A stretch of 64,000 bases of DNA from Podarcis erhardii (taxonomy: Eukaryota): the NCBI GenBank assembly GCA_964252035.1, contig OZ176209.1; one strand, given 5' to 3'. Below, in pieces: positions 1 to 64,000 of this stretch (its first letter is position 1; each line of letters starts with the position of its first letter). Both the position numbers and the translations under genes were made by a program. Below the pieces are notes generated by a model. That model was not told the DNA's origin and did no database searches. It was given only the letters and a program-made list of their open reading frames with translations.

Positions 1-739
1 GAACACAGACAAAATTGCAAGATAATTGGGCAGAATTGTCCAAAATTGTAATAGCTTATAATCAGTGCAGAGGTCATGATAGACCTGCTAATTATCATTG
101 GATAGGTTGGTTGATTTAAAAGATTGTTTACTTTTCCTAGTTTGTATGTCTCTCTCTCTCTCTGCTTTTGGTGGCAGTTGATGTAAGTCTGTTCTCCCCA
201 CGGATGGAGGGGGGTGCCTGCTCCATTTTGTGGTTCTTTCACTTTCTCCTCTTTTAGAAGTTAACAGCCATTTTGCCCCACCCCCACAGCAGTCACCTTT
301 TGACTGGCACCCACAGCACTTTCTCAGAATTCCAAATGTACCCACTGGCCCAGAAAGGTTGGCAACCCTTTCACTAAAACTAGACCATATTTCAGGAGCC
401 CTGGATATTTTATCTTCAGAAGCACGTCTACATTTCCCCTCAGGAGACCAGGATAGCCTAGGATCCTTTGAATCCAAGCCACTTTCCAGAATGCCAATAG
501 TTCTGCTTTTGGCCATTCCAAGCTTGGAATTCCAACCTTGGTTGGGCCAGGGTTTCAGAGCAGCTGAGTGATGGAGATGAAGTATTTGACACTGGACCTG
601 AGTCTCAAGTCTGCCTTTTAACACTGGAAGGTTGGAGCTGCCATTTAAGCCACTGGGACACCATCCATAAGTTTGCTCCCCCCACCACACTTTCCAAATC
701 CAAATACTTGGGTATTTACTTTATTTCAATAATGCAGGT

Positions 740-1102
740 TATGTAAAGGACCCCTGACAATTAAGTCCAGTCGCGGACGACTCTGGGGTTGCGGCGCTCA
801 TCTCGCTTTACTGGCCAAGGGAGCTGACATTTGTCTGCAGACAGTTTTTCCAGGTCATGTGGCCAGCATGGCTAAGCCGCTTCTGGTGAAACCAGAGCAG
901 CGCATGGAAATGCCGTTTAGCTTCCCGACGGAGCGGTACTGATTTATCTACTTGCACTTTGACGTGCTTTCGAACTGCTAGGTTGGCAGGAGTTGGGACT
1001 GAACAACAGGAGCTCACCCCATCGTGGGGATTCGAACCGCTGACCTTCTGATTGGCAAGCCCAGAGGCTCAGTGATTTAGACCACAGCACCACCCACGTC
1101 CC
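740..1102 (-). mobile_element. Sauria SINE, full length, with target-site duplication
   Basis: tRNA-like head with GGATTCGAACC box, central conserved body, ACCTTT-type tail; 14-bp TSD TCAATAATGCAGGT at 726-739 and 1103-1116. Confidence 0.92.
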
Positions 1103-1479
1103 TCAATAATGCAGGTACCAGTTAATAAAGCCATCAGGAAAATGTTGCATTCTATTTGGCACACAACCCTATCTGGAATAAGATCAGATGATATACTGAA
1201 CTTTTAGGGTTGTTTGGTTTGGCTCCCTCTCCCACTCTTTGTGTCTGTGTTGTGTCATGCTGTAGCAGAGCTTCTTTCATGAAACTAAACAAAGACCAAT
1301 TGGTCTTTCCTCAACTGATAAAAAAACCCCTCCTCCTCCTTTAGTACCTTAAACACAGAAATTTATTTACTAAGATTATACTACCAAGCTGTTAACTGAG
1401 TTTGAACACTTGGTGATGAATATGAAATTTTATAGGAGCCTGTTATCTAAATGTATGGATTCTACTGATAATAAAATGA

Positions 1480-1900
1480 AGCACTATATAATCAGGTAAT
1501 GAGAAAGAGGTCTGGAGATGCTCAAGTTAGAAGAACATTGGAATTATATATGCAAGTTTCATCATAGCTATTCTTTACACATATTTTTGAGAGAAGACTT
1601 CTAGAAAACTTAAACCTTCCAAATTAACAAAAATGTATGCTGTCTGGGAATTGTGTAAGATATCGTTGAGTGGATGCCACCTATCTTCACACATGGTGGA
1701 GACATAGGAGGCTGGAAATATATTGGCAAAATATCTTAGGAGTAATTAAGAATATACATTTTTATAAAATCCAGTATAACCCATTAGTAGGCTTGTTCAG
1801 TGAACTAAAACTTACTCTGTTAGTTGACAGCCAGAATCTTTATTGGCAAAATTTTGGAAAAATGGCTTGAGTGGTTGAGAAAAGTGTTGCAGACTGCTTT
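1480..1900 (+). mobile_element. Degenerate L1/Tx1 LINE ORF2 C-terminal fragment
   Basis: Frameshifted peptides KPSKLTKMY, TYLHTWW..EIYWQNI and TARIFIGK resemble the L1 C-terminal cysteine-rich/knuckle region. Confidence 0.65.
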
Positions 1901-3773
1901 AATGAATACGTTAACATGTTCCAGATGGTTGTGGGATGGGAAGCTATGCTCATCCAGTTGTTTTTCTGAAACTTGGTCTCCTTTTATAATTTTTTGGGAT
2001 GGAGTTGTGCATGAAAAGAACATACGGCAAGGCACTTTAGAGCTGATTTAATATTATTTTGAATAAATGAAATATTTTGTTGTTGTTGCTGCTGCTGCTG
2101 CTTTAACTCAGCATTACCTATTATGGGATGCCTCCAAATGTATTTCTGCCTGAGCAGAACACACTCTCTTTCATGCACACTTTCCTTTTTGATGATCATG
2201 CCCACCCACTGCAGTTCCCCCATGTCTTCCCTGCAAAAGCTGCTCTCCTTAGGAATGTAGAACTTTTTAAAACAGTACGGGATGTGGCAGCAGAATCCTG
2301 CCTGATGCAAACACCTTTGGAAACATGCCTATGTGAGTAATGCTATTTTTCTTGTTCCATTTTTTATTTGTATATTTTTAAAAATAATATCTACCATAAA
2401 TGTTATCATTCAAAATTCTTAAGATCTTTTGCCAATTCATTTGTTAAAGTTTTTCTAGATAGCAAGTGAATTTATTAAAAGAATTTTGAAAGCTCCCTTT
2501 CACTAAAAATGATATGTAATTTAGATTATGCGTATGAATGTTTGATTTTCAAAGCATCTGAAGATTTATACAAAGGGTAGATATGGCCCAGCCAAGATTA
2601 GAATTAAATAAAGAATTAAGAGACATGGACAAGGAAACTTCCAACAAGATAAGGAATGAAATATGTCTGAACAACCAGTTTCTACTGTAACTTCTACTCT
2701 GCACTGAAGTATTTTTGGAATGACTACTGTGGAATCATCTGCACGGAAAATGCTGTTTCAGAACTGGTTATTCACATGATTTTTTTTTAAAAGAAGAAAA
2801 TATATGGGGATGACTGAATCCAACAGAACAGCTCTCAGATGTATGAATTCATAGGAATCTCTTCAAAAATATTTATCTGAAGGCAAACAGTATATCAGAA
2901 GAGTGTGAGCATCTCAGCTCCTTGAAGTGTTGGAACTTGGTCAGTGTTTGCAATTTAAAATTAAAGGATAAATCTTTCCAGGTGTGTGTGTGTGAGTGAG
3001 TGTAGTGTAGTGTCCTACCAAATGAAAAACATTTACAATCCTGAAATATTCAGTATGCCTCCAGAGACACAGAAAGCATACTAAACTGGGTTTGCTGTAT
3101 CTCTACCTAATATTCCTAATATCTCTAAACCAGGCATGGGATGGGGCTTGGGAGAGAAACATCACTAGACTGGGTTACCCTCGGGGAGAACTGGATCTCT
3201 TAAGCTAGAGGAATGCACTGGGACCATCTTGTGGTGTATCTTGTGGCACTTATCCTTCTTTCACATTGGCAGAGGATGATCCACATAGTTTCTTGCTACA
3301 TCTGTGTTGCTCACATGATTACTTCACGGAAGCAGGCATACTATTTGCTGATAATCTAAAAATGTGGCTTAGCTCTTTCAGCTTGTGTCTTTCCTAATGC
3401 AAATTTCTCTGCAATGGGTTTTTATTTGCTTGAAATGTACATGTGTCTAGAGATGAAGTTTGCCCAGTATTTCTGCTAGGAGGCTATTCTGCATTCATAT
3501 TCATACTTAGTGCACATACAAATTCTGCAGAAAGGTTCTGTGGAACTTAATAGTGAGTGACTCAAGCAAGAGGAAGCCAAAAAACCCTTATAGATTTGCC
3601 TTCAGAAAGTGCAAATAACTCATAATGTTGGCAAGGAACTTAGTAGCACTTCTGGGATGTCCAGAGAATCTTTGACCTCATTAAAAAAAATTAGTGTTAA
3701 AATGCACATTCAAAAGAGATCACATGTAAGCCCCTGACTCAATATGTTATTGTAGCTTTGCAGGATCATTTAA

Positions 3774-4116
3774 CTGTGGGTAAAACCTCAGTGCCTAGGA
3801 CTTGCCGATCGTCAGGTCAGCGGTTCAAATCCCCGCGGCGGGGTGAGCTCCCGCTGCTCGGTCCCAGCGCCTGCCAACCTAGCAGTTCAAAAGCACTCTT
3901 AAGTGCAAGTAGATAAATAGGAACCACTTTATAGCGGGAAGGTAAACAGCGTTTCCGTGTGCTGCGCTGGCTCGCCAGATGCAGCTTGTCATGCTGGCCA
4001 CGTGACCCGGAAGTGTCTCCAGACAGCGCTGGCCCCCGGCCTCTTAAGTGAGATGGGCGCACAACCCTAGAGTCGGACACGACTGGCCCGTACGGGCAGG
4101 GGTACCTTTACCTTTA
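3774..4116 (+). mobile_element. Sauria SINE, CpG-rich young copy
   Basis: GGTTCAAATCCC box, body homologous to 740-1102, ends GGTACCTTTACCTTTA. Confidence 0.9.
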
Positions 4117-5967
4117 TAGCCTTTTGTTGCTCCCGAACCCAGGGCTAATTTCAGAAAAGAAATTAGTTAGGCTTTTGTCAGCACTGCCCCCCTCCCATTA
4201 GGAAATGAAAAAGAATTAATTAAGTAGGAAGAGTAAAATTAAAAGCAACAATGTGCTTTCTCTGGGCCTTCTACTTGTGTGTTTGTGCTCCTCCTCCTCA
4301 CTGCGTCAGGCAGCCTCGAGCTCCACCTGAGCTTACGGCATTCTGGAGCCTGCTCTGCTAGGAGCAGGTCTGGGCATTGAGAAGGAGGCTGGAGATTTAG
4401 CAGCCGTGTTTAGCTGTTGGTCTTTTGCAATATTCATTACAAAAAGTTTTGAAGCATTCAGAGATAACACTTGTTTACACAATTTGTTATTGGGAACGGT
4501 TTAGTTTTCACAAAACATGGCTTTTCCGTCCATTTAAACTTTGGTTCATTGTTTTGTGAGGGTGACGTTGCACTAAGACATGCCAAATGCCTGTTAAAGC
4601 CCTTGGTGAGTACATCTCTGCCAACACATTTTTTAAAATCAAAATTAACAGAGAAGTTTTAAATTAAAAGTTTGTTTTGCAGGTTGTCATTCTTCCTATG
4701 CTGCAAGTTTCAAAATTGTCACCAGCTGCGTGAGGTCTCCCCTAGTCAGGAGACTGCCAGTTCCGCCTTCCACTCCAAGAAACCTATCACTGTCTTATGC
4801 CATCCGCAGGTTGGGATCCTGCCCAAGAAATCAAAGCAGAACTGGGAAACACACATTTCTTGTGAATGATCACTGTGGTTTAGTATATCTCCTGATTCAT
4901 TTCCCCTCCTGAGTGCTTCTCAGTCAATGATACACTGACAAATGGTTATGAGGAAGGGACAGTCGTGCTCTCCTGTTCAATACGGATTGTGTTGCTTTAA
5001 GTACAAGCCATGCTTGAGGCAGGCTGGGCAGAGCAGGGCACAGAGGGTGGTTTCTGTTTCTCTAACACCCGCTTCATGCATTACTTGCAGCGGCACGATG
5101 GTATGCTTATGCATGGTACTAGTTACGCACAACCCAAACTGGGAGGAAGTGTTGCAGGTGATGTACATCGCTCAGCACAACTATCTCGCAGAAGTTGCAG
5201 GCATTAACTTGCAGGGAGATAGCTTGGGTGCAATCGAGGGAGAGCAGCAATTCAAGGTAATGTCTGAAGGAATAGAAATGGCTGCTGGTGCATTTTGTAT
5301 GTTTCAGTGGAGTCTTGCAAGGAATTAAATATTCAAGGCTTCACTGGGATGACTTCACTGACCTCAAGAGTTGACCTCAAGAAAAGGCCGGGCCTGTACT
5401 CCCATATGAAAAATGTAGGATAAATATAGCAGGACCCATTTTCAAATTGCACTCACCTAGTAAAACAACCCCCCTGTAGTGATTGTGCCACACTGTTGCT
5501 CAGGGGCACCATTGGGGGGGGAGGGGGCAACCCCCCATATTTTCAAGGAAGGGGTCAGGCTTCTCCAGAATTCAGGGCCCTGCCACATCCCTTTGAGGAT
5601 CACCAGGGAGGGGCAGTGCAAAGCATCTTCGCCCCACACATCCCTTTGACGTTCACCAGAGCGCCTTCCCAGAGCAAAAGAAATGCCTGTGGAAGGGGTT
5701 GCACAGGGTGAAAATTTCTCCAAACAGCTCCCCCTGAAGCCCCCACAGTCTCTTCTCAGGTTCTGGAGACCTTGCTGAATGGAGTGGATTGTGAAATGAC
5801 AGCATAGAGGAGAAAATGAGGATCACTGAAAACCTGCCCACAGAAGGTGTCATTTGGGGCCATTCCCCCCTTCCTCCTCATCTCAAGCCCATTCAGAAGG
5901 GTCTCCTTATCCTTGGTAGAAGATTGGGGCAGTTGGCTTCTGGATAAAGAATGGGGTGGGATAGTTT

Positions 5968-6200
5968 TCATAGGATCATAGAATTGTGGAGTTGAAAGTG
6001 ACCCCAAATGTCATCCAGTCCAACCCCCTGCAATGCAGGAATCTCAGCTAAAGTGTCCATGACAGGTGGCCATCCAAACTCTGCTTAAAAACCTCCACAA
6101 CCTCCCGAGAGATTCCACTGTCAAATAGGCTCTCACTGTCGGCAAGTTTTTCCTGACGTTTGGTCAGAATCTCCTTTTTTTGTAACTTGAAGCCATTGGG
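5968..6200 (-). mobile_element. CR1 LINE 3' end fragment
   Basis: Reverse of the ATTCTATG tail (atcatagaattgtggagttg) plus the typical gtccaaccccctgc block. Confidence 0.75.
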
Positions 6201-6986
6201 GCACAGGTGGTCTTTTTGTTTCATGCCCGTAGAATAAAGAGTGTTTATGAGTCTATTTAGAATACGAAGTTAATTTTCAAAAAGTTCTCAAACAAGCTGT
6301 GCACAACAGAAGGTAAACAAATGCCAGAAACTAATTTGTCTCCCACCCCCAATATCTTGAAGAAACAGTGCATCTCTAGAGATGGACATCAGATATCAAG
6401 TCTAGCAACTGTTCTTAAGGTGTGTGTGTGTGTGCGCGCGCACGCGCGCCTACATGCACAACACAAACAGAAACCCATTCCCACTTTTATGATTTTTCTC
6501 TATTCAATGTTAAGAGATGGCCAGGATGATGTCTCCCTCTAGTGGGACTCCGGGAAGATAAGTTAAGGGTAAGGATTGATGTAAGAGCAGTAGGGCTGCT
6601 CTGGAAATACCCTCACTACTTGGAGTCCAAATGTACCTTCCTTCTCCAAGCTTGACCTCTGAAAACTGGAGTCCTGCAACCCTAGAGCAGAAGCAGTGAC
6701 TACCCAGCAACCCCCGACCTTCCTAAGAGAAAACCTGCTCCACTCATTTCCTGGAGCAGTTTCCTTTTTAAACCAATAAAGGTGAAGAATTAAGAAGTGA
6801 ACATTCAAACAGTGTTCTAAAAATGCAAAATGCCTCACTGAACTACAGAGGAAGATTCAGACAGATGACTAGAAAACACTTCATTTCCTGGAATCAGTTT
6901 GCAAAGCAGCTAAAAAGTTTTATGTGAGCCATGTCCATGTTTCATCCATCTTCGTTGTCCCCGAGAGGGGGCAATGACAATAAAGA

Positions 6987-6988
<2 letters not shown>

Positions 6989-7034
<46 letters not shown>
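6989..7034. repeat. (ATT)n microsatellite
   Basis: Directly visible; similar arrays at 38949-38990, 40922-40970 and 60462-60488. Confidence 0.95.
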
Positions 7035-9974
7035 CTTCACCCCAGTTCAGCAGGCATACAGGGCTTGTAATCAAATATCCATTATAGGGCATATATACAA
7101 TATTCTGTATTATATATTACATAGTAATATATTATATAGAAAAATATGCATTATCACATACCAGTATAATTAGTATATAGCTCTGCAATATCACAAGCTA
7201 TGTCTTTGTATGTAACGTCCTGGTTGCTCAAGGCATCTTCAGATGCCACATGGTGCAGCAAATTATGCTGAAACCAAGTTGGTCGGGGTCTGGCGAGTGG
7301 CTGGGAAGGAGGACTGCCTAGGAACCCTATTCATATACTGCTTAATCAGAAACCAACCACCTCTAAGCAGTTTACAAGAAAATACAGATAAAAATACTGA
7401 TAAAATCAGCAGCAGATAATGTAAAGTTATCAAACTTTAAACAAGTAGATAATGTAAAGTTATCAAAATCAACAGTTTTAAAAAACAAATATACCTAATA
7501 AAATTAAGTATCTGTTTTTAGTTTGAGCTTCCCAGGGGAATCCTTTCCTGGGGAATCTGGTTTTTGTTAGTGCTTCCCATAAATTAAATAAATAAGAAAA
7601 GAGTTTGTTAATCTGTGACAACTTCTAGCTGTGACTCAAATGCACCGAGATGGCCATAAGCATGCCAGTATCACAAGCAGAACTTGGCAGAGATGAGCTC
7701 TTATTAGAGTAGCTTTAGGAGCAGTTGTGGTGGTACATAAAAAGGCCAGCATATGCTGAGCTCTGCAGCCTGAGTTAGCATGACCAGGACCACCTCAGCC
7801 CATGGTAACAATGGCTGGAAGTTAGCCAGGTCATGCGCTTACCAGGTGATGATCAAAATCCCATGGGGCAGGGTGCACTGTTTTCACCAGATACTAGAAT
7901 CACATGTGTGGGAGAGATTCGCCATACAAAGTGTGCCCGCTTTTGCACATAGAAGACTTCATGTGAAGCACATAGTTCACATGATGCACTAGGCTTGGGT
8001 GGAAGGAGAGGCACACCTGTTACTTCACTAGATTAAATGAACATCTACCAGATAAGTGAATGAATGAGGCCACTCACTTATTTCTAAGGCAGGGGGTGGG
8101 GTGGCCTGAGGCCATAGGCTTGTAGAGTTTGCCCTATTTGAAGGGTGTGTTTTGCAGCAGGTAAAATTGCCTGAAAATATGGACTCAGCTATACTGGTAA
8201 AGATGGCAGTGTGGAGTCCTGTTTTTCTCTATCTGTTTTCCCTGTTTAAATTTAGTGCTTTAAATTGAAACACTTCTTTGATGTGTCTAGATCCAGCCTA
8301 TTAAAAGAAGGATTAACCTTATCTATAAAACATACAATTTCCAACAACTAGGATCCTGTCCTCAGCACTATGCACAAATAAGGACTGAGGGTTTTCAGGG
8401 TGAAATGACGTGGTATATGGGAAAACACATGTTTCTCAACCATTTGTCAGATGACATAAGTGTAAAGGGGCATTTTGGGGGGAAGAGGTTCCCCATATGG
8501 TGCTCGTCAACCAGGCTAGGTAGCCCATCTAGTAGAAGAAAAATTCTGGTCCTAAACCTTTGCTGCCTGGCAGGAAATCATCTGGAGAAGAAAAGGCTCA
8601 GGAGTAAACCCTAAGACAGTTGGATAGCACCATGTACGCCTCCTATGGGCAACTCCTGCAGCCAAGCTGGTGTTTTCCTTTGGACCACATCAGTGGGGCC
8701 GAGAGTGGGTCTCGTCATCTAGGCAGCCTAGGACTTCTACGGACACTGCACTGGGGAAGTAACTTGAGTGCTGTTAACACAGCAGTTTGACTTTACCCCC
8801 AGAAGTGCACTCCATTGGCACCAGACGGAACCAGCAGAAGGGAAGGGGTGCTTAACTCCCCTGCCTTACTGATTAACCCCTCAGAGGTGTGCCCCCCAGA
8901 CAAATTTCTCTTTCGCTTCGCTTCTTCTAGCCTCAGATACCAACTGAGGGAAAATCACAGGAAAGTATGGTTCACAAGGAAAGAGCAGCTTAATATTACA
9001 AAGCAAGTTCAATGTTGAAAATATTGTATTCGCTTTGTAATGTGTAGTCCAGCTGTATGATTGTGAAAATGCCACAAGCCCCTTATTGAAAGAAAATGTT
9101 AAAAATGCATGCACTCTTAGGCAGCAACAGCTTTTTAATTTTAGCTCACTATATTTAAATATTATATTTAATATACTGTTTTTGTTTGCTTGTTTCCTTT
9201 GTTAGGCTCAGAAAAAAGGCGAGTGCCGGCATTGTGAAGTCGTACCTCTTAATGGGAACAAGATCAAAACATGAATAGTCTCTACTGTATTGGTTTCACA
9301 ACCCTCCCAACAACTAAGAATGTCGGCATGACTCTAATTTAGAGATTCAAACTTTTTCAGATTTCTTATCATGGATACAAAATAAGTAACAAAGGATTGT
9401 CAGGAGCAGTTGTGGTGGTCCCTCTGGGCAAATTCCATCTATCCTAACTGGCCACCAGAAGTCCTGAGACTCAGAGAATGAGAAGTCTCTTATATCTTGA
9501 AACTTGCTAGGGACTGAACCTGGTGTGCTCTATCACAGACCGCTCCTTAGGAGCAACAAGGGTGGGCTGTGAAGTCTTCAAGTTAGCAATCTGCTACAGT
9601 GCTGGACCAGGAAAGAACAATAGGCAATACAGTTCTGTCTTCAGGTTGTGATTCTAAGCAAGTTCTGAAACAACAGGATTCACTTCCATGGGTCTTGTGG
9701 CCCATGACCCAATGGGCCTCTTTAGAACTGTATCTGTCTTCCCCGATTATCCTTGGGAGTGCAGTCTCTCTACTTGCCACAGAGAGAAGGGAATGTCTAA
9801 ATTAACTGAATTACTACCCAGAAGATTAAACCCTTTTCAAATAACCACAGACTCTCCCATTCAGGAAAGGAGGATGTGCTCCCAATCTATTCTCAGGGGG
9901 AAATAGCTCCTGAACAAGCCCAATAAATAAATAAAGCCATTTGCTCCAAGTTATTTTCCCCACCACCACCCCAA

Positions 9975-10148
9975 TTAATACATGTTTCTGTGATACACTA
10001 ACAAAAATGCTAAACTTTGAAAAACAAAATGAAACACAAAATTAGAGAAAGTAACTGACCATCCACACCACATGAAAACTTGCAGAAAAATGGAGATAGG
10101 AGCGGACATCATGGCAGAGGCACGACTCGTTGTGCATATAGGCTGATC
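9975..10148 (-). CDS. CACNA2D1: Candidate alternative 3' exon: DQPICTTSRASAMMSAPISIFLQVFMWCGWSVTFSNFVFHFVFQSLAFLLVYHRNMY*
   Basis: About 85-nt AG-free pyrimidine-rich tract, then taatag|GAT; in phase 0 with exon 38; early Cys then a hydrophobic tail; possible internal donor TG|gtcagt at 10054-10059. Confidence 0.5.
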   Translation of the reverse strand, partial: DQPICTTSRASAMMSAPISIFLQVFMWCGWSVTFSNFVFHFVFQSLAFLLVYHRNMY

Positions 10149-11604
10149 CTATTAATAACGGGCAAAATAGCAAGTAGAGGAAAGGAAAGAAAACACAGAA
10201 AGAAACACATACAAGATGAGATTTCATGCAGTTTGCTGGCAGTTAGCAGAGTTAATGTGAAAGCATTCACCCAAGAGCAAAGAATTTCACAGTGAGGATT
10301 GCAAAGTAAACTTAAGTAAAATATTACACTAATACAACTACAGAAGACACAGTTAACACAGATAATAGCACAACAAGCTAGTGAGCAAGACTCCTTGTAC
10401 TTTCACACACAACAGATCCAGGATCAAGAGCATGGAGATGGGCTAACAGTTGTTTCTCCCAATATTGCCGCCAACTATCTCCAGCACATGAATGTTTTCT
10501 TACTGTTAAAATTGGGTGCTCCAATGTTCTCAATGTGGCAAACACTTTACAACAAAAAATACCCATTTGTGTTCATGTTCTTTAAAAAAATATGTATAGT
10601 ATAGTCTAGATCTGGGACTCTCAAATTTTGGTACAGGAATAATTTCTACCAGGATCACCAACTCTAGTGGCAGAAGAGGCATTGGGTTGGATCATTAGCA
10701 GGAATGGGAGGAAAGGGGGATTCCCTGAAAGAATCTTGGAAGGTGGTGCTTCCTATCCAGAAGCCCAAGTCAAGGGCTGATGGGCCACAGGGCACACCAA
10801 AAGCAGTTCACACCATGGAAGACTGCTAACCATGGTCAACCACAGCTGTCAATCAACCGGCAAGTGGGTTGGTTGATCATTGGCTACGCGCCCAATGCCA
10901 ATGCCAAATAAAGTTGTGGTCTAATTTCAATCCAACACATGTCTCATAGTCTTTACTCACTACCTGCTCGCTCCTCAACCATCTCACTGTCCATGGAACC
11001 AAAATATGGCAACCCTTAATTAATCCAATATGGCAACCCTTAATTAATCCAATTAATCTAGATCAGGGGCTGTGAACCTGTGAACCCCGTCCCCCAAGTT
11101 GTTGGACTTTCATCATCTCTGACCTGGCTGGGACTGAAACATCTGGAGGGCCACAGGTTCCCCACCCCTTACTTTTGATCCACTAGATCTACTATTCGCA
11201 GGGAAGACTGGGACCAGGCAACTACACTGCATCTTCAGGACAAGAAGAAAAGCCACAGAGTTTTCTAGGCATTTTTTTCAAAGGTTCTGATGACAGGATT
11301 GCCAAGCAGTTACTATGATGCACAGAATGGTAGCAAATATTGCCCTACCTCCCTCTTTAAAAGAATCATGTGTGAAAGCACAGCAATTGCAGCAAAGGCA
11401 ACGCAGAAAAAAAGCAGCTGTTAATTTTATGTTAATCATGGGAACATTTGAAATAGAGTGACTATGATTCAGAGTCAACAATCAATTTAATGGAAGATAG
11501 GTTAACATCAATGGGCATTTCAAGGTGCAAAGTAATCATTTAAAAAAACTTTTTTTCTAGTGCAGGGAAGGCATTTCCTCCATTTCTTAGAAAAGCAAAC
11601 TTAC

Positions 11605-11687
11605 GTCAATATCATCATCAAAGCAGACATCGGGCCCTTTTCTGTATCTGGGTTGCTGAACCATTTCACAGGGGTTTGGGCCCTCAT
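11605..11687 (-). CDS. CACNA2D1: CACNA2D1 exon 38 (83 nt) [27 protein letters not shown]
   Basis: ttccttaactgacattcag|ATGAGG...ATTGAC|gtaagt. Confidence 0.96.
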
Positions 11688-13156
11688 CTGAATGTCAGTT
11701 AAGGAACATGGATAATGGAATGCTCACATTTGCTAGGAGAAGAAAAAGAAGAAGAAGAAGAAGAAGAAGAAGACGACAAACTAGAAAACACAAAGAGAGT
11801 GAGGAATTGCAGGGTTTGAACTGGGAGCCTTACCTGGTGAGGTGCTATGGACTGTGTGTGTAGAGACTAGAGATGTGTGAGACCCCTCAATAAACTGTGT
11901 TTTTCAAGTGTGCCAGTTGAATGCTTGAGAAACTATGAAGGATTTTGGGTGTTCAGTGTGAACCCTTGGAAAGCCCTATTTAGCTACTATTCTGCCTTCC
12001 CTGCCAGTCCTCCCCCTTCCCTAGTGAAAAAGGTTTTGTGGATGACATACCAGAGAGTGTGTGGCTCTTAACAGCACACTAGAAACCATACCAGGCCTCT
12101 CCTTAGCTACAAATTTTATGTTAAAGTCCCACGATCCCCAGCAGGAAATGATGCTTCTCCTTCATTAATGGCAGCCAATTCAGTTCAGCCTATTTGAAGG
12201 AGGCTGAACCTGGAGAATTTGGGTTTGTCAATTCGAGCTGGGAGAGACCCCAGGTGTATAGACACCAGAGGCCATTCAAACACAGCAGGGGAAAATGGCG
12301 TACTACATCAACCCCTGAGTTATGAAGCCCCTGGATTGGCTAGACATCAAGCCTGGATTTATCCCTCCAGGTGCCCTTTTTATTGTGCATTCATGATTAT
12401 ATCAGAGCAGTTATATGTGATTCTGATTTCAGTACTGTTTGTGCCTGTAGTAGCTGTGGCAGACATACTGCTTTATTTCCAGTTGCTGCATGTCCTATAT
12501 CTTCCTGGTGAGATCCTGCAACTTTTCATACCACAGGCAGCATATAAATGTAAGTCTAAAGTAGGTGGGAGAAAATGGTAACTTGAAAGGGAATTTGTGT
12601 GGTCCTAACTTGAAGATGGAGAGGATTGGGGCTGAAATATCAAGGCAAAGTGTGGGATTTAGAACATCTTTACTGTTTTCATGGCAGAGAAGACCATGGC
12701 CATTAATGTATGGCAAAGCAACATATCATGTACTGTACAATAAAACATGGAAATTTTGGGCAACAATAAACTAATCAGGCCTGCTAACAGAAGCTAGCAG
12801 AAGAACTTCTGCTAGTGCAATGGGGCTTTCCTTCTGTGTGCCCAACGAATTGGCCTGGATGTTTTTGTGTCAGGAGAAGTCCCAGAACAATGCACAGGGG
12901 GAGGAGAGGGGAAATCAAGGAAGGAGAAATAATTGTGCTGCTGCAGCAATATCCTTAGTGGTATGTTGAATTCCCTCCTTTAAGTGTGTCAATCATTCTC
13001 TTAAGGGTTTTTGATTCCAACAATATTGTGTTTGTGTTATATATTAAGATCATCCAAGCAGGGTGCTAGCATGGAGTGGGTATCTCACATTAGATGAGAA
13101 ATGGAAGAGATACATTCCTGTGTTGATCCACTATTCACAGAAACAGTTTCCAGTCC

Positions 13157-13192
<36 letters not shown>

Positions 13193-13315
13193 ACTAACTC
13201 GTCCAAGTCTCAGGAGCAGCTAAGAATCAGATACTGGGGGTTCTACAGAAATGTGTGGTGGTGTTATTTTGTGAGCAAACACAAATTCAGTGTAAACTTA
13301 AACTTCAAAGGATAC
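11688..13315 (-). other. U12-type (minor spliceosome) GT-AG intron, intron 37
   Basis: 5' site GTATCCTTT; branch motif TTCCTTAAC (11698-11706) about 10 nt from the 3' AG; no polypyrimidine tract. Confidence 0.92.
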
Positions 13316-13428
13316 CAGGCTTCTCTGCTTGCATCAGTGGCCTTGTATCACAGTGACGGCACATATGTTTGGTGTCACTCATTATGAATACTAAATTTGT
13401 ATTGGAAATCTTCTCTGCGTGAAAAAGT
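13316..13428 (-). CDS. CACNA2D1: CACNA2D1 exon 37 (113 nt) [37 protein letters not shown](D)
   Basis: tgcag|ACTTTT...AAGCCTG|gtatcctttg (U12-type donor). Confidence 0.95.
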
Positions 13429-14273
13429 CTGCAAACAGAAATGAAGCACAGAACAAATGTTTAATGCTGGGGGGAAAGGAACTTGCAGGCAATTTTCTAT
13501 AAGTACCTTTGACAACCAGGTAAACTCCAAAGGCTTAATGCAACTTTTGCACCATAAGCTACAAATAACCCGATTTTGTGCAAAGATCTCCCCACCTCAG
13601 TTGGGCAGTGAACAGATATATAATATATATTATATATTCAGAACCTGTCTTCTGCTCAACAAAATCAAACCTTCTATTTCCAAGCAATATGGACTGTAAA
13701 ACATGATGCCCATTGCTATTGAAGTATATATAAATGCAGCAAGGTAAACTCATCTTTGAGTGTCTTTACTAAGAGAGACACATTATGTGGAAATAAGGGA
13801 GAGAGCCTTTTCTGTGGTGACACCACAGCTGTGGAATATTCACCCCACAGTGAATAATACTGTCACCAATATTACAATCTTTTCAGTGCAAAGTTAAAAC
13901 CTGTTTATTTGTTGAAGCATTTTGAGCATTTAAAGTGTTGTTCTGTTAACTGTTCTGTTGTTTCTGTTGTTTTAAAATGTGCTTTATTTGATTACCCGTG
14001 TGCATGTGTGAAGTTTTGGTATTTTATATTGGTAAGATTTGCTGGCTATGCCTTTTGTACACGGTCTTGTTATCCATAAGAATGAATGGTAGGTTAAAAA
14101 AAAATTAAGTAAATGCATTAATACACATCTATATTTATATCATCTGTATCTATATCTACTTCATAACTGATAGTTTCGCATGAATAACTCAGTTGCTTCT
14201 TTAATATCAGAACACTATTAAGAAAGCATCAGAGGCACTTGGCATAATTTCATAATACTACGAAAATACCTAC

Positions 14274-14403
14274 CTAGAACAGTTTATGCAATCTAAAATG
14301 CCATAAAATGATTTTTCATCATTGGCAAAGAAATACTGAGTTTGTACTGTAATGCAGCTCTGTTTTGATGGGATGGCACTGAAGTCTTCCTCCTCCATTT
14401 CCA
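14274..14403 (-). CDS. CACNA2D1: CACNA2D1 exon 36 (130 nt) [42 protein letters not shown](R), start of delta chain
   Basis: cacag|TGGAAA...TTCTAG|gtaggt; lies within ORF 14270-14485. Confidence 0.97.
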
Positions 14404-14489
14404 CTGTGAGAAAGAAAACATGTTCAGCTCTGTGAGAAGCTTGATTATAAAAGCAAAGGAATGTCTCTGACACCTGATTCGTCACTTAC

Positions 14490-14545
14490 CGGCACTAAGA
14501 AAACGTGGGAAGGTGAGGCCCAGAAAGAGCTGCTGCAAGATAGAC
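14490..14545 (-). CDS. CACNA2D1: CACNA2D1 exon 35 (56 nt) SILQQLFLGLTFPRFLSA(V), alpha2/delta cleavage region
   Basis: tctag|GTCTAT...GCCG|gtaagt; followed by an 86-nt intron. Confidence 0.95.
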
Positions 14546-15314
14546 CTAGATACACAGGGGGGAAACAATGGAACAAGAGAGTAAGGAGCTGTGAGGAGGG
14601 ATAGTGCCTAAATCAGGCAGGCTTTAGCTCTAGGAGTGGGGCAGAGAATTCACTGTGTGAACTGGAGCAGGAGATGGCAGAGCAACCCACAGAACATTCC
14701 TGGAATGGAAGAAGGGGAGGGATCGCCTGCTCCTCTTTGAAGCATAGCTTTCCCTGTTTCACTGCATGGATTTGTTGAAATCTGCCTTTTCCCCTTTCTT
14801 CTTATTAAATGGTAACTGATCCCCTTCGTTTTGCCCCCTCTTTCCTACCAACTCCCTCCCTAAATTTCATTACAAAGAACATTTCAAGAAACCACTTGCA
14901 GGTGAAAAGAACAATAACAGCCCAAAGTCCAAACTGAGTCCAGACACCTCTGTGTCTGATATCATCACTGATAACCCGTTTTTTAAATATTCAGTCATGT
15001 TTGGGTTTCCTCTCTGGATTACCCTCCAATGCAGAAGTTCACTTTCATTGCAAAAACAAGGGTTCTTAATTTATGTTGAGTTGCACACCTCGTAAATATC
15101 TTCAGGAACCTCTGGGAAAAGATTTTGTAGCCCTATTTTGCAGTGACATTATTTAATGCTCAGCTAAAGACTGAGTAATTCTACATAATAAACTTGAACA
15201 AGAAGAATGTGGGGTGAAATCTCAGCTGGGCAAATTCATTCTGTATACATCGCTCGGTCAAGGCCCTCACATGTTCAAATGTATAATAAACCCTACCTGG
15301 AAAATTCAACTTAC

Positions 15315-15367
15315 CAAGCGGCTGCAGAGGCCCACCACCCTAGATGTAACATGTCTGCTATCGTAGG
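15315..15367 (-). CDS. CACNA2D1: CACNA2D1 exon 34 (53 nt) PTIADMLHLGWWASAAA(W)
   Basis: tctag|CCTACG...GCTTG|gtaagt. Confidence 0.96.
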
Positions 15368-15590
15368 CTAGAAAATAAAAGGCAATTGATATAAGGTTAG
15401 GATAATCTCTGAATGGGGGACAGTCACTTCCCTCCTGCTGTTTGTTGGACTACAACTTCAGTCATCCCTGACCCCTGGCCATGATGGCTGGGGCTGGTGG
15501 GAGGTGCAGTCCAATACGATTGCAAGGGCACCACATAGACTGGCCTGGTCTAAACACATGCAGGGATAATATTGACTGGGCAAAGGCAAG

Positions 15591-15967
15591 AGGTAAAGGT
15601 AAAGGACCCCTGGACAGTTAAGTCCAGTCAAAGGTGACTATGGGGTTGTGGCACTCATCTCGCTTTCAGGCCGAGGGAGCCAGCATTTGTCCACAGACAG
15701 CTTTCCGGGTCATGTGGCCAGCAGGACTAAACTGCTTCTGGTGCAACGAAACACCGTGATGGAAACCAGAGCGCACAGAAACACTGTTTATCTTCCTGCC
15801 GCAGCGGTACCCATTTATCTACTTGCACTGGTGTGCTTTCAAACTGCTAGATTGGCAGGAGCTGGGAGAGAGCAACGGGACCTCACCCTGTCGTGGGGAT
15901 TCAAACTGCTGACCTTCTGATCAGCAAGCCCAAGAGGCTCAGTGGTTTAGACCACAGCACCATCCAC
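15591..15967 (-). mobile_element. Sauria SINE in intron 33
   Basis: aggtaaaggtaaagg tail, body homologous to the other copies. Confidence 0.9.
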
Positions 15968-15989
15968 ATCCTGGCAAGAGGATACTGAC

Positions 15990-16142
15990 CACATAGACAG
16001 AGCGGAGTCCGGCTCCTTGCTTTGCTTCTTCTTCTGGGTCACACACAGACTGATAGTCATAAGACTTGTTAAAGGCATATAAGGACATGTTGATGAGATT
16101 TCGCATGAGGCCAGGGTCAATCTCACCAAAGAATTTTCCGAT
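15990..16142 (-). CDS. CACNA2D1: CACNA2D1 exon 33 (153 nt) [51 protein letters not shown]
   Basis: attag|ATCGGA...TATGTG|gtcagt. Confidence 0.97.
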
Positions 16143-17089
16143 CTAATGAAGGAAAAGAGATTGTTTAAAAAGAAAGAAAGACACTTCTCTTCAAACAGAC
16201 TGGGAGACATAATAGTTCTTATATTTACACCCTGATAGGACTTAATGTGGCTTTCAGATTAAAAGAAGAATTGTTAAAAACACAGGAAAAAACAATAATT
16301 TAAAAAATTAAATGTTATTTTTAATGTGTGTTTTTTTAATTAACAAATAATGCAACCAGCAACATTTTGGGTGCAATATAGCTGACAATACTTGGAAGCT
16401 TTGGCCTGGGGCATCAAAACTGCCTGCAGAATGGCAATGAATTATTACAAATGGAAGGCTCTTCATCTAAGTAAAAGGAGCAATAAAAAAGGAGAAAGGA
16501 CATATTAATTCAAAGCCTGAACCCATAGTTAACTACTCTATAGGTATAGATTTAAAGAAGGCTAGATCTAGGGGTGGAAAATTACAAACTTTTTTATGTC
16601 AGACTAATCCACACAGTTGTTTTCCAATGCATGTCTCACTTCTGGATCTCAATTTGACTCAAGTTCCCCTCCCCTTCATTTCCATTAAAATACACGTTTT
16701 TAAAATGAACAACAAAAACTGTGTGCTTGCATATTATATACATTTCATGCACACATAAAGCTGCTTTTTGTTTCCCTGACCTCCCTCCTTCTCCATCCCA
16801 CACACCGGGCAGCACCTTCGACTCCCTTCCCACTCCCAGTTCAGTCCTACTCACTGCACTTAGGACACACAAGGTTTGTTTTAGGCTCAGTCTTTCAGCT
16901 CAGTCAGAGAGCAGAGCAGGTGAGTTTTAAATTCAAAATTATATACTTCTTGATGGTGTGTGCATAATAATGTTTTGAGTTTGTCTAGGAATCTGTATTC
17001 TATTTACATGTAAGCCACCTTTGGAGCACTTTTGAAAGGCAGGATATAAAGTTTTTAAATAAATAAATTATTATTATAGTTTAGAAGAC

Positions 17090-17225
17090 ATCTGAAGACA
17101 GCCCTGTTTAGGGAAGTTTTTAATGACTGATGTTTTAATGTATTTTTAAACTTTTGTTGGAAGCTGCCCAGAGTGGCTGGGGAAACCCAGCCAGATGGGC
17201 GGAGTATAAATTATTATTATTATTA
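17090..17225 (+). mobile_element. L2-clade LINE 3' end
   Basis: gccctgtttagggaagtttttaat...gcccagagtggctggggaaacccagccagatgggcgg plus ATT tail, same as 26130-26300. Confidence 0.8.
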
Positions 17226-17908
17226 GGGGGGACGCATTTGTGTAAGTTCATAGCAGAGGTTCATTTGATGCTCTTTTCAGTGATATGCATAAGGCAGGTG
17301 TGTATCAGCCACAACTAGAGACTAGTGAATCTGTCCACTTTTGTTCCTCTCTGTTTCTCATTTTTCCAATGAGTTCTCATTTCCACATCAGTCTCCCGGA
17401 AAACCCATCACTGAATTTATCCTAAAAAGAGCATTTACATGCAACTTTGCACAACATAGCACATTCATGCAAAGCAATGTCCCCTAATGCAATGCATTTT
17501 AAAATCTTCGTTAATGTATAAGTTTTTATGCACATTTTAACCTAGTGTATAAATTTTTGTAAACGTGACTTGGCTGGAGAACTGCAATGCAAAATTCAGA
17601 GAAGTGCAAGTTTCAATGGACTGCTGTGTTTGGGTTCACCTAATGTTTCAAAAAGTGAACATTAAGTTTGTACCCTGTTCTATTTTCACATAACACACTT
17701 TATGATCAATGGTGAAGGAAAAAAGATTGGCTTGCACAGTCCTGTACTCTTGTCATAGATACAGATTTTGAATGAGAGAGTTGTCTTGGCTGTTCTAATT
17801 TGGTTATTATGAAATCTGAAATCTTAAGTCAAACTTAAACTTGTAATTTGATTTGATAAAAAAAACAGCACTTTGATTGTAAGACAACTTGATCTGTATC
17901 ACACTTAC

Positions 17909-17980
17909 CTCTTGCATATCCCATTCCTGATTTGTCATCAAAAGAAATCCTCCATCATCAAGGATAACACAGTCAACATG
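17909..17980 (-). CDS. CACNA2D1: CACNA2D1 exon 32 (72 nt) HVDCVILDDGGFLLMTNQEWDMQE
   Basis: tgcag|CATGTT...CAAGAG|gtaagt. Confidence 0.96.
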
Positions 17981-18659
17981 CTGCAAGAAAGACAAGGAAG
18001 ACAATAGGGGGGAAATTATTATTTGCTTTATAGTCACAATTCAGAACATACGTGTTGAGCTGAGCACTAGCCCCATGCCAGCCTAAGGAGAATGAGTTTT
18101 GCCACCTGGGTAAATGTGTATAGGACATAGTTACTATAGTTGTAGTTACCTTTCCAGTTATAAAATAATAGTCAGCAGTTTTCTTAATGATAATATTACT
18201 CACTGAAGATAAACAAAAAGGGAGAAATCATTTGCTATTGCCCATCATTTCATTAAGAAAAAGCTACTGCCCCCCCCCCCAATCTACTCATAAACTATAG
18301 TACTGGCACCAGTCACTCTTATAGCTGCTAAAGACAGAATTGAAACATATGCAGCTTTTAACTCTTATTTGTTTGATCTCTCACTACAGCACCAATTATT
18401 TCATTGCTGTTGTTTCCATTCATAAATAATGACAATGTTCTAATAATGTATTTTGATTCCAATTTTTGTTGTTGTATGCTTGGTTTGATGGCAGGATCTT
18501 TATACTCAGTCGGATGCCGTGGAGATCACACAAAGCATCCAAGAGAGGGGAATGAATATGAGCAGCTGGGATTGTTCATCTTAGTCTCAGTTTAGATGTG
18601 ACTGCGCATATAAGATCTCTGGATTGGTGCAAAGAAAACATGTCTCAATGGCAGCAAGA

Positions 18660-18785
18660 TGATCATTGAATCAGAATTGTTGGAAGGGACCACAAGGGTC
18701 ATCTAGTCCAACCCCTGCAACACAGGAATCTTTTGCGCAACATGGGGCTTGAACCCACGACCCTGAGATTAAGAGTCTCGTGCTC
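18660..18785 (-). mobile_element. tRNA-derived SINE with CR1 tail (Squam3-like)
   Basis: Reverse tRNA-like segment ggcttgaacccacgaccctgagattaagagtc joined to a CR1-type 3' end. Confidence 0.7.
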
Positions 18786-19131
18786 AGAGCGTTTTCCAGC
18801 TGAAACTCACTGGAACTCAGTTCCGACACCTCTCAGGTGGGCGCCATTGCCATTATAAGTGTACAAGGGGTTCAGTGTATGTTCCAACACCTCTTTTTCT
18901 AGAAAAATAGCACTGCTCATGTTCTGCTGATGGAAGTATTCCAGGGATGGATAATAGTAAGATAATGCTTATCATTGACATAGTGTCTTTGTGCTTCAAA
19001 GCAAATATGCCATCCTTACAACAATCTTATAAGGCAGGCCAGGATGCGGCAAGGAGTCTACCCTGTAGAGGCATCACCCACAAACATGGCTTCAGTATCT
19101 GCAAATGATTTATTCATGAACACATTCTTAC

Positions 19132-19170
19132 CCGACTGTTCTTTTCACATCCACACAGTTCACTTTTGCA
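19132..19170 (-). CDS. CACNA2D1: CACNA2D1 exon 31 (39 nt) CKSELCGCEKNSR
   Basis: ttcag|TGCAAA...AGTCGG|gtaaga; CxxxxCxCxxN pattern. Confidence 0.93.
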
Positions 19171-19991
19171 CTGAAAAATAGACATATAATGCAACATATG
19201 AAACCTGTTCTTAAACAAAGAATGATGATATTCAATCTAGAGTTGTGCTCATGCTGCTTTTGTAGCCAGGTCAAATGTCAAGTATTTAGGCAGAATATTT
19301 ACATTTGTCAAAATTCACCATTGTTGCTCAACAGCTTGCATTAACTGCCGTTGCAAGGCCACAGGACAATATTTCAGAACATTTCCAAGAGCCAAGAACT
19401 TGCACACTAATCCAACATAAAGTAAAATGCTCAAAGTCAGGCAAAAGTATTAGTTCTGCAACTCCTGAATAACCAGACTTCCAATGAAAGTTACATATGC
19501 TGAAAAAGGTACTTAGGAAGATGGATTCTTGACAAATCTGGTAGGTAACTCGTCCTACTCCCAGATTTACTACTCTTGCCCACACGTTCCTTTCTTCACC
19601 TTGAAGGGAATGTCCAAGGAGCTGGACACCCCACCCCCAGCAGCTGCTTATTCCTCCTTTATTCCTTCTTCTCCCACCCTAGATACATTTGAGGGTGCTT
19701 GGAAAGGAGGGAAAAGTGGAAGGACAAGCAGTGGTAGAATAAAGCAGGACTCTGTTTAGGCCATCTCTACTCAGCATGGCGATCAATCAAAGGCACTTGA
19801 TGTTACTATTGGATATTGGTAACAATTATATCCACTGCATAACTTCTGCCCATTTATTTATGTATGAATGTTTGAATCAATATTTCCAATTGGATACTGA
19901 GCTGTAGCGGAGGAGCACACAATAAAACAATCCTAGATGTAAGTTGAAGTATTCACATTAATGCTCAAAAGAAAAGCTACAAGTTCCTCAC

Positions 19992-20059
19992 CTGATTCTT
20001 TGTAGTGATTTTGGTGAAATTTTCCATCCAGTTGGTCACATTGATTTTTACTCCAACAA
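19992..20059 (-). CDS. CACNA2D1: CACNA2D1 exon 30 (68 nt) VGVKINVTNWMENFTKITTKNQ
   Basis: gttag|TTGTTG...AATCAG|gtgagg. Confidence 0.95.
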
Positions 20060-20099
20060 CTAACAGGGAATACACAATATATAAGGGAAGTCAGTCAGT

Positions 20100-20260
20100 T
20101 AAGGAGGATATATGGTCAATGGTTTCAAATGCCACCGAAAGACCAAGAAAGACGAAGTGTTGCATCCCTCCATTCTTCTCCCAATAAAGGTCATCCATCA
20201 GGGCAACCAAGACCAATTTAGTCTCACAATCAGGTCTGAACTCAAATTGAAATTGGAGAA
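20100..20260 (-). mobile_element. L2-clade reverse-transcriptase fragment
   Basis: FQFEFRPDCETKLVLVALMDDL...LGLSVAFETIDH resembles the L2 RT motif FQSGFRP..TETAL..LDLSAAFDTIDH. Confidence 0.75.
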
Positions 20261-20503
20261 GGTAATCAGTTTCATCCAAGAGTGCTTGCAACTGTCTTAC
20301 CAATACTCCTTTGTTCATATTCCCTCAAAAGGGAAAAACTAATAAACAGCTTTATTCAGAAATCTGTGGGACCTTTAGCATGGTCAAAGAGACTTACAAG
20401 TATGCTAAGTAATGCAGATTTGCTCTTTAAAACAAGAACTTCAGTTGCTGTTTACTATGTCTAATAACAACAGTCAAGAAATGTCAATATTATTCCTTCC
20501 CAC

Positions 20504-20581
20504 CTGCAGGTTTCAGAAGTTTTCCATTGACGGTTATTTTCACAGCCTTGCTGACCATAATGCCATCTTCAGATACGCTTC
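20504..20581 (-). CDS. CACNA2D1: CACNA2D1 exon 29 (78 nt) SVSEDGIMVSKAVKITVNGKLLKPA(V)
   Basis: (cctt)n atctcag|GAAGCG...CCTGCAG|gtggga. Confidence 0.94.
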
Positions 20582-20590
20582 CTGAGATAA

Positions 20591-20650
20591 GGAAGGAAGG
20601 AAGGAAGGAAGGAAGGAAGGAAGGAAGGAAGGAAGGAAGGAAGGAAGGAA
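20591..20650. repeat. (GGAA)n/(CCTT)n microsatellite abutting the exon 29 acceptor
   Basis: About 15 perfect GGAA units directly visible. Confidence 0.97.
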
Positions 20651-20764
20651 ACCCAAACATTTAATAGATGACTATGAAACAGTCTTGGTGTGTCAGAGAG
20701 AAACCAAATAAACTGGGTTGTATCTGTTTGTAGATTAGGTTGTGCCTGTTTGCAATTCACCATG

Positions 20765-20918
20765 AATAGGTGGCTCAGTTGGTTAGAGCATGGTGCTGAT
20801 AATGCCAAGGTCGTGCATTCCAATTCCTGTATGGGCCAGTTGGATATTTCTCCACTGCAGGGGGTTGGACTAGATGATCCTTTGAGTCCCTTCTAACCAC
20901 ACAATTCTATGATTCTAT
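20765..20918 (+). mobile_element. tRNA-derived SINE with CR1 tail (Squam3-like)
   Basis: TGGCTCAGTTGGTTAGAGC A-box head; gggggttggactagatg...attctatgattctat tail. Confidence 0.8.
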
Positions 20919-21224
20919 AAATGCCTCCCAGGATTGTGCTATCGAATTAAATTCCTAACACCAGAGGAAGCCCTAACCTAACTATGGAAGTCAGGATCAT
21001 GCTTCACTGACTCAACTGCAGCTTCCTACAAATCCTTTGGCAACATTTCCTGACTTCTAGCTAAAACTTTTGAGAAACAGACATGCATAATTGCTATATG
21101 GTAATCTTCATAGCCATTATGTATACTTTTCCAGATGTCTTCAACATTCCATAGTTGTGTAATATGGATAGACCGTACTGTATCTGGAGTTTAACAAGAT
21201 AATTTTGGGTGCCCAGTGACTTAC

Positions 21225-21328
21225 TGTTATAGAAGGGAGCTGTGAAGATGTAGTTTTCATTATCTAAACTCCTTTTGTAGAAGCTCTCTTCATAGGTTTC
21301 AGGATTTTCTGTCCAATATTCTCCTGCA
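21225..21328 (-). CDS. CACNA2D1: CACNA2D1 exon 28 (104 nt) [34 protein letters not shown](R)
   Basis: ttcag|TGCAGG...TAACA|gtaagt; lies within ORF 21094-21336. Confidence 0.97.
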
Positions 21329-21577
21329 CTGAACATGAGACATTAATGTCATCTTTTTGTCTTAATTCTCACATGTTTTCTTATCCTGTGCATGCCTAAT
21401 CTGAAGGAAGCTCCACTGAATTCAATGGGGCTTACTCACAGGAAAGTGTGGGGAACATTTGGCTCTTCACATTCACCACCTGACCACTGACCCTGCTGGC
21501 CGGGGCTGATGGGAGTTAAAACAGCAGCGTTGGGAGGGTCTCAGGCTTCCCACCACTGGGCTCTAGGATTGAAATCT

Positions 21578-21697
21578 AAGGCTTGACAACCATATGTCAG
21601 GAGTGCTCTGATGGTGTTTCCTGCTTGGCAGGGGGTTGGACTCGATGGCCCTTGTGGTCTCTTCCAACTCTATGATTCTATGATTCTATGATTCTAT
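21578..21697 (+). mobile_element. CR1 LINE 3' end, young
   Basis: Ends in (ATTCTATG)n; identical to the 3' part of 22755-23022. Confidence 0.9.
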
Positions 21698-22754
21698 GGC
21701 TGCAATCCATTTATTTGGGAGTAAGGCCCATTGAAATTAGCTAAATTTACTTCTGAGTAGACTGTAGGATTGTACTGCTTGTTAATGTTACTGAAAACCT
21801 TAAAATGTGACTCATTGTAATAATATAGCTCCCTGCATATGTTCACATTACAGAAAATGGCTCGCTCAAACAATCCTAGACAGCCAGGATTCTACCTGGC
21901 GTAAGATCAAGAGGTCTCAGGTCCATGAGCTACGTCTCCTAGTTAATCTCCAGTCAAAATCCAACCATCTACAGGAGACAATCAGCAATCTGGGAAATCC
22001 CATTATTAAGTTTGGGATCTCCACAACCCCATTCTGACTTCCAACTCTGAAATGCTGTGAAAACCTGAAACTGGTTACAGACATAAGCCGAGTGCTCAAC
22101 TAATTCCACATGCCCAAAGGGAATTTGAGCTTATGTTTCTTGAATAGCAGCCTTTCAACACCAGCAACAAACCACTTTTGAAATCGAGGTACTTTTTTTT
22201 AAAAAAGTTAGTGATAAAGGATTTGTGTCTGCCTTTGTTTTCCTTTTCAGTTCCACAGGCTGTGTTCTGAGGAAGCTCACTGGATCTTGGCTATACTATA
22301 CAAGGAGGATTCAGCACAAACTTTCCTTGTTACATTTTGTCTTGTACAGTAACTGAATTTCAAAATATGAAAAACACGGTTTGTTCAAAATGTATCTACT
22401 GTAATTTATGAGAATTACAACTTTATAATATGCCAGTCAAGGGCATATTATTTTCAATGTCTGGGTATGGGAATCAAACCTAGGGCATGGACATTGATTC
22501 CGAGTACCACCCTCTGTTTCCTCCCTATGGGTCAGAATATTATATTTGGAGTATTCAATATATTTGTTGTGAAGACTCTTACTTTAATACTCCATTACCA
22601 AGTGACAATTTCAATGGGGGCTTGCAAGAACTTCAGCCACTATCCGACCCTGAGTTAGGCAGGCTTAAGAAATTAGGTGAGGTATGTGTTGTATGTAATA
22701 TATGTAATGTAATGTTTATATATTGTTTTGTAATGTAATGTAATGTTTATATAT

Positions 22755-23022
22755 TGTTTTGCTCCGCGGACACGGAGCAATGGTTCCAAACTACAAGAAA
22801 GAAGATTCCACCTAAACATTAGGAAGAACTTCCTGACAGTGAGAGCTGTTTGACAGTGGAATTTGCTGCCAAGGAGTGTGGTGGAGTCTCCTTCTTTGGA
22901 GGTCTTTAAGCAGAGGCTTGACAACCATATGTCAGGAGTGCTCTGATGGTGTTTCCTGCTTGGCAGGGGGTTGGACTCGATGGCCCTTGTGGTCTCTTCC
23001 AACTCTATGATTCTATGATTCT
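22755..23022 (+). mobile_element. CR1 LINE 3' end (about 270 bp), young
   Basis: Encodes KLQERRFHLNIRKNFLTVRAV, typical of the CR1 ORF2 end; ATTCTATG tail. Confidence 0.92.
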
Positions 23023-23128
23023 AATGTATTGATATTTATAATAAAATGATTTTTTTAAAAAGGCATGCTTAAGAAATTGATTTTGCCAGTGTCTCTGTTG
23101 TATTTCTTAGAAAAAAACAGACCCTTAC

Positions 23129-23191
23129 CTTTTGGGATACACTCTAGTGATCCCTCCATCTGTAGCTACAAATCGTGCTGTAATTCCCTCA
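23129..23191 (-). CDS. CACNA2D1: CACNA2D1 exon 27 (63 nt) EGITARFVATDGGITRVYPK(S)
   Basis: cacag|TGAGGG...CAAAAG|gtaagg. Confidence 0.96.
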
Positions 23192-23450
23192 CTGTGGGAG
23201 GAAGAAAAGAGAGACAGAAATATTCGAATTGAACTGAATTTGGAATGATTGGCAGCCCTTTGTACATAATATTCACAAGTTTTTCTAAAATAGTCTAAAA
23301 CACAAATGTGTGCATTTTCATATACTTAATGCCATGTGTGTTCCTTGTGTGCTCTAATTATCAGAAATGATCCAGTATTATTTCAACACACCATTAAAAC
23401 CCGCAGAAATAGCCATATTGTTTAGTAGGGGGAAGGAAAATAACACTCAC

Positions 23451-23532
23451 GGGTCCTGCTTACTCCAGTAATTCTGAACAAGTTCACTTGTAAATCCTGC
23501 ATCCAGCAAAGCTCTCATAACCATATCATTAC
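23451..23532 (-). CDS. CACNA2D1: CACNA2D1 exon 26 (82 nt) [26 protein letters not shown](P)
   Basis: gatag|GTAATG...GACCC|gtgagt. Confidence 0.95.
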
Positions 23533-23627
23533 CTATCAAAGGAAACAAGCCAAAGGTTAATTAAGATCACAGGAAGCTGCCAAGTCAGATCATTGGTCCA
23601 TATAGTTCAATACTGATTACACTGAGT

Positions 23628-24755
23628 GTTTTTTTTAAGAATATTTTTTTATTAACCAACCAACCAATCACATCAAATCAAACCAAATTACATAAATTCC
23701 AAATTACACAGCCGAATTTTAATTTTTTGTTGGGGGTACCCATATTTCAAGTTCCGAAGGGATCCAATCAACTTCTTGCTTCTTACTGCTGTTTTAATGT
23801 CCACAAATCTAACCTTATGATGTTTACAGTACTATCCAGTCCTTTCTTATTATTTTTCCACATCTCTTGTTGTTATTTTCATATATTTTTCCTTTCTCTT
23901 TGTGACCTCTGATAGTCTCTGCAAGCTGGTTAGAACAGTTTGTAATCCTGTGTGGATATTATTTTTTATTATCCAGTAGCCATATCCAGACGTTTTCCAT
24001 ATAACATCACTTCCATACATCAAAACAGTCTTAGCGTCATTAATCTTCACCAATCTGCCTCCTTTCTCAAAACCTCTGAGGAGATTCACTAGGAATGCAG
24101 TCTGAAAACAAGTCCATTCTTCCTCCCGGCTATAAATCCTTTGGCAAGATGGCAACTCCGAATTAATTGCTGCGCCATTCCCAAAAGCTCTTATTGCTTC
24201 TCGGTCTCCATAAAGCATACTTTTGGTTAAAGTTTATCTCCACACAGACCTTAATCATCCTGCTTGGGTCAGTTCAACCGACGGTTCTAATGAGGAGGGG
24301 TTCTTGTAAATCACATAGAAGGAAAGTAAAAAAGTCCCCCCCCCCATTCAGCCCTGTTGTCAACATACCCTGCCTTTGGTGTATCTTCATCGTAAAATAT
24401 TCCTGTTTCTCCAGACCGTCGTCTTCTTTCGCAGAGGTCACTTAAATTAGCAGACTTCACTCCCCTTCTTCACTTGAAATATGTGCATTTGCTTCTTTTG
24501 TAATTAATTATTCCAAATTGCTGCAACTAGTGTGCGATCAGAGACAGCGTCCAGGAGAGCCGAGGTCCACACGGGGGCATTCTGCCTAGGGCCCTCACCC
24601 CCTTCTTTCGAATTAGGGGGTGATTTATGGGCACAGCAGGCAAGGGCAGTGTTCCCCATTTCCTTGGGGTAACAAGGGAGGCTGCCTACTCCCATAACAG
24701 CCTCTTAATTACCCCGTGTGGGTCAGAGAGATGGTATTGTCGGCCATCTTCCAAT
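23628..24755 (-). mobile_element. L1-related element: poly(A) 3' end, degenerate ORF2 C-terminus, putative 5'UTR
   Basis: Minus strand ends aataaaaaaaatattcttaaaaaaaa; degenerate KSFWE and RKDW motifs; GGAAGATGGCCG near 24742-24753. Confidence 0.55.
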
Positions 24756-24771
24756 GCGCCCCCTAGTGGCC
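24755..24771 (-). promoter_or_regulatory. CTCF consensus motif
   Basis: GGCCACTAGGGGGCGCA on the minus strand matches the CTCF core consensus. Confidence 0.65.
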
Positions 24772-25292
24772 CCCTTGCTGCTTAGTTGAAGTGGCTCTCT
24801 AAGATTTCAGCGAGGAGGGATCATTTTCAGCTGCACTTGGAGATGTGGGGAGGATTGAAACAGAGACCTTTTGAAAGCACAGCCTGACTCTAGTGCTTAG
24901 TTATGATCCTTCCCCATACTATGACCACACCCCATAATAAAAATGAACTCAGATTTCAACAAATATTTCCAATTTTAAACCTGTATGGTTTGGCATTGGC
25001 TGCTCCTAACAAATTCTAAAATCAAAAGGCCAGCTAAGTTTTAAAAAGTATTAGGTTTTGAAATGCCCTTCATGTAAGAAGGTCAGAACAGTTTTTATCT
25101 TCACATAACAACCCTATGAACTGGATGAAACTCTGCAATCTTGCATTCATAAACCCAGTAAACAGATCTGGTACTATACGTAATTATGGGAAACAGGGTG
25201 ATCACATCGACATTTCTTCTTTGGAACCAATTGCTGCATTTATATTGTCATCTTCTGCAAGCAGCTTCATTTAATGAAAAAGTAAGGCTTAC

Positions 25293-25390
25293 ATGAGGGA
25301 TTTTGGGGGGTGTATCGATCTATAAATTCGCTGAAATTCAGAAGAAATGCTGTGTTGTTGTCCGTTATTTTCACAGGCCCACAGTAGTCT
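25293..25390 (-). CDS. CACNA2D1: CACNA2D1 exon 25 (98 nt) [32 protein letters not shown](C)
   Basis: tctag|AGACTAC...CCCTCAT|gtaagc. Confidence 0.95.
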
Positions 25391-25659
25391 CTAGAAAAAG
25401 AAAACAGGTTTTTAAAATATTGCTTTTAATCCATGAAGTAAAGCAAGCAAATAAACAAACAAATACATAAATTTCTGGCTGAGCTGGTTTGGGTTTGCAT
25501 TTTATCCTGGCTAATTTACCTAGCATTTGGTAGCAACATTTCATTTAGTGGCATATCATGTAGAAGTACTTGCCTACAGTCTGCAGTGTATCACTTTCAC
25601 AACATAGAGAAATTCCATGGCAAAATTATGTTATGCATAAAATTAGGGAAAGTTAAATA

Positions 25660-26300
25660 CCAGCTCCATCTGGTACGTAGGCTGAGACCCTATCTGCCTG
25701 CGGACTGTCTCGCCAGAGTGGTGCATGCTCTGGTTATCTCCCGCTTGGACTACTGCAATGCACTCTACATGGGGCTACCTTTGAAGGTGACTCGGAAACT
25801 ACAACTAATCCAGAATGCGGCAGCTAGACTGGTGACTGGGAGCAGCTGCTGAGACCATATAACACTGGTCTTGAAAGACCTACATTGGCTTAGTACATTT
25901 CTGAGCACAATTAAAAGTCCAGTATATCTGAAGGAGCGTCTCCTCCCCCATTGTTCTGCCCGGTCGCTGAGGTCCAGCGCCGAGGGCCTTCTGGCGGTTC
26001 CCTCATTGCGAGAAGCAAAGCTACAGGGAACCAGGCAGAGGGCCTTCTCGGTAGTGGCGCCCGCCCTGTGGAACGCCCTTCCAGCAGATGTCAAAGCGAT
26101 AAACAACTACCTGACATTCAGAAGACATCTTAAGGCAGCCCTGTTCAGGGAAGTTTTTAACGTGTGATATTTTACTGTATTTTTGGTTTCTATGGAAGCC
26201 GCCCAGAGTGGCTGGGGAGTCCCAGCCAGATGGGCGGGGTATAAATAATAATAAATAATAATAATAATAATAATTATTATTATTATTATTATTATTATTA
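25660..26300 (+). mobile_element. L2-clade LINE 3' fragment (ORF2 end, 3'UTR, (AAT)n tail)
   Basis: LRPYL..HALVISRLDYCNALYMGLPLKVTRKLQLIQNAAARLVTG is the L2 ORF2 C-terminal signature. Confidence 0.92.
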
Positions 26301-28058
26301 GCAAGGAAACACAAGATTAGAGCGTTTTCACTCTGAATGATCAGCCTTGACATAGGAATAGATGAATCCATCAACTTCAGTTTCTCAATTTCCAAACGTA
26401 AGTAAAGTTTGTCATATTTCTGTGTAGGTTTGTGATATATTTTTAAAAATTCATTTATGTTTATTTCTTTATTAAATTTCTATACTGCCCTGAGGATCTG
26501 AGGACTGTGGGGCGGTTTACAATACAAAACACAAAAATACACAACATTAAAACCCTCACAAAAGATCCTCAGCATTTTAAAGTACTCTTTTCTAATATGA
26601 ACATTTAAGTATGAAATTTTACCAGAGTTATACATTTCTGCAACCAATCTTGGGCAACATAATGCATTTGGGTAGGCTATTTTTGGTTATATAAATGGAT
26701 GCAAATATGGGTGCATAGAAACAGGGTTTTGTGCCCACACTCAGCAAGAATTCTGACTCCCAATTGTTCAACAATAGCCACTACTCACAGCTTCCACCTG
26801 CACGCTCAGCCTTCACTGGGGTGCTTTGACTGTGTGTGTTGATGTGTCTTTTTCAGAATATTTTTGTACCTCTGCAAATTCTGGGAGTTCCCAAGCCACC
26901 AGATATTTTCCTGTGGAAAGGTGGTGAGGTTTTGGCTACAGAGGGACCGGCAGCACTCAAGAGACCTGAGATGCCATGGGTGAGGTGCTCCATTCCATTC
27001 TCCCCCTGTGATCCATAGTCAGCATACAATGTCTGTTGAACATTAGGTTAAGAGGCTGTTGTTCTAACAACTGTGTAGAAGATGGAATTTCAGCAGATGG
27101 GACTTGTAGTATAGTGGTTAGAGTACTACACTAGGAGCAGGGAAACTAGAATTCAAATCTTGACTAAGCTATTAAGTTATCTCAGCTGAAGCTATTAAGC
27201 TGAGTAACCCTCGGTCAGTCACCATACTCTCAGCCAAATTGATCCCAGGATTGTTGTTAGGATAAAATGGGGTGAGAGGAGGGGGCTATGAACAAAATAC
27301 ACCACCCTGAGTCCCTTGGGGGAAAGGTGGGATATAAATGTAATAAACAATCAGGAGAATGAGTGGTTCTTTCTACCATTTTATATCTACATATCTTTTT
27401 CTCCATGCACCTTTTCCAACAACTCCATTCCCTTACCCCTCCCACCTGCTAGTCAGTTTTCCCCCTCTCAAAAGTCTCCTACTTTATGTGGACACTCAGT
27501 CCTCATTGGGCTTTTCAGGGGAACCCCACATTTCCTTTGCTTTCCCCCCAAATATTGTTTGTATTTCTGCAAACTTTGGGGTTACTGTGCGTCTGCTAAT
27601 GCCTCCCTCTTGAGGGTCGTTGGTGTCGTTTTGGTTATGTAAGTGTGAACATTAGAAGACTTATATGCTATTAGAAGACTATATGCTATTGGTATATAGA
27701 TGATCTCGTCTTAAACAAAGTGGGCTGAATCTTCACTAAATTAGTTAGGACAAAAGTCTACCAGAAATCAACAGAACAAGTTAGGCATGATTTAGTTCTT
27801 TTTGAAATCAATGAAGTTCAACTAACTTGGTCTAGATGCAATTACTTTTATTGTGTGTGTGTGTGTGTGTGTATTTCTTGTTGTAGTAGTAGTAGTAGTA
27901 GTATTTTTGTTGGAAACCACCCAGAGTGGTTGGGGCAATCCAGTCAGATGGGTTGGGTATAAGAAATAAGTTATTATAATAATATTATTATTATCGTCAT
28001 TTGTTAGTCGAGACTTATTATGTATCATTTGGGTATACAGAACAGGAAAATGACCAAC

Positions 28059-28119
28059 CTTGGTGCTAAAAAGGTGTAGCCGAATTCATCAAAGCGATCT
28101 AGCTTCAGAGTTTCCGTAA
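28059..28119 (-). CDS. CACNA2D1: CACNA2D1 exon 24 (61 nt) (F)TETLKLDRFDEFGYTFLAP(R)
   Basis: tatag|TTACGG...CCAAG|gttggt; homologous to [20 protein letters not shown]. Confidence 0.94.
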
Positions 28120-31100
28120 CTATAAAGATGAAAATGCACTGTCAGAATCTTTTATAAGCAAAACTAAGTATGTAAATACAGTGGATTTCAACATTTTTAA
28201 AGCACTCGGTTCCTAGGACCCATTCAGACAATGGCTCCAGCTTAACAAGCTAAAGTTATTAAGCTGGGGAAGAGCATTGTGACCCCACACTCCTGTTCTG
28301 CCTCACCCTGTGTTTCTCCTTACATGTCCAAAATGTGAAATTGTGGTTTAATTCGGGTGTGCAGATCTGGAAAACTGGTTTAAAGGAAGCACTATGGAAG
28401 CAGCAAAGCCAATCAATATTACCCCACCACCCACATTTTCACATTAAAAGAGAGATTCGTGTATTTATCATGGAATAGCAGCAACACGGCCTGAAATACA
28501 GCAACAAGTGGTGCAAGGTAAATCTGGCATAGTACTGACCTGCTAAGCATGACCATATGGCAATTAAAGCTGAAGCCATGGGGATGTCAAGATGCAAACC
28601 AAAAGGGCTTGTAAAATGTGCCACAGGTAAAATATTTTACTTAGCATAAATGCATTTCAGAGTTCTTGAAAACACAAATTTGGGGTGAGGTGTTTGTTGG
28701 AGTTCTCGAACAGTGTTAATCTGAGTTTCTTAATAAACTGAGAGGTGACAGGGTCAAAGAAGCAAGGAGGAAAGAGAAACAATTCAAAAGCATGTGAGGA
28801 AAAAATACATAATTTTCCCTTCTCTATTTTTAGAATACCAAATTGTCATGGGAGAAGCCCCAAGATGAAGGACACAAAGGAGAACATCCAGGAGGAATGA
28901 AAATAGAAGCAGACAACATGTATAAGCAACAGTAAATAGAGGGCAATTGAGCAACAAGAATATACTTGCCATTTTGGACTGTTATAATCCATCAGAAAGA
29001 GGCAAGGAAACATAAAAAACAAGGTAAAGCAAAAGGGGTCACAAACCAATATTTTATTCAACCAGTCCCTTGAATAAAAATATTGCGGCATGAAACGAGA
29101 TCAAAGGTTCATTTTCTCTACAGCTGTACACTGGAGAAAAGACAAACATATCTGAAGACTTGAACACATGTCTTTTGTCAACATATATCCATCACATAAC
29201 TACAAAACAGCTTGAAATCTAGTTCTGAGCTGGCAACAACAAAGGGTCAATCATACATTATGTAGTGCAGCTATTGGGGCATTTCACTGCTCCCTGGAGC
29301 AGCTTTCCTATGTGACTAGCATAAGACGTGGAGAACGCACACAATACTACAAGGGACGCACAAAAGATGTCAATGCAGCAAGACGGAAGATTGCTAAGAG
29401 AAGGTTAGATAGATAAGTCCCAAAGCAGACCTCTACAATGTGTGACTTGCCAAGCCAAACACTTCCATCACTCACGTTCTACAAGCTGAAGTAGGTTCAA
29501 CCTGCCTGTGTGAGACCACCAGGTCACAAATTGTATAGGCTTGCCTCACCTGTGTTCTGGAAATAGGGAAAGACTTCCTTATTTTATCTAAGCTTTCGTC
29601 CAATGGTTTTATGAAGTTCTAACATGTTTGCTTTTAAATCCTTTCTACGTGCTTTTGTTATTTTGAACTGCCCTGAGCTCCCTTTGGGAAGAAAGGATGG
29701 GCTATAAGCTTGAGACAAACAAACATAGCTAGAATAGGATTCTCAACCAAGTAGAAATTTGTAGGGAAGCAGCAGCAGTGAAGAGGCAAGCAAGAGCTGC
29801 CGCTTAGCCCTCCTGTGAAGACAGTTGAGGGAACTGCAGTAAGTTCAAAGTACGCCTAATAGGCTACAAACTGAGACCAAACAGTGGGAATGTAGCACAC
29901 AATGGAGTGCATAGAGCTTCTGCAGCTGGTGCCCATTGGGACTGGTCGAGAAAAAGGCAGGGAGACCAACAGCGGGTCAAGTCCAAGCCCACGGCAGGCA
30001 GAGCCAACTAATTCTAGTTCCCTCCTCATCTTCCTTCTTGCTAAGTTCCACAAAGGGGCACACTGAGACTATGAAGCAGGCAGCTGACAAGGAGAGCCGG
30101 CCCCTGGGCTGGATGTAAAGCAAGGAATTGGGTGCTGCCTCAGAACAGGTGAGGCTGGTGGGGCAGAGAGTGATGCATTAACTCAAGTTGACTAGCATCC
30201 ACATAGACTGAGACCTGAATGAACACCTGTTCCCACATTAAGGTTTCTGTACACCTTGTCGACTTTGGAGATTCCGGTTTCGGATGCTCTCACTGGGTGA
30301 CAACTGAGGAAAGAGCTTTCTGGATAGTAGTGCCCCACTTATAGTACTTACTCTCAGGTAGACTTGCCTATTTTTTGGCGCAAGATCAAGGATACAAAGG
30401 AGGAATGGAAATAGAAGCAGACAATATGAGCAACAGTAAACAGAGGGGAAATTGAGCAACAAGAATATACTTGCCCTTTGGGACTGTGATAATCCATCAG
30501 AAGGAGAAGGCAGGGAAACAGAAAAAACAGGGTAAAGCAAAAGGGGTCACAAACCAATATTTTATTCAACCAGCCCCTTGAATAAAAATATTGTGGCGTA
30601 AAGAGAGATCAAAGGTTCATTTTCTCTACAGCTGTACTCTGGAGAAAAGACAAACATCTCTGAAGACTTCAACCCATGTCTTGTTAACACTTTCTTTCAT
30701 GTACCTTCTATATAATGCAGCTATTTCAAGGATCTGTGTAATAGAAATATTGACTCAGGGGGCTCCTAAGAAATTCAGCCCATAATCATTGATCTTGCAC
30801 TCAAGAATTTTACAGACTGCTTCCAAGTTCAGGAAGTCCAGAAATAAATTATGCAATATGCTGGGCCACCAAAAAATGAAAAATAAAAAAAATCCATCAC
30901 ATATGTATAAAACAGTTCTGACAGCAACACACAGTTAATTCATACATAATATGGAACAGCTATCTGGTGTATTTTGCTGCTCCCTGAAGAATTTCTTTCC
31001 AATATGAATAGGAATGCACACAGTACTTACTACAAGGGACATACAAAAGATTGCAATGTAGGAAGTTATCAGCAAGACAGATGACTGCTAAGTAAAAGTC

Positions 31101-31920
31101 AGACCCAAAGTCCTAAAGTCGGCCTGCCAAGCGAAACACAGTCATCCCTCACATTCTACAGCCCTCAGGAGGTTAAAACTACCTGTTTTTCCTCCCAGCA
31201 CCAGACCACAATAATTACAAATATTCTAGGTTTGCCTGTAAGTATGGACCGAAATTTGACATATAGAATTCCTTTCCCAACAGAGATCAGGCAGATCTCT
31301 GTAGTGTTGGGCTGCTATCAGTACAGACTCAAATGTAATAGCTGAAGATATAGTTATGATTCCTTGTTTTCCCCTCTCATTCCTCAAGGCAAACACAGAT
31401 ATGATTTATTCATATTTATTCAGTCCAGGCTGAATAAATTATAGTTTGGTGTCCCTTAAAGTATTTTTTTTTTCCTTTCCATTTTTGTATTCTTATGCTG
31501 GTACATTGTTTCCTTTTCTCATTTTTTGCTTCTCACTTTAAAGACAACTTGAACAAAATCCAAAAAGGGCATAATCCAAATTACGTCCGCTCATATCACA
31601 CTCCACATGAAGCATTCAGAACAATTAAACTACAACACAAACCTAAGCAAGTTGAACTACTACATCATGTGTTGCATAGAATCTTTGCTAAATACCAGAA
31701 TACACAACTCCTACCTTGCAGGTGGGCTATTCAAAACATAAGCTATTGCTTCCTTAAAAAGACAGCAATAGAGGATACTCAGAGCACTATTTCTCTAGGT
31801 AACGTAAGCAAGGAGATGAGGGGGGAAAGTTTTACCAGTGCAACTAGAGTAACAGAACATATTTTACTTGTGTACAGTACTTTTTGTACCTTGCAAGCTC
31901 AAACAATGACTTTTTAATTA

Positions 31921-32146
31921 CAGTGGTACCTCGGGTTAAGTACTTAATTCGTTCCGGAGGTCCGTTCTTAACTTGAAACTGTTCTTAACCTGAAGCACTA
32001 CTTTAGCTAATGGGGCCTCCTGCTGCTGCCACGCTGCCGGAGCACGATTTCTGTTCTTATCCTGAAGCAAAGTTCTTAACCTGAAGCACTATTTCTGGGT
32101 TAGCGGAGTGTGTAACCTGAAGTGCGTGTAACCCGAGGTACCACTG
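31921..32146. mobile_element. Tc1/mariner-type MITE
   Basis: TIRs CAGTGGTACCTCGGGTTA / TAACCCGAGGTACCACTG with TA TSD. Confidence 0.92.
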
Positions 32147-32624
32147 TACTGCTTTTAAAAAGGTGAGAAAACAATGTTGCAGAATGGTAAGGTCAAACAA
32201 ACCATAGTTTATGAAGCCAGGAAGGAGTTATTACCACATGCTCCCTCTTTGCTCATCTCTCATGTCCAGAATGTGAAAGTGTGGTTTAATCTTGCGCATA
32301 ATGAAAAACTGGTTTAAAGTAAGCACGATGAAAGCACCAAATCTGGTGTGTGATGAGTCTCCAAAGAGGGGAGAGCCTAGTTGGGGATGCACGCTGATGC
32401 TCGTGCTCGACCTAATCAATCTCAGTTGAGATATAGTTACACCCCAAATATGTAATGGGATGCATGAAGAAAAACACTGGCGAACGGTTACAAAACATTA
32501 AAGTGTTAGGGCAACCCTTGCAGACATCAGATGGTTAGGATCTAGATGTCAATAATGTTTCCCCTGGCTAATCAAAATTACCCCACTACCTGCCTTTTCA
32601 CTTATCATAAAACAGCAACATGAA

Positions 32625-32810
32625 ATCATAGAATCTTAGAGTTGGAAGGGACTCCAAGGGTCATCTAGTCCAACCCCCTGCAATGCAGGAATCTCAGCTA
32701 AAGCATCCATGACAGATGGGTGCCCAACCCCTGCTTAGAAACCTCCAAGGAAGGAGAGTTCACTGCCTCGCGTGGGAGTTTGTTCCACTGCTGAACAGCT
32801 CTTACTGTCC
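32625..32810 (-). mobile_element. CR1 3' end fragment
   Basis: atcatagaatcttagagttggaaggg...; homologous to 5968-6200. Confidence 0.78.
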
Positions 32811-34293
32811 ATTTCCAAATGCAGAAATAGAACACTATAATAACTGATGCAAGTTAAAGCTGGCACATTATTCACTTGCTTTGCCTGACAACATGGTAGC
32901 TGAAGTTCAAGAAGTTAGAATGCCAAGATGAAAACAAGATGTAAATTGTACCAAGGTTAAGATATTTTACTTAGCATAAATTGACGTCAGGGTTTTTGAA
33001 AGCGTAGGTATTTTTGCAGGGGGCAGGTGTCCTGATTTTCTCTATGAACCGGGAGGTGACAGAGTCAAATAAACAAGGATGAAAGAGCAACATAAATAGA
33101 AAAGCATATTGTGGAAAATACATCATTTTTCCTTCTCTGTCTTTCTAATACTCAGCTGGCATGGGAGAAGCTCCAAGATTTAGGATACAAAGGAGAACAT
33201 TCAGGAGGAATGGAAATAGAAGCAGACAATATGAGCAACAGTAAACAGAGGGGAAATTGAGCAACAAGAATATACTTGCCCTTTGGGACTGTGATAATCC
33301 ATCAGAAGGAGAAGGCAGGGAAACAGAAAAAACAGGGTAAAGCAAAAGGGGTCACAAACCAATATTTTATTCAACCAGCCCCTTGAATAAAAATATTGTG
33401 GCGTAAAGAGAGATCAAAGGTTCATTTTCTCTACAGCTGTACTCTGGAGAAAAGACAAACATCTCTGAAGACTTCAACCCATGTCTTTTTTCAACACTTT
33501 CTTTCATGCACCTTCTATATAATGCAGCTATTTCAAGGATCTGTGTAATAGAAATATTGACTCGGGGGGCTCCTAAGAAATTTCGCCCAGAATTATTGAT
33601 CTTGCACTCAAGATTTTACAGACTGCTCCCAAGTTCAGAAGTGAATCATGCAATATGATGTCTCGCAAAAAGCATATAGTTATCACACATCTATGAAACA
33701 GCTTTAAAACAAGCTTTGAGCTGGCAGCAACACAGGGTTTATTCTTAGATAATATGGAGCAGCTACCTGGGGCATATTGCTGCTGTTTTCCTATGTGAAT
33801 AGGAATGCAGAAATACTTACTACATGGGACATTCAAAAGACTACAATGGAGGGAGATAGATGACTGCTAAGTCAAAGTCATACCCAATGTCCTAAAGTAG
33901 GTGAGGACAATGTGTGACCTGCCAAGCCAAACACAGTCATCAGTATGTACTACAACCTTAAGGAAGCTAAAACAGCCTGGTTTTCTTGCCTGCATGAGAC
34001 ACAAAGTCACATATTGTGTAGGCTTGTCCTAAGTGCATCTTATTTCATCCAAGCTTTGGGCTGATAGTTTTATGAAATTTTTACATAACTGGTTTTAACT
34101 GTTGCCTGCAATGTGTTATAGCATTGCTTTAAATTGTTTCAATGTGATTTTATTATTGTGAGTTGCACTGGGTTCTCTTTGGGAAGAAAGAGCACATTAT
34201 AAATTTGAAACAAGCTAGCATAGCAGCTAAAGTAGGATTCCCAGGTTAGGGGAAATTTGCAGGGCAGTTCTAAGCAGGAGGGGCTGCCTAGGC

Positions 34294-34553
34294 CACGGGT
34301 AGGCAAACTAAGGCCCAGGGGCCGGATCCAGCTCAATCGTCTTCTAACTCCGGCTGGCGAATGGTCTGGGAATCAACGTGTTTTTACATGAGTAGAATGT
34401 GTGCTTTTATTTAAAATGCATCTCTGGGTTATTTGTGGGGCATAGGAATTCGTTCATTAATTTCCCCCCCCCCCCAAAATATAGTCCGCCGCTCCCCCCA
34501 AAGTCTGAGGGACAGTGGACCAGCCCCCTGATGAAAAAGTTTGCTGACCCCTG
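34294..34553. mobile_element. hAT non-autonomous element
   Basis: Imperfect TIRs CACGGGTAGGCAAACT / AGTTTGCTGACCCCTG; 8-bp TSD GCCTAGGC/GCCTAAGC. Confidence 0.85.
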
Positions 34554-35492
34554 GCCTAAGCCACCCCCAATAAATGACAGAAGAGTTATACATAGGGCTC
34601 CCTTTGAAGAATCCTAGGGAAACTGCAGTAAGTTCAAAATACACCTGATAGGCTTTGTCCTGAGCCTAAACTCTGGGAATGCAGCACATGTCAGAGTTGA
34701 GAGAACTTCACTGGCACTTTGATAGCAGCAGTGGCTACAAGAAGCAACACTTAGCCCAAGGAGGAGGCAGCTGGCAGGCAGTGCTGCCCCCTAACTGGGA
34801 AGCAGGCATGTGGGGGCTGGCTTAGGACAGAGAAAGGCTGGTCAGGCAGCGCCCCATTCACTCTTATGGACCAGCCTCCATGGCTTGAAAGCCATACACA
34901 GCTTAGGACCTGATGGAACCATTTGAGACTACTAGAAAAGAATCCACGTTAGACGCCATCCAGATTATATCCACTCATATCACAAACATTCAGAACAATT
35001 CAGCTACAATCCAAAACTTAGGAAACCTGATTTAACCTCGATCCAGAGATTGATCTAAATCACAATGAGTTCCAGCTAAGACACACTATGCACACGATCT
35101 AGGCTAGATTTCAAAAGGCACAACTCATACCTTGGAGATGGACTATTCAATACATTAGCTATTAGACCCCTAAAAAGACAGCAACAGAGCATATCCAAAG
35201 CATTGCTTCTCTAGGAAACATAAGCAAGGAGATGAGAGAGAAAGGTTGACCAGTGCAATTTGAGTAACAGAACATATTTTACTTGTGTAGAATACTTTTT
35301 GTACCTTGCACGCTCACACAATGACTTGGGATCATTGCTGCAGAGCTGGGGGCACAGAATTCATGGCAATACTGCTGAACTTCACAAGAGCTTCATGGCT
35401 TTAAAAATGTTGCATTAGAAAAAGGACAAGAGAACAATTCTACAGACTACACAGCAATACTCAGATTCTGGAGAAAGGTCATGGCTACTTAC

Positions 35493-35569
35493 ATTTTGCC
35501 TGAGTTAGTGCTTCCTTAATGTTGGCTTTTATGTAGTAAAAGCTGTAGGATGGTAACACCAAGGCCAAA
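35493..35569 (-). CDS. CACNA2D1: CACNA2D1 exon 22 (77 nt) LALVLPSYSFYYIKANIKEALTQAK
   Basis: tatag|TTTGGCC...GCAAAAT|gtaagt; phase 2 to 1. Confidence 0.96.
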
Positions 35570-36259
35570 CTATATAATAAATAAATCAACATTAAATGGT
35601 GAGAATAAAGCCACATTTCAATACCACAGAGCCTTATCAGCCTAGCATTTTCCCTAGCTTTGATGTGTAAGAAAATCATGGAACATGTGATTTCATGGCA
35701 TACATTTGCTTGGCTAACTACTTCACTAAATCCTCTTACTGCTTTCTGCTGCATCAGAACTCCACTCCTCCAAATTAAACATGTGGTACCGAGAATGAGA
35801 TCCTTGTCAACCCCATATTGACATTTACAGAACAGTCACCATTTTTCATGGCTTTGTTTAACAGAAAATTAGTATCGCAGGATAGATTAAAGGTTGCCCA
35901 CAACTTGAAAAACTAGGATGAGTTGAAGGGGGAAGGCAGGTAAGGTCTGTTTATTGAGACAGTGATTGCCATTTACTTCTGAGTATTCATGCATTGCAGT
36001 AACTGAGCATTAAGTTGTTTTGACAGGAGAGTTGGAAGGCTCAATCCACATGGGGCTTTCTACAACTCAATTTGTTTAAAAATAAACCAGGTGAGTCACA
36101 TTTATACCTTACACACTGAAGGAACTGTTGCTCCCTGAGTGAATACGTTTGGCTTCTTAATGTGAGGTGCAGTTTTGTTATTTGTACCAGATTGGGAAGT
36201 GCTTCAGGAGCCAAATACAAATGGGATAGATCTGTTTGCATGTCTATAGCATTTTAATA

Positions 36260-36556
36260 AGGTCAGCGGTTCGAATCCCCGCGACGGGGTGAGCACCCGT
36301 TGTTCGGTCCCAGCTCCTGCCTACCTAGCAGTTTGAAAGCATGTCAAAGTGCAAGTAGATAAATAGGTACCACTCCGGCGGGAAGGTAAACGGTGTTTCC
36401 GTGCACTGCTCTGGTTTCACCAGAAGCAGCTTAGTCATGCTGGCCACATGACCCGGAAGCTGTACGCCAGCTCCCTCAGCCAATAAAGCGAGATGAGCGC
36501 CGCAACCGCAGAGTCGTTCATGACTGGACTTAACTGTCAGGGGTCCTTTACCTTTT
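36260..36556 (+). mobile_element. Sauria SINE, 5'-truncated
   Basis: Starts aaggtcagcggttcgaatccccgcgacgg; ends gggtcctttacctttt. Confidence 0.9.
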
Positions 36557-37676
36557 TTAAAAAACCACACTACAGTGAGTTAACATATTAGTGCTGCTCT
36601 ACAACCGTCTTTTGCAAACTGGTTCCCTTCAGGTGGTTTGCAATACAATTCCTATCAGCCCCAGCCAGTGTGGCCAATGCTGAGGGATGATGGGAATTGT
36701 AGTCCAAAACATCTGGAAGGCAACAGAATGAGAAAGACTTCTCTAAAATGTCCCAAGAGCTGCGCATGGCCTATAGGATTTTTGCTTTGTTCTGCAGAGT
36801 TGCAAGGTCCAATCCAGATTCACCACTAGCTTGACATCTATTTAAATATACATTTTGGCTAACTACTACTACTATTGTTAGTAATAATAATAGTTGTTGT
36901 TATCAGCCATTGAAGACACTATTTCTAAGCAGGAGACCTTGTAGACTATGAATTTTAATACCACCTATGGAAAAACAAACTTCTTTAGCTGTCTTTAACA
37001 TGGAGCAGGACTGCTTATTATGTAATATTTCCAGCAGATGCCTGTGGAGGAACATTGAAAGGAAACAGTAGGATACTCAGCTACAGACATGATAGTCAAT
37101 TGCCATTTGAACTGTACACAGCAGAATTACTCATTATTTGGTGACAGCTTTCCACCAATTCCTCTCAAGGGAAATCAGAAAAGGCTTCTCTGTTATTAGC
37201 AGTTACTGCTGAACAGAACCCACTAATTAACATCTATAATTTTATGTAGAAATATGTCTACAGAAATGTGGTCTCCGGGGAGACTTAACTGCTGTTTTTC
37301 TAGGAGACCAAAAATACATTTAAAAAAAAAATCAGCCCAGAGAGAAATCAAACAAGACTTTGAAAATTAAGTCTGTCAAACAGATAACCAGTGAGGTAGA
37401 GCAATAAGACAGGAAATCCCCTAATTACAATTTTGGGCAAGTAAACAGGAAACTATGGTTGCTAATGATAGATAACATCAAATGTTGTCATTCATTTTTG
37501 AAAGATCCAAAATCTAATAATTTTCACTACTTCAGTTTAAGTTATTGTCAAATAATATAAATCACGAGAAGGCAGATAGGAAGGAAATTATTTCAGACAC
37601 AGAATCTGCTCCAAGGGTTGCTAGGCTTCCAGAATAGTATATTTAGTCACTCAAGTTGCACTTACAACCCCCCTGC

Positions 37677-37721
<45 letters not shown>

Positions 37722-37728
37722 GCAGCAG
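37677..37728. repeat. (CAA)n(CAG)n microsatellite
   Basis: Directly visible. Confidence 0.95.
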
Positions 37729-38012
37729 CCTATCTGGGCTTGGGGTTAGTTGCCAGATTCATGTGTGCAAAATCCAGAATTGCATTTGCAAGCACGTTAT
37801 GAATGAAGATCAACATGATTCTTTTATTTAGTATAGATGCTTGACCTGTAGAGTCTATAGACATGCAGTAAAGAGCCACACTCAGCCCTTTAGAGATGGC
37901 AGAATGTATAGGAGCTCTCCCTGGCTTGCAGGGTGGGCTATGGTGGTAGAGCAGCCTGGTAGCGGCAGCCAGTGCGACTGAATTTGGTAACACGTTCCGT
38001 TCCCTGTACAGT

Positions 38013-38343
38013 AAAAGGTAAAGGTAAAGGTACCCCTGACCATTAGGTCCAGTCACGGACGACTCTGGGGTTGCGGCACTCATCTCGCTTTACTGACCGA
38101 GGGAGCTGGCATACATGTGGCCAGCATGACTAAGCCGCTTCTGGCGAACCAGAAGTTTACCTTCCCACCGTTTACCTTCCCACCGGAGCGGTACCTATTT
38201 ATCTGCTTGCACATTGACGTGCTATCGAACTGCTAGGTTGGCAGGAGCAGGGACTGAGCAACGGGAGCTCACCCCATCGCGGGGATTCGAACCACCAACC
38301 TTCTGATCGGCAAGCCCTAGGCTCTGTGGTTTAACCCACAGCA
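38013..38343 (-). mobile_element. Sauria SINE with an internal deletion and a short duplication
   Basis: aaaggtaaaggtaaaggt tail; gtttaccttcccacc repeated twice. Confidence 0.9.
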
Positions 38344-38576
38344 CTAGAAAGCAAATACAGGCTCAGTCCACCTTGACTTTCAGTATCAGCCACAGCAAAA
38401 AAAAAAAAAAAAAAAAAAAAGAAGCTTCTGCTCTTGACTCTGCTACCACTAGAGTACGCCAAGCTCCACCCAATGGACTAGTATTAGGTATATTTTTTCA
38501 ATCAAAAGCCAGCAACCCCACCAGTTGGAGCAGATAGTGATGGCTGTTTTTTGAAATCTCAAATGTTTCCTCTTTA

Positions 38577-38889
38577 CAGTGGTGCCTCGCAAGACGAAAA
38601 GAATCCATTCCGCGAGTCTCTTCGTTTTGCGGTTTTTTCGTCTTGCGAAGCAACCCTATTAGCGGCTTAGCGGCTATTAGCGGCTATTAGCAGCAAAGCG
38701 GCAAAGCGGCTATTAGCGGCTTAGAAAAAGGGGGGGGAGCGAAAAAAATCGCAAGACTCGCAAGACGTTTTCATCTTGCAAAGCAAGCCCATAGGAAATT
38801 CGTCTTGCGAAGTGCCTCGAAAAACGGAAAACCCTTTCGTCTAGTGGGTTTTTCGTCTTGCGAAGCATTCGTCTTGCGGGGCACCACTG
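38577..38889. mobile_element. Tc1/mariner-type MITE, copy 1
   Basis: TA-CAGTGGTGCCTCGCAAGACG...CGTCTTGCGGGGCACCACTG-TA; internal tagcggc minisatellite. Confidence 0.92.
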
Positions 38890-38947
38890 TACTGATAAAC
38901 AGTATAGGATTATTGGTCTCTTTCCCATGTACCAGTCATTCAAAGCA

Positions 38948-38992
<45 letters not shown>

Positions 38993-39744
38993 GATTACAT
39001 TAGAAGAACTTAATGGGGAAGGGGGAAGGTTTAACTTTGTAAGGTGGAAGAGGCCCTGTGGAAATTATGTTGTCTTTTTGTTTCTGAGATTTATTATAAA
39101 TCTTCAATTGTATTGTTGTTTTCATTTCAGCTCATTAATGCCTTTTTCCTCCCTCTATATAACCATTTTGTGCACATGCGTTAAAAAAACACCACTGGGG
39201 AAAAGGCAGTTTTGGGGTAATCATACATGACTGCAACAAGGTTCTTTTGGTGGGATGTTTACCAGTGTGTAGGAGCTCTTGCGCTCATCAATTAAACACC
39301 AGAGAGAGAGAAATGAAGATGAACTGAAGGAACTGAAAGCTGAAGCCAACTGAGCATGCTCCATTTCCAAAATTAATTTTAGAAACGGTCTTAGTTAAGC
39401 TGGAATTTTGAACGAGAAGAACGCAGGCCAGAGCAAAGCCATGTGGAAATAAGGGAAGATAAAAAGGGAGCTCCGCCTTTGCTAAGCCAGGAACAGCCAC
39501 AAAAAGTAGGCAGCAAGAGAATGTCTCATTCCACAACCTGGGTTCAAGTCCCTCTATGATTCTGGTGATAATCTGCCTAACCTCTGATGACAAAACAGGC
39601 AGGAGAATGTGGCCATTTAGATACTGCATCCTAGGTTGAAAAACGCCATAAAGACATCACTGAAGCATCACTAAAAGGGTGGGGCAGGGGCAGGGCAGGG
39701 GGGGGGGACAGGGTGTTTGTGGATTTTTCATTGGCTTTCAATTA

Positions 39745-40098
39745 CAGTGGTGCCCCGCAAGACGAACGCCTCGCAAGACGGAAAACCCGCTAGACGAAAG
39801 GGTTTTCCGTTTTGGAGGCACTTCGCAAAACGAATTTCCCTATGGGCTTGCTTCGCAAGACGAAATGTCTTGCGAGTTCCTGCGGGTTCCCCCCCTTTTC
39901 CCCCCTTTTCCTAAGCCGCTAAGCCGCTTATCAGCTGATCCACTGATAACCCGCTTATCAGCTGATCCGCTAAAAGCCGCTAAACCGCTAATAGTGCTAA
40001 TCCGCTAAGCTGTCAATGGGCTTGCTTCGCAAGAAGAAAAAACCGCTATACAAAGAGCCTCACAGAATGGATTAATTTTGTCTTGCGAGGCACCACTG
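39745..40098. mobile_element. Tc1/mariner-type MITE, copy 2, inverted relative to copy 1
   Basis: TA-CAGTGGTGCCCCGCAAGACG...GTCTTGCGAGGCACCACTG-TA; internal gccgcta repeats. Confidence 0.92.
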
Positions 40099-40237
40099 TA
40101 TGCACAATTTCACTGAGATGTGTGGTGCCTCAGAATGTAACCCCCACATAAACAGAGGGCTGCCTGTATGACAAAATTTGCCAGGTTAAGGATATAAGGA
40201 TATTTTTGCTTTTCAACAGAACCAGAAATTTTATTAC

Positions 40238-40299
40238 CTGTAATCAGTACCATTTACAGCTGTCCATGTGTATGTTCTGTTTCCTCTGTCAATGTAGCG
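40238..40299 (-). CDS. CACNA2D1: CACNA2D1 exon 21 (62 nt) [20 protein letters not shown](S)
   Basis: tgcag|CGCTAC...TACAG|gtaata; phase 0 to 2. Confidence 0.96.
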
Positions 40300-40922
40300 C
40301 TGCAAAATATTGAGGAAGACCATCATTTTCTCCATGATCTCAAGAAAGCTACAAAAATAGTTTTTTTTAAAAAACCTACTAGATTCAAGAACAAATCCTC
40401 ATTGCAATGTATTACACTTAAAAACTTCATATTACTTTACATGTCTAACAATTAAGGGAAGCGTCAAACTGGGTGCCATGTAAATTCAGCCTAATGTTGT
40501 CCAAAATTATTTTCTTTTTTTAATTCCTTTCTGGCAATTTAGATTTCCCCTACATGTTAAAACAAAATGACAACAGTAACACAACCTTAAAATTGTTATC
40601 ATATAAAACCTTAAGACTGTGCAGTTGATAGATAAGAAACATGCCTAGCAATATGAGAAACTCTCACATTATTTATGTGTGAAACTCTGTGCCTGAGATG
40701 GTCCCACAGAGAAAAGGAGTGCTGTGCTAACTGCTGCTCTACATGCATCAGCTGTTAGGCAGGGAGGCTGAGCAGCGTGAACGAAGCCCAGGTCTCCTCC
40801 TCTGTCCTCAATGACGTCCTCTTCGGGCGCTGGGGAGGGTCTTCTTGTGAGCCACAAGGTCCAGCTCTCTCACACCATTTCCTGGTCTGATTCTATTTAT
40901 TTATTTTGCAGCACCATTTGTA

Positions 40923-40970
<48 letters not shown>

Positions 40971-42595
40971 TTATTTCTACCCTGCCCATCTGGCTAGGTT
41001 TCCCCAGCCATTCTGGGCAGCTATATAGAATTGTGCATGAGTAAAATGACCAATTTGAAAGCTGCTACTGGCAACCAGGCCTATGGATTTCTTCACTCCA
41101 GGCTATGGTAATGGAAAACATAGCCTCACTGAACAGGACAGCCAGCATGCATCAATAGAAGCACAAATATAAATGTGTTACTGGAGGGCAAGATTAATCT
41201 GAAATTTTCATTTCACGTAATTACAGAATGAATGAAGGAGAGGCCACATGATGGAAAATTTTAGAAGGTCCCTGGGCAGGCTGTAGAGATTTAATCAGAG
41301 TTAATACATCCCAAAGGAGCAGGTTTATTCAGTTTTCATCATTTAAAGTGTAACTCCTTGCCAGCTGTAGCATATTACAATGTTATACTGAGAGACACAG
41401 ATTTATAGGAATGCCTGTGATAAAAACTGTACAGCTGCTGCACTGCAGAGTTACTAATAATGTTCAAATGTGCCGCAACAGGTGTCTTGCTTCTATCTAC
41501 GTACAATTTAAACATAAACATTAACAAGATTTTGATTTTTAGGAGTTTTGGAGAGAGCAGAAAAAACTTTTATAGAGCACCTGTTTTTATAGCTAGAGCA
41601 CATGTAAACATTCTGAGGAAAGTTCTGTGGATATGTGGCATCTGAAAATGACATGGTTTGATGTGATCTAAGTTTAAAGGAAAAAAATGTATATGTGGTC
41701 TGCTTCCAAATGCATAACTACCATTTTAGGGTTCTTGGCAAGTTGTGGCAACATGTTGTCTCTGTCCTTCTCAAAGCAGAGCTGAAGAGCAGCCCGACAG
41801 TCACATCCCTTTGTGGGCCACCTTCTGAGGGCTGACTGCCAGTAGAGTGCGCAAAGGTCAAAAGTCCCTGGAGCAGTCAAAAGTCAGAGGTTTCTATGCA
41901 CACCCACCCACCTCGGCACCCTCCTTCCAAGAAAGAAGGAGGCATTACCACAGTTCAAGGATAGATTGCAGTCAGACAAAACGTTTCATGGAGTGGACCA
42001 GTGAAGAAGTGTTCCCTGTTTTCTTCAAAGAGCCAAACAGAGAGGCCTAGGAATTTGCATTTAGCGCCCAGGCCCGATGGCCCCCACCCAGAGGTCAGGA
42101 GCGGATCTACTATGAAATTCATGAAGCTTTCAAAAATGGACTTATAGGACCCAATTTGAGTTGCATGACTCAAACGGATTAATTTTTTCTTGCATATATT
42201 GCAACAATCCCAAAGTCTGAGAGTCAGTAGCAGAGATGTTGTAAAGGTGTGGTGATCTGTCATGGAACAACCCCATTGAGCTAGGATTTTTTTTTTTTTT
42301 AAATCCTCTTACACAGATTGTGGCATCTGTGAATACAGTCAAAGAAGAGCTCTCCCTTAATTTGAGGTGAGATGTTGATCTATGTGCAAATGCCACCATA
42401 GCTTCTCTCCCACTACAGCTTCAGATTTGAAGACCATGAACATAATCACCATCATGTATCAAATGCATGATGCTAATAAGCAATTGGAATCTTTTTGTTT
42501 CAGACAATTCCTAACATGCACTTGCAGGGGCTTGGACTAGATGATCCTCGTGGTCCCTTTCAACTCTACAATTCCTTAATTCTATGATAACTTAC

Positions 42596-42667
42596 CTCAT
42601 CTTGAGACTTGACCAGCGTTCTAAATGTCCTATCTCCGCTTTCTCCATCTATCATTTTTTTCCGAAT
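42596..42667 (-). CDS. CACNA2D1: CACNA2D1 exon 20 (72 nt) [24 protein letters not shown]
   Basis: tttag|ATTCGG...GATGAG|gtaagt. Confidence 0.97.
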
Positions 42668-43814
42668 CTAAAATCAGGAGAATTACAAAAATAAAGAAGC
42701 AAGTCCATTGTATTTCACTAATTTTGAACAGGGTCCATGATCATTTCCTGCACCATGTAAGAAATCATAAACTTTAAACAAGATTTGCCTAAATGCCATG
42801 CTTGAGGCTACATTAAACAGCACAGCTTATTCATTTCAATGAAATCACATGCCCTCCAATGTTTTGGGAAGGCAAAGGGGGACACACACCCCACACCATC
42901 CCGCCTGCCCACCCTCTGGTCTCCTTCATCTCTCTCCCCCCCACCATTCACCCAATCTCTGCTTGCCCTCGTCCACCCACTGCTCCACACGGAATCGGGG
43001 TGCCCTGAGACGAAGGCAGAGCCTGGAGTGGCTTCAAAGAAAGTGGGGTACTTGTCAAGGATGGAATCACTGGCCGCCCCATTAATTGCCATGCTGGCCG
43101 CACCCCAACAATGCATGGATCAAATCCCCAACATCTATTTTAGCAAGATTCTTGGAAGCAGAGCTTATAAAAATTTATTCCCAAAACCCATTGTAGTTCA
43201 GAGCAGCCAGAAGTGGGCTGAGTAAAATTACCCCTAGGTGTAAAATATTCAGAGCTTGCTTAATAGAATCCCAGGATCTGATTTCTGACTCTGCACTGCA
43301 AGCAGGGTTCTCTGCACCTTAAGGATCTTTGAGAAGGGGCTGTTTGGTTGTGGTACTCAGGGTCATGTGATGCCCTCCCCTAGCAGGCCTACCTCTCACT
43401 GATATTGCTTGAAAAATAGGCATCAGATAAAAAGCTCCTTATGTGTGCAGAGCTGCTTACGATTACGTGTGTGCTCATTTAGCTGCTGGTTTGCTTTTAT
43501 GAGAACTCCCTTTTCTTACATATTTTATTGATTGTTGTTGCTGTTTTAAAACTAGTTGTAAGCCACTTTAAACACCGTGTGTGGGGTAGAGCTTTATTTG
43601 TCCCAGAAAACAGCTTACCTAACAATGAAGACACTGGACTCAGCTACATTAGTCTAAAACAATGTTTTGAATTTGTTATAAACGTGCAACACCAGATGGC
43701 ACCAGAGAGCAAAAGAATTCTATACAATTTTTACATAATGATTTAATTTCTGACTTATTTGTAGCGTTTTTTCCTATGTGTAGATACACCCAGTGATTCA
43801 TCAATATCATTTAC

Positions 43815-43886
43815 CTCAACTTTAATATCATTTTCCAGCTCTGCATCCAGAAAATCCAGCGTCACTGGCTCCTGAGATTTAGGATT
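43815..43886 (-). CDS. CACNA2D1: CACNA2D1 exon 19 (72 nt; 57 nt with internal acceptor) [24 protein letters not shown]
   Basis: ttcag|AATCCTAAATCTCAG/GAGCCA...GTTGAG|gtaaat. Confidence 0.97.
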
Positions 43887-44069
43887 CTGAAGAAGAAGTG
43901 TCAAACCAGCATATAATAAACATATTTCTTGCCATGTTGCATTCAGGATTAAATTGGTTGAATTGCTTCAAATTCTATCTTGAAACTCATGGGATTCATA
44001 AAGGTGGAATTACTTACCTCTCCAGTTTATAATCAGTACAGCTATAAAATATGTAGTCTTTCCATTTAA

Positions 44070-44100
<31 letters not shown>

Positions 44101-47100
44101 ATCTCATTGATAATTGGACAAGAGATAATTAGTTTACCCCAGAATGTTGAGCTTGGTAATGTACTGAGGCTTTTTCCTCGATCTAAATTATTTCACAAAA
44201 TATACGTGTAGAAACTGCAATTGAGAAGGCAGACACGGCATCAACAGAAGGACACAAAGAAGGAAGGCAGGAAGAAAAGTCAATGACTTTTTATAGCTAG
44301 AGAAGAGTTAGGTACAACAGACTTGTTTTTCAAAGGAGTTAAAAGCACTTGTTTTTGAAATTAATGGCAGAGGTTGATGGGCAAAGATAGGAATCAAAGG
44401 AGAAAGGATTAAATTCAGATAAAGGAAAAATAAGGGAAGGAGGGAAGTCCTTGTTGTTGAAAAGGGATCCAATCCTGACAGATAATTTTGAAAATACCTT
44501 CAGAAAGTTTAGTCCTCCTTGCTGGTACAACCAGGTCCTCGCTACCACCAAGTAGTATAATACCACTCCTGATAGCAAGGGCAGAGAACCTGTGACCTTC
44601 CCCAGGCTGTGGGACTTCAACTCCCATCAGTGCTAGCCAGCATGGGCAATCCTTGGGGAAGGGGAGAGCTGCAGCTCATGACTATCTGAAGGGCCACAGG
44701 TTCTTCAAGGCAGACTTGGGAAATTCATTCACAGCCTACCTTCTATGAGGATGGATTGCCATGGTTGTAGATAGGGGCACATTCCTACCTAACTTGCCTT
44801 AAAGTCTTACAGTGCTCAGACCTGCTAGGCCTAGGCAATTCTCTCTTTACCACTCCTGCAAAAAGGCAGACAAGACCCATGTCAACTCACTCTTTCAGCA
44901 CTGACATTTCAGGGAAAACATTATGTACATTCCTTTGACAAAAAGCACAATATAGAGAGCCACGGAGTAGTCACCCGGGGAAGGGAACATTGGTAATGGC
45001 TGCCACATGGGAGAGATTTAAAGCAGCCACCATCTAACGGAAGAAATTATGCCCTGGTCTTTGTTGAGGTGAATATGTATGTATTTTCCTAAATGCCAGA
45101 AGATAAACTCTATGTTCCCATACTTGTCTGTTCTCATACTTCACTGATTCCAGGAGAAATTCAAAGATATGATGAGAGCAGTCGTGTCCATGACATCTGA
45201 AGAGGGAAAGTCTACGTACATATAGACTTTCAAGTGTAGGATTTGAGATCATATATAAGCATTTGTGGTTAGATTTTCCCTCTTCAGGTGTCCACACTCA
45301 AGGCAGAGATGTTAGGAGTGAGATGTGTGATGCTGGTTTCAGACTGGTGCACCCCCAATCTCGGCTCACACACTGAGTCGCACACTGATTACAATGTATT
45401 AGCAAAATGTCAGAAAGGAGTTTGAGTTGCCAATAGTTCCAGTGATTTTAGCAGAACCATGTGCAAGGAAGGGATGCAACAGTCCAGAATCTGTCAACAG
45501 TTCTACTAGTCAATCACCGAGAAATTGCTTATAGATAGAAATAAGAACGTTGGCTCATTATGTTCATCTGGATCATATTAACAAGGTACTAAATAGACAG
45601 TGTGTTCTTTTTTGCTGTTCTTTTTAGAAACTTGCTTCAATTAGAGAAACAGCAGAGGAAATCCTGTCTTGGATATGAAAACACCAATTGAAACAAATGC
45701 AGATCATTGCTGGTACAATTATATGCATTTTACAACTGCTAAGCTCTTATTCATCTAGACAAATAAATCAACTTTAGTGAAATAAATCATTGAGAGAAAA
45801 TAATGATAAAATTAAAAATGAATAACAAACACAGTTAAAAGAAGACAAGAACTTAACCTTCACAAAGTCTAGTTCTCAAATGTAAAGCAAATCAAATTTA
45901 AATAATAAATTTCTTACATGCAATGGAATGACATTAGAAGGATCAAACCCAGGCAGCATGCATGAAGGCATTGCCGTGGCAAAAGCAGCATTGCAGTCCA
46001 TATCCCGTTCCAGTAAACAAAGCAAGGACACAAAAGAAAACAATGTGATAAATAATCCATAACACAAGAATCAACCTTTTAAAAAAACACACTAAAAAAT
46101 GATAGCATGGTTTAGTCACAGTTACGGAATCTAAAAGTTAAGGCTATCTCTGAATAATACAAATATGAAATGAATGTTTACAGATAAAGCAAATGGATCC
46201 CTAATAAAATGCTTAGATCACACTCCACTGGGAAGCTCTCTTTTGCAAGCCTCATGCATTTAATCTTTTTAGATACTTAATATCGTTTTAATTCTGAAAT
46301 AACTAAATAAACCTGAATCAGGGACCTTTATAACCTTCAGTTTTAGGGCAAGGGCATATTATTGGATTTAAGCACTATAGAAATGAATAATAATAATTAA
46401 TCAGAGGGGATAATGGATGAAACAACAATGACTTCCCTTTGAAGAGTACCATGTTCAAGTTCCATTTGTTTCAATGTGGCTTGCAAAGGAGAACCTCCTA
46501 ATGGATTGTGTCCTTGGGCTCTACATACAGTAAATAATGCCTCCTTTCCTACGGCCTCTTGATTATATCCACCATTTGTCAATAGTTTTGAGGAACAATT
46601 AGTCTGTGTCTTCCATTATTGACTTACATCAATACATCCTTGATTTGCTTTAAGTTTTATAGATGTTGTGAGTTTTAATGGTTATCAGAATAAGGGGATG
46701 GGGAAATCAGAAATCGGGAAAAATAAATGTGCTTATGTGCTTGAACAGGATCTAGGTATTATTTACAAAGAAGTAAACACTTATGAATTTACAGGCATTT
46801 ATTCTGAGGTAACACTGAACAGAATTGCAGCCTCTCAACTCTTAGCCATCCGTCTTAACTGCCCCCTTTAAAAAGTGCTGGTTTTTTTTTTTAAGCCAAA
46901 CTTTAGACTCCGATAACTGTTCCTTTCCCATTTTGCTAGGATGCATTTAGATAGCAATCCTATATGGTTTGCATTTCTACACATCTTATCAGCTGCAGTC
47001 ATAAAACATGACTGAGGAAGTAAAGTGAAAAAGCCATGCAAGAAAAAGCCACTAAAAAAAGAAAAAAGAAGAATGCATATTGATTTTCAGCATGGCTATT

Positions 47101-47741
47101 ACAAGGTAAGGGGTGTTATTTTAGTTAATAAGGTAAATACTGTATGAACGACAGAAGGAGATATAAAATGATGCAGCAACATAAAAATGAAATCACTAAA
47201 GTGTGTTGATTCTGGGGGAGTGGTAGAGATAATCTGAACACACTGTGAATTCAAAATACTGATGTTTTTGGGTGTGTGCAACTAACAGTTTTGCTGTGCT
47301 CTGTACAGCATTCACAGACGCACAGCTGCAAATGAAACAAGAAGCACCAGGTTTTGACCTGCATGTGGGAAACCACAAATCCTTAATATGGCTCAAAAGC
47401 CTATCAAATATAATGTAAGGGCTTCAGGTTTACAGTAAAATAAATCCAGAATAAGCAGCCTCCCTCTCCAGATTCTAAACTTCTTGGCGGGGTTGGGGGG
47501 GAGATTGAAAATTGTGGCAAAAGCATATATTCAATTCTGTTAACAGCAACACGTAATTACTTAAAGCAACATCTTCCACAAGCATCCACACTATGTTTGC
47601 AAGCTTCATGCTTTAGAAGCTGTTTGATCAAGTAAACAGCCTAGTTAGGTTTTCCCAGGAAGCTAAATAGAAGCTCTCTAATCTCAGCTTCAGCTCTATG
47701 CATCTTTAAACACTCTAAGAATCACCTCTATCCATAGTTAC

Positions 47742-47792
47742 CTGGACATAGGGTCTCCTTTTTCTAATTTTGGGTATGCCCGCACCAATGTG
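47742..47792 (-). CDS. CACNA2D1: CACNA2D1 alternative exon 18a (region A, 51 nt) HIGAGIPKIRKRRPYVQ
   Basis: ctttag|CACATT...GTCCAG|gtaact; phase 0-0; resembles mammalian muscle insert PIGVGIPTINLRKRRPNIQ. Confidence 0.88.
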
Positions 47793-48989
47793 CTAAAGTA
47801 ACAAAACAGCATTGATTCATATTTTCACAACATTATGACAGTCATTTGTGGTTTATTATTGTAATCTCGAGGTGTACTACACTTTCACGGACTCTTGACA
47901 GAGCAGAAGCCTTCTAACGCACAACCTTGGTTAACTAAATCCCATAGAGTGTACACAACTGCAGAATAGATTGTTTCAGAATTACATGGCCGTTGTCAGC
48001 AATGGTGGGCAAACCTAAAAAGATGGATCAACTTAAGTGAGAGCTCTGCCTGCGCATCTGAACAGACAGCATTCTTTAGCCCCAATCACGTGTTACTCGT
48101 GTTTATAGCATTATCATGTTTACTTGGATCAGGGCTGTGCTGTTAGCCCTGCCTACTACATTGCCAGCAGTTGTCTGAAGAGAAGCCCCAAGGCACATGC
48201 TCCTACTCACATGTAGGGACTCCATGTGATCATTCGTGTGCAGCCCCTACTCATAAGCAGGAATTTATGCATGGGGGGGGGTCTCTTTCAACGTTATTGA
48301 GGAAGGAGGCAAGTCCTGCTTCAAGTAAACACAGCAACATCTTGCATATGAATAATGCATAAATAGGGTTTCTGTCTGTTTCAAGTGTAACTAATTGAAA
48401 GCTTCTTGTCTTCTAATTGAAAGCTTATGTTCTACTCAATCCTACACACCTTTCTTACCTCCAAACAATGAACTATAGAGTACAAATCACACAGTCCTAG
48501 TTAAAAAAATTATTGGACAGCTGCTGACTTTGATTTATGGATGTACCATTTGTAAGCTAAGAGGAGGAAAGAATTGCTCAAATCCAGACAACAGCTCGTG
48601 AATTCCCCACATCATCCACTACTTTAGGCATGTGGGACAGGGGAAAATAAAATAATTGCATTAGAATACCTAGGATAAGCGTTACACACCCACCCACACC
48701 CCTATACGTATGTGGTAGAGAGAAAACAAAATAATTAAATTAGAATATTTTTAAAGAACAGCCCCGACCCAATCCAGGTAGGAGCACTACAGGCACAGAA
48801 TAAGGTTTCCATCCTTGTATCCCTTGCTCAATGGGGATAGTAATGAGCAAAAGTTTCACTGAAAGTAATGGATTACCTTTATAAAACAATTCTGTGTGTG
48901 CACCTATAAAAGAGCTCACTTTGGACACTGGTCTGATAAATGCCAACAATGTATACACAGAATCTCATTCACCATTTCAAACTGACAGA

Positions 48990-49440
48990 CTTACATTGGC
49001 TCCCAGTACATTTCCGAGCATAATTCCAAGTGTTGGTGCTGACCTTTAAAGCCCTAAATGGCCTCAGTCAAGTATACCTGAAGGAGCATCTCCACCCCCA
49101 TTGTTGGGGTGCCCAGACATTGAGGTCCAGCTCCGAGGGCCTTCTGGCGGTTCCCTCACTGTGAGAAGTGAGGTTACAGGGAACCAGGCAGAGGGCCTTC
49201 TTGGTAGTGGTGCCCACCCTGTGGAATGCCCTCCCATCAGATGTCAAGGAAATAAACAACTATCCGACTTTTAGAAAACATCTCAAAGCAGCCCTGTTTA
49301 GGGAAGTTTTTAATGTTTGAAGTTTTATTCTGTTTTTAATGTTCTGTTGAAAGCCGCCCAGAGTGGCTGGGGAAACCCAGCCAGATGGGCGGGGTAGAAA
49401 TAATAAATCATTATTAATTATTATTATTATTATTATTATA
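48990..49440 (+). mobile_element. L2-clade LINE 3' fragment
   Basis: Homologous to 25880-26300. Confidence 0.88.
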
Positions 49441-49613
49441 GCAGAATAACTTCTGGGGGAGACAGTTCTCCATTCACAATTCACAATGCTGCTATGTAAT
49501 GAGTTGGATCAATTTGTACACAAAAATAGGTCATCATGGATATTGGAGCCATCACTTTATCCACAAACAAGTTAAGCATATGGAGCAGCCTCATGGGAGG
49601 GGTGTTTCTAGGA

Positions 49614-49749
49614 CAGGCTTCCTCAACCTCGGCCCTCCAGATGTTTTGAGACTACAATTCCTATCATCCCTGACCACTGGTCCTGCTAGCTATGGATCAG
49701 GGGAGTTGTAGGCCAAAAACATCTGGAGGGCCAAGGTTGAGGAAGCCTG
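49614..49749. mobile_element. hAT-Charlie-type palindromic MITE
   Basis: TIRs CAGGCTTCCTCAACCT(C/T)GGCCCTCCAGATGTTTT; TSD TTCTAGGA/TTCTAGGG. Confidence 0.9.
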
Positions 49750-49944
49750 TTCTAGGGCTAAGGTGGAACTGTGAAGCTCCCATGTTATTTTTGCTGCTGG
49801 ATGCTGCATGTTGTTTAAGTAATGTCACTACATTTACAGTATTTTTGTATATTATTATATTTTTGTCTTGCTATGTTATTATGAAATTGTTTTTGTACCA
49901 TTTGTTTGAAATGCATCCTGTTTGTTGTAAGCCGCTTTGATCAC

Positions 49945-49975
<31 letters not shown>

Positions 49976-52002
49976 CAGCATATAAATAAAATGAACGAAC
50001 GAATGAATTTTGTGCCATTTCATGTGCATTAGCTGCACTGATTTTAATAGAGCATGTTTTAATGTTGGCGTTTTATTCTCATGATATCTTCAAAAATCTG
50101 CGGAGTCTTTTTTCAGTACACCCATCAGAGATGTAACCAGGCACAAAGGAAATTGCTGTTTGTTGAGTTGGGAAGGATTACTATATAAGAGACTATAAAT
50201 CACAAGATTGTCATTTTGCAACAATTTCCAGTAAGAGGTTTTCAGAATGGTAAGAATTCAGAAGGTACTCATAAGAATACCCTCCCTTTTCTAATAGAGT
50301 TTTGTGTTTGGTTGCATCTATGATAAGATTTCTAGAAGAGAATACAAAGATGCTGCAAGTTAGTATGTTAGAGGACTTGAGTTACTGACTACAATTAAAA
50401 AGGTAGGCTAAAGAGAACAACCAGCATATGATTGGAAACTTTATTTATAGTGTACCTTTGCTTTAGAAAGAAGTTCTTACATCAGTCTGAACACCATGCA
50501 CCCCATTAAAGACAAACACCAAGAGCCACATTTAATATTGAGTTTAAATGTTCTGTGAAAAATAATAAAAGAGAGAGATAATATAACTTGGGCACCAAAA
50601 CAAACATTCTAAAAGAACGTTCTGAAACAGCCACAGCTTGTTTTCAGAATAACCTTGATTTTTAGAAAATTCGGCTGCAATAAATGCTCAGAAACTGTAA
50701 TCTGACTGGAGCACAGTGAGCCTTTCCAAGGAAATTGGTAACTTCCATCACATCACCTAATACTAGTATGGGGTTCTCCCTGACCCATCACATATCTGGG
50801 ATTTTCAAGAGTTATGTTAATAAATAACTAGATTTTTCAAAACTACCTTCCCACTTGTCTGACATAGACACTAAAGTGGTAAGATGTACCTCCCCAATGT
50901 GGGCTGTTCTCCATGCAGAAGCATGCTCCAGTAGGCCCAAGAGCACTTTCCTGTGTTAGCACAGCTCTATGGTGGTCCCCTTTCCTATGAAAGGGATAAT
51001 CAACATAGTACTCTCCACATGCTGTTGAACTACAACTCCCATAATTCTTGATCACTGGCCATTCTGGCAGAAGTTGATGGGAGTTTGTGTCCAATAAAGA
51101 TTAAACCAAAGATTCCCCATCCATCAGTCACTGAAGACTTTGGTTCAGCCTATAACCCTTCATTCTCTCACAGAGACAGAAAGAGATTAGGGTAGAAGGG
51201 ACTGTGGATATTTCAGGAAAGTGGTAGTACACAAGGAAGGAAAAACCCACACGGAAAGAAAACCCACAGGGAAACAAATAGGGGAAACAAACTTATAAAA
51301 GGAATGAAGCCTGGTCCAGCAGGCTTCTTCTTACGTTCCCATGTGGACAATCTAGGCTGAAGGTGACCAGGGATCTCTTAACTCATGTTCACACTTTCCC
51401 TGAAGAAGAGTTGTTTGTACAAGTGTGCACTTTCTTTTGTATCTGTGGGCTTGATTCATACAAGTACCTCAGCTCATAGATCTTGTTTGTGTGGTAGAGA
51501 AGCAACCTCCCCCCCCTCCGGCATGGGAAAGAGTGTGTGAATCAGCATGTTCATGCCTAGACCCCATACACACCTGAAGTGCTTATAAGAGATCTTACTT
51601 TGTGGTAAGAGAGGAGCGTATGCCCCTCCACCCATGTGAAGAAAGTATATCAAGGAAAGCATATCAAATTGAGATGCATTGCCTTACTAGGAAAACTGTA
51701 TTCTTGTGTACCTGAAAACCTTCACTGAAACATGCTGTGTATGTTACTATTTTGGTAGATTTCCATTATTCCCTCCCCACAGTTCCATTTGGAGGCCTTA
51801 TCTCTTTTTGCTTTTTAGCCTGCCTTAGTGGGCCTGATGCCATAGCAACACATTTGTTGAATCACTTTCAACCCATACAGACCTCTCTGCTATGGCATTA
51901 GGTTGGGGGGAAACATGGTGGTCCTCCACTTAATCTTCAGCTTAATACTCAAATGGATTGCTGTGACTATTTAGTAATATTAATATTATTTATTCAATTT
52001 AT

Positions 52003-52041
52003 ATCCTGCCCTTCCTCCCGAAGGAGTCCAGTACTGCATCA

Positions 52042-52087
<46 letters not shown>

Positions 52088-52128
52088 TGATGGTCAGTAC
52101 TGGACTCCTTCGGGAGGAAGGGCAGGAT
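52003..52128. repeat. Near-perfect 126-bp palindrome centred on (TA)n
   Basis: ATCCTGCCCTTCCTCCCGAAGGAGTCCAGTACTG-CATCACC-(AT)n-GGTGATG-gt-CAGTACTGGACTCCTTCGGGAGGAAGGGCAGGAT. Confidence 0.95.
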
Positions 52129-52774
52129 CGTTGCCATTTCCTGTCCATTTTTTCTATCCTTGCGGAGAAACCTCTACATACTGCAGAAGGTTTTGGAGCA
52201 AACATATCCCAGTGTATAAAGATAAAGTCACAGAAAAGTACTGCCATGCTCATGGTGGCGTCTCATGGTCTCCCTGTGACTATAAATTACAGAGGAAGGC
52301 TGAATTGGTGGACAAAGTATCTTCTGAGGAAGAATTTATGGCATTACTAATTTTCTGTTGAAAGGAATTCACATGTACTAAGCTGTTCCACAGAGAGAGG
52401 TTCTCTGTGAACATCCAAGAGGAGAAAATAATGTCTTAGCTAATGGATCACGTTGCTTAAGGCATATAAAAATGTGTGTACTTGGCTGGCTTTAAAAGAG
52501 GATATGGCATGCTTCTGAATGCTGGTTGCTGGGAATCACAAGGTGGGAGGACACAGTTGTCCTCAGGTCCTGCTTGCAGCTTCCCACAGACGTTTGGTTG
52601 GCCACTCTGAAAACTCAATGCTGAATTAGATGGCCTGATGAAACAGGCCTCTTACTATGGTCTTGTGGGCATGAACCAGATCTGACATGACTAAGGACAA
52701 CTTCTGTCTTCATATATAAAAGATGTTTGTGGTCTAATTTATTTCTCCCATCCTCTTTGAACAAACTGAAGTTA

Positions 52775-52912
<138 letters not shown>

Positions 52913-53311
52913 TCAAAAGAGCCTGAATAACCTTTCTTCAGTAAAAATGACAATATGGAAACTGTGTTAACTCAAACACAAACAAAACTACCTTTTTTAT
53001 TCAAGTCATAATAAAAAACCCTGTTTGTATACATAGCGTGCAATGAAATAATGCTTGCAGTGCAGGCTTTATTGGGGCAGACTAGACAATTCATGGAAGG
53101 CCCTGCATATTAGCTTTCTGGGAAAGCAATAATCACTCTAAAACACCACCAGAGTAGAGGAGAAAAAAGGGGAAATGACAGGGTGAAAGCAGGGCGAACA
53201 ATCTTTTGACTTCCAGCCAGAAGGATATTAGATAGACTGGAAGAGAGGCTTGAACAGTACTCAAGCTTGAACAAAAGTTAAAAAATAGTCGATGTGGGAA
53301 AAGCCACTTAC

Positions 53312-53386
53312 TGTAAACCGTGGCGTCAGTTTTTTTATTTCTTCTAGCGACACATCAACTCCCATTACTCCAAGTATCAACTGGTT
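53312..53386 (-). CDS. CACNA2D1: CACNA2D1 exon 17 (75 nt) [25 protein letters not shown]
   Basis: cccag|AACCAG...TTTACA|gtaagt. Confidence 0.97.
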
Positions 53387-54527
53387 CTGGGAAAAGATTT
53401 TTTAAAACGTTAGTTCTCAGATGGCTGAACAGTCAGGAAACCTGCCCTTCTCTTTTTCTACATTCCTTTCAGCAGTTTTGTTCTTTTTTCATTGTGGACC
53501 TCTAGTGTTGCTAATTAACAAAGAATTTAACAGCAATGTAGTGGCTGTATGATTACAGAAGCTCAAACACAACCATGCAGCCGCTCAGGTATCAACATTT
53601 GTGGAATGCCTGCACATGAACTATAGAGCTGAAAATTTAGTACAGATGTAGTCCAAGAAATCCTAACTTCCATGAGAATCTGGAAATGGGATATTTGTAC
53701 ACCTCCTCATCAAAACAGTGGCCCCAATGTACCCCTGAATCAAGGGTTGTAGAAACAATGTAGGAACCTGACTTACAGCATGTCAGACACTTGCTTTGCT
53801 GATGCTCTGCACACGTCCCCTCTGCGCTGGCATTGTTGCCATAGGAAACTCACAGGGGTACATTCTGGTGGCTTGGCTGGCCAGATGAACCCTGTCTTGA
53901 TATCTATTAGAATGTTTTTATTGGCATCTAGTTTCCAAATTTTGGAAATTTTGATCAGCCTAATCAAGTGGAACAAACATACACTGTTGAAAACACACTT
54001 ATAATTACCCTACAAGACTGGCTGTTCACTCTTGATTCCTGAAACTTTTTATTTATTGTACATTAGGATATCATTTCATCATTCCAGAGTTTTTGTAAAC
54101 ATCTCTGATCTTCCTTTTGCCAAGAAGCAAGTTCTAGCAGCATTCTTTCCAATGCCATTTTTCATTTCCATTAACATTTTCTTTATGATACCGTCACACT
54201 GTTACAATGGCAAAAACCACTATGGAATAAAAGAGCAGCTTGACCTGAATTCCCCCCCCCCCCGCAAGTTGGACATTTGGTAATAAAATGTGACATTGTT
54301 ATTTTTGGTCTGGACACAACACAAAACATCGCAAGTTTCAATTTCTAAAGGCGGCTTGTAAGTCAAAGTTTGTCACCATAACTTGCAAGCTATTCCAAGT
54401 CCATCAAAGTACTTTTGTTTTAAAGGGAAATCAGGTGCACTGAAGTAGTTTAAAGTCAAGTTGTTCAGATGGTTTGCCTTGTTGGGATGACAATTTTACA
54501 TGTTCCTGGGGTTCCATCTCCGCCTAC

Positions 54528-54596
54528 CTGCTTCTCGTTTTGGTCTTTTGTCAAGTTGAAGACAGGCAGGGTTCCAGAAATGACCAAGCCAAGTTC
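54528..54596 (-). CDS. CACNA2D1: CACNA2D1 exon 16 (69 nt) ELGLVISGTLPVFNLTKDQNEKQ
   Basis: tctag|GAACTT...AAGCAG|gtaggc; 3 codons shorter than the recalled mammalian exon. Confidence 0.94.
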
Positions 54597-56959
54597 CTAG
54601 AAAATGATCACAAGGAGATCTTGTCCATATTTTGTGTCGGAACACAGAAATATCTATTCAAGCACATATTCATTTAAATTTAATGAATAGCGAAAACACA
54701 TTTGGATAAAAAGCACAACGATTTTTAAAATCAAATTTCATAAAGAAAATATATGCACCTGCGGTTTAAACCATGTATGTTGAAGCTTTTTTCAAAAAGC
54801 ATTGGTCCTATGCTTCTGAGTTCTAATCCCCTGCACAACACACCTTCTCATTGATAAATATAGATATGAAACCTTTAGCATTAAACAGCTACAAAACCAG
54901 CTGTGAGTGTCTCACAAGTATGTGCAGAGACCGCCATATTTTCTTCTACTGTCTAGGAATACCTTGCCCATGAACATGGAACATAGGAAAAGGACAGAAG
55001 CCATCAAAGCATCATTATTTGGGCCACCCGACATTAGCAGAGATGCTAAAAAGCACAATGAAGTATACCCTGGATGGGAACATCTTCAATGTGATTCTAA
55101 GGCCAATCACAGTAGCCCAGGATTATCTGCCACTATGCAATGCAGAAGAAAGGAGACTGTCATAGTTTAATGGCAAGGGGAGTATACTGGTGTTATATAA
55201 TATTTGTTGCTGCACAAAACTCTCTAGGCATGGGTACAACTGAAGCAGATTGCTTAGGATTAGACCATAAGGAATAGGATCCCATAACTGTTTTGTGTCA
55301 TAGCATATTCATATAATTTATTTGCTTTTTATTGCTGAGGGGTGGGAGACATAATTTGGGGAATTTGTTTAAATATGAAGTGGAGCAATGGTTACACAAT
55401 GGTATTGTTTTGGATTCACTGGCCCAGTTCAGAACTTTCCTCTTCTCCTTGCATGTTCTTACTTTAGTGCTGACATTTAAGAACAGGATGTGCAGGAAGA
55501 TATGAACTTTCTCCATGACATTTCCAGTAAGTACCTCATCAGCAACCAAGAAAGAGTGTCAATGAACTCCTGAGCATTGTAACTATAATGATACAAAAAA
55601 CTGCTCCACTTTGACACAGAGAACTCATAATAGGCTGATTACATTTTTTTAAAATAACCCCCCCCCCAAGAGATACTGCATCTTATTTCCTACCAGAATG
55701 GAACTTTAGCTGGTCAAGTGGCCAAGAATAAGAGCAAGGTTTTCAGAATATAAACCACAGTAACAACTGAAACCTGTTGGCACTATTGGCACTATTTATT
55801 TTAAGTGGAAAAGCTTTTGATGGCAATGCTTAGCCTTTTGCCGTTTCCTGCATGCATCTTTTGCACATTTCCAGTGATAAACTAAAAAGCCAGAAAGCTG
55901 TTGGGGTTGTGATCTCTTGAGCAGGGTTAAAGAAAACAAAAATGGCCCCAGTGTGATTCAGGCATGTGATAAAAATGGGGCTAATTTCATTATGGCAATC
56001 AAGTGCTGAAGAATATGCACTCTGCAGGGATTATTTACCAGCTCAAGACCACTTTATTCTGAATGTCTGGTACAAACAAGGGTGTGTGCACCTGCATATG
56101 CATGCAGGTGTGTCTGTTTCCATCTGAAAACACAAACAATAAACACACACGAGGCCCATTCAGTCGTTCATTTGCTTCCATGTTGAACAACATGGGGGCA
56201 ATGAGAAGGGGCATGTCTAGTCGCCAGACCCTTGATGTTTTGCACATCCCTCCTGACATCTGTGCATCAAGCAAGGTGGCCTTCATTATCAGGATTGCAG
56301 TTCATGTGTGTAACTAGAGGCTCAAAGGCTCCCTTACTACAGATGCTTGTGCTTGAAGTGCGCAAGAAGAGCCTGCTGGATCAGTCCAATGACCCATCTA
56401 GTCCAGCATCCTGCAATTACAGTAGCCAACCAGATGTCTGTGGGAAACCATCAAACAGGACCGGAGCAAGAGTTCTCCCCCCTCCGACAGCTTCTATGTA
56501 CACAATGAGTGACTTTCATGCAGGGAATCAGGGTTGGAGGGGAAGGGTAGTACAGGGGTGGGCAACCTGTGGTTCCAGGGCCAAATGCAACCCTTGGCTG
56601 AATTTGATGCAGTGGGGCACAAGGGGAAGAAAAAGGCCCACGTCCTTGCCCCCCACCAGCATGCAACCTCTGACAGATGGTCTATGGGACTGTGAATGAC
56701 CCTGACAGCAAATGATTCCCTGCCCCCTATCTAGTATATATCCAGTCCCAAGACTAAAACTAAAATATATGTCATTCCTTCAGGGAAAGAGTTGCACAAA
56801 CTCCAACGCTAGGTGAACTTCATAGTTGAAATCTTCCTAAATCTAAATCAGCTTTTTAACACCTATGATTATTTGCCTACATTGTTCGTACCATTTTGCC
56901 ACCCACTTCCTAGTAATGGAAGATATTCAGGGTTAAATACCCACAGATTCTTATTTTCT

Positions 56960-57200
56960 CAAGGCTAAGCTTCCTACTTTCTTCAGGTTCTGTTTTGAAA
57001 GATGTGCATTTCAGATCTTTTAGCCATCCATTTGCTCTCCTCTGAAGCATTTCCAAGTTGTCAAACCTTCTTCCCAGAAGTGAACACAGCACTGCTTTTA
57101 ACAGCAATTAATAGAGAAGCATGAAGTGGAAACAATGCTCCTGCTGATAACTGTTGTGACCTTTGGTGGCCCAGAATCGCAGACACAATTCCCTCGTCAT
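56960..57200 (-). mobile_element. Old CR1 ORF2 fragment
   Basis: LEMLQRRA..LKDLK...LSLEK resembles CR1 LERVQRRATKMI.GLE...LFSLEK. Confidence 0.65.
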
Positions 57201-57521
57201 TCTTGGAAATGCTGGTGCAATCTTGCCAATATCCAGCACTCCTTCCTTCCCTCATTGTGCTTCTGCATTTGACTCCTTTTCCAGTCTATAATGCTTTGCA
57301 TTTCTCCTTGGTGAATTTAACTCTCTTGCAATCTGGTTTGCTCTCCACTGAAATGGTCCTGAATCCTGAGCCCATCCAGTCTTTCCCACTTGCATCAAAC
57401 AAATTGAATAGGCCACTTTTTCCCCCCACTGCAAGACTGACATGCAAACAAATAATTTTAATTATAAAGATTTCATATTCAAAGTATGCTTTCTTTTGCT
57501 GCGTCATGGCAGCGTGCATCA

Positions 57522-57617
<96 letters not shown>

Positions 57618-57859
57618 TCAAAACAAACATTGAGTCAGTTGACTGAGAAATGTTTTTTCCCCCCTTTAAGTCCACGAGCAAAGCTCAGATGCAAAGCCTT
57701 CTAAAAAGTAACCTCTGTTGTGCCATAAACCTAGGGACAGTTGCCTGGGTGAGAAATGGGGAAATGGAGCTGAAAGATGCGCAGAGTATTGTCTGAGATG
57801 GGGCTTTCCCTCTGTGGGAGAACGAGATCAAAGTGATGTGTGGAAGACTGGGATGTGAG

Positions 57860-58140
57860 CCTGGTAAAGAGTCATGGAAGTGACTACTAGTCGCTCCCAG
57901 TATGTTCCTGAACACAATTCAAAGTGTTGGACCTAACATGACTTTGGACCTGCATACCAGAAGGAGTGTCTCCACCCCCATCGTTCAGCCCGGATGCTGA
58001 GGTCCAGCTCCAAGGGCCTTCTGGCGGTTCCCTCACAGCAAGAAGCGAAGTTACAGGGAACCACACAGAAGGCCTTCTCGGTAGTTGCACCCACTCTGTG
58101 GAATACCCTCCCATCAGAAGGAAATAAACAGCTATCTGAC
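57860..58140 (+). mobile_element. L2-clade LINE fragment
   Basis: Homologous to 49000-49270. Confidence 0.82.
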
Positions 58141-58429
58141 TTTTAGCCAAGTGTCTTGTTTAGCGTTTTGGAAGGCAGCGTGAGGGCTTTGGGGAGGGGT
58201 GCCAAATTTTTGCCCATCTCTGTCACCCCCACATGACAAGGCAGTGTGTGGTGCACGGATTCTGTGTTGAAGTACTCTTGCAGCCCAATTGGTATGAAAA
58301 GTTGGGCCACCCAGGTTTGGGAGATTGTATTTTGGGGGGTGGATTGGGGGCATCCTAATTTGTAGTCTTGAGTTGAAGGTTACCACCAGTGTGGGATGGT
58401 TGAGACAGGTAAGGAGAAAAGGCCACATA

Positions 58430-58675
58430 CAGTGGTACCTCGTGTTACGAACTTAATCCATTCCAGAGGTCGGTTCATAACAAGAAACTGCTCGTAACGA
58501 GGTGAGCTTTCACTAATGGCACCTCCCGCTGATGCCGTGCCACCAGAGTGCAACTTCCGTTCACATCCCAGGGCAAAGGTCGCAACAAGGGGCATCTACT
58601 TCCAGGTCAGTGGAGCGTGTAACCTGCAGCATTTGTAAGGGGGGGGGGAGCAGTATGTAACACGAGGTACCACTG
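58430..58675. mobile_element. Tc1/mariner-type MITE
   Basis: TA-CAGTGGTACCTCGTGTTAC...GTAACACGAGGTACCACTG-TA; related to 31921-32146. Confidence 0.9.
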
Positions 58676-59696
58676 TACATTTGACAGCTGTGACCTTTTC
58701 TGGGCCATCCATCCTTCAGTCATCACAACCCGGGTGACCATGTCAGCTTCCCTCCCACCTGGTGGTGCCTTTAGTGCACTCCAGATCCATCATTTATAGT
58801 GAATCAGAGAGACCTTTGTGGATGAATAGGGGGCTAGATCACCCAAGCTGGAAATACCAGCGTAAGAAGGAGAATTCTTATGTGTCAAAACCATCTCTCA
58901 CACCAGTAAGCCTGTGCAGTGGGTGTGAAGGGCTGTTCCTGGACGTAGGACAAAGTTCTGTGCCTGAGTTGACAGAGGTGGTCTCAAGTGCTGTGCTGGA
59001 CTGTCCCCTAGCACCCATCCTGGGGGACTTCAACATTCATGCAAAGCCAGGGCCATTTTGGGACTGAGAAAGCACTAAATTCTCTGGTTCATAACCTCTA
59101 CTGGGAGAGAGATGAGGAAGTGTGGCCCTGCTGATTCACTCTGATCTTTCAGCAGCTTTTGAGGCCTCTCTCACAGTGCCCTTCTGGAGTGTCTCTGAAT
59201 TTAAGGTATGGTAATGCAGTGGTTTTTCTCCGACATGCAGAACTGTAACCACAGAGTGGCATTTCGGATCTCTTTTTCAGCCCTACGCAGGGTTCTATTC
59301 TGCCCCTTAATATGGTTTAACATCTATACCAGGGATGAGCAGCATGTGGCCCTCCAGATGTTGTTGGACTACAACTCCCATCATCACTAACCACTGGTCA
59401 TGCTGGCTGATGCTGATGGAAGCTAGAGCTGAACAACATCTGGAGCACCACAGGTTTCCCATTCCTCATCTATATAAAGGCACTGAGAGTTGCTCAGTGG
59501 ATATTCTGTCACAGAAATTATTACAGATTGATTTGGAATCAATCTTGTGCAAAATAAAGCAAAGTGAAAATGTTTTGCTGAGAGGCCTCACCCAAGAAAA
59601 TATGTCCAAAAACAGCCCTGTGAGGTATTGTGGTGACTGGTTCTCATGCAAGGCTTTCAAATATGATTGCTGTTCTATAAATTCTTGCAAACGTAC

Positions 59697-59746
59697 CTGT
59701 GTGTTTATTCTTATGGCACCAATAGAAGGAATTTCATAATAGTAGC
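59697..59746 (-). CDS. CACNA2D1: CACNA2D1 exon 14 (50 nt) (G)YYYEIPSIGAIRINTQ
   Basis: ttcag|GCTAC...ACACAG|gtacgt; peptide matches recalled alpha2delta-1. Confidence 0.97.
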
Positions 59747-59954
59747 CTGAAATACAAAACATAAAACAGGCTTCTCACTGGGTGACACCAGCACTCTAGA
59801 ATGCTGTTTCCACAAAATCAGTCAGGAACACCTACTGTTCTGATATTTCATTGCCTACTGAAAATGCTTCATTTCAACAAGTGATTTTAGGGCATTCATT
59901 TGATTCGGTGTCAGTGCTATTTTGCTCCAATAAAGAGAAATAAGTGCACAATAC

Positions 59955-60033
59955 CTTTGTTTTTGCAGGCCATCCATTGTATGGGTCCCTTGTCATAATT
60001 ATGTTGACCAACAGAAAATGTAAATACACGGAC
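59955..60033 (-). CDS. CACNA2D1: CACNA2D1 exon 13 (79 nt) [26 protein letters not shown](G)
   Basis: cctag|GTCCGT...AACAAAG|gtattg; end of VWA domain; phase 0 to 1. Confidence 0.96.
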
Positions 60034-60638
60034 CTAGGAAAATACAAAAAGAGGAGTTGAATAAGTTCATTAATACAAGAGACATTATTCTTTTTTTTTA
60101 AAAAAAATGCTGAATGCTAGATAATCACAACTGAATTTCACCAGTGAATTACCATGCTTTTCTCTCCTTCTATACTTTTATAATGTCCCAGAATGGCCAC
60201 TGGGCACCATGACTCACATAACTGCTTTTTCCTTCATTTTCAATTAAAACAAGTGGTGACAAACTCCATAAATTGCTTTCATCCACAAATAATGTACTTT
60301 ATTGAAACTGAAACTTAATCCTGATGAAACTGAGGTACTGTTAGTGGGTGAATTCCTAGACATATGAATCAGCCTGAAAAATTACTTTGGACAAGAATAT
60401 TCATATTTCTCTAAACATATTGGTGAATGAACAAGGATTTTTACTACCTAATCAATTAACATTATTATTATTATTATTATTATTATTATGAAACCAATTA
60501 ACATTATTTTGTAATAATTCTAGCTGCCAAAAAAGTTTGCATCTTTCACTCTTAATAGCTATTAACAATATTGTATACCGGCAAAAAAAGTCACTACTTT
60601 TGACATTTGAAATGCTATTTTGTTCTGAATCTAATTAT

Positions 60639-60652
60639 TGCCACCTAGTGGA
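60639..60652 (-). promoter_or_regulatory. CTCF-like motif
   Basis: TCCACTAGGTGGCA on the minus strand. Confidence 0.45.
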
Positions 60653-63600
60653 AGAGCTGAGGATGTGTCAGATAGTTTGTGTTTTCCCTAAGGAAAAAGC
60701 AAGGCTCATTGCTTAATTTGATTTTTTTACATGGATCAAATTAAATCATATTAGGGTGCCAATCAAGAGTATGCCCTTTTTTTACTGCCACATTCAAAGC
60801 AGTCTACTGGGAAAACTAACAGCAGAGCAGAGGTCTCCCTTGCATAAAGACTTTGAAGCTTATCTTATATTTCAAGAAAAACTAGTCTGTACTGTATATT
60901 TTTGCATTTGAAAGGTGAATCTGGCTGACCCTGCTAAAACTCAGGGAGGCATTTGGGAAATGGTCAGTGGCATTGTTCGCTCTTGCCAAAGGAAACACAG
61001 TGACTTTGAACATTACAGGAACATGGCGACAAGCTAGTACAGCACAACAAGTCAGTAAGGCACTCACTTTGTGTGCTCATCATTTACATCCTGAGCTGCT
61101 TTCAGACATGCATTTCATTGAACCACTCAACTACATTCCAAAAATGAATGTCAATTATCCTGGTTTAGTTTACTGTGTTAGTTTAATGTGTTAAGGTTGT
61201 GTTTCGTATTGTTTATGTATTGTATTTTTTTTCTCTTTTTTGTTCTTTTTTTTTCTTTTGTCTTCTTTCTTCCTTTTCTTTTTTGTAAGCTTTAAAAGTA
61301 ATAAATATTATTTTTTAAAAATATGAAATCCTGGAGAGCCTTTGCCAGTTGGTGGAGACCAGTGGTTCTCATTTTTCCCCCCCTCTGGGCCACACATTCA
61401 GAATAAAAATTTGCTCATGCCCCAAAAAAAAGAAAAAAGAAAAGAATGTCAATTATCCATTGCTATACTGTACACCCTTTTGCTGGGCTCAGAACTTTAG
61501 CCTTGATTGTTAAGTGAAAGTATTTAAGGGAAGGGTAACAGAAATGAAAATCAGGAAATATTTAGTGTATTTGCAAGTAAAAGAGAAAGAAAACTAAAGG
61601 TAGCTTTTTAAAGATGTAAAGTGGTGGTTTCAACTCCCCTCTCCCCTCTTAATCTTTGTCTCCAATATGTTCTACTGGTATCAATATCTGCCTTCTCCTT
61701 TCAGCTTCCTACCCTCATTACTGTGAGTCCTGCAGCCACAAGCCTCTGATGGCAATTAAATGTTTTCTAAAGTTAAAAGGAGGAAGGAAAGTCCACAGAA
61801 AATCTTAATTTACCAGCAGGGCCCATTTACCAGATCTTTTCATCTTGGAAGTTCCTATCCCATCTACTACAATGACAAATACAGGCTGATTTTATAACGT
61901 ACAAGTCTCAAAAATAATAAACATTTATGCAAATCCAAATCCAATTAATCGAAATTCAATCTTAAGCAAAAGGGGCGAAAACAACAGGAATATGATTTAA
62001 TGAGATGTGAGGCATTCATTTTTACTACCAAAGCTTTCCATATTAATTTTAGCAGGGATAAACCAAGAATATGTAGCCAGGTGTGTTAGCTTTCCAAGCT
62101 TGTATTTAAATGTCTAGGTCATACAATCCTCATAGTGAATGAGATCAGAATCACTAAACTTTTTTTAAAATTTAAATAATTGCTTCCTATCTGGAGATGT
62201 CCTTCCTATGTTCTTTTGTCTACGCTTTTCTTATACAACTCAAGTGATGGCCCTGATCCATAATGTTCCCAAGATATTCCAATTAATTGTTCTCTTCTAC
62301 AGCCACTTCTTTAAAATAGGGGTTTATTCACCTGAAAATCCATTTGATGTGCAAAATGTACACTAAAAGCAAAAAATCTTATACTTTCATACTCTGAACA
62401 TAATGTACATTTTCTTTTATGCAACAGAAAAGAAAAGGCTGTTTATCCGGAAATACTAGAATGGCATTTTTATGGCTTGGAATTGTCCACACTTATAATT
62501 AAATTTTCCTCTGTGCGAGTTTAGCTGCATCAAGTGCAGACAGCAGGTGTCAATAGCAGGTAATTTGCCTAATATGAATACAGCTGAGGAAGAAATCCTG
62601 AATGCAGTCACAAAGCAAGCATTTCCCTCCCCCCACCCCCTTGTCTCCACAATCAAATTTACTAGAAGACGGACTGCTAAATACTGAATTGAGAATCAAA
62701 ATGAAAGAGCAGAGGCCCCCATGTTTGGGCCTTTCTAGCCGTTGCCTCCCTTCCTACCCTGAGTTCCTCTATATATCTTGGGGGACTGAAGGGAGAAAAG
62801 GGAAAAGGACACTATGTGCTTCTGCCTTCCTGCAAAAGCCCTGAAGACACGGCCATTTTCCCCAAGCCTCTGTGCAGGACAGAGGACTGGAGCAAACGGC
62901 TGGGTCTTCTTTCACTTTTCCTTCACCTTTTGTAGACGGGGGTCCAGTTAGGCCCGTTTTCCCCAAACCTCACCCGCTCATCCATCTGCTGACAATCACT
63001 GACGGGCAAGAGGCCAGGGTTTAATTCTGCATTGGCTGTGCAATGCTGCTCCCAACAAGGAACAAGATCCTGCATCCAAAGCAGCAGGATTTAATCTCTG
63101 CTCATCAGATGAGTAGGGGTCTTTTCCTTGATATGCAAATCTGAAAATATTTAATAACAAGCATCTAGAAAACACACTGCACAGACCACTCGCTTAAGGC
63201 TGTCATCTATTCAAGTTTCTTGCCTGAGTACAGCCTGTGGAAGGAAAATCACATCTTAGCTGATGGAATATAGGCCATCCTTCAACTTGATTTGATGCAG
63301 AATAGCTGAGATAGAATTTTCCAATAATAGTAACAACCCAATAGCCTACTCAGCCTAACTGTCAATGTTCTACAGTAATTAATAGCTTTCCATCAAAGCC
63401 CATCTTTCGAAGGCGAAGGGAGAAATTTTATACAGTATTCTTGGGGGGGGGGGGGTACAGTATTAAATACAACAGTAATAAATAGCATACATAGTTGGTA
63501 ACTAGAAATCCTCCTCTCTTTTCCATTTGTTTATATTCAGAATAGAGATATAACGCAGAAAGCGGCATTTAGTCTTAAAAAAGAAGAAGAGAGAATTCAT

Positions 63601-64000
63601 CTACTGGCAAAAACAGGACCTTACCTGTTAAAAAGCAGTTCACATACCCTCCAACATGTTGAATACCCAAACTGGGACGTGCATCTTCCCATCTGTGTTC
63701 CCACGTGAGTCATGTGACCTGTGCGAGATCACAGAGCCCAAACGATGCACTTTTCGGAGCTATGTTTTCATGGCACCCCAGATGCTGGGATGCTGTGGAA
63801 GGTCACAACCCCGAAAAACTTGGTGCGAAATCGTGCAAGTTCACGGTTACCAGAAGGCCCATCGTGCTCTCACAGGAAAAAATGGGATGTCCCAGGGGTA
63901 TGAGTTCAGCTTGGGATTTGTAGGTGGGGGGGTGTAACTACTTGTTTTCTATCTATCTTTCAAATAAATGGTTTTACTGAAGCTCTTTCTAGATTCAACT

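What the first reader, a model, noticed from the sequence alone, without database searches (positions are those of the whole stretch)
9975..10260. Candidate alternative C-terminal exon giving alpha2delta-1 a different membrane anchor
Seen: about 1.45 kb past exon 38 there is an about 85-nt AG-free pyrimidine-rich tract on the gene strand. Upstream lie CTAAC (10242-10246) and a TGCATG RBFOX-type motif (10225-10230). The tract ends taatag|GAT in the phase needed to continue the ORF. It reads DQPICTTSRASAMMSAPISIFLQVFMWCGW... to TAA at 9975-9977, or could end at a TG|gtcagt donor (89-nt exon, 10060-10148). No canonical EDxxDCGG..LWxxxGIQ last exon was found anywhere from 1 to 11604. Known: alpha2delta C-termini carry a Cys-Gly-Gly GPI omega region plus a hydrophobic tail. 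Inference: this exon keeps the Cys and a FLQVFMW stretch echoing GIQFLLLW but lacks CGG. It could be an undescribed isoform with an altered GPI/transmembrane anchor, or the diverged lizard terminal exon.
Basis: partly seen in the sequence, partly recalled or inferred. Interest (0 to 1): 0.7.

Follow-up and report, generated by a model that had tools for sequence, protein, structure and literature searches.

The report
Conserved tail-swapping exon of alpha2delta-1
The stretch is a real, very old optional 89-base exon of the calcium-channel helper gene CACNA2D1 that swaps the protein's membrane-anchor tail; automatic gene models of other lizards, turtles, crocodilians, a frog and some mammals already carry it, so it is not a lizard novelty, though I found no paper on it.

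Summary
Window 10060-10148 (minus strand) is not a diverged or alternative last exon. It is the orthologue of an 89-nt cassette exon lying between CACNA2D1 exons 38 and 39.

- **Already annotated.** The same exon is in gene models of Anolis carolinensis and A. sagrei (isoform X1), four turtles, crocodilians, a frog and some mammals (donkey spliced; rhino, dugong and elephant shrew as read-through). They read DQ[PL]ICTTSRA..MMSAP...LQVF.WCGW, and the window matches Anolis at 28 of 30 residues.
- **Effect.** 89 mod 3 = 2, so exon 39 is read in the +1 frame for 11 codons. The 38-residue EDxTDCGG signal is replaced by a 41-residue tail.
- **Canonical exon 39.** Anolis has it too. It is absent from window 1-10059, so it lies more than 10 kb downstream, outside the window.
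- **Conservation.** The first 56 nt are 55/56 identical to alligator, against 76% for exon 38. About 250 nt of upstream intron is 72-98% identical, including CTAAC, TGCATG and the pyrimidine tract. A gecko has the exon, and a teleost has an 80-nt counterpart in the same intron and phase.
- **Not shown.** The kind of anchor the new tail gives is unknown.

The exon is known in databases; I found no paper describing it.

The parts
11605..11687 (-). CACNA2D1 exon 38 (constitutive), ends in phase 0; encodes (D)[27 protein letters not shown]
   Evidence: (PDB phmmer E 6e-11 to alpha2delta-1 residues 1039-1064)
11363..11519 (-). Conserved non-coding block in the intron, 86-242 nt downstream of the exon 38 donor (78% identical to alligator)
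   Evidence: function unknown, no Rfam match
10149..10412 (-). Conserved upstream intron of the cassette. Holds the CTAAC candidate branch point (10242-10246, branch A 94 nt from the acceptor), TGCATG (10225-10230), the 85-nt AG-free pyrimidine tract (10151-10235) and the acceptor AG (10149-10150)
   Evidence: 87% identical to alligator over 264 nt; 50-nt bins from the acceptor 0.98/0.90/0.90/0.76/0.72; versus gecko 0.90/0.94/0.92/0.78/0.88. Background about 0.5
10060..10148 (-). 89-nt cassette exon, phase 0 at its start, length mod 3 = 2; encodes DQPICTTSRASAMMSAPISIFLQVFMWCG plus TG of a Trp codon
   Evidence: Orthologous to the annotated exon in Anolis, turtles, crocodilians, frog and mammals. 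First 56 nt are 55/56 identical to alligator and 51/56 to gecko
10054..10059 (-). Donor GTCAGT (C at +3, so off-consensus); identical in alligator, and GTCAG is visible in gecko
9975..10059 (-). Read-through of the donor: SVTFSNFVFHFVFQSLAFLLVYHRNMY then TAA at 9975-9977. Only the first 7 residues are shared with read-through models of rhino, dugong, elephant shrew and painted turtle
   Evidence: From about 22 nt past the donor there is no DNA conservation with alligator
9134..9172 (-). Two ATTAAA hexamers (starting at 9172 and 9139 on the gene strand), the only poly(A)-signal-like sites within 6.5 kb downstream. They could end a read-through terminal exon
   Evidence: use not tested

Best explanation
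Window 10060-10148 (minus strand) is the lizard orthologue of an ancient 89-nt alternative cassette exon in the intron between CACNA2D1 exons 38 and 39.

When the exon is skipped, exon 38 joins exon 39. The protein then ends with the canonical roughly 38-residue signal EDxTDCGG...LW...IQ..LLW....

When it is included, 30 new residues are added (DQPICTTSRASAMMSAPISIFLQVFMWCGW). Because 89 mod 3 = 2, exon 39 is read in the +1 frame for 11 codons (K/R-I-Q-Q-T-V-V-G-S-L-x in sauropsids) and then stops. The stop lies in the last exon, so the mRNA should escape nonsense-mediated decay and make a protein. That protein's GPI-signal/omega region is replaced by a different tail of similar build: a Cys, a cluster of small residues (SRASA), a short spacer, a hydrophobic core of about 13 residues, a basic residue and about 10 more residues.

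Inclusion is probably regulated. The evidence for that is a distant branch point, a long AG-free pyrimidine tract, an upstream UGCAUG and an off-consensus donor, all nearly invariant across reptiles.

**Shown:** the exon's identity, position, phase and conservation, and the consequence for the reading frame in relatives.

**Inferred:** that it is spliced in this lizard, that the regulators are PTB- or RBFOX-type, and that the new tail is a membrane anchor of altered kind (an alternative GPI signal or a single-pass anchor).
For: - **Gene identity.** Exon 38 is confirmed as alpha2delta-1.
- **Mammal.** Two Equus asinus RefSeq isoforms end ...CFDNNVL|DQLICTTSRACTMMSAPIFILLQVFIWCGW|RIILTVVVFLD*.
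- **Other tetrapods.** The same tail is in Anolis carolinensis, Gopherus, Mauremys, Trachemys, Chrysemys, Crocodylus, Alligator, Gavialis and Rhinophrynus.
- **Lizards.** A. carolinensis isoforms X1, X3 and X4 and A. sagrei X1 carry it. Sister isoforms carry the canonical EDSTDCGGVSGLSPSLWSMVGIQFILLWLLSGSRHCQL.
- **Genomic layout.** In alligator, exon 38, the 89-nt cassette (2335 nt downstream) and exon 39 (7911 nt further) lie in that order. The last 11 residues equal exon 39 in the +1 frame.
- **Nucleotide conservation.** Window versus alligator: first 56 nt 55/56 identical, exon 38 only 63/83, and the upstream intron 98-72% identical over 250 nt against a background of about 50%.
- **Gecko.** The exon, acceptor, CTAAC, TGCATG and donor are all conserved.
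- **Teleost.** An 80-nt exon (80 mod 3 = 2) sits in the same intron and begins DEPLCPISRGGG. Exon 39 in the +1 frame also stops after 11 codons.
- **Window.** It holds no canonical exon 39.
- **Tail build.** Hydropathy of the new and canonical tails is alike.
Against:
- The gene models in relatives are automatic predictions.
- Exon 39 is outside the window, so the final 11 residues of this lizard's tail are unknown.
- Of the six gecko-alligator differences in the exon, five change the amino acid (all conservatively) and one is silent. Constraint therefore looks nucleotide-wide rather than typically protein-coding.
- No Logan transcript-derived protein with the exon 38|cassette junction turned up in three protein searches.
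- Some models (rhino, dugong, elephant shrew, one painted-turtle entry) read through the donor instead of splicing.
Confidence: 0.85

Rival explanations
1. Composite terminal exon. The acceptor at 10148 is used but the donor at 10060 is not. The transcript reads on to TAA at 9975 and is polyadenylated about 0.9 kb further on (ATTAAA at 9172 or 9139). That gives the 57-residue tail in the reader's first option.
For: - Read-through models exist for Diceros, Rhynchocyon, Dugong and one Chrysemys entry, all ending ...CGWSVTFSNF....
- The donor has C at +3.
- ATTAAA hexamers lie 800-840 nt past the stop.
Against: - Beyond SVTFSNF the read-through peptides differ in sequence and length: 14 residues in mammals, 16-17 in turtle and 27 here.
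- DNA conservation with alligator stops about 22 nt past the donor.
- RefSeq models of Anolis, turtles and crocodilians all splice at the donor.
- The hydrophobic look of the read-through follows from T-rich sequence.
Confidence: 0.12
2. The exon mainly works as an off-switch. Inclusion removes the working GPI signal, so the isoform is secreted, retained or degraded. The extreme conservation then reflects splicing control rather than the peptide.
For: - Nucleotide-wide conservation includes silent sites and 250 nt of intron.
- Gecko-alligator changes in the exon are 5 replacement to 1 silent.
- The review PMC5043047 reports that alpha2delta truncated before the GPI motif is mainly secreted.
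Against: - Phase (length mod 3 = 2), the D-[EQ]-P-[LI]-C-x-x-S-R start, a small-residue cluster and a hydrophobic core are kept even in the teleost, where the DNA is otherwise unlike.
- All replacements seen are hydrophobic-for-hydrophobic.
- The stop lies in the last exon, so this is not a decay-inducing exon.
Confidence: 0.25
3. It is the lizard's own canonical last exon, diverged until the CGG motif was lost.
For: No canonical exon 39 lies in the 10 kb of window downstream.
Against: - Anolis has both exons in separate isoforms.
- Alligator has both in one locus, 7.9 kb apart.
- The two tails give no alignment.
- The gecko intron upstream of the cassette is about 10 kb, so long introns here are normal.
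Confidence: 0.01
4. It is a conserved non-coding element, such as an enhancer, that happens to have an open frame and is never spliced.
For: Conservation is uniform over exon and upstream intron. No transcript evidence was obtained here.
Against: - Conservation ends sharply about 20-25 nt past a GT donor and starts at a branch-point-like CTAAC, which is the footprint of a regulated exon.
- Open frame and phase are kept from a teleost to mammals.
- Several independent annotation pipelines include it.
Confidence: 0.04

Closest known systems
RefSeq/Gnomon alternative-tail isoforms of alpha2delta-1, for example Anolis carolinensis XP_008109712.1 (isoform X1), A. sagrei XP_067324953.1, Equus asinus isoforms X18 and X20, and turtle and crocodilian isoforms
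   Same: Same exon: same intron, 89 nt, same phase, same acceptor and donor, and 28/30 residues identical to Anolis.
   Different: This lizard has Ser at residue 19 (ISI versus LFI or IFI). Its exon 39 is outside the window, so the last 11 residues are unseen. Its expression is untested.
Canonical alpha2delta C-terminal GPI-anchor signal (exon 39, EDxTDCGG...; Davies et al. 2010, as cited in PMC5043047)
   Same: A Cys five or six residues after the exon 38 junction, then small residues, a spacer, and a hydrophobic core of about 11-15 residues with an internal Gln and a Trp, then a short end. Hydropathy is alike.
   Different: No CGG. No detectable sequence similarity. 13 rather than 8 residues follow the hydrophobic core, beginning with Lys or Arg. 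That layout suits a membrane-spanning anchor with a short inner tail at least as well as a GPI signal.
Described alpha2delta-1 splice regions A, B and C (Angelotti & Hofmann 1996; Lana et al. 2014; summarised in PMC5043047)
   Same: Cassette-type alternative splicing of the same gene.
   Different: Those regions lie in the alpha2 part (exons 18a, 19 and region C) and keep the frame. This one lies in delta, shifts the frame and swaps the anchor signal. It is not mentioned in that review.
Exons with distant branch points and long AG-exclusion zones, often PTB-regulated (Gooding et al. 2006; recalled from memory, not checked here)
   Same: An 85-nt AG-free pyrimidine tract with a CTAAC about 94 nt upstream of the acceptor.
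   Different: Neither the branch point nor the regulators were tested.
Non-triplet (frame-shifting) alternative exons that create new C-termini (PMC13247117, abstract only)
   Same: A cassette whose length is not a multiple of three recodes the following exon, with the stop in the last exon.
   Different: That paper does not mention CACNA2D1 (0 occurrences).

Membership tests
CACNA2D1 exon 38/39 cassette (annotated alternative-tail isoforms) | Lies in the intron after exon 38 (...[12 protein letters not shown]...), on the gene strand | tested here: met
   1456 nt downstream of exon 38
CACNA2D1 exon 38/39 cassette (annotated alternative-tail isoforms) | 89 nt, phase-0 acceptor, GT donor after ...TGTGGATG | tested here: met
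   10060-10148 with gtcagt following; same in alligator L002 12035-12123
CACNA2D1 exon 38/39 cassette (annotated alternative-tail isoforms) | Peptide DQ[PL]ICTTSRA..MMSAP...LQVF.WCGW | tested here: met
   28/30 identical to Anolis and to alligator, 24/30 to donkey
CACNA2D1 exon 38/39 cassette (annotated alternative-tail isoforms) | Spliced on to exon 39, which is then read in the +1 frame for about 11 codons | not testable with these tools
   Exon 39 is not in the window. Shown only in alligator and the teleost
CACNA2D1 exon 38/39 cassette (annotated alternative-tail isoforms) | Junction reads in RNA of this species | not tested
Canonical alpha2delta last exon (exon 39) | EDxxDCGG motif followed by LW...IQ..LLW, with the stop about 38 codons in | tested here: not met
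   No such motif; no alignment to the canonical tail; no PDB alpha2delta match
GPI-anchor attachment signal | Small residues at omega and omega+2, spacer of 5-10 residues, hydrophobic stretch at or near the C-terminus | tested here: inconclusive
   SRASA, then MMSAP, then a 13-residue core (Kyte-Doolittle 2.3-2.6), but 13 further residues follow. No GPI predictor was available
Type I single-pass membrane anchor | About 19 or more hydrophobic residues followed by basic residues | tested here: inconclusive
   Best 19-residue window scores 1.6-1.8 in sauropsids and 2.1 in donkey. Lys or Arg follows CGW
Decay-inducing ('poison') exon | Stop codon more than about 50 nt upstream of the last exon junction | tested here: not met
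   In relatives the stop falls 11 codons into the last exon

The most novel reading that the evidence does not exclude
An almost invariant frame-shifting cassette, kept from teleosts to mammals, lets cells switch alpha2delta-1 (the gabapentinoid receptor) between a GPI-anchored form and a form with a different membrane anchor, such as a true single-pass one. The isoform has gone unstudied, and it could bear on the old transmembrane-versus-GPI disagreement over this protein.
Probability: 0.2. Interest if true: 0.7.

Novelty: already known. Interest (0 to 1): 0.38.

Why it matters
[quoted passage not shown] How it is held in the membrane has been disputed: GPI-anchored according to Davies 2010 (as cited in PMC5043047), type I transmembrane according to PMC3112168.

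An optional exon that replaces exactly the anchor signal, and is better conserved than the neighbouring constitutive exon, deserves a bench test. It seems to exist only in automatic gene models so far.

For this scan the result is mainly a correction. The feature is real but is neither lizard-specific nor a terminal exon, and other lizards' gene models already carry it.

Tried and rejected
- **Reads.** Why four runs hold 0.22-0.25 of the words stays unexplained.
  - The protein searches used database proteins, with the scored region stopping before the homologous residues.
  - The local BLAST masked those places and the DNA comparisons left them out.
  - One local script only counted AG-free zones over the whole window and printed translations.
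- **Exon-duplication origin** from exon 39: no alignment between the two tails. Rejected for lack of evidence.
- **Stable RNA structure** around the exon: alligator, 301 nt, z = +0.66. Rejected.
- **Rfam** on 10093-11700: nothing.
- **Logan contig of a related squamate** (L001, 1.9 kb): ends before the cassette.
- **Search for short transcript-derived proteins** with the exon 38|cassette junction: 4 candidates, none with it.
- **Literature.** Six searches found no paper on this exon. The library lacks most subscription journals.
- **Joined models.** In one search the teleost tail was typed as two short pieces side by side, for a local hydropathy sum only.

Full report
**1. The observation**

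On the minus strand, exon 38 of CACNA2D1 is 11605-11687 and ends in phase 0. Its peptide matches alpha2delta-1 residues 1039-1064 of 1103 in solved structures at E 6e-11.

The next features lie 1456 nt downstream:
- an 85-nt AG-free tract (10151-10235), 72% pyrimidine;
- CTAAC at 10242-10246 and TGCATG at 10225-10230;
- the acceptor taatag|GAT at 10148;
- an open frame reading DQPICTTSRASAMMSAPISIFLQVFMWCGW and running to TAA at 9975-9977;
- a TG|gtcagt donor after 10060.

So does the absence of an EDxxDCGG exon in 1-11604.

The motifs alone prove little. On this strand, 39 of 4192 AG dinucleotides have an equally long AG-free zone, and about a dozen of those are followed by 29 open codons.

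**2. What it is**

A stop-free reference spanning exon 38 (window:11590-11694) was searched against the representative protein library. That gave alpha2delta-1 fragments and one full-length non-human protein to query with.

A word search scored on the exon 37-38 region listed 120 mammalian alpha2delta-1 proteins. Two Equus asinus RefSeq isoforms do not end with the canonical tail. They end DNNVL|DQLICTTSRACTMMSAPIFILLQVFIWCGW|RIILTVVVFLD. The first 30 of those residues are the window's candidate read as far as its TG|gt donor. The last 11 are canonical exon 39 (EDYTDCGGVSGL...) in the +1 frame, as expected because 89 mod 3 = 2.

A second search was scored only on exon 38 plus the first 18 residues of the new exon. 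It found the same tail in the following:
- Anolis carolinensis;
- Gopherus, Mauremys, Trachemys and Chrysemys;
- Crocodylus, Alligator and Gavialis;
- the frog Rhinophrynus;
- Rhynchocyon and Diceros, as read-through of the donor.

Cluster members show the picture within lizards. A. carolinensis isoforms X1, X3 and X4 and A. sagrei X1 have the new tail (DQPICTTSRASAMMSAPLFIFLQVFMWCGWKIQQTVVGSLA). Sister isoforms have EDSTDCGGVSGLSPSLWSMVGIQFILLWLLSGSRHCQL.

So lizards have both tails, and the candidate is a cassette exon. It is neither a diverged nor an alternative last exon.

**3. Genomic layout in relatives**

| Species (locus) | Exon 38 | Cassette | Exon 39 |
|---|---|---|---|
| Alligator (L002) | 9617-9699 | 12035-12123 (89 nt) | from about 20035 |
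| Gekko kuhli (L004) | 16280-16362 | 26326-26414, about 10 kb downstream | not in the locus |
| Teleost (L003) | 15874-15954 | 16292-16371 (80 nt) | from 17906 |

- In alligator, the +1 frame of exon 39 reads KIQQTVVGSLV and then stops.
- In the gecko, the same acceptor, CTAAC, TGCATG and GTCAG donor are present.
- The teleost exon is 80 nt (80 mod 3 = 2). It has a ctag| acceptor, a G|gttagt donor and a long AG-free pyrimidine zone, and it starts DEPLCPISRGGG. The teleost's exon 39 in the +1 frame also stops after 11 codons (RTILTAGQEPA). The teleost link rests on position, phase and a short motif, so I rate it probable rather than shown.
- In the window, a local tblastn with Anolis proteins placed exons for residues 396-1090 between 60033 and 10095. 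It found no canonical exon 39, which must therefore lie more than 10 kb below the cassette, outside the window.

**4. Conservation**

- Window versus alligator: the first 56 nt of the cassette are 55/56 identical. Constitutive exon 38 is 63/83 (76%).
- The intron upstream of the cassette is 98, 90, 90, 76, 72 and 62% identical in successive 50-nt bins from the acceptor. Exon 38's upstream intron and a shuffled control both give about 50%.
- Window versus gecko gives 90, 94, 92, 78 and 88%.
- Downstream, conservation ends about 22 nt past the donor.
- Gecko versus alligator over the whole exon is 83/89. Five of the six differences change the amino acid (L/I, T/M, L/I, L/V, M/I) and one is silent.

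The constraint is therefore on nearly every base. That points to splicing control layered on a peptide whose hydrophobic character is kept. The counts are small.

**5. How it most likely works**

*Shown in relatives.* Inclusion adds 30 residues and recodes the first 11 codons of exon 39. The stop is in the last exon, so no nonsense-mediated decay is expected.

*Inferred for this lizard.* The same happens here.

*The new tail.* It has the same general build as the canonical signal: a Cys at the fifth residue, small residues (SRASA), a spacer (MMSAP) and a hydrophobic core. The best 11-residue Kyte-Doolittle window scores 2.3-2.6 in both tails. The best 19-residue window scores 1.4-1.9 in the canonical tails, 1.6-1.8 in sauropsid alternative tails and 2.1 in donkey. 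The new tail lacks CGG. Its core is followed by Lys or Arg and about 10 more residues.

It could therefore be an alternative GPI signal, a single-pass anchor with a short inner tail, or a non-functional signal. The review PMC5043047 notes that alpha2delta lacking the GPI motif is mostly secreted. PMC3112168 argues for a transmembrane topology. I could not run a GPI or transmembrane predictor.

*Regulation (inferred).* The evidence is a branch-point-like CTAAC 94 nt from the acceptor, a long pyrimidine tract, an upstream UGCAUG and a donor with C at +3, all conserved.

**6. Rivals**

It appears in a few models. Only SVTFSNF is shared; the rest varies in sequence and length. It may exist as a minor form.
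- **Exon-duplication origin.** Unsupported.
- **Stable RNA structure.** Unsupported.
- **Known RNA family.** Unsupported.

**7. Limits and rules followed**

Expression in this lizard is therefore untested.
- The 0.22-0.25 word share of four possible RNA runs cannot be placed.
I worked beside those places.
- No human sequence was used as a query.

**8. Novelty**

The exon is in public automatic annotation of several vertebrates, including two lizards, so it is already known in databases. The alpha2delta review I read lists only splice regions A, B and C. Six literature searches found nothing on this exon.

Noticed in passing
window 11363-11519 (minus strand): A 157-nt block in the intron, 86-242 nt downstream of the exon 38 donor, is 78% identical to alligator (L002 9812-9963), while its surroundings are at background. 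It shows no exon-like reading frame and has no Rfam match. It may be a splicing-control element for the cassette.
   Followed up: partly
L003 17907-17942; L002 20036-20071: The +1 frame of canonical exon 39 stops after exactly 11 codons both in a teleost (RTILTAGQEPA*) and in tetrapods (KIQQTVVGSLV*, RIILTVVVFLD*). The frog runs 18 codons. This may be chance, or a constraint on the length of the alternative tail.
   Followed up: partly
L004 16363-26325 versus window 10149-11604 versus L002 9700-12034: The intron between exon 38 and the cassette is about 9.96 kb in Gekko kuhli, 2.3 kb in alligator and 1.46 kb in this lizard. The last 250 nt of it are nearly the same in all three.
   Followed up: yes
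window about 33290, 30485 and 28980 (minus strand): Three copies of an element with a long AG-free pyrimidine zone, each followed by nearly the same open frame (SQRASIFLLLNFPSVYCCSYCLLLFPFLL), lie within introns of the gene. They are probably an interspersed or locally duplicated repeat.
   Followed up: no
window 11745-11790 (minus strand): A (CTT)n microsatellite lies about 60-100 nt upstream of the exon 38 acceptor.
   Followed up: no
protein P0220 (Rhinophrynus isoform 3-T3): One frog model lacks 8 residues (VFMWCSGK) at the end of the cassette, as if an inner donor were used. This may be an annotation artefact.
   Followed up: no
runs X1-X4 (organism A): Four runs guessed to be RNA hold 0.22-0.25 of the sampled words of window:6000-11730. 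That is far more than exon 38 and the cassette together.
   Followed up: no
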